The position numbers and the translations under genes are program-made. The notes under the pieces are model-generated. The model had not been told where the DNA came from and did not search any database. It saw only the letters and a program-made list of their open reading frames with translations. From Guillardia theta CCMP2712 (Eukaryota > Protista > Cryptophyta), in the NCBI RefSeq assembly GCF_000315625.1, contig NW_005434524.1:99871-135677 (forward strand): a stretch of DNA of 35,807 nucleotides. Direction: 5' to 3'. Positions 1 to 35,807 of this stretch are shown in pieces (within the stretch, counting starts at the first letter, position 1; each line of letters starts with the position of its first letter).

Positions 1-53
1 GGGAGGGGGGGAGGAGGGGGAAGCAGGAGCAGGAGGAGAAAGAGGAGGAGCAG

Positions 54-311
54 GAGCTGGCGCAAACCCACGAGAGGGAAGGAAATGAGAAGCTTGAAGA
101 GCTCGTCGAACTTGGTGATGGAGCTGTTGCAAACTATGAGGTGAGAAGAGGAGGAAACGAAGAGGACCAAGACGAGGAGAAGAAAGAGGAGGAGGGAAGA
201 GAAGGAGCAGGAGCAGGATGAGAACAGTGAACAACGGAAGCAGAAAGATAGCAGGACAAGGAGGAGTTTGAGAAGAGCTGGAGAGAGGAGAGGAGGCGGG
301 AGAGGAGGTAG
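54..311 (+). CDS. 3' end of a hypothetical protein gene entering from the left (last two exons)
   Basis: Exon 54-140 (ELAQTHEREGNEKLEELVELGDGAVANYE, donor GAG|GTGAGA) joins in phase 0 to exon 255-311 (DKEEFEKSWREERRRERR-TAG). No recognisable domain. Confidence 0.4.
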
Positions 312-339
312 TTGATAAAGATATCAAAAATGAGCATTC

Positions 340-534
340 ATACCCCATCCCATGTCTCATCGCTTTGAAGATGGCAAACGGCATGATGAGTCCGACGCCA
401 ATAGAGAAGAGAAGAATGTCCACGATGAACTGACAGCATTGACAAACAGAAGTATTTAGAGGTCATTTGTGCTTGTCTTGGACTATCTATCATCTGTCTC
501 CGTCTCTGTTGCTTTGTCTCTCTGTCCTGCACCC

Positions 535-615
<81 letters not shown>

Positions 616-779
616 GCTCCTGCTGCTCCTGCTCCTGCTCCTGCTGCTCCTGCTGCTCCTGCTGCTCCTGCTGCTCCTGCTGCTGCTCCTCCTCCTACTC
701 CTGCTGCTGCTCCTCCGCCTCCTCCTCTCACCAGAGTCGGTCGCATCACCATCGTCGCAAACATGGCAAAGACCGACAT
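340..779 (-). CDS. Possible small membrane protein, ends uncertain
   Basis: Exon 779-732 (MSVFAMFATMVMRPTL, donor CTG|GTGAGA), microsatellite intron 731-430, then an exon from 429 reading FIVDILLFSIGVGLIMPFAIFKAMRHGMG (hydrophobic, TM-like). Stop codon and any upstream exons not resolved. Confidence 0.3.
535..725. repeat. (CCTGCT)n / (CCTGCTGCT)n microsatellite, probably intronic
   Basis: Directly visible; it generates the poly-Leu, Ala-Pro, Gly-Ala and Arg-Ser ORFs in the track. Confidence 0.95.
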
Positions 780-915
780 TGTCGGTCGGGGAGACTATCG
801 GGTCAGAGGGTGGGGGGTACAACTAGCCCGTTTTGTTTAGGCAATTCATAGGGTAGTGTAATTTGAAAGAGGGGGTAGGGGGTACTTGTGTGCTCGGGAA
901 CATGGGTGGTCACTC
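771..915. promoter_or_regulatory. Putative promoter/intergenic segment with GTACCCC motifs
   Basis: Minus-strand GTACCCC at 814-820, AAGTACCCCCTAC at 875-887 and CCCGACCGAC at 781-790. The same motifs recur in other intergenic regions of the window. Confidence 0.4.
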
Positions 916-1551
916 CTAGCGGCTTATGGCGAGGATCAGCAGAGGAGGAAAGACGGCAAGGGAGATAGGGAGGGAGGGAGGAGGAGAGGAGGAGAGGAGA
1001 GGAGGAGGAGGAGAGTGAGTGAAGAGACGGGAGGATAGGAGAGAGGAGGAGAGAGGAGGAGCGAGGAGGAGGAGATACATTAGGAGAGGAGAAAAGATTG
1101 CATCCAGGGATCGACTAGAGCAGGGTTGGAGGTGGAAGATGAAAGGATGGCAATGAAAAGATTGTGCGAGGAGAAACTCATCCGTCGATGACGGGAGAGG
1201 CAGATGATATGTGAAGCATGACATATGAAGCTCAGTCAAACCTGCTCGCTCCATCGGTGGCAGGAACTTTCCCATCCGGATCAGTTTGTTGAGGGCAGTA
1301 GTAGACTAGTATGAGCATATCAACCTGTTATGATATCCTCTCACGATTGAGAACGTTGGTGTTAACTGTAGTGTCAGTGTGGCATGTCAAGCTGAAAAGC
1401 TTGCTTGTCAAGTATCAAGCAGTGATGATAGCCGTTTTCCCCTCCCCACCTTCCCTTCTCACCCTGTCCTTGCAGCAGCTTCTGCTCATCCAGCAACTTC
1501 GCTGGTTCGCCTCCTCCTCCTCCTCTCGTGCTCGCCCTGCGGTTCTTCACC

Positions 1552-2404
1552 ATGAGCAGCAACTTCGTCAACTTCCTCCTCCTCTTCCCATCGATCCTCC
1601 TGCAGGCAAGTGCGTTCCTGGGACCCCTTCCCCTCTCTCCTTCTCGGCACAGACTTGGAGGAGGAGGACAGGTTACATCGCGACCAGCTCCTCGTCTCTC
1701 CTCCTCTCGTCGCAGACTTGGACCCATGAGCATGTGCGAGAGCGGACGTGGCGGGCGGCAGGAAGAGGAGGAGAGACTGTGGGTCTCAATTGCTGGCCGA
1801 CGAGACTTGCTGAGAGCTTCTTCTGGGCTCCTCCTATCTTCCCCTCTGGTATTTCAACCTCTTCCCTCCTCCCTCCTCCCCCCTCCCTCTTCCCTCCTCC
1901 CTCCTCCCCCCTCCCTCCTCCCTCTCCTCCTCCCTCCTCCCTCTTCCCTCTTCCCTCTTCCCTCCTCCCCCCTCCCTCCTCCCTCCTCCCTCCTCCCTCC
2001 TCCCTCCTTCCTCCTCTCCTCTACTTTGACATCTTGATGCCCCACTTCTCCGCCTCCTCCTCGCCACACCTCCTCTCAGCATCGTTCTCGTCCTCATCCT
2101 CCTCCTCCTCATCATGAACATTTTCCTCGCCTTCCCCTCTTTCTGTCAAACTACCAGCTGACTCGCCAGCAGGACGCGTTTGCAGCCACTCAGACGAAGA
2201 CGAGCGGCAGGTCGGTTGTCAGTCTGGTGGGAGGAGAACTTGACTTGGCGAGCAGCGCTGCCATCAGATCGAAGGAGGAGGAGGAGAAAGATCGAGGGGA
2301 GGTAACGTAGAATGGAGGAGGAGGGTGTGGAATTGGGGAAAGGGTGGGAGTTCGAAGCAACATGAGATTACCAGGAGGAGGTAGAGAAGGAGTAGATGGA
2401 GAGG

Positions 2405-2450
<46 letters not shown>

Positions 2451-5400
2451 AACAAGGAAGGAAGGAAGGAAGGAAGGAAGGAAGGAAGGGGGGGGGAGAG
2501 GGAGGGAGGGAGGGAGGGAGCGAGGAAGAGAAGATGGAGAGGAGGAGGAGGAGGAAAGAGGGGAGGGAGAGCAAGGTAATAACACAGTGTGTAGATTATT
2601 TTCTTCCTCTTTGGGGCCCTCCTTGCTGCTGGGGGATATTTCTCGACCCAGCAGCTTCAGTTCGGGCAAGCTACCGATGTAGAGGTGAAGAACTCAAGGC
2701 AAAGTTCCCAGCTGACTGACTGACTGCCAGACAAAAACGTCAAACGATGCAACGGCAGTTGGTACGGTCGATGTCCCCGCTAGCACAAAGGCTGGGAGCT
2801 GGGAGGCTGAAAGATCGCCTGCGGCTGCTGTAGAGGACAGGAAGCCTTTGTTTGGGATCGACTTCTCGTCCATCGGAAAATCAATTTTGCGCAAGGTGAG
2901 GAGGGCGAGCGTGATGAAGGAGCTGCTGAAAGTGTTGACGTGCTTGCTTTGAAGGATGAAGAAGCATCTGCGGAGTTGAAGAGAGAGGAGGAGGAGGCGA
3001 AGAAGAAGTTGGAAGCCAGGGAGAGGGAAGCTAAGGAGAGGGAGGCAAAGGAGAGGGAGGCGAAGGAGAGAGAGGAGGCCAAGAAAAGAGAGGCACAGGA
3101 GAGAGAGGAGGAGGAGGCGAAGAAGAAGGAGTTGGAGAAGGCAGAGAAGGAGCGAGAGGAGAGGGAGAGTCAAGAGAGGGAGAAGGAGGCGAAGCAGAGG
3201 GAGAAGGAAGCGAAGGAGAGGGCAAGGGAGGAGAAGGAGAAGGAAGCCAAGGAGAAACAAGCCAAGGAAAGAGCAGCAAAGGAGGAAGAAGCGAAGAAGA
3301 AGGCTGAGGTAAATGATGTTGTGATGTTCTTCCGATCTTATTCCTCTTCGTTTCCAGCAAGAAAAGAAGAAACTTTCTATGAGAGGTCAGCCGTTGCGAC
3401 CCGCCGACCCCCTCTTCTCCCTCAAACACCTTGCTTCTTGGAACCCTCCTCCATCCCCTTCCTCCTCCTCTTGCTGCTCGTTCCCCTTATCATCAACTTC
3501 GTCATTCCCATCTTCTCTCCTCCTCCTCCTGCTCCTCCTGCTCCTCCTGCTCCTCCATCTCCTCCTCCTAATGTACTAGTAGATCTGGAAGCTGGTAGAG
3601 AGGCCCTCGTCAAAGCGCGGTGACCTCCATTCCCAACGGTCGCCCGTCAACTTTGACCTGTCGACATTCCGCAGGCTCCAGGTGAAGGAGAGCAGGGAGG
3701 ATGCCGCAAAGTTGTCGCAGACTGCGATCGACCTGCTGCAGGTGAACCCCCGCCCACCGCCGAGCCGTCAAGACTGACGTTGTGATGCAGAAATCAGCTC
3801 AGCTCGGGAATGAAGAGGGTCACAAGGAGCTAAAGGTGAGGCGGAGGCGGAGGCGGAGGCGGAGGAGGAGGAGGAGGAGGAGCAGCAGCAGCAGCAGCAA
3901 GGAGGACGAGAAAGAGGAAGGTGGAAGGAGGGAGGACGGAGGACGGAGGAGGGAGGAGGGAGGAGGGACAAAGGAGGAGGTAGAGCGGGGAAGAGAGGTG
4001 TGAGTCGGCAACAAGGCTCAAATTCATTTCCTGCAGGAAGCAGAGAAATTTCGTTCTCGTTGCCTGCAGGAGATCGAGGATCGCGAGATGTACGCTCCTC
4101 CTCCTCCTCCTCTTCCTCTCCTCTCCTCCTCCTCCTCCTCCTCCTCCTCCTCCTCTTCCTCTCCTCTCCTCCTCCTCCTCCTCCTCTTCCTTTCCTCTCT
4201 CCTCCTCTTTTCTTCTCTCTTCCTCTCCTCTCCTCCTCCTCCTCCTCCTCAGTACTCTTTGATCGGCATTTCAACTTGACATCCCGGACGGCAGCTGCAT
4301 CCGAGAGGCTCGGGACCTGCTGGACAAGGGAAAGGAGGCGTTTGGCTCTCAGGTCCGACCTCTCCTCCAGCTGAAAAAGAAACTTTCCACCTCACCCTTC
4401 AATAGAGGCTGAAAGAGGCGCAAACTTTCGTGGAAGCCAGCCGAGACGTGTTCGTCAACGCCTATAGGGTGCGTAGCTCTTGACACGCACCCCTCTCCTC
4501 TCCTCTCCTCTCCCCTGCTCGCCTCTCTCCTCCTCTCTTCTCTTCTCCTCTCCTCTCCCGGCTGAGTCCCAGCAGCTCGGTGCGAAGAATGAAGCCTCCA
4601 AAGCTGAAGAGCTTCTCAAAAAGATCCGCAAGGAAGCTGAGAAAAATTCAGCTGGGGACTTGTCGGGCATCGATGGACCCTCTGGTGAGCTTGAATCTCC
4701 TGCTGGGGGGGGAGCTAAAGGGCGACAGGGGCTGCCGAGGCCATCCAGACAGCGTTTCGCTCCTTCCGTTTCGATTCCCAGCGGATGTTTGCGGGCATCC
4801 AGGTCGTGTCCAGCAGCGGCCAGGCTGTGGAGGGGAGCGAGGAGGGGACGAGGATTCGTATGCTCTACAACCACCTGCCCTTTGAGTATAAGGCTGCCTT
4901 GCTTCAGGTCTGCCTCCTGCCCCTCCATCTTCCAGTCTTCCTCCTTGTCAACTTCCACGTCCTCCTCCTCCTCCGCATCTTGGTCTTCGTTCTCTTCCTG
5001 CATCCCTCCCCCTTTCCCATCTTGCATCATCATTTACATCGTCATCGTCGTCGTTGTCGTCGTCATCATCATCGTCATCTCCATCACTATATCTACATTA
5101 TCATCGTACTCACTATTCTCTTGCAGCCGAAGATTCCCTCGGAGGGAGTCAGCGAGGTCGAGTTCACCATCGTTCAGCCCGGCCTTGCGGTCCTTGCCCT
5201 CCCAGCACGAGCTCAGCTGAACCTCTACTGCAGATGATGGTTGGGGTCAGCCCGAACGTCGAAGACCTCAAGGAGGGAATAGCAGCAGAGGAGGGCTGGA
5301 TGTTCTCGGTGCGCGGGGTGTTTGCGGGTTTCCCAGCTCGCTTTGACATCCTGCGCGACCAGGTGGGCGACGGGTCGGTCTGGCACCTCGACGAGGAAGT

Positions 5401-6530
5401 TTACAGCTCTAGCGAGCAGGGAGACATCTCGAGCCTCGTCCCCTCCACCGGGTTGCTCGCGTCCTTGATAAGGTTGTCTGGACCCTCCAGCTCCTCCGCC
5501 CCTCTCTCCTCCATTCCCATCCTCCTCCTCCTCCTCCCTCTCTCCTCTATTCCCATCCTCCTCCCCCTCCCTCTCTCTGGCGCCTACTCTCTCCTCTTTT
5601 ACCTCCATCTCCTCAACAACCACCTCCTCCTAGAACGTTGTCTCCCTCCTTCCTCTCCCACCTTCTCCTACTCCTCAACTTCCTCGACGTCCTCCGCCCT
5701 CCGCCATCTTCCTCCTGAATCCTCATCTTCCTCCTCCTCCTCCTCCCCTTCCTTCCTCCCCCAGCGTGTGTTGACGAGCTGGCAGGTTCTTCGACATCGG
5801 TCGCTTCTCAAGGAGGAACATGCTCGGCTACAGCTGGGCAGGCGTGAAGTCAGGGGACGTGATCAGAGTGCGGGTGGACCGAGCGTCGAGGAGAATGCAG
5901 GTAAACGAGAAGCAAGAGAGGATGAGGATGAGGATGAGGAACAGAAGGAGATAGGGAAAGGACGAAGAGGAGCAGGACAGGAAGAGGAGCAGCTGGACCA
6001 GCAGGACCAGCAGGACCAGCAGGATGAGCAGGAGTAGCAGGAGGAGCTTGACGAGCAGGAGTAGCAGGAGGAGGGACAGGAGGAGGAAAATGCATGGGAA
6101 TGTGGAGGAAATTGAGGATGCAGGAGGGCAACAGCACGATGACTTTTGCTTCATCTTATCCTCCCCCTCCTTTTCCTGTTCCCTTCCTCTCATTCTTATA
6201 GTCTCTGTGTTGCTTCTCCTGATCTATCCTCTCCTCATTCCCTTCCTCCCTCCTGCTTCTGCCTTTTCATTTGCAGAAGCCTGCTCCCTTCCTGTCTCCT
6301 CCTCCTCCTGTCTCCTCCTCCTGTCTCCTCCTCCTCCTCCTCCCCTCCTGTCTCCTCCTCCTCCTCCTCCTCCTCCTCCTCCTCCTCCTCCTCCTCCATC
6401 AACTCACGAGCCGCAGGTGTTTGTGAACGGAGAGAAACAGCGGGGAGAAGTGACATCTCTCCCTTCCTCCGACCTCTTCTTCTGCCTTGAGCTGATTTCT
6501 TCCCATCAAGAAGTTGCTATCATGGATTAG
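1552..6530 (+). CDS. Multi-exon plastid/thylakoid-targeted protein: tripartite leader, one TM helix, charged coiled coil, helical region, C-terminal SPRY/B30.2-like domain
   Basis: Exons 1552-1848, 2173-2301, 2595-2684, 2731-2895 and 2955-3308 (all phase 0) plus about 13 further short exons splice into one frame ending at TAG 6528-6530. N-terminus MSSNFVNFLLLFPSILLQASA/F, then an S/R-rich transit peptide, then RRDLLRASSGLLLSSPLDAFA. TM segment IIFFLFGALLAAGGYF; EKR-rich coil. C-terminus ...VEFTIVQPGLAMMVGVS...GWMFSVGDG...VKSGDVIRVRVDRASRRMQVFVNGEKQ...LFFCLEL follows the SPRY pattern GDVIG..lD.....F..NG. Confidence 0.75.
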
Positions 6531-6823
6531 AAACCTCTCCCCTTATCGCATGTTTCTCAACAATCCGATCAATAGCAACCTGGGAGATCATTGCGTACGA
6601 AGACAACGCAGGCACCTGATTGCAGTTTTGGGCTTCTTCTATAACTGTTCTAATGCTGCTGCCACAAGTTGAAGATTGTTTCTTCGGAGAGATGATGATT
6701 TGCAGTTACGAAACTTTAGAAAACAACACAAGATTTAAGAGATTGAAAACAATAAGATTAATGACAAGCGGGGTTTTGGGGTGAAAGGTTGTTCTGAAAC
6801 GGCGAAATGTCTTCATGTCTTTT

Positions 6824-8893
6824 TCAAATTTCTGGCAAGGAAAGAGAACTGCCTCTCAAGGTTGAAATCTGAGGTGGCAAATATGAGACAGGCAGGCGGG
6901 CAGGTGGAACTTGAGAGAGAGGCTGGGCAGGAGGATGGGAGGGTGGAGGAGAAGAAGAACGGAGGAGGCGAGAGACTGCGGAGGCGGGGAAGGGGGAGGA
7001 GGGAGAGTGAGAGGGTTGGAGGGGAGCGGAGAGAGAGGGAGGTGGGGGGGCTGGTTGGATCGAGGAGGGTGGTTGGGTCGAAAGAGCTGGAGGGAGTGGG
7101 TATAGGAGGAGGAGGAGGAGGAGGAGGAGGAGGAGGAGGAGGAGGAGGAGAACAGTCGGGGACCAACAAGACTTTGCCTGAGAATGCGTCGGAGATTTGA
7201 TTCTCCTCCGAGGGAGAAAAGTTTTGTTCTTCCTCCTCCTGCTCAGAATCACAAGAAGATGAGAAAACGTTTGACAAGACCAGGTGAGAAAGGAAAGAGA
7301 GGGAGGAAGAGACGTGGGCTGGAAGGAACGGCGTGCGGCAGGAGCAGGGAATGATGAAGAAGAAAGGAAGGTTAGGGTTTGAAAGTGAGGGGATGAGGAG
7401 ACGGAAACAAAGCAGGTTGAGAAGGAGGAGGAAGAGGATGAGGTAGAGGTAGAGGAAGAGGACGGAGACGAGGGAGACATTCTGACCTTATCATTCATAC
7501 CCAGCGATCCGATGATTTCATCGGCCTTGAGATGAACAGTTTACAAGTCAGTTGACACGGGGAGTGGAAACATGATCGCGTAGTGATAATTGGATGCTTG
7601 CACATGATGAGGAAGAACAGAAGAAAGGAAAGGGCAACAAGGGAAAGCGAGCGAGGACAGGGGGAGAGCAGGAGCAGAACATGAGACAAACTTACCACTT
7701 TGGACGCGAGGTCATGGTTGCTTGCGAGAGATTCTCGTGGACTTCTCGATCTTGGTTGCTGCGAGATACCGAATTTTCTTGAGATCCTCTCAAACTTTGG
7801 AGAGCAAAATCAGAACAGTGAAGAGCAAGTGGGGTCCATGTACACATGAACGAAGATTTGCATGCAGTTGGCAGAAGGAGCGACAGGTACAAGCAGAAAG
7901 ACTCACAGCTTTTTCTTTTGCTTGGATGTTTCTCAGATCTTGTAGCAGTCGACCTTGGTCTTCTCTTCTCAACTCTTTCTGCCCTCAACCTGTAACTCCA
8001 AACTTCGTCCTCATTGCACACTAACCAGCAACGTCGCTCTCGTCCCTCCCTGGATATTCGCTCCTTTCACTCCCTCCTTCGTCCTGCCTCGATCCCTCCT
8101 TGACCTGACCTCATCATCACCTGACAATACGCACCAGGAAATTCTTTACCTCTCACCCATCTGCCTTTCCTCTTCACCAGCGAGGCCGTATCGACGAATC
8201 TTTCATCCTGTTGAGTTGCATACCGCCGCGCCTCCCTCCCTTGCTCACCTCTTCCTCGATTCGTCGCAAACGCTCCCTCCTCTCATACTTTCGAATGCGC
8301 ATGAGAGCCTCTCGGTTTCTAGAACCCTGATGTTGGCATGTCAGCCAAGACTCTCTGTGACTTCTCCTCCGCCATCACCCGCAAGCTCCCAGAGTTCACT
8401 TCATGTGAGTGAATCAAGTCAGCTGCCTTGCGCTCCATCTTCGCGTATCTGTCCATCCCATAGCGATCTCCCATGCTCTCCTGCAACTCCTCTCTTTGGG
8501 GCCCGGGATGGGACCGCATGGCCATGAGCAATGCTGCCGCCTGACACGATCCGATCAACTCCTCTAGTTCGCCGAGATCGATGACACCACTTGACAGTCA
8601 AGCTCTCCTTCCTCCTCTCTCCTCTTCCCTTCTCCCTCTTCTGCCTCCCTCTCCTTCCCTCTCTCCTCTCTCCTCTCTCCTCTCTCCTCCTTACCTCTCT
8701 CCTCTCTCCTCTCTCCTCTCTCCTCTCTCCTCTCTCCTCTCTCTTCTCTCCTCTCTCCTCTCTCCTCTCTCCTCTCTCCTCTCTCCTCTCTCCTCTCTCC
8801 TCTCTCCTCTCTCCTCTCCTCCCCGGGCCTCTCCTCCTCTCTCCTTACCATCATCGCAGCCACCGTCACCGGCACTAGCTCACGGCTCCGCAT
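6824..8893 (-). CDS. Multi-exon hypothetical protein with N-terminal signal peptide/anchor
   Basis: Exon 1 MRSRELVPVTVAAMM (donor ATG|GTAAGG) joins at 8540 to AAALLMAMRSHPGPQREELQESM..., followed by in-frame exons GSRNREALMRIRKYERRERLRRIEEE, DERFVDTASLVKRKG, KELRREDQGRLLQDLRNIQAKEKA, FERISRKFGISQQ..., ADEIIGSLGMNDK, EEEEQNFSPSEEN and ISTLRGSSLSLPEI-stop. No known domain seen. Confidence 0.55.
8655..8820. repeat. (TCTCCTC)n heptamer microsatellite in intron 1 of the minus-strand gene
   Basis: Directly visible 7-nt period; gives the ERGERRE / LSSLLSP spurious ORFs. Confidence 0.9.
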
Positions 8894-9233
8894 TGCGGCG
8901 TCTAAAACTGTCAAATCAACTCACCGTTACATATTGTAACGTACTGATGACCCGGCGTGGCCCGACCGACCGGCATCACTGATACGGGCCCGACAGCTCA
9001 GTGAGACCAATCAAATGTACCCCACCCCTTTTCTTCACCTCAGTACCGGTGTATTTTAATATCAAAATGACCGGTTCAAACATACCCCTTACCCTCATCA
9101 TGTCTCATCCCCGAAGTTTTGATTTAGACCGGTGCTTTCTAGTGGTCCAGGACCCGTGTGCCAAGTACCCCTACAAAGGAAACCTAGGTTCGTAAGGGGT
9201 GGGGTGGGTCAGACATAGCTGCTGGAGGCGACA
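8894..9233. promoter_or_regulatory. Putative bidirectional promoter (~340 bp)
   Basis: Lies between two divergent ATGs (8893 minus, 9234 plus) and lacks microsatellites. Contains GTTACATATTGTAAC (8926-8940), CCCGACCGAC (8961-8970), CCAAT (9007), GTACCCC (9017), three ACCGGT (9045, 9070, 9128) and AAGTACCCCTAC (9163-9174). Confidence 0.6.
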
Positions 9234-11285
9234 ATGAGGTGTCGCGGATGGATCTTCTGGTTGCTGGCCATGGCGCTGGTGGTGATCGGTGAGGAGAGGA
9301 GAGGAGAGGAGGAGGAGAGAGAGAGAGAGAGAGAGGAGAGGAGAGGAGGAGAGGGGAGGGGAGGAGAAGACGAGAGAGAGGAGAGGAAAAGGAGGAGAGA
9401 GAGTGGAGAGAAAGAGAGTGGAGATGACAGAGAAGGGGAACGTGACGAGGAGGTCAAGAGGAAGAGATCAACATACGGGGAATTGAGAAGATTCCAAAAG
9501 GAAGGATTGGTTGGAAACGAAGTGGAGTAAGGATGTTGAGGAGCGAGGGACAACAGTGTTCTCAGAGATTATGTTGAGCAGTGAGAACAGGATGAGTGTT
9601 TGGTTTGAATTATTCGTGACTGTCAAATCTATGCTCTTCAGGTGGGATTTTCCTCCGGGACGTTCACCATGTGACACAAGAGCGGATTGTTTCATTGAAG
9701 AAGGACGTGGTTCAGGCAGTTCAGGTCAGCTCGTGTGCTGATGGTATCCTTCTCAACCTCACTTGGTACAGGAGCGCGATGAGTTGAGAAGGGAGCTGGA
9801 GAAAGTGAACAAGTTGCACAGCGAACATCTCAACCAGGCGAAGTCCGTGGAGATTCAGACTGCGCAGCTTCAGTCCGAGAAGGATACTCTGACAAAGCAG
9901 GTGGTGGAGGACGAAGATGTCCAGCCGGATCGCTTCGCGTTGACGGATCGAAATGTGCAGGTGCAGGAGATGAAATCGCAGCTCACCATGTGCAAGGAAG
10001 GGGAGTCGTCCTCCCAGTCGCTCAAGGACAAGGTGTGTGTAGTGCGTGAGATAAGTTAGATGGAGTGAAACTTGGTTGCAGTTGGACCGAGGACTTCAAG
10101 AATGTCACAGGGAGCTGAGCAACATCAAGGTTCTTCCATCACTTGTACAGGACTATGGGTGAAAACGGGAGCAGGAGGAGGTTTCCAAGGAGAAATCAGA
10201 CAAGGTGGAAGTGAAAAGTAAGAGGGAGAGAGAAGAAATATAGTCGTGTCTGATGTCGTGTCAGGACAAGCTGAGATTGAAGTTCAGAACGCTAAGACTT
10301 CCCTAGAAATGTGCAAACAGGTGCGATCGGGAAACATTCTTCGCAAGCAAATTGACTTGCATCGTTCAGGAAGCACAAAAACTCAAAACTGGAGCTGAAG
10401 GCTCCCAGGTTCCGCCATTGCAATACTTGCTTTCTTGCTGATCGACAACATGATTGCAGAAACTTGAAACTGAGCTGAACGAGTGCAAGGTGACCTTAGT
10501 TGGCTTCTACCTGAAATGGTTGACCGTTCTTGTTCAGGGTCATGCGGAGCAACTGCAGAAGGAGCTGCAGACAGCCAAGGAGGCCATCAATGCAGCAGCT
10601 CACAAGGGAGGAGACGCTGCAGCGCCAGCGCCAGCGGCGGCAGAGGTTTTCGTCTGATACAGTGGAAATCGACCGAGTCTGAAGACGAGGGGCAGGCCAA
10701 GGGAACGGGAGGAGGAGCATCATCCCAAGATTCACCGAGCCATCAAGGGGCTGACGGACAAGGTGGACATTGAAGAGCTCTAGAAGCTTGCGATCATCTT
10801 ACCCGGTGGATCAGCTGCTGCTAACCAGGCAGGGAGTGCTCAGCAAGTTGCCGAAGGTGGGAAGAAAGGTACCCAAGTTTATCGATAACCCTTTATTTTG
10901 TTCCTCACGTGTTCGCTCTTCCTTGTTGGCTTACAGAGGAAGGATCGCAACATCAAGCAGCTGACGCTACTCATGGAGCTGCCCATGCTGAGCAGAACCA
11001 GCCTAACGCGCAGCACACTGGCGCCGAGCACGGAAATCAGCAGGGTAACCTCCAGCAGCTATGGGTCGATTGTTTGACGCGAGCTACGAAGCAGGAGCAG
11101 CGGACAATGCGGCGAAAGAGCAGCAGCAGCAAGGTGCTCCGAGTTGTCATGAGCAAGTTGTCCAATCAACACTGACAGGGGTTACAGGAGGAGCAGGAGG
11201 AGCGGCAACAGCGGGAGGAGCGGCAACAGCGGGAGGAGCGGGGGCAGCAGCAGGGGCGGGAGGGGAGAAAGCAGCTGCAAAGTAA
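9234..11285 (+). CDS. Signal-anchored (type II-like) coiled-coil protein with low-complexity Ala/Gly/Gln tail
   Basis: Exon 1 MRCRGWIFWLLAMALVVI-G (donor G|GTGAG) joins GGIFLRDVHHVTQERIVSLKKDVVQAVQ, ERDELRRELEKVNKLHSEHLNQAKSVEIQ..., VQEMKSQLTMCKEG..., KLETELNECK, GHAEQLQKELQTAKEA and others through more than 10 short GT-AG introns; ends EKAAAK-TAA. Confidence 0.7.
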
Positions 11286-11590
11286 AGGGGAAGGAAAGAT
11301 CTCTTTGATCGCGTTCTGCACGGGTCAAGGCAGAGGATCTCGTGCTCACCTCATGCTCATTCCTCGTCTTTCTCCCTGTGACAACCGAGCGCAAGCCGCT
11401 GGAGTGCACGCGGCGGCAAGAAGAGCAAGATGGCAGAACGGCATGATATACCCGTGCCTCGCAACATACTCACTTGCACGCGCGGACCATGACACTTGTA
11501 ACATGTCAAGTGTCAGGCAAGGAAACAGGCTCTGGCAATAATTGGAAAAGTTTACTTGACAGCACACAAGCTTCCTGCTCTGACTGGCCA

Positions 11591-12571
11591 TCACTTGTCC
11601 TTCTTGTCGGTAGGGCTGTCTCCTCCTCCTCCAAACATCCTCTTCAATCTCTCGAGCTGTTCAGCATCCACCTGCGCTGGCTTGTCCTCCTCAACAGTGA
11701 TATCCTTCAGGGCGGCCTCCTGCTCCTGCTCCTTCTTCAGGCGCTCCTTCTCCATCTCCTCCTCCATCTTGCGCATCTGGTCCTGAATGATGGCCTTCTC
11801 CGGGTCGTATCCCTCAGGAAGGGCTCCAGTTCCATCCAGGTCCTTCACTTCCTCGCCCGCCTCGCCGGAGAGACGCTTGTTGAGCGAGGAGAGGAGGTCA
11901 TCGTCAGAAACGACATCCTCCATGTCGATGAACTCCTTCTTCCACTTCTCGATCCTCTCAACCTCTGCCTTCACCCTCTCCTCCTCCTCTCGGTCCTCAC
12001 GCTTCCCTTCATAGTAAGACCATACAGCCGCCCCTCCGAAAACTCCCACAAGGATGCCGTACTTGACCACGTTCTCTCCCAGGGAGAGCTTCCTCATCCC
12101 GGTGTACTCAATCTCCACCTGCTCCACATCCTCATCCAAGTCTCCTTGGAGCTCCAGATCGGCAAGAGCTGCACTCGATGCCTTGGGCATCACGCACAAA
12201 GATGCCGCAATCGCCGCCGTAGCAAGAAACTTGCTAGCCTTCTGCTTCATACGCTTGACAAGGGAATCTCCCTCGACCATGCTGATCGTGGTGGGGGCAG
12301 CCAGGCGCGAGGAACGAGCAAAGGAATGGAGGTCCAGTGAAGTCCGTGCAGAGCATGCGGAACGAAGCGGCAGAGCAGGGCTGAGGAATGCCTCGCTTGC
12401 AACGAGGAAAGAGCAGAGGAGGAGGAGGACAAGGCAGGAAGAAGATGATGCATCGCTTACACGGGTAGATCTGTTCCTAACACACTGCAAAGAGGAGGAG
12501 GATGTGACGGAGGTGGAGCATGCGGTCGATCGCTGCATTCTCCGCCCTTCGGCTCCTCTCCGTTGCTGCAT
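11591..12571 (-). CDS. Intronless nucleus-encoded plastid (thylakoid) single-pass membrane protein
   Basis: Hydrophobic signal CLVLLLLCSFLVASEA/F, S/R-rich transit peptide, second hydrophobic leader KFLATAAIAASLCVMPKASSA (lumen-transfer-like), acidic segment, TM YGILVGVFGGAAVWSYY, then charged helices (EEEERVKAEVERIEKWKKEFIDM). Start codon uncertain (12571 or a slightly downstream ATG). Confidence 0.8.
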   Translation of the reverse strand: MQQRRGAEGRRMQRSTACSTSVTSSSSLQCVRNRSTRVSDASSSSCLVLLLLCSFLVASEAFLSPALPLRSACSARTSLDLHSFARSSRLAAPTTISMVEGDSLVKRMKQKASKFLATAAIAASLCVMPKASSAALADLELQGDLDEDVEQVEIEYTGMRKLSLGENVVKYGILVGVFGGAAVWSYYEGKREDREEEERVKAEVERIEKWKKEFIDMEDVVSDDDLLSSLNKRLSGEAGEEVKDLDGTGALPEGYDPEKAIIQDQMRKMEEEMEKERLKKEQEQEAALKDITVEEDKPAQVDAEQLERLKRMFGGGGDSPTDKKDK

Positions 12572-13100
12572 GGCGGCCGCCGTATGAACCAATCTAGGCC
12601 CAAATAAATTCACATCGTAGTACAAAATTTCATAATTGAATATATATTTGCTGTAAAGTTTCAAAGCTTCCTTGTCAATTTGGTGGGACACAGAAAATTT
12701 AGACCCCCATGTTTCCTGCAAGTCCAACAATGTAGGGAAATTTTCCGACGTGCCAAACATTGTTAGAAAATAATTCGATTATATACTTATATATCCAAAA
12801 TTTAAGGTTAAAATTTAGAGACTTGTGTTAAATATGTTACTACGTCTTTATATTTCCGGCCAAGATTCACCCCATCCGGTAGAAACTCGTAGTCTCATTT
12901 GCCACCCTGGCAACCCCCAACTTCTACCCCTTGAACACCAGTACCCCCAAATAGAATAGTAAAAGTACCCCTACTCCCAGGTCCTTCTAGAAATCTCATG
13001 ATCGTTACCATCCGTGATTTACCGTTGGAAAAGGATAAAAACGTAACGGAATATGTAACTGTTTCTTCGTTCAGGTAACGGTTTCGCCGAAGATGCGCCT
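12572..13100. promoter_or_regulatory. AT-rich divergent promoter region between the thylakoid protein gene and the kinase gene
   Basis: Abrupt drop in GC content. Contains GTACCCC (12941), AAGTACCCCTAC (12963-12974), minus-strand GTTACATATT (13050-13059) and the inverted repeat TTGCCA-CCC-TGGCAA (12899-12913). Confidence 0.55.
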
Positions 13101-13539
13101 CCAGCCGTAGTAGGAAGGGGAGGGCGAGGAGGAGGAGGAGGAGGAGGAGGAAGTGAACGAAGGGGGGGAGACAGTGAGGAAACGATGAAGATTGAAGTTG
13201 CTAGGACAAGATGGAAGAAGAAAGATTGTTAGACCGCCAGAATAGCATGCTTTGGGTACAGAATTTCACACATTTCTGCGCCGGCCTAGTGCAAGATGAT
13301 TGTTTGCTTATTCTTGTTCATGACTGAGTGTCTCTTGCATCAGAGAAACTGTCTCATGCAAAACAATTCCCCAGGACAGCAGGTAAACTCCACAGGAGCT
13401 GTTTCATCGCCTTACATTCCTTGCAGCACGGTGAAGAAGAAGGGTCGAATGACTCTAATCAAGAGGCTTCTAGGAGGAGCCCGCGTCCTTCTCTCGACTT
13501 GATTGTGCCTCCTCCTCCTCTCATCATTCAGACCAGGTG

Positions 13540-15298
13540 ATGCCAGCTCGTGTTCAACTCAGCGCTCCTGACATCATCATCAGCGCAGCGGCACAGGACG
13601 GCTCCGAGGTCAACGAGCGTGCAGCTGGGACGATAGCCCAAGTCCCCAACTCGCATCTAGAAGTTGTGCTCCACGATCCTCTCAGCAGGAAGGTTGTAGT
13701 CTGGGACAACCAGCGACAGCTTGCTCAGGTTCAGAACCTCTCTACATGCACACGGCACTGCCCGTACTGTAATCGACCATTGCCCAACAACACACCAGAG
13801 TACGAGGAGAGTGCTCCACAAGCCGACGCGCGGTACGTCTCTCCTCGTTACTTTGGGCTGCTCTCTGCCCAGTTGCAGCAGAGCAGAAGCGATGAAGGGA
13901 GCGATAGAGAGGACTACGGAGGATTCAATGCGGGGACGATCAACCTGGCCTTGCCGGCTCTCCCGTCCCCGGACATGAGATGCCGTTCGGAAGAGCCTTT
14001 GCGACGAGAATCTCCCCAGATCCTTGAAGGAGATGAGCCAAGAGCAGCTGCAAGGGCATCCAGACCCGCTGCTGTGCAGTCAAAACCAGAGTCAAACGCT
14101 CACTCGAGCGTTAACGACGTCCCGCCGAGCAGCGGGTCGAACTCGTTGCCATCAGACTCTCTGAACGTCGGCTACTATGCAAGATTTTTTCATCAAGTCC
14201 GCCGAATCGGGACAGGAGCCTATGGTAGTGTCTTCGAGTGCCGGCACGTCATGGATGGAGTGCATCTGGGTACTTATGCGGTCAAGGTAGCCCCGGTCGG
14301 CGACAATCGACAGTGGCTGCACAAAGTGCTGCGGGAAGTGAGAAACTTGCAGTTTCTATCACACAACAACGTCGTGAGGTACATGCACTCTTGGCTGGAA
14401 CCGCACCAGAGCTCTCCTTTCACTCCCATGGTCCCTTGCCTCTTCATCCTTATGGAATATGCGAACTCAGGAAACCTTCACTCCTTGTTGGCCCTCGACC
14501 TGCCGCAGAGAAAACGAGGCTTTCTCTCGGAGGAGCAGATCTTCCTCTACACCATGGACATCTGCTCAGGGCTGCAGTATCTCCACTCCATGGACATCGT
14601 CCATCGTGACCTGAAGCCTGAAAACATCCTGGTGCAGTCAGGGCGACAGAGCGACTCAGGGATCGACATAGGCCATCGCCTCATGATCTCCGACTTGGGG
14701 CAAAGTCAGAGGCTATCGGAGAACAGAGGCGCTTCGAGGAGATCAGGCTGTACGGGGACAGTGCGGTACACAGCACCTGAGATGCTGGAGGTATCCGTTG
14801 CGTTCTCCTTGCATGTTCTCCCAGTCTGATCATTCCACGTTGCAGGAGAAATTCCCGGATGGCGTCAGGAGTGACGGGACGTTTAGCGTGAAACGGCAGT
14901 ACCTCTATGACTGGAGCACAAAGGCAGACGTCTGGTCGCTAGGAGCCATCGTCTTCTGCCTGTGCTACAGCGCCATCCCCTACCAAGAGATCGAGGACTT
15001 GCAGGAGCTCGCTCGCTGCGTTGTCTCGGGCCCTTCGATGCCGCGCCCTTCCACTCCCGTAAGATCTCCACCGCTCGTCGAGCTGCTCGACCTGACCCTC
15101 GACAAGGATCCTTCGAAGGTGAGAAGGGAGGGCGTCCCTGTGCCGCCTGCTTGTCTGCGTCATGCTGACTCATCGCGCACACCTCAGCGACCTGAAGTTT
15201 CGACTATTCTTTCATCTCCAATCATCCAAGACTACATCTCGAGAAGGTGTGCACCCAGATTGGAGCCGTTGAACATGAGGAAGAGGCCGCGAAGTTGA
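13540..15298 (+). CDS. IKS1: IKS1-like serine/threonine protein kinase
   Basis: Exons 13540-14790, 14846-15118 and 15188-15298. Kinase motifs IGTGAYGSV, YAVK, HRDLKPEN, DLG (for DFG), GTVRYTAPE and DVWSLG. Features I associate with the IKS family: N-terminal EVVLHDPLSRKVVVWD...CPYCNRP, YVSPRYFGLL, YYARFF...RHVMDGVHLGTYAVKVAPVGDNRQWLHKVLREV, and PFTPMVPCLFILMEY. Extra 5' exons are possible. Confidence 0.85.
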
Positions 15299-15426
15299 GG
15301 CAGCTGTGGGGCGAGCGAATTCCTTCTCCCCATCCTCTAGCAGAAGCTTAGCAGTATGAAGGGGATCTCCAGATTGCCTTTGCTCTTTCTCAGCTTGACC
15401 TTGAGACAAGACACTAAGAGGTAGCC

Positions 15427-18400
15427 TCACAGCCAGGTACCACACAACAGTCCCCACGGATCTTCTAGCCAACGGGAAGGTGCTACGGTCGTGCGAGTAC
15501 CGTCGGAGAGGGACTTGCAGTCGTCGGCTCGCTGGAGCTCGCCTGCCGTAGGCCTCCTCCCCCAAGAGACCGGTACTTCTCTTGTATTGCGTCGTAACGC
15601 GCGCGAGCATGGCATAGATGAGGTCAGGGAGGTCGGGAGTGACCTGCCAAGGCCCCACCTCCCAGCTATCACGTTCGGAGAGGTGGAGGAAACCAATGGG
15701 GGGATCCTGTCCAGCCTCGGGCGGAGCTTGTGGGGAGGGGAGCGAGGATCGATCTCGCAATTCTTGCTACTGCGCACTCGATCGGTCATGGGCTTCATCG
15801 GGCTTCGATCGCTGTGGACTTTGGTACTGAAGAAGGTCGTCCGACTGGGGCAGATAGCGGACCGATGCCTGCAGGAGAGCGACACTGTTTGACATGCTTT
15901 TCTCACTTCACTCTACAAGTTGAAAGGGTTCTCAACGATGGTATCAGCATTTGACAACCTCCCCCTCTCTCCCCCCCTCTCTCTCCTCCTCCTTTCACGC
16001 CGACAGCCCTCTCATGAAAGTAACGCTGTACAAGTCCTCCGTCTCCTCCCTCATGAAGGTGCACTCTACACTCGATCCCACATGTCCCAGCAGCAGCTCA
16101 GCAAGCTGAGCGAGGCGAAACCCGGCGACCGAGGAGCCGTCAACTGCCACGATGTAGTCCCCCACTGCAACTTTGCGGCATGCGGCAGCTGGGCTCTTGT
16201 CGACGACTGACTTGACCCGAAGGAGCTCCTTGCTGTCGACTCGCTCAAAGTAAGCTCCTATCCCTACCTTGCTCTTCCACGACCTCTGAGAGCTGCTGAT
16301 GGAACGAGACGGAGAGGTCGACAGTGACAGGTCCTCCCGTACCTGAGCCCATCCCCCCTCGCTGCTTTCGCGCCCTTCCGCGCTGCTCCTGCGCCCTCCA
16401 GCTCGCCTGCCTGAGAAGCTCAAGGAGAAGGAGGAGGAAGGCGAGCAGGAGACTGAAACTCCCACACTCCCGTCTTCCTCCCCGCCCCCCTCTCCTTCCC
16501 GTACAGCAGCACACGGCACCTCCGATTCCCCTGCCTCCGAGCTTGCGCGTTCCTGAGTTGTATCACACTTGCTGGGCTCCTGACCAGCCGCTGCTGCTGA
16601 ACCCCACGCCCTTGTCTCCTTCGATACCAGCTCCCCTGCTGTACCAACAGCAGCACCTCCTCCTCCACCTTCACACACAGCTTCAGCAGCTTCCGGCGAC
16701 TCCACCGCTGCTCCCTCCTCCTTGCTGCCTCCTCCTCCTGGATCCGACGGGCCTCTCGTCGTCCTCTCACAAGCTCCAGCTGTAGCGGATGCAGCAGCAG
16801 CTGCTGTAGCAGCAGCAGCAGACGTTGACTGGTCGGGTGCGATCGCGTCCTTGCTGGGCAGCTGGCTGACCGGGGCCGATGGGAGCTGAGAGTGGGCAGA
16901 TGGAGGATGGGCAGGGGCAGCAGAGGCAGAGGCTAGAGCACAAGCAGCAGCAGCAGCAGCAGCTGGAGCAGGAGCAGCAGCTTGTGGAGCTGCAGCTGGA
17001 GCAGGAGAGGCAGTAGAAGCTTTGCTACCCGTAGCAGCAGCGGGGAAACAAGCTGAGACTGGCGGCCTGACGTCTGGAGCCTCTTGCTTGATGATCGGAG
17101 CTGCGGGAGGCTGCGGTCCTGTCGTCGTCTCGTTCGATGACTTGAGAGCAGGAGCAGCAGTGGGATGAAGAAGAGATGCCGACGCTGCCGAGGTAGCAGC
17201 AGATGCCACAGCTGTCGTGGTGGATGGACCTGAAGCAGCAGCAGGCGCTGGCGCCTTCACTGTAGTCGCTTCCTTGCTGGGCTCCTGGCCGGCTGCTGCT
17301 GCTGGGCCCGGCACCCTTGTCGTATCCGCACAAGGTTCAGACCCTCCTGCTGCAGTCCCGGATGCACCACCAGCCCCAGCCCCAGCCCCAGCAGCAGGTG
17401 CTGGTGACCTGTCGGCCGTTGCCTCCTGCCTGCTTGCCGGGGCTGCGGGTAGCTGCGGGCTCATAACCTTGGAAGAAGTAGCAGCAGCGTCACCAACTTC
17501 ACCTCCTCCTCCTCCTTCACCCACAGCTTCAACAGCTTCCGGCGACTCCACCGCTGCTCCCTCCTCCTTGCTGCCTCCTCCTCCTGGATCCGACGGGCCT
17601 CTCGTCGTCCTCTCACAAGCTCCAGCAGCTGCTGCTGTAGCAGCAGCAGCAGACGTTGACTGGTCGGGTGCGATCGCGTCCTTGCTGGGCAGCTGGCTGA
17701 CCGGGGCCGATGGGAGCTGAGAGTGGGCAGATGGAGGATGGGCAGGGGCAGCAGAGGCCGAGGCTAGAGCACAAGGAGCAGTAGCTGCTGCTGCTGGAGC
17801 TGGAGCTTGTGGAGCTGGAGCAGTAGCTGGAGCTGGAGCAGCAGCTTGTGGAGCTGGAGCAGGAGCTGGAGCTGGAGCAGGAGAGGCAGTAGAAGCTTTG
17901 CTACCCGTAGCAGCAGCGGTCAAGCAAGCTGAGACTGGCGGCCTGACGTCTGGAGCCTCTTGCTTGATGATCGGAGCTGCGGGAGGCTGCGGGCCTGAAG
18001 CAGCAGAAGGTGGAGAAGGTGCTGGAGCGAGAGGTGCAGTCGCTTCCTTGCTGGGCTCCTGGCTGGCTGTTGCTTGAGAGATTTGCTGCCTTGATGTGGA
18101 CCCCACAAATGCTGCAGTCCCTGATGCACCAGCACCAGCACCAGCAGCTCTTGCAGCACCAGCACCAGCACCAGCACCAGCACCTCCAGCAGCAGCTCCA
18201 GCAGCAGTTCCAGCTGCTGCTGCTTCAGCAGCTGCTGGCGACTTGACGGGAGCTCTGCCGATGTCAGCAGTGGTAGCAGCCGATGCGTCAGCAGTGGCAA
18301 CAGGTGGGGCTTCAGCTGTCATAGTAGCAGCATCACGTGCTGGAGGCTTGACGGCTGCAGTCGCATCCTTCCTGAGCTGCTGGCCGGCTGGACCTGTGGA

Positions 18401-21400
18401 GACTTGCGACTTCTTCGCCCCCGAAGAAGCAGCAGCGGGAGCAGCAGCAGCTGAGAGCTCAGATGTCGTCGGAGCTCCTGCACTTGCGATCTCCTTTGCC
18501 TTTGCTGTCGTTGCAGCGGTTGGAATGGCAGCTGGCGGCGGTTTGGCGACTGACGTCGAGCTGCTGCTGGGCTGGCTGGTCGGAGCTGCAGGTGCAGCTA
18601 CAGCCGTTGAAGATGCAGCTACAGCCGTTGAAGCTGCTGGTGCAGATCCTTTCGGCTTGACGGCTGTCGCCACGTCTTGGACTGTCGAAACTGCTGGGCC
18701 GGAACTGAGTCTAATCATCTCTTGCGCATCCGTAGAACAAGCAGCAGCAGCAGCAGGCGCTAGGGGCGACATGACAGCTGCTGCAGCCTTGCTGGGCTCC
18801 TGGCCAGCCACTGCTGGAGAGATTTGCTGTTTCACTGCCGACTTGGCACAAGGTGCTGTCGCTCCTGCTGCAGTTTGTGGTGCACCAGCTCCAGCTGCTG
18901 CTGCTGCTTCAGCAGGTGCTGGCGACTTGAAGGGCGCTGCCGCCTGCTTGCCTGCCGGGGCTGCGGGAAGCTGCGGGCTCATAACCTTGGAAGCAGCAAC
19001 GACCGATGAGGCTGAAACTGTCACCTGCTGGCTTGCGAGGGCAACGGGGAGCTGCAATTTAACTACCACAGGCTGAGAAGGAACAGCGATAGCAGCAGGA
19101 CCTGGAGCAGCAGCTGGAGCTGGAGCTGGAGCTGGAGCTGGAGCAGCGGCTGGAGCTGGAGCTGGAGCTGGAGCTGGAGCTGGAGCGGCCGCTGAAGCTT
19201 GAGCTTGAGCAGCAGCTGGAGCAGCCACTGGAGCTGGAGCAGCCGCTAGAGCAGGAGCAGCAGATTGACCTGGAGCAGCAGCTGGAGCAGCAGCAGCTGG
19301 AGCGGCCGCTGGAGCTGGAGCTTGAGCTTGAGCAGCAGGAGCAGCAGCTGGAGCTGGGGAGGCAGCTGGAGCTGGAGCTGGAGCAGCCGCTAGAGCAGGA
19401 GCAGTAGCAGGACCTGGAGCTGGAGCAGGAGCTGGAGCTTGAGCTTGAACAGCAAGAGCAGCCGCTGCAGCAGGAGCAGCAGCAGTTGCTGGAGCAGCCG
19501 CTGGAGCTTGAGCTTGAATAGCAGGAGCAGCAGCTGGAGCTGAGGAAGCAGCAGGAGCAGCAGCAGGAGCTGGAGCTTGAATAGCAGGAGCAGCAGCTGG
19601 AGCAGGAGCTGGAGCTGGAGCAGGAGCTGGAGCTGGAGCAGCCGCTAGAGCAGGAGCAGTAGCAGGAGCTGGAGCAGGAGCAGGAGCTGAAGCAGCAGCT
19701 GGAGCTGGAGCAGGAGCTGGAGCTGGAGCAGGAGCTGGAGCTGAAGCAGGAGCTGCAGCTGAAGCAGGAGCTGGAGCAGCAGCTGAAGCAGGAGCTGGAG
19801 CAGCAGCTTGAACAGCAGGAGCAGCAGCTGGAGCAGCAGCTGAAGCTTGAGCAGCAAGAGCTGGAGCGGCCGCTGGAGCTTGAGCTTGAGCAGCAGCTGT
19901 AGTGGCCACTGGAGCTGGAGCAGCCGCTAGAGCTGGAGCAGCAGCTGGAGCAGCAGCAGCTGAAGCGGCCGCTGGAGCGGCCGCTGGAGCTGGAGCTGGA
20001 GCTGGAGCTGGAGCTGGAGCTGGAGCTGGAGCAGCAGCAGCTGGAGCAGCCGCTGGAGCAGAAGCTGGTGCAGCAGCAGCTGGAGCAGCCGCTGGAGCAG
20101 AAGCTGGTGCAGCAGCAGCTGGAGCAGCAGCAGCTGAAGCGGCCGCTGGCGCAGCAGCAGCATCTGGAGCAGCAGCAGGAGCAGCAGCAGCAGCAGGAGC
20201 AGCAGCTGGAGCAGCAGCAGGAGCAGCCGCTAGAGCTGAGGAAGCAGCTGGATCTGGAGCTGGAGCTGGAGCTGGAGCAGCCGCTGGAGCAGCAGCTGGA
20301 GCAGCAGCAGCTGAAGCGGCCGCTGGAGCAGCAGCAGCAGCAGCAGGAGCAGCAGCTGGAGCAGCCGCTAGAGCTGGGGCAGCGGCTGGAGCTGGAGCAG
20401 CCGCTAGAGCTGAGGAAGCAGCTGGATCTGGAGCTGGAGCTGGAGCTGGAGCTGGAGCTGGAGCAGCCGCTGGAGCTGGAGCTGGAGCTGGAGCAGCAGC
20501 TGGAGCTGGAGCTGGAGCAGCAGCAGGAGCTTGAGCAGCAGCAGCAGTAGCTGGAGCAGCAGCAGCTGGAGCTGGAGCAGAAGCAGCAGCTGGAGCAGGA
20601 GCAGCCGCTGGAGCAGAAGCTGGATTAGCAGCAGCTGGAGCAGCAACTGGAGCAGGAGCAGGAGCAGAAGCTGGAGCAGGAGCAGCAACTGGAGCTGAAG
20701 CAGTGTTCCCCTGTGCCTGGGCGGCTGGAACGGCATTGTTTCGGGCCGGGGTTGGCTGGCTTGCTGTCGACTTGACCGTCGGGGGAGGCAGAGACGCTGA
20801 AGCTGCTGCACGACAAGTTTCAGCAAGTGTAGAGCCCTTGACTTTCGTCCCTCCCTTGCTGGGCTCCCCGCCGGCCGGGGCTGGGGGGAGCTGAGGCCTC
20901 GTCGTTACCGCGGCTGTAGCGGCGGATGAAGCTGCTGCTGGTGTTGCTGCTGGAGTATGTGGATCTGCTGCTGGAGTATGTGGAGCTGCTGCTGGAGTAG
21001 GAGCAGCAGCAGGTGAAGCTGCTGGAGTAGGAGCAGGAGGAGCAGGTGAAGGTGCAGCTGGAGTAGTAGCAGGAGGAGCACAGGTAGCTGACGCCATGGG
21101 TTTGACCGCTGCTGTCGCATCCTCACTGGCCGGAGCTGCTGGGGCCCGCGGGGTCGTAGTGGGAGGAGACTCTCGAGCGACTCTGGTCGACGTGTCCGTT
21201 TCACCTGCTGTTGCATCCGTTACAAGCCCAGACCTCCTCCTCCCTTGCTCTCCTCCCGCAGCATCTGGCCGCCTGACAGCTGACTCGCCACGACTCTTCA
21301 CGTCCGTCGCTCGTCCATGCTCCCCTCGCTCCGCTGTTCCAGCTTCTTCCTCCCCTTCGGTCCTTCCTAGGGTCATCACTACGTCCCCCCTTTTCTGCTC

Positions 21401-22666
21401 TCCGCTTTCATCAGCTGTGGGGCCCGAACCCAGCACCATAACTTGTCCTGCACACCGAGTCTGCTCCTGCTCCTGCTTCACCATCCCTTCCCTGCCACTT
21501 CCTCGAGTTACTATCGAGGACATAGCGTCAATCTTCTCCTTCAACTTCAGCTTAGCCTTTGCAACATACCCATCGCCCCGCTCCACAGCTTCTCCCTCCT
21601 GCTCGCCGACTGCCCCTCCCTCATGCGCTCCCAAAGACGGCGAAGCACCTCCTCCCTCCTCACGAGAAGCTCCAGCAGTCGAGGGAGCATCTTCATCCTC
21701 TTGAAAGAGGTCAGGGCTGATCAACGTCAGGCTCCTTCTCACTTCCATCTCACTAGAAGCCTCGTGCGGATACATCCACTTCGTTCGAGCTTTCGGTGTG
21801 ATCACTCTACAAGGTTCCAGTTCGTGCAGGTTGTCAGTGAGTCCGTGTTGTCGTCTGCTCGCTTCCAGCGCCATGGTGAGACTCTCTGCTCCTGTTCTCA
21901 GGATTCCGATTCTCCTCCCCCCGCTCATCGGACTCTCAGAAACGCTCAGCTCCTGCCGCTCACTCAAGGGGCTTGCAAGGGGCACGCTCGAGATCTCAAG
22001 TCCTGCTAGTTGATGTGACTCAAGTCTTCCCAGTGGATGGGAGACATGAAAGTCTTTGATCTCAACAGACTTGGTGTTGTCATGCTTCTTGTGAGTGCTC
22101 AACCACGGTCTGCTTGTTCTCTGCAGACTTCCCCGAGCTTGACACTGTTGTTCCCATTCATCGAAGCTTTGCCGCAACCTCCCTCTATCTCTGCGATGTA
22201 TCATCCGGCTCATACACCTTCTCGTGTATCGTTTGCTATGACAGTAGTCGGCAAGTCGCCAGAAAGGTTTTGCGATCGTGTTTCTCCTCAGCAGAGTCGT
22301 GGAAGCAGCAACGAGCCTGCTGAACAGGGTCTGGCGGAACGTCTCATAGATCTGCTGTTGGCCTTTGAGCAGGATCTCCTGCCTGTTCAAGTTTTCTTTC
22401 ATTTTGTGCTCGGTCTCATCGTTTGATCTTCGCTTCTCAACAATCTCTTTCTGGATCGACAGCATACCGCAAAAACGCACATGTCAGACTAAGTCGTGCT
22501 TCCAGCAAAGACCTCTCCTCACCTGCAGCTGCTTCTTCCTCCCCTCCAGCTTCCCGAGCTCACCATGAGCTCTCGCTAAGATCTTCTCAGCCTCTTCGCA
22601 GGCCTCCCGCGCCTCCTCCTCCGCCCTTCTCCTCCTCCTCCGCGCCTCCTCCAGCCCTCCCAGCAT
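15427..22666 (-). CDS. Very large (>2300 aa) Ala/Pro-rich protein with N-terminal coiled coil and a PDZ domain near the C-terminus
   Basis: Exon 22666-22523 (MLGGLEEARR...GRKKQLQ), intron 22522-22451, then a ~6.45 kb open exon ending in a PDZ domain (VGIGAYFER...LRVKSVVDKSPAAACRKVAVGDYIVAVDGSSVAGFRLAQLAELLLGHVGSSVECTFMR, ~16010-16270). Two short introns plausibly join it to the frame HRSAICPSR...GLLCGTWL-stop at 15427; otherwise it stops at 15995. Confidence 0.75.
16655..17995 (-). repeat. Internal ~460-480 bp duplication within the PDZ gene (copies ~16655-17117 and ~17510-17995)
   Basis: GPQPPAAPIIKQEAPDVRPPVSAC...GSKASTASPAPA...HPPSAHSQLPSAPVSQLPSKDAIAPDQSTS...GACERTTRGPSDPGGGGSKEEGAAVESPEA occurs twice with near-identical DNA. 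Confidence 0.9.
19085..20700 (-). repeat. Coding microsatellite-like array encoding ~540 aa of Ala/Pro repeats
   Basis: GCT/CCA/CCT codon repeats with higher-order units (e.g. APAPDPAASSALAAAPA twice, APALAAAPA several times), stop-free in the gene frame. Confidence 0.9.
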
Positions 22667-23012
22667 TTCCCCTACCCCAGGACCACCCCTACCTCCTTTT
22701 CGACCTACCTCGATAGGGTCCTCGACCGACACACCCCCTAACGGTATTTTAGAATTTAGTCAATTAATCCTGCTACTGAAAATTTAGTCAAAGTGGTTTG
22801 AGCAGAGGTTTTTGCTGCCTTTTCCTTTTCCTAGGATTCTGTTGAGGCGGGTTTGTAAAGACTACCCTTTCCTACTTCGTTTGCCTTTCAGTCAATTAAA
22901 AAAAAGAACGAATCATGTTCGAGGTTGTAGTAGTAAAGAGCAGTCATGGTGAAAGTTGCGGGGAGACGAAGGAATGGGGAGAGAGGGAGGGAGGGAGAGG
23001 AACAAGTTTGAG

Positions 23013-23681
23013 ATGATGAACGGAGAGTGCTATTGGAAGACGGTAAGGTGCAGAAGTTGAGAGGTAGGTGAGGAGACTTGGAGGAGGAGAACATTGTCTA
23101 TAGACATTGCACATTCTCTATGACTATTTGGAAAACGATGAGAAATATGTTGACATACACTAGCCTGTGGAGAGAACCTCCACGAAACTCCAAGCTGCCT
23201 ATGTTTTGACGATCGCATGTTTTTTTGCATAACAACACAAATGGCTTCATGAATGTTTCAACAAACAAGCTGTGATGATTATAGAATCTTCTCACGGCAG
23301 CGATGAATACAACGCCGGCCAGGCAGCAGACGGTACGGATGGTAAACTACACCCGTTTGCAAGATCATGTCATCGACAAAAACTTTCAAGGTGTTAGGCA
23401 GCAAGAGACTTGAGGCAAGCCCGCTGGAGTTATGCAGATCTTCACGTAGATCGCTACGTAAGACTTGAAGCTTCTTCATTGCCTGAGGAGAGGTTCTCGA
23501 CGAGCAATGGCAGGCTGGGGGGATAAAACCTATTGATTACAGACTTCCTGACGATTGAGAGTGAAGCTGGAGTGAGGCGAACAAGAGTAAACAAGAGGCG
23601 GGCATCAAGGTTGGTCAGAGATAGCGTCTTATCTGACAAAGGTAGGACATCTACAGCTTGAAAGCACCTCGACGTGAATGA
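23013..23681 (+). CDS. Possible small spliced hypothetical protein
   Basis: Paired GT..AG signals give NLLTAAMNTTPARQQTVRMVNYTRLQDHVIDKNFQ-DLHVDRYVRLEASSLPEE-SWSEANKSKQEAGIK-DIYSLKAPRRE-stop. The 5' part is unresolved and no domain was recognised. Confidence 0.25.
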
Positions 23682-24879
23682 AGAGCTTCCCTTTTTCTTC
23701 TTGCCTACAACCTCCTATAAAGGGGATGTCAAGAAAAAAGAACCGCATGTTTTACATCCTCAGAGCCTTGAGTTCATTTTGAATGCTGACCGTTTATTGA
23801 ACGTTCAAGAAATCAAACAGTATCCACACCTTGACTTCCTGCTCCGGTCCACGACAACAGGAAATCGAATGAAGAACAACGATTCCTCACCTACAACTGC
23901 TGTCCGCCAGAGCATGTTAGCAACCACATGGCGTCTACAACAGGCACGTTTGGCAGGGGCAGGGCTGCATGTTCTAGCTAGAAAGCAGCAGTAGAGCAAT
24001 CTTCCTTGCTGCCTTGTGGCACACTGGACCAAAGACTCATACCGTAGGGAGTAGGTTCATGTCCTAGCTGACTGCAGTAGCCTGTCGTGCTCGATGTGTT
24101 GTAGTAAACGCAGCATTGATTACTCTGGTGTTCTCCCTCATTCCTGAAGATTGTGTGTACAACATGCCTCCCAGGAAAGGCGCCAAGGGTTGTTCTGTAA
24201 GAGAACACATACAAAGAAACCATCTGAGTTTATTGACAATCAACGAGCAAGGGAGCGAATGCATGGGAAGATGTTGAGAGCCCTTCGATTGTTCTTGTCC
24301 ACAACAAGATACTGCAGTCAGAGAGACAATGAGTGCACCAAATCAATGACAGCCAAACATGCGCTGAGACTCTAACTTATCATTCCACAGTAACTTATCG
24401 TTCCACTCTGTGACACTACAGTACCAAAGTCTCTGAATGCTCAGTTTGCTATCCAAAAAAGATGGTATACTCTGTGTATGATAGCCCTAGCATTGCGAAA
24501 CAAAAGATTTCAGCTCAGAAGCGGAAGACATCCAAAGCCTTTTCTCTTGCAACCCTATTTGCTGATGGATACACTCTTGTTTCCGTTACTTCTATCCGCT
24601 GATGGCAGCAACATTTCGTCTATACGCTTCACCATGACTTTTTCGTTTCGACAAAACCTCTTTCTCATCCCCTTTCACCCACACCCTTTCTCGTTCTCGT
24701 TCTCGTTCTCGTTCTCGTTCTCACCTCCCTCTACCTCTCAAGGCATGATTCATCACCAATTCTGACTCCTCCGCCATCCTTCCCTCCCTCCACCTTGCTT
24801 CTGCTCTCGTTCATGTTACTCATCAAGTTCCTCGGCCGGTTTCATGCTTTCACCCTTTTTGCTCTTTTTTACACTTTTT

Positions 24880-25640
24880 ATCACGGGAGACATGAGATAA
24901 CACGAAAAGTATCTTTTTCAGATCTGTTTTACTCCTCAGATATAAGAACACTTATTTTCGTAATTAATTTTAAAAGTTCCGGTCAGCAAACCGACTGCCG
25001 TGAGCTACTTTCCATGGTCATCCAGTACCCCTCATTTCCTATCAAAATATGTGGATCTGACAGGGGTCATGGACATGAAATGACCACACCACCCTGCAGA
25101 GGGCTGTGAACGACACGGTCGGGGAATTAGCTAAAATCAGGGGGTGGGGTGGGAGGTTTGGCAGACAGAAAGATATTTACTACATGTATAGTAAAGATAG
25201 GTCAACGGAGGGGGTTAAGTCATACCGTTGAGTAGGGAAAGGACCGGGTTCATCCAAATTTTATAAACATATAATATATCCAGTACTTTTTATATAATTA
25301 TAATCAGTTTGTACGGAGTCGAAAAGTTTTTATTATTAATAGGGTTTTGGGAGCACATGGCGCCGGAGTGTGCACGGCAACAGATAGGTGGGGGTAGTCA
25401 AATTGTTTGTATTTAGGGGGTGGTGATGACTGTGGGGTAGGTTGTCTAGATGCAGGGGTCATAGTATCCGGTACTGTACAGCTACAAAGAACCAGGAAGA
25501 TAGGGGTGAAGTTCTTGAAGTGGAAGTAAAGCACATGGATAGGCAATAACCTGATAGTTTGAGAGAGGTGGGGTGGTAGAGTGGTGGGGTGGTGAGGCAG
25601 CGGGGGTATGATGCCTCCACAGGGAAGCGAGAGAAACATT
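24880..25640. promoter_or_regulatory. AT-rich intergenic region with promoter-type motifs
   Basis: No long ORFs with a recognisable product. Contains GTACCCC (25025-25031), GGGGTAG and GGGGTGGGG tracts, CCGG-centred motifs and a TA-rich core at 25260-25340. Confidence 0.4.
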
Positions 25641-25674
25641 TTCTACCTTCACTGATACAGAGGAGAGGAGGAGG

Positions 25675-25805
25675 AGAGGGAGAGGGAGAGGGAGAGGGAG
25701 AGGGAGAGGGAGAGGGAGAGGGAGAGGGAGAGGGAGAGGGAGAGGGAGAGGGAGAGGGAGAGGGAGAGGGAGAGGGAGAGGAGGGGAGAGGGAGAGGGAG
25801 AGGGA
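25675..25805. repeat. (GAGGGA)n hexamer microsatellite
   Basis: Directly visible near-perfect hexamer run. Confidence 0.95.
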
Positions 25806-26121
25806 GGAGGAGGATCATTAGGGGCAGGAAAAGGAGGAGCAGGAGCAGAAGTAGTGAATAGTAGTTGCAGGAAGAGCAGGTATAGTAGGAGGAACATAAA
25901 TATTTAGGAACAGTAGCAGAAATAGCAGGTGAAGCAGGAGGAGCAGGAGTAGTAGAAAGAGAACCAAGGGAAGGATGAAAAATATGAAAGGAAGTCAGGG
26001 TAGGCAAAGGTGTAAGCAAGGAGGGAAGAGAAAAATGCAAGTGAATGACGGAAATCAGGCGCGATTATTGATTGATTAATCATACATATGGTGTTATGGA
26101 TTGTGCTTGTTGTAATTGTTG

Positions 26122-26205
26122 GTAGTGGCAGCGGCAGCGGCAGCGGTAGCGGCAGTGCTGCTGCTGCTGCTGCTGCTGCTGTGATGATGATGATGATGAT
26201 GATGT
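26122..26205. repeat. Compound microsatellite (GGCAGC)n-(GCT)n-(GAT)n
   Basis: Directly visible. Confidence 0.85.
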
Positions 26206-26606
26206 CTACGATGTAGATGTGACTGAAGTAGAAAACGGAATGCATAATGCTCGAGAGCAACAATTAACAGTTGTCAGATCTCAATCCAACAAGTCAGGAG
26301 CAGATGGGTTTGAGACAAAGTGGACAAGAGAAAGGCAAAAGATGAGGAAGTCAGATTATGAAAAACGACACGATGAGTCGCTTGGAGACGATTTCTTCGT
26401 GTTTTCTCCCTGTCTTGGCCCTTTCTTATGATCATCACGCTTCTAACTCTGATTGTCCCTCACATGTCTTCTCCTTTGCTGTCCTCTTGTCTTGGTTGTA
26501 CACACTGGAGCTATACTGAGATGTAGTCCTTGCAGGCGAGTCAGATGTCGACCTGAGGCAACTCCCAACCACCTCTTCACATTCCCGCGCGATCCGCACC
26601 CGCAAA

Positions 26607-28571
26607 ATGTCGGAGTCGCCGTCAGAATCTGCAGACAAGCCCATGAGCGCCGATTCCAAGAGGGAGTGGAACAGGATGCGGGCAGCGAGAAAGAAGATGC
26701 TGAGGAACGGACAGAAGCAGCTCTTGTCCCGACTGGACGAAGCTCTGCCCGACGACTCCAGGCGGCTGGTCGGGAAGGGGCAGGGGAAGAGGTCGTTGGG
26801 ATCGGAGGGGAGGTCACTGTTGAACATCCTGGAGGACACGGTGGACTATCTGAGGAGGTGCAAGAAGGAGGAGGAGAATCGAGCGAGAGCGATGCGCGAC
26901 AGCGAGGGGGGGAGCCCAGCAACGACGTCAGTGTGCGAGGTAATGAGGCCCGGGCTCCTGTCCAGCAGGTCGCTCGTTGCGTTCGAGGTCGAGCTGTCGA
27001 GCCTGAAGGTGGCTGCCGTCAGCACGCTGGTGGAGGAGCTCTACACAAACTCAGAGCTCGGGAGCCCGTTGGGAAGGAGCTTGAAGGAACTGGTCCACCC
27101 TGACAACGGTCGGGTGATACAGCAGATCCTGATCCAGTCCCAGAGCCCGTCGGCACCGCCGGCCGGCCCCAAGGTCACTGTGCGGTTCTGCACAGGCTTC
27201 AGCTCCATGGACCCGTGCAGCATCTTGACCTGCGACGTTCGGGTGACGCCTTGCACCGCGAACAAGCGCTTCCTCCTCGTGGGAGAAGTTCAGGAGGCGA
27301 AGAAGCCGCCAAGCATGAAGGCATGCGAAGAAGTCATGGTGTCGAACTCGCCAACGCTGGTGAGAGCGGAGGACGTGGTCGAGGTAGAGCTCCCCGACGG
27401 GAAGATCACCGGGCTGCGGGGGAGGACGAAGGACTGGTTCCGGCACGCTCCCTTCAAGATGATCACGGGCCAGTACTTGACTATGTTGCTCCACCCTCTC
27501 GACCAGGAGTCTTTCATCCTCTACCTCGCGGAGCTCAACCGGCTCAAGGACGCCATCGCTCCCAGTGCCCTCAACGTTCGCGTCATATGCTTCCACCCGG
27601 TCGACTTCGTGCCCCGTTCGCACGACGATCGAGCTGTCGAGACCATCCGGCAGATGACGATTGTGGACCCGCTGCGGTGTAAGCTGCAGGCGCAGCGGGT
27701 GTACAGGAAGAACGGCATGCTGCATGCCAGCCTGGCGTTTGTGGACGTTATGAACGAGGAGGAGATGAATCAGGAGCTGAAGGGGAGGGGCAGGGGAGGC
27801 ATCGCCACGCTGGAAGACGTGACAGGGCCTGCGGATGTTTGGATGGGGATCTACCACTACGACGCGCAGGCGTCAAACGTGTCGCTGAGCGAGTTGCAGC
27901 GAGAGATGCTGAGGTGGGACGACGACAAGCACGAGACCAAGAGCAAGGAGATGTCCTTCTTCGGGAGGATCCGGCAGAAAGTTCTGTCAGCGTCCATGGA
28001 GCTACAAGCAGCGATGACAGAGTCCGCAGCTTCCTTCATGCACTTCCACTTCGGGCTGGGGTCATGCCTGGTCAAGGAAGAGGGGGCAGAGGAGGAGCAA
28101 GAGGAAGGAGCAGGCGGAGGAGGAGCATGCAGAGTGATGGACACGTTCCGTGCTCACTACCGCCTGAAGCTCCCTGCGTTCCTGGGAGGGTTCGAGACGA
28201 ACTGGCGATGCGTCTTGGAGATTCCCATCGACGGGAGCGCAGTCAGCCTGAACAGCGTTGAGAAGACTCAGTCGATCAGAATACCGGTGCGTTACCGCCA
28301 TGGCACCAGCTTCATCGCCTTCATGTGCCGCAAGGACAGCCAGGGCAACCACATGGTCTACCACTCGAGGATCGTGCTCTTCGACAGCAACGGAGGAGGA
28401 GTTACGGCTACGGGGCAGATCATTTCGCCTCATACCGGACTTCCCAGCATCTTCTGCATGCGGGCCAAGAAGATCGGGGCGGTCGACCCGTCGCTGACGG
28501 AACCGAAGAGCGAGACGTTCGTCGAGCGATGCCAGGGCTGGGGTGCCTCGAACAGCATGACCAACTCATGA
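26607..28571 (+). CDS. Intronless atypical bHLH-PAS-PAS transcription factor with a C-terminal beta-rich domain (654 aa)
   Basis: Basic region/helix 1 KREWNRMRAARKKMLRNGQKQLLSRLDEALP; helix 2 RSLLNILEDTVDYLR. PAS-like repeat 1 LVAFEVELSSLKVAAVS...LGRSLKELVHPDNGRVIQQIL and repeat 2 VVEVELPDGKITGL...ITGQYLTMLLHPLDQESF both carry the G-x-S/Y-L-x-x-L-V/L-H-P-x-D/N PAS signature. Long ORF with GC-ending codons. Confidence 0.8.
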   Translation: MSESPSESADKPMSADSKREWNRMRAARKKMLRNGQKQLLSRLDEALPDDSRRLVGKGQGKRSLGSEGRSLLNILEDTVDYLRRCKKEEENRARAMRDSEGGSPATTSVCEVMRPGLLSSRSLVAFEVELSSLKVAAVSTLVEELYTNSELGSPLGRSLKELVHPDNGRVIQQILIQSQSPSAPPAGPKVTVRFCTGFSSMDPCSILTCDVRVTPCTANKRFLLVGEVQEAKKPPSMKACEEVMVSNSPTLVRAEDVVEVELPDGKITGLRGRTKDWFRHAPFKMITGQYLTMLLHPLDQESFILYLAELNRLKDAIAPSALNVRVICFHPVDFVPRSHDDRAVETIRQMTIVDPLRCKLQAQRVYRKNGMLHASLAFVDVMNEEEMNQELKGRGRGGIATLEDVTGPADVWMGIYHYDAQASNVSLSELQREMLRWDDDKHETKSKEMSFFGRIRQKVLSASMELQAAMTESAASFMHFHFGLGSCLVKEEGAEEEQEEGAGGGGACRVMDTFRAHYRLKLPAFLGGFETNWRCVLEIPIDGSAVSLNSVEKTQSIRIPVRYRHGTSFIAFMCRKDSQGNHMVYHSRIVLFDSNGGGVTATGQIISPHTGLPSIFCMRAKKIGAVDPSLTEPKSETFVERCQGWGASNSMTNS

Positions 28572-28591
28572 CGACTTGCTGGGCTCATCTC

Positions 28592-28665
28592 CATCATCAT
28601 CATCGTCATCGTCATCATCATCATCATCGTCGTCATCATCATCATCATCGTCATCGTCATCATCA
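28592..28665. repeat. (CAT/CGT)n trinucleotide microsatellite just 3' of the bHLH-PAS gene
   Basis: Directly visible; gives the poly-His, poly-Asp and poly-Met spurious ORFs. Confidence 0.9.
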
Positions 28666-29105
28666 CCCCCCATCCAACTTTCCTCCTGCTCCTGCTCCTC
28701 ATCACCATCCTCATCCCTTTCCTTTTCTTCATCTTGATCCTCCCCCCCCTCCCGCTCTTGTTGCTGCTCTCTCTGCCCTTTTCCCATCTTACGTCTCGTC
28801 GCGTGTCGTTTGGATCTCAAGGGAATGCAAGAGGAGCAACAATCTCATCCGTTCAAAAGCAAGTAAACAAGTTTTGTTGAACTCCTCCTCCTCCTCCTCC
28901 TGCCTCTCCTCCTCCTCCTCCTCCTGCCTCTCCTCCTCCTCCTCCTCCTCCTCCTCCTCCTCCTCCTCCTCCTCCTCCTCCTCCTCCTCCTCTACTCGAC
29001 TCCTCCCTTGCCATCTCTCTACCTCCTCATTCCCACCCTCTTTGTCACGAAGCATCTTTTTCCTCCTCCGCATCTTCTCTCCTCCCCCTCCATCTCCCAC
29101 ACGTG

Positions 29106-29492
29106 TCAGCTTGCATCGTCGAGCAGTGAAGTCTTATATGTCTCCAGCTGCTCTATCAGCTGCCCTATCAGCTGCTCCTCCTCCGTCAGCGGATTGACCA
29201 CGTGATGCTACCCCCTCCTCCTGCCTCCCCTCCTCTCCCCTCCTGCCAAACTTACACCCCCTCTTCTTCCGCCCCCCACCTGCGCCAGCCCCCTCCTCCT
29301 CCTCCTCCTCCTCCTCCTCCTCCTCCCTCACCTCCTCTGTCTCCTTCTCTCCCATCCTCGTTTGCTCGATCATCCCCTGTAGCGCTGCTTTCTTGCAAAC
29401 TTCCGTGCTGCCATGGTCGAGCGAGAGGAGAGGTTTCTTCATCCAGTCCTTGAGCAAGAGATCATCTGAAGCCTCCTCCTCCTCCCTCCTCC

Positions 29493-29558
<66 letters not shown>

Positions 29559-31105
29559 CCTCTCTCCCCTGCTCCTCCTCCCTCTTCCTCCCTCTCCGTC
29601 TCCCTCCTGCTCCTCCTGCCTCTCCTCCCCCTCTTGCTCCTCCTTGCAAGAGCACCTGAAGCTTGTCGCTGAACTCCCTATTAGGAGTTTCTGACTTGTA
29701 CTCAGCGCTTGCGTCCTGCCATTCTGCTTCCTGTCCTGCGAGTGAGCTAGGAAAGGAAAATTGAGAAGAAGCAACGGGGACAAGAACGTGCGCGAACAAG
29801 AGAGAGAAAATGGAGGCAGCAGGCAGCAGAGAGGAAGAAGGAGGGAGGAAGGAGGAGGGAGCAGAGAGAAAGGAAGAGGAGCGAGGAAGAGGGGGAGACG
29901 TAGCTGTACCTCATGCAAATACTCCGACGATCCTCCGGCATCGTTGAAAGTCACTCCCTTGGACTCTGACGGCTGTGGGTAACTCCCGTCAGCAGACGAG
30001 CGAGGAGGAGGAGGAGGAGGAGGAGGAGGAGGAGGAGGAGGAGGAAGGGAGGGAGGGAAGGGAGAGGAGGGCGTAAGAGAGGAAAAAGGAGAGAGGAGGG
30101 AAGAGGAAGAGGAGGAGGGAGGGCGGGAGGGTAGAGGAGGGAGTGGAGCGTCGCAGGACNNNNNNNNNNNNNNNNNNNNNNNNNNNNNNNNNNNNNNNNN
30201 NNNNNNNNNNNNNNNNNNNNNNNNNNNNNNNNNNNNNNNNNNNNNNNNNNNNNNNNNNNNAAGTGGTTGAAGAATTCTTCCTTGATCCACTCCTCCACCT
30301 ACAATTTGAATGACTCCCTCCCTCTCCCTCTCCTACTGCCTCTGCCTCTGCCTCTCCCCTCCCTGCTGCCCTCCCTCCCTTTCCTTGCCTCTCTCCCTCT
30401 CCCTCTCCCTCTCCCTCTCCCTCTCCCTCCCTCCCCCCTCTTCCTCCCCCTCCTCCTCCTCGCTCTCAGACTGGACATGGAAACCAACATTGACTTCGAC
30501 GAAGCCGTACTTCCTCGTTCGCCCAGCTGTCCGGCACTGAGCCACGTTGATACGAAGGACGTGGCTGCAAGAGAAAAGCGAGTCACGTCCCCTCTTGAGC
30601 TTCTTCCGAACTTTAAGCACGCCTGGCAGGAGCACGATGACGTCAGCGGGCGTTCAACCCGATTCCCTCCTCACTGTTGAAAGGATGGACTTCGTCGTAC
30701 CACGAGACTCTTCTGTCCTTGCAAGGCTGCAAACAAACACGATGAATCGAGTATTTTTCTCCCTCTCCCTCTCCCTCTCCCTCTCCCTCTCCTTCCTCCC
30801 CCTCTCTCGCTCTATCCATCTTCTCCCCCCACCCCCAGTTCCCTCCTCCATCACTGTCACACGACGTTCTTCTCCTCCCACCTGAGCATGGGTCTTGAGC
30901 ACAGTCTGGCCTGACAGCAGCTTCTTGCCCTGCCAGGCCATCTGCGCTTGGATCAGGTATGGGGTCTGGTTTTACAGCAGCATCAGGTTGTCATGAAGGA
31001 GATCGCCACAAGGGTCCTAGCAACCTGCATGCAGTCATCGAGCTGTTCTACACGGATGATGATGGTGATGTTGAAGTATCTCTTCGCCTGCTCCCCCGCC
31101 CTCAT
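29106..31105 (-). CDS. NT-C2 (EEIG1/EHBP1 N-terminal C2) domain protein, spanning an assembly gap
   Basis: Spliced frame MRAGEQAKRYFNITIIIRVEQLDDCMQ-TPYLIQAQMAWQGKKLLSGQTVLKTHAQ-DRRVSWYDEVHPFN-SVLKVRKKLKRG...HVLRINVAQCRTAGRTRKYGFVEVNVGFH-VEEWIKEEFFNH follows the NT-C2 strand pattern (F.l.I..l, W..gk...G.T, v.W.e, L.i.V, lG.v.iNl). Exons after the gap end LIEQLETYKTSLLDDAS-TGA. Both ends are uncertain. Confidence 0.6.
30160..30260. other. Assembly gap (run of 101 N)
   Basis: Directly visible; falls inside the NT-C2 gene. Confidence 1.
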
Positions 31106-31817
31106 CCTCCATGCAGGGTCAAGTTGCCTCGATTCAGCAAGCCTCCTTCAAGTTTCTTTGATCCTCCGAAAGGCGCTCCAAGTTGCCTGCTCAGATGTCA
31201 AAGTTGGCCCGGATACAGAGGCACCCTGTCCTCCGCTCATACTTCAAACCTGCCTGCTCGCACCAGAAAGTTTCTTTCTCGCTGTCTCTCCTCCTCCTCC
31301 TCGTCTTCCTCGTCGTCGTCGTCTTCCTCCTCCTCCTCCTCCTCCTCTATCCGCTTCTTCTGCCCCCCTCCTTCCACCCCGGCGCCCCCCCCCCTCCCCG
31401 CGGCATTACAACGTGAATAATGTGACTCGCCATGACAAGTTTTTTCCCACTTCATTGGAGGGGGTGGGGGGGTGAGACATGAGGGTCTTATCCGTAAAAA
31501 TGATCAGTCCTGGAGTAGGTGGGGTGGTCCTCTATGACGTCTTGGAGGGTAGGGTTGTCACTGTATGCTCTTTCTGTTCTGCCATCATCCGCGCACTCAG
31601 GGCATCAAGAGAGTGCGACTGTACATGGTGGAGTAGAGGAGGAGGAGGAGGAGGAGGAGGAGGAGGAGATGTGAGAGGGGGATACGGCGATGGAGAACAG
31701 GAGGAGGAGAGAGGAGGAGAGAGGAGAGCAAGGGATCCCACGACAAGCGAGTACCTCGGAATCCCTGCACTTTCCAGGAGCGCGTTAACGACGAAGCGGA
31801 AAGTCAGGCCACCCACA

Positions 31818-33209
31818 ATGCAGCTCAGATGGAGTTCGATGCACCTCCTTGCCGCCACCATCGCTGTCTTCATCATGGTCGGCCGATGATTCTCTGACCC
31901 CCCCCCTCCCCCCCCAACACAGACACACACCATTGACGCTCCATGGCGCAGGTGCCATGGAGCCCGACGCACTACATGCCGGGAGCATGTGCTGCGGTCG
32001 AGCCGCCAAATCCCAAGTGGTATCCGATAACTCCCAGGTTGAAGAAACGCCGACATTTCTCTATGGGTATGAACAAGTGCTATGTGCACGGAGGTTTGAT
32101 GGATGGGAGAAGATACCGCCCTAGGAGTTTTCCATGACGACGATCAAGACTTTGAACCTGAAGGTACAGTGTCACTGGTGGATCTAGAAAAAGATGCTGA
32201 GAGGTGTTTGTTTCAGTGATGCCGTCTATGAGAACAATGATCTTCCTTGTAGGTTAAGGAAAACGAAGATTGAATTGCCCAAAGAGACCGAAGCATTACC
32301 GCAGGCCAACAACGGTAACGGAAGTGGCGATGTTTGCCGGACATGAGACGCTGAAAGAATTTTGTGTCGACGTGAGCAGAGAGCGAAGAAGTATTTTTGC
32401 TGAGCTGTATCATGAGCCACATGGATGGAATCATGCAAGGACTCGAGAGTGGAATCGAGCTCAACAAACTCTACTGGATCTTCGTGCCGGGGGATAGGAG
32501 CCAGTCTTGCTACACCTCGCCGCTGCACATCGGTAGACCCTGTGCATGCTAACTGATCTCCTTCATACCTCCATGTGCAGCTGCAGAACAAGGGAACAGT
32601 CATGTTGTCCAGCTCCTGATCAACAACAATGCCATGGTGGACATACGTGATCTTTCAGGAGCCACCCCTTTACACAGGTTCGAGTTCGTGGAGAGGGCAG
32701 GAGCTGATTTCGATGTGACAGAGCTGCGTTCCATGGGCAAGAAGATGTTGTGAATACGCTGCTTTTGAACGGAGCAGACCCGAACGCTCCAGATGCCGAT
32801 GGCCTCAGCCCCATGCACATCGCAGCATGGATGGTATCCGCGACCCTGACAGGGTCTTCCTGACTCCGAATGCAGGGGCAAACCCAAATCTTTGAGCAAC
32901 TCTGGATGGGTGGAGGGCAGCTCAACACGTGCAGCAACGACGGGGAGACGCCTCTGCATGTTGCCTGGTCAGTGCTCCCAGTCGCCTTCGACGCTCCTGA
33001 CTGTGTGACCAGCATCGAGGGGCATCAAGACACTGTGGAGAAATTGTTGGCACTGGGGTGTTGTTTCATAGAGAACAAGGATGGGTTCACTCCCGAGGAC
33101 ATTGCAGGTGCTTTCTTTGAGGAGATGTCCTTGGTTGACGATCGAGCTCGTAGCGGCTCACAACCATACGCACCTCCTTCCTCTCTTACAACAGAAGAGG
33201 CAAGTGTGA
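31818..33209 (+). CDS. Ankyrin-repeat protein with N-terminal signal peptide
   Basis: Exon 1 [20 protein letters not shown], then about 9 short introns. Spliced C-terminal half [84 protein letters not shown]...[24 protein letters not shown]...[20 protein letters not shown] = about 5 ankyrin repeats; TGA at 33207-33209. Confidence 0.85.
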
Positions 33210-33227
33210 AATGGGGCGGGTAAGAGG

Positions 33228-33503
33228 CAGTGATGTTTCAAGGATATCTTCAGTGATGTTTCAAAGAAATCTTCAGTGATGTTTCAGGGAAATCTTCAGT
33301 GATGTTTCAGTGAAATCTTCAGTGATGTTTCAAGGATATCTTCAGTGATGTTTCAAGGATATCTTCAGTGATGTTTCAAGGAAATCTTCAGTGATGTTTC
33401 AAGGATATCTTCAGTGATGTTTCAAGGAAATCTTCAGTGATGTTTCAAGGAAATCTTCAGTGATGTTTCAAGGATATCTTCAGTGATGTTTCAAGGAAAT
33501 CTT
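33228..33503. repeat. Minisatellite, 12 tandem copies of a 23-bp unit CAGTGATGTTTCAAGGA(T/A)ATCTT
   Basis: Units start at 33228 + 23n, the last at 33481. No spacers; variation is confined to the AAGGAWA segment. Confidence 0.97.
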
Positions 33504-33521
33504 TAACCTTCAGTCTTGTTG

Positions 33522-34124
33522 TTACACCTTCAACTGAGAAGCATCGTCTATGGTACACAGCGTGACTTGATCCCCAGGCATCAGCTCTCCCAACGGCGTC
33601 TCCTTCAAGTCATCCGGCAAGATCCTGACTGTCAACGAGTTCCCCTTCACCTTCTTCACTGAAACCTTGACGTTCTCAAAGAGGATCATTCCTCCCTCCT
33701 GCACTGCCTTGCGGAAACGTCGAGGCACGTCGACGATCACGCTGACTCCGGGAGTCAGGAGGTCGACACTCATCTCCAATACCGTCCCTGTCCCATCCAC
33801 TATCCCTGCTATGATCCTCGTGACACTGAGCGGGCTGACCTTCCTGTTCATCTGCCAGCCTGGCATGACGGCCCGGGCCAGGACCAGCATGCCTCGACTC
33901 TTGTGGTGGTTCTCATGGGAACACCTGTTGAGCGGGAGGGGGAGGAAAGTTGTGCAGGTCTGCGAGGGAACAATCAGGAGAGGAAGCAGAGGATGCAGAT
34001 ATCAAACCTTGGGATGATGTGCAAGCGAGGTGCCATGAGCGAACAAGAGACCAGCAGCACAGAGCTCAGGCTGGGCGAGAAGAGGGAGGGCGATCAGTGC
34101 AAGTTTGATGAAAGCAAATGACAT
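33522..34124 (-). CDS. Signal/transit-peptide-bearing protein with a single lumazine-binding (riboflavin synthase-like) domain, 184 aa
   Basis: Exon 34124-34008 (MSFAFIKLALIALPLLAQPELCAAGLLFAHGTSLAHHPK), 48-nt GT-AG intron 34007-33960, exon 33959-33522. IIAGIVDGTGTVLEM...VQEGGMILFENVKVSVKKVKGNSLTVRILPDDLKETPLGELMPGDQVTL aligns by eye with riboflavin synthase MFTGIV...G.V...GdSiavNGvCLTV......f...l..ETl..T.Lg.L..Gd.VNL. Confidence 0.75.
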
Positions 34125-34529
34125 TTCCCCAACGTGCTTGGGGACGAAACTTAGATGCGCTAAAGAGCAGTCAGACGATGTGCTTCCAGCTCAAAGTCCA
34201 CAAGTGAGGCAGCAAATCAGACAGGGCAAGATAACTGTAGGAGCGCGGGGTCGGATCCGAGAAAAGTGGATCTTGGACAGGAGCGGAGATGCTGGGGAAG
34301 GCTGAGGTGGATAGATGTAGTGCAATATGGATGATGGACACGACGACTGAGAGGGATGGTGTATCCAGGTGTCTTAGTGAAGGGAGAAGGAGGAGGAGAA
34401 GGAGGAGGAGGACGAAGGAGGAGGGGGAAGGGGACGGGGGAGGGAGGGGGAGGAAACGGTGAAAAATTTGAAACTCAGCCCACGTCCCCCTCCTTGCCCA
34501 CCTACAGGCAGGGATGACCGGGGCGGGCC

Positions 34530-34720
34530 CGGTCCCTTCACAGCCGCAACTGAGGCCCTCTCCATCTACTATCACATGTCAGTCACTGACTCCCCCGGGC
34601 CCGGTACCGGACGGTCCGGGGTAATTTCCATAATCGACTCAGTGCCAAATCGTGCGCTGAGGGGTAAACTGAGACAGAAGTTCATCAGCCGGGTGAAAGG
34701 TGAGCCCGAATACTAGGCTG
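34530..34720. promoter_or_regulatory. GC-rich palindromic intergenic segment
   Basis: CCCCGGGCCCGGTACCGGACGGTCCGGGG (~34592-34620) is a nested inverted repeat; lies upstream of the lumazine-domain gene. Confidence 0.3.
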
Positions 34721-34759
34721 CGGAACCGAGGAAACTCCGAGAGGATTGAACTGAGCCTC

Positions 34760-35170
34760 GGAGCCGTGAGCTCCCGCTGGGCGGGGATGAAAAGCGCACT
34801 GCCCGACGTCCCAAATAATTCAGGCGAGGGAATCCAGCCATTGTCGCACGCCTGAGGAAGCTCCGCCAAGGAGGTGTACGCCGAGATGCCCTGCTCCATC
34901 AAGTGCCTGTGAGTGTCCAAGAAGGCAGCCAGCATGGGGACAACATCCCCAGCGTCTGCTTGCTGCGGTTGGCGGATTCGAAGCTCAGTGTCAGAATTGA
35001 TCCGGTGGAAGAGTGGCGGTGTAGGTAACATCCAATGCTGGAAGATGGCAATTTCACCCGCCCATTTGAGAAACTTGGCAGTCGCCGACCAGAATGCGGC
35101 GTAGGCCACGCCCTCCTGCGGGGTGAACCCATCTCCTCCAGCACTAAAGCATGGGAGGAGCTGATCAGGT
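34760..35170 (-). mobile_element. Probable remnant of a non-LTR (CRE/RLE-type) retrotransposon ORF, post-RT thumb region
   Basis: QLLPCFSAGGDGFTPQEGVAYAAFWSATAKFLKW resembles the LP..xGGLG(L/F)......a.aAy.aS thumb motif of RLE-class LINE ORFs, followed by ...IPAQRELTA. No RT core, introns or clear start are present. Confidence 0.4.
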
Positions 35171-35287
35171 GCGGACGTGAGGCTGCTGGGTAGCAGGATG
35201 ACAGGCCTGTTGGGATGGCATGGTAGCGCTGGGCCAGGAGGGAGCTGAGGAGGGGAGAAGAGGGATGGCAGCGAGTGCTGGGCAGGC

Positions 35288-35807
35288 TTAGACGGTGGAG
35301 GTGTCGATTTGCGATGGGAGGCGCATGAGGGGAGCATGGACGAGTGCTGCGCGACGATCATGAATGGCACTTGCATTGCTGTCCTCCTTCTCCTGGTTCA
35401 CCTTCCTCCTCGTACCCCTTCCCCTCCCTCCTCCTTCTCTCCTACCTGCACTCGTAGCTTCTTCGCGGGTTGTTGCTCCCCGCGATCGCGATCGAAGTTG
35501 AGCTGAAGAGAGGAAAGGAGGCGGTCTTCTTTCGCCTCCCTCCTTCTCCCTCTCCTCCTCCTCCTCCTTTTCATCCTTCTTCTCCTCCTCCTCCTCCATC
35601 TTCTCCTCCACGTCTTTCTCCTCCTCCTCCTCCCTCCTCCTCCTCCCTCCTCCCTCCTCCTCCTTTCCTCCTCCTCGTCGTTTTTGTCCTCCTCCTCGTC
35701 GTCTTTGTCCTCCTCCTCGTCGTCGTCTTTGTTCTCCTCGTCGTCGTCGTCGTCGTCTTCCTCCTCCTCCTCCATCTGCTCCTCCACGTCTTGTCGAGTC
35801 TTGCTTT
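35288..35807 (-). CDS. 3' end of a hypothetical acidic protein gene entering from the right
   Basis: Exon LNFDRDRGEQQPAKKLRVQ (donor CAG|GTAGG; NLS-like PAKKLR) joins EKEDSNASAIHDRRAALVHAPLMRLPSQIDTSTV-TAA (35288). The upstream D/E-rich tract may be coding or intronic. Confidence 0.35.
   Translation of the reverse strand, partial: KQDSTRRGGADGGGGGRRRRRRRGEQRRRRGGGQRRRGGGQKRRGGGKEEEGGGRRRREEEEEKDVEEKMEEEEEKKDEKEEEEEREKEGGERRPPPFLSSAQLRSRSRGATTREEATSAGRREGGGRGRGTRRKVNQEKEDSNASAIHDRRAALVHAPLMRLPSQIDTSTV

What the first reader, a model, noticed from the sequence alone, without database searches (positions are those of the whole stretch)
26607..28571. bHLH-PAS-PAS factor fused to a possible FABP/lipocalin-like barrel: candidate one-component ligand-sensing transcription factor
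Seen: an N-terminal bHLH (~26640-26870) followed by two PAS-like repeats (~26940-27300 and ~27360-27750). Established: this is the domain order of animal AhR/HIF/CLOCK proteins, whereas the diatom bHLH-PAS protein RITMO1 has its PAS domain N-terminal to the bHLH. Inference: the last ~220 aa (27830-28490) begin DVWMGIYHYDAQASN, reminiscent of the calycin/FABP opening strand (F.G.W.L..SeN). That is followed by a helical pair (LSELQREML / FFGRIRQKVLSA), a run of alternating beta strands, and a closing FCMRAKKIG, which is the layout of an intracellular lipid-binding barrel. If correct, this is a DNA-binding protein with three potential ligand pockets, an architecture I do not know from characterised proteins.
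Basis: partly seen in the sequence, partly recalled or inferred. Interest (0 to 1): 0.8.

Follow-up and report, generated by a model that had tools for sequence, protein, structure and literature searches.

The report
Algal bHLH-PAS factor with FABP-like barrel
This Guillardia theta gene encodes a very divergent bHLH-PAS-PAS transcription-factor-like protein whose last ~220 residues are predicted to fold like an animal fatty-acid-binding protein, a domain combination not found in the papers searched that could let one protein both sense a small molecule and regulate genes; no ligand or DNA binding has been shown.

Summary
Window 26607-28571 (+) is one intronless 654-aa ORF of Guillardia theta. 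It is collinear with, and 78% identical to, a Hanusia phi transcript protein. The public NCBI model covers only residues 511-654.

No single-sequence Pfam, NCBIfam or PDB search names any domain. Family profiles built here from 96 relatives do:
- The N-terminal module hits bHLH domains (CLOCK, E = 1.6e-4).
- The repeated module hits ARNT/PER/BMAL1 PAS domains (about 1e-3).
- A combined profile aligns collinearly with ARNT from helix 2 into PAS-A (3e-4).
- The PAS-like module occurs twice (1.5e-20 and 3.6e-14).

The C-terminal unit (residues ~405-628) is conserved across the family. AlphaFold2 folds it at pLDDT 75, pTM 0.73. All 10 hits with Z >= 8 in an unbiased search of 48,161 chains, and the 50 best shown of 84 such chains in a second look, are FABP-type barrels. 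The best is 1ftp: Z 10.7, 130 of 133 residues, 2.9 A. It has no sequence similarity to FABPs.

Its remark about RITMO1 is not borne out, and the architecture is family-wide. At least 15 barrel-bearing paralogues exist here; only this gene and its Hanusia orthologue carry two PAS copies before the barrel.

This scan found the same family earlier on other DNA of this genome (s1-434702). Ligand binding, DNA binding and the PAS 3D fold remain untested.

The parts
26607..28571 (+). Complete intronless CDS, 654 aa plus stop
   Evidence: ORF list. Collinear 78% identity with Hanusia phi P0001 from the same start Met. The NCBI model P0002 covers only residues 511-654.
26655..26876 (+). Divergent bHLH-like module, residues ~17-90: basic stretch 17-33, helix 1 to LP48, long conserved loop GxGxRSxGxxGRS (residues 58-70), helix 2 at 71-86
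   Evidence: Family alignment A3. Profile against PDB gives CLOCK 1.6e-4, then USF, PHO4, BMAL1. Pfam HLH in 15 of 85 members and bHLH_ILI in 7 of 85. The query alone gives no Pfam hit.
26943..27311 (+). PAS-like copy A, residues ~113-235, with VHPDNGR at ~163-169
   Evidence: RepA HMM at 113-186, 1.5e-20. Profile A4 against ARNT/PER/BMAL1 PAS. Collinear ARNT alignment. 13 PAS-clan weak hits among 57 segments.
27354..27752 (+). PAS-like copy B, residues ~250-382, with LHPLDQE at ~295-301
   Evidence: The RepA-seeded HMM hits 253-317 at 3.6e-14 and the RepB HMM hits 255-360 at 1.6e-30. Segment 240-400 hits the same region of relatives as segment 100-240. It is not sister to copy A in the module tree.
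27819..28490 (+). C-terminal FABP/iLBP-like beta-barrel unit, residues ~405-628
   Evidence: Conserved as one unit across the family. AF2 pLDDT 75.4, pTM 0.73. VIA Z 9-10.7 to FABP, CRABP, CRBP and nanoKAZ over 122-147 residues. Foldseek probability 0.97-0.99 to CRABP2 and IFABP.
27834..27875 (+). Barrel opening strand and motif G(V/I)(Y/F)x(F/Y)D..S, residues 410-423
   Evidence: G414, D419 and S423 are conserved in 76-95% of rows. Strand at model residues 15-19.
27885..28034 (+). Enlarged helical lid between strands A and B, residues ~427-476: three helices, partly low confidence
   Evidence: DSSP on the model gives H28-40, H52-60 and H65-77, with pLDDT 48-57 in the middle.
28071..28127 (+). 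Acidic/Gly-rich low-complexity insert in the B-C hairpin, residues ~489-507
   Evidence: Present only in this gene and its Hanusia orthologue in alignment A6. Lower pLDDT in the model.
28146..28481 (+). Most conserved barrel core, residues 514-625, with signature HxRLKLPxxLGxFxTxW
   Evidence: Cdom HMM envelope at 514-625. W533 is invariant across A6; R519, P523 and G527 are near-invariant (invariant in A5). At least 15 paralogous copies in the genome.

Best explanation
The gene encodes a nuclear, transcription-factor-like protein of a cryptophyte-expanded, highly divergent branch of the bHLH-PAS superfamily. Its order is: a basic helix-loop-helix-like module with an unusually long conserved loop, then two PAS-like domains, then a ~220-residue C-terminal unit predicted to form a fatty-acid-binding-protein-type (iLBP) beta-barrel. 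That barrel has about ten strands and a helical lid between strands A and B.

Shown here: the ORF, its conservation, the profile-level bHLH and PAS homology, the internal PAS duplication, the family-wide conservation of the C-terminal unit, and its predicted FABP-like fold.

Inferred: the bHLH-like and PAS modules mediate dimerisation, perhaps with paralogues, and DNA binding. The barrel holds a small hydrophobic or amphipathic ligand, such as a lipid, a retinoid-like molecule, or a bilin or other tetrapyrrole. Ligand occupancy then changes lid or barrel contacts with the PAS domains and so modulates partner choice, localisation or activity. That would make it a single-chain ligand-responsive regulator.
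For: Real gene: 654-aa intronless ORF, 78% identical and collinear with a Hanusia phi transcript protein.

bHLH: profile A3 against PDB hits CLOCK at 1.6e-4, then USF, PHO4 and BMAL1. Pfam HLH hits 15 of 85 members.

PAS: profile A4 against PDB gives 19 of 20 hits in ARNT, ARNT2, PER or BMAL1 PAS domains, centred on the VHPxD motif. That motif is named as typical of bHLH-PAS in bioRxiv 10.1101/2023.04.23.537977. The combined profile A7 aligns collinearly from helix 2 to PAS-A of ARNT at 3e-4, and all 13 hits are bHLH-PAS proteins. The language-model search gives bHLH-PAS families for all 10 top rows at 0.89-0.93.

Two copies: HMM hits at 1.5e-20 and 3.6e-14.

Barrel: the unit is conserved across paralogues, including the opening strand. 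AF2 gives pLDDT 75.4 and pTM 0.73, with five models at 72.6-75.4. In an unbiased VIA search of 48,161 chains all 10 hits with Z >= 8 are FABP-fold. In the second look 84 chains score Z >= 8; the 50 best shown are all FABP-type, led by 1ftp at Z 10.7, rmsd 2.9 A, 130 of 133 residues.

Family: at least 36 N-terminal modules and at least 15 barrel-bearing ORFs in this genome.
Against: The query alone has no Pfam, NCBIfam or significant PDB hit. The profile E-values to bHLH and PAS are only 1e-3 to 1e-4.

The E-box-contacting Glu of classical bHLH aligns with Lys29 (alignment), so DNA binding and its target are uncertain.

The PAS 3D fold is unconfirmed, because the full-length AF2 run gave pLDDT 30.

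The barrel has no sequence similarity to any calycin. Foldseek E-values are weak at 0.02-0.06. The model rests on a 25-row alignment, and the lid is partly low-confidence.

A shared fold does not show ligand binding. Some FABP-fold proteins, such as SAHS, have no established ligand-binding role (my knowledge).

Confidence: 0.55

Rival explanations
1. The architecture is as described, but the barrel is not a small-molecule sensor. It would be a protein-protein interaction, dimerisation or autoinhibitory module, for instance replacing the partner-selecting role of PAS-B in single-PAS family members.
For: Most family members have only one PAS followed by the barrel, so the barrel occupies the position that PAS-B holds in animal proteins. 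The most conserved residues (H517, R519, K521) alternate with conserved hydrophobic residues (L520, L522) on one strand, so they may be surface-exposed. No FABP ligand triad is recognisable.
Against: A lidded ten-strand barrel of this type is, in nearly all solved cases listed, a carrier or binder of hydrophobic ligands. Helical-lid architecture is typical of portal-gated cavities (my knowledge of iLBPs).
Confidence: 0.2
2. The barrel binds a tetrapyrrole, bilin or metal rather than a lipid, so the protein reports pigment or haem status, or acts with light.
For: Conserved histidines H481, H517 and H586. FABP-fold or related ten-strand barrels among the hits bind bilirubin (UnaG, Z 9.2), zinc (HEV protein 6nu9, Z 7.9), bilins (G. 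theta CPES lyase 4tq2, Z 6.6) and haem (nitrobindin/THAP4, Z 5.8-6.0). Cryptophytes make large amounts of phycobilins (my knowledge).
Against: The best and most complete fold matches are lipid and retinoid carriers, not lyases or nitrobindins. I could not show that the histidines face the cavity.
Confidence: 0.12
3. The predicted barrel is a modelling artefact of a shallow alignment. The C-terminal unit has another fold, for example a very divergent PAS-like or novel alpha/beta domain.
For: Only 25 rows were used, many of them paralogues. Foldseek E-values are weak. The language-model search on residues 400-640 returns unnamed clusters and a few weak PAS rows at 0.86. The atlas shape search gives TM of only 0.39-0.47 by the query.
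Against: pTM is 0.73 and strand pLDDT is 87-94, with all five models agreeing. Z of 10-10.7 with full-length coverage of many independent FABP-fold structures lies above the stated background of 7-8. hhalign of the C-module against the family's own PAS profile gives probability 0.07%.
Confidence: 0.08
4. The protein is not a DNA-binding factor. The N-terminal helices would serve only as a dimerisation or coiled-coil element of a cytosolic signalling protein.
For: The canonical E-box Glu is missing. Pfam HLH does not reach its threshold on the query. The Pfam-detectable HLH loci of this genome are different genes.
Against: A lysine/arginine-rich stretch lies directly before helix 1, and R33 aligns with the conserved bHLH Arg. 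Animal class I bHLH-PAS proteins such as AhR also have atypical basic regions and still bind DNA (my knowledge).
Confidence: 0.1

Closest known systems
Animal bHLH-PAS transcription factors (ARNT, CLOCK/BMAL1, AhR, HIF-alpha, NPAS)
   Same: Same domain order: N-terminal bHLH, then PAS-A, then PAS-B. These are the best PDB profile hits for both modules. The alignment with ARNT is collinear from helix 2 into PAS-A, and the H-P-(D/E)-D motif is present in both PAS copies.
   Different: Too divergent for Pfam thresholds. The HLH loop is long and carries an invariant GxGxRSxGxxGRS motif. The E-box Glu is replaced by Lys. The C-terminus is a structured FABP-like barrel rather than a disordered transactivation region. 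PAS-B is not orthologous to animal PAS-B, since most family members have a single PAS.
Microalgal bHLH-PAS proteins (diatom RITMO1/bHLH1a; the few Pfam-detectable G. theta bHLH-PAS genes)
   Same: Protist bHLH followed by PAS. Cryptophyte representatives were already noted (PMC6600994, PMC5470732, PMC10739334).
   Different: Those have a single PAS, short C-terminal extensions and Pfam-detectable domains. The Pfam HLH loci in this genome do not overlap this family. No barrel is reported for them.
Intracellular lipid-binding proteins (FABP, CRABP, CRBP, myelin P2, bile-acid-binding protein) and FABP-fold relatives (UnaG, Oplophorus luciferase/NanoLuc, SAHS)
   Same: Predicted ten-strand antiparallel barrel with a helical insert between strands A and B. 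Z is 9-10.7, with 122-147 residues aligned, covering 94-98% of the ~125-140-residue carriers and about 85% of nanoKAZ.
   Different: No detectable sequence similarity (6-14% identity in structural alignments). The unit is ~220 rather than ~130 residues, because of a three-helix lid and a low-complexity hairpin insert. It is fused to a transcription-factor chassis instead of standing alone. It occurs in a cryptophyte whose genome shows no canonical PF00061 member.
THAP4 (THAP zinc-finger DNA-binding domain fused to a nitrobindin haem-binding barrel)
   Same: A precedent for a DNA-binding domain joined in one chain to a ten-strand calycin-type ligand barrel. The nitrobindin barrel is a lower fold hit (3ia8, Z 6.0).
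   Different: Different DNA-binding domain, no PAS domains, and the barrel is of nitrobindin type without a helical lid. The match is weaker than to FABPs.

Membership tests
bHLH-PAS transcription factor superfamily | N-terminal basic helix-loop-helix domain recognisable by sequence | tested here: met
   Met at profile level only. A3 against PDB gives CLOCK bHLH at 1.6e-4, plus USF, PHO4 and BMAL1. HLH or bHLH_ILI weak hits occur in 15 and 7 of 85 members. The query alone gives no Pfam hit.
bHLH-PAS transcription factor superfamily | Reaches the Pfam HLH / PAS gathering thresholds | tested here: not met
   No Pfam family at E <= 10 for the query or for four paralogues. Among 98 full-length members there is no PAS hit at E <= 0.01.
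bHLH-PAS transcription factor superfamily | Canonical E-box-contacting residues in the basic region (conserved Glu, Arg) | tested here: not met
   In the CLOCK alignment the Glu column holds a basic residue (Lys29 in the query). The Arg column is conserved (R33).
bHLH-PAS transcription factor superfamily | PAS domain directly C-terminal to the bHLH, collinear with known members | tested here: met
   A7 aligns positions 58-197 with ARNT residues ~42-186, from helix 2 into PAS-A, at E = 3e-4. All 13 hits are ARNT, ARNT2 or CLOCK.
bHLH-PAS transcription factor superfamily | Second PAS domain (PAS-B) | tested here: met
   The family PAS HMM hits the query twice, at 113-186 and 253-317 (1.5e-20 and 3.6e-14). 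ARNT PAS-B is also matched by the profile.
bHLH-PAS transcription factor superfamily | PAS three-dimensional fold (five-strand sheet with flanking helices) | tested here: inconclusive
   Full-length AF2 with 2 rows gave pLDDT 30.
bHLH-PAS transcription factor superfamily | Dimerisation and sequence-specific DNA binding | not testable with these tools
   Needs EMSA, SELEX or DAP-seq and interaction assays.
iLBP / FABP family (calycin superfamily) | Ten-strand antiparallel beta-barrel with a helical insert between strands A and B | tested here: met
   Met in a predicted model only. AF2 pLDDT 75, pTM 0.73. 1ftp Z 10.7, 130 of 133 residues, 2.9 A. CRBP-IV, IFABP and CRABP2 score Z 9.6-10.2.
iLBP / FABP family (calycin superfamily) | Sequence membership (Pfam PF00061 / detectable homology to FABPs) | tested here: not met
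   No PF00061 hit at E <= 1 in 25 members. Profiles A5 and A6 against PDB find no calycin.
iLBP / FABP family (calycin superfamily) | Compact ~130-residue single-domain protein | tested here: not met
   The unit spans ~220 residues, with a three-helix lid and a low-complexity insert, and is fused to bHLH-PAS.
iLBP / FABP family (calycin superfamily) | Internal cavity with ligand-anchoring residues (e.g. Arg...Arg-x-Tyr); ligand binding | not testable with these tools
The conserved H481, H517, R519, K521, W533, H586 and K/R622 could not be assigned to the cavity.
Lipocalins (eight-strand barrel plus C-terminal helix) | Best structural match to lipocalin-type barrels | tested here: not met
   Lipocalins score only Z 4.4-5.4 (alpha-1-microglobulin, tear lipocalin, lipocalin 15), well below FABPs. 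There is no long C-terminal helix.

The most novel reading that the evidence does not exclude
Cryptophytes evolved a whole family of single-chain, ligand-gated transcription factors. In these, an FABP-type barrel captures an endogenous lipid, retinoid-like or bilin signal and directly controls a bHLH-PAS dimerisation and DNA-binding chassis. That would merge into one polypeptide the animal two-protein logic of an FABP or CRABP delivering ligand to a transcription factor. This member would add a second PAS pocket. It would also mean that the iLBP fold, generally regarded as an animal innovation (my knowledge), exists outside Metazoa, either by deep homology or by convergence.
Probability: 0.25. 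Interest if true: 0.85.

Novelty: new variant of a known kind. Interest (0 to 1): 0.64.

Why it matters
bHLH-PAS proteins are the clock, hypoxia and xenobiotic sensors of animals. Their history outside animals is poorly known and is thought to involve only a few single-PAS genes.

This locus belongs to a hidden family that standard annotation misses. The genome holds at least 36 copies of its N-terminal module, and the public model here is a 144-aa fragment. The family adds a fold type, the lidded FABP-like barrel, that has not been reported on a transcription factor of this class.

If the barrel binds a metabolite, it gives a directly testable example of one-component small-molecule sensing by a eukaryotic transcription factor in an ecologically important algal lineage. 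It would also be a new data point on the origin of the FABP fold and a compact natural scaffold for ligand-controlled gene switches.

The practical result is immediate: a corrected gene model, and domain profiles that recover the family.

Tried and rejected
- Single-sequence scans (Pfam, NCBIfam, PDB phmmer) gave nothing useful. The lone 3ck6 hit (E 0.019, residues 294-390) was not reproduced by profiles and I treat it as chance.
- Word-indexed homologue searches found essentially only the Hanusia orthologue. They could not bridge to annotated bHLH-PAS proteins.
- Full-length AF2 with two rows was unusable.
- I tested whether the C-terminal module is a third, degenerate PAS. hhalign against the family PAS profile gave probability 0.07%, so I rejected this.
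- Profiles of the C-module and of the whole barrel unit against PDB sequences gave only chance-level hits: nsp3 papain-like protease at E ~0.7 and DCC-interacting protein 13-alpha at E ~0.4.
- Foldseek's top rows by E-value (Whirly, BF3112, factor-H-binding protein) have TM of only 0.12-0.24 by query and I rejected them.
- The lipocalin (eight-strand) reading is rejected in favour of the FABP type.
- The language-model search on the barrel region alone gave only unnamed clusters. The atlas shape search gave weak bacterial barrels.
- I rejected a recent tandem duplication as the origin of PAS-B, because the two copies are not sisters.
- The RITMO1 supplement listing the G. theta protein was not available.
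- Cluster look-ups gave no taxon names for the metagenomic relatives.
Full report
**Observation**

Window 26607..28571 (+) is a single ATG-to-stop ORF of 654 aa. It lies in a region of 53-61% G+C flanked by microsatellites. The window is contig C150:99871-135677 of an 87-Mb, 669-contig assembly. Close relatives are Guillardia theta MMETSP transcripts (P0003, P0005). The NCBI protein P0002 sits on the 135,677-bp contig, so the genome is G. theta.

A 652-aa protein from the Hanusia phi EukProt set is 78% identical and collinear from the same initiator Met to the C-terminus. That fixes the start codon, shows there are no introns in the CDS, and shows purifying selection along the whole length. 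The public model for the locus (P0002, 144 aa) covers only residues 511-654. The exact 654-aa sequence is absent from the 15-billion-protein collection.

**Single-sequence searches**

No single-sequence method names a domain. Pfam and NCBIfam give nothing relevant at E <= 10. phmmer against PDB gives one marginal, unreproduced hit. Four paralogues and the Hanusia orthologue also lack HLH and PAS hits.

A language-model feature search was the first positive lead. All ten top rows were bHLH-PAS families such as ARNT, NPAS4, PER and AhR, plus a diatom HLH cluster, at scores of 0.89-0.93.

**Family**

An exhaustive profile search of 1.84 billion representatives found 96 relatives at E <= 1e-3. Most align to residues ~20-200. 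Only 3 of 98 members reach even weak Pfam bHLH hits, and none reaches PAS.

In this genome the N-terminal profile finds at least 36 copies. The C-terminal profile finds 26 matches, of which at least 15 lie in intronless ORFs of 370-580 aa. These loci do not overlap the ~12 Pfam-detectable HLH loci of the genome. So this is a different set of genes from the few G. theta bHLH-PAS genes mentioned in the literature (PMC6600994, PMC5470732, PMC10739334).

**bHLH**

An 85-sequence alignment of the N-terminal module (A3) shows four elements in order:
- a Lys/Arg-rich stretch;
- a helix ending in LDxLLP;
- a long loop with the near-invariant motif GAGxRSxGxxGRS;
- a second amphipathic helix.

As a profile against PDB sequences, its best hits are bHLH domains: CLOCK at 1.6e-4, then USF, USF2, PHO4 and BMAL1. 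Basic region plus helix 1 and helix 2 align in register. Scanned one by one, 15 of 85 segments hit Pfam HLH, 7 hit bHLH_ILI and 1 hits bHLH_PER, while no unrelated family exceeds 2.

In the CLOCK alignment the conserved bHLH Arg corresponds to the family's near-invariant R33. The E-box Glu column holds a basic residue (K29). So this is a bHLH-type module with a non-canonical basic region and an unusual loop. DNA binding is plausible but not shown.

**PAS, twice**

Query segments 100-240 and 240-400 both match the same region of relatives. An HMM seeded from the first segment hits the query at 113-186 (1.5e-20) and at 253-317 (3.6e-14). The same happens in Hanusia.

The 57-sequence module profile (A4) hits ARNT and ARNT2 (PAS-A and PAS-B), PER and BMAL1 in 19 of the 20 listed PDB rows at E of about 1e-3 and above. 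The alignment is centred on G..L...VHP.D. That is the H(P)(D/E)D motif described as characteristic of bHLH-PAS PAS domains (10.1101/2023.04.23.537977). The query has VHPDN and LHPLD.

Weak Pfam hits among the 57 segments are enriched for the PAS clan, with 13 hits over six PAS families. A combined bHLH+PAS profile (A7) gives one collinear alignment with ARNT, from helix 2 through the linker into PAS-A, at E = 3e-4. All 13 hits are ARNT, ARNT2 or CLOCK.

The 3D PAS fold could not be checked. The only full-length AF2 run had two rows and gave pLDDT 30.

In a maximum-likelihood tree of the modules, copies A and B each pair with their Hanusia counterpart (100/100) but are not sisters. B lies on a long branch and groups 95/87 with the PAS of another subfamily. 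The second PAS therefore predates the Guillardia-Hanusia split and is not a recent tandem copy. Its source is unresolved.

Among the fetched proteins, bHLH-PAS-barrel occurs in 15 and bHLH-PAS-PAS-barrel only in this gene and its orthologue.

**C-terminal unit**

At first only residues 514-625 looked conserved. This core carries the signature HxRLKLPxxLGxFxTxW: W533 is invariant across A6, and R519, P523 and G527 are near-invariant (invariant in A5).

Comparing the 'gap' regions of the paralogues showed that they are homologous too. SFMHFHFGL corresponds to (M/L)xQxHxxF.

By sequence the unit resembles nothing known:
- profiles A5 and A6 against PDB give only chance-level rows;
- hhalign against the family's own PAS profile gives probability 0.07%;
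- no member hits a calycin Pfam family;
- the genome has no PF00061 hit at all.

**Fold of the C-terminal unit**

AlphaFold2 on residues 400-654 with the 25-row family alignment gave mean pLDDT 75.4 and pTM 0.73. The five models ranged from 72.6 to 75.4, and strand blocks scored 87-94. The topology is a short strand (414-418), three helices (427-439, 451-459, 464-476), then eight further long or medium strands to residue 624. A low-complexity acidic/Gly insert (489-507) sits in the first hairpin.

A Foldseek-independent alignment to 48,161 representative chains gave 10 hits with Z >= 8, all of the FABP fold:

| Hit | Z |
|---|---|
| nanoKAZ | 10.4 |
| human IFABP | 9.6 |
| CRBP-IV (130 of 133 residues, 3.3 A) | 9.6 |
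| Drosophila FABP (125 of 128 residues) | 9.6 |
| LBP-8, SAHS, UnaG, bile-acid-binding protein, Manduca FABP, As-p18 | 8.3-9.5 |

Below these come other ten-strand calycin barrels: HEV zinc-binding protein at 7.9, G. theta CPES bilin lyase at 6.6, and nitrobindin/THAP4 at 5.8-6.0. Lipocalins score at most 5.4.

A second look at Foldseek's top 1000 gave 84 chains with Z >= 8. The 50 best shown are all iLBP-type or FABP-like (NanoLuc, UnaG), led by locust FABP 1ftp at Z 10.7, 2.9 A, 130 of 133 residues. Foldseek itself gives probability 0.97-0.99 and TM 0.51-0.61 (by target) to CRABP2 and IFABP, but weak E-values of 0.02-0.06.

The tool's stated background for models without a true match is a best Z of 7-8. 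Here Z exceeds 10, coverage of most targets is near-complete, and every top row belongs to one fold. I therefore accept an FABP-like lidded barrel as the best current model. The caveat is that this is a prediction from a shallow alignment. The ESM-Atlas searches add only weak calycin-type rows.

**Mechanism**

Shown: the gene, its conservation, profile-level bHLH and PAS homology in the animal order, a duplicated PAS, and a family-wide C-terminal unit with a predicted FABP-type fold.

Inferred: HLH- and PAS-mediated dimerisation and DNA binding, with a non-E-box or half-site target given the Lys at the Glu position. Also inferred: a small hydrophobic or amphipathic ligand in the barrel whose occupancy, through the enlarged lid, alters PAS contacts, partner choice, localisation or activity.

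The conserved positions are H481, H517, R519, K521, W533, H586 and K/R622. Three conserved histidines, together with bilin, haem and zinc binders among the fold neighbours, keep a tetrapyrrole or metal ligand open beside a lipid.

**Comparison and novelty**

The protein works like, and is distantly related to, animal bHLH-PAS factors. It fails Pfam thresholds and lacks the canonical E-box Glu. I therefore file it as a divergent cryptophyte branch of that superfamily, not as a member of any named animal class.

The barrel has the FABP fold but is not a sequence member of the iLBP family. It is also about 90 residues larger.

A precedent for 'DNA-binding domain plus ten-strand ligand barrel' is THAP4 (THAP plus nitrobindin). 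I know of no bHLH-PAS protein with such a barrel, and three full-text searches found none.

This scan has already met the family on other DNA of this genome. Note s1-434702 covers three paralogues, and its follow-up reached the same fold conclusion and estimated at least 30 genes. First-reader notes s1-430607, s1-446942 and s1-447003 flag others. My tests on this locus were run before I saw those notes, and they agree.

Specific to this locus are the two-PAS arrangement, the Hanusia orthologue and the corrected gene model.

**Limits**

- The PAS fold is not modelled.
- The taxon range beyond Guillardia and Hanusia is unknown, because the other relatives are unnamed metagenome or transcriptome proteins.

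Noticed in passing
window 28137-28571: The public NCBI protein for this locus (P0002, 144 aa) starts at internal Met511, inside a barrel strand. It misses the bHLH-like module, both PAS copies and half of the barrel. The gene model needs extending to 26607.
   Followed up: yes
G000 contigs C55 (299989, 323515, 326658), C14 (548-562k, 791-796k, 915-919k), C343 (7085-11425), C20 (335k and 355k): Family members lie in local clusters, and C20 carries a near-identical pair. This suggests expansion by tandem or segmental duplication.
   Followed up: partly
P0005 (G. theta MMETSP transcript, 774 aa): It carries two complete bHLH-like plus PAS-like units in tandem on one predicted protein, with no barrel. 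It is either a real double factor or a read-through of two neighbouring genes.
   Followed up: no
P0004, P0013 and relatives (862-991 aa, metagenomic): A subfamily with a 370-400-residue N-terminal extension before the bHLH-like module and a barrel opening motif AHE(Y/F)MGV(Y/F). Its PAS groups with PAS-B of the window protein in the tree. Elsewhere in the family, two members carry WW domains and one a Zn2Cys6 cluster.
   Followed up: partly
window 26778-26816 (residues 58-70): A near-invariant GAGxRSxGxxGRS motif sits inside the HLH loop across 85 family members. It has no counterpart in classical bHLH domains. Its Ser and Arg pattern could be a phosphorylation or interaction site.
   Followed up: no
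window 15995-22480 (-): A very long ORF of 2161 aa lies upstream on the opposite strand, in the most G+C-rich part of the window (61-65%). I did not examine it.
   Followed up: no
window 25662-25806, 28592-28665, 28882-28992, 29472-29644, about 30159-30260: Dense purine/pyrimidine microsatellites flank the gene: (GGAGAG)n upstream, (CAT)n starting 21 bases after the stop, and (CTC)n and (CCTCCT)n downstream. There is also an assembly gap (run of N) near 30.16-30.26 kb.
   Followed up: no
whole genome G000: The six-frame search found no Pfam PF00061 (lipocalin/FABP) match anywhere in the genome. The barrels of this family may therefore be the only FABP-fold proteins detectable here, and only by structure.
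   Followed up: partly
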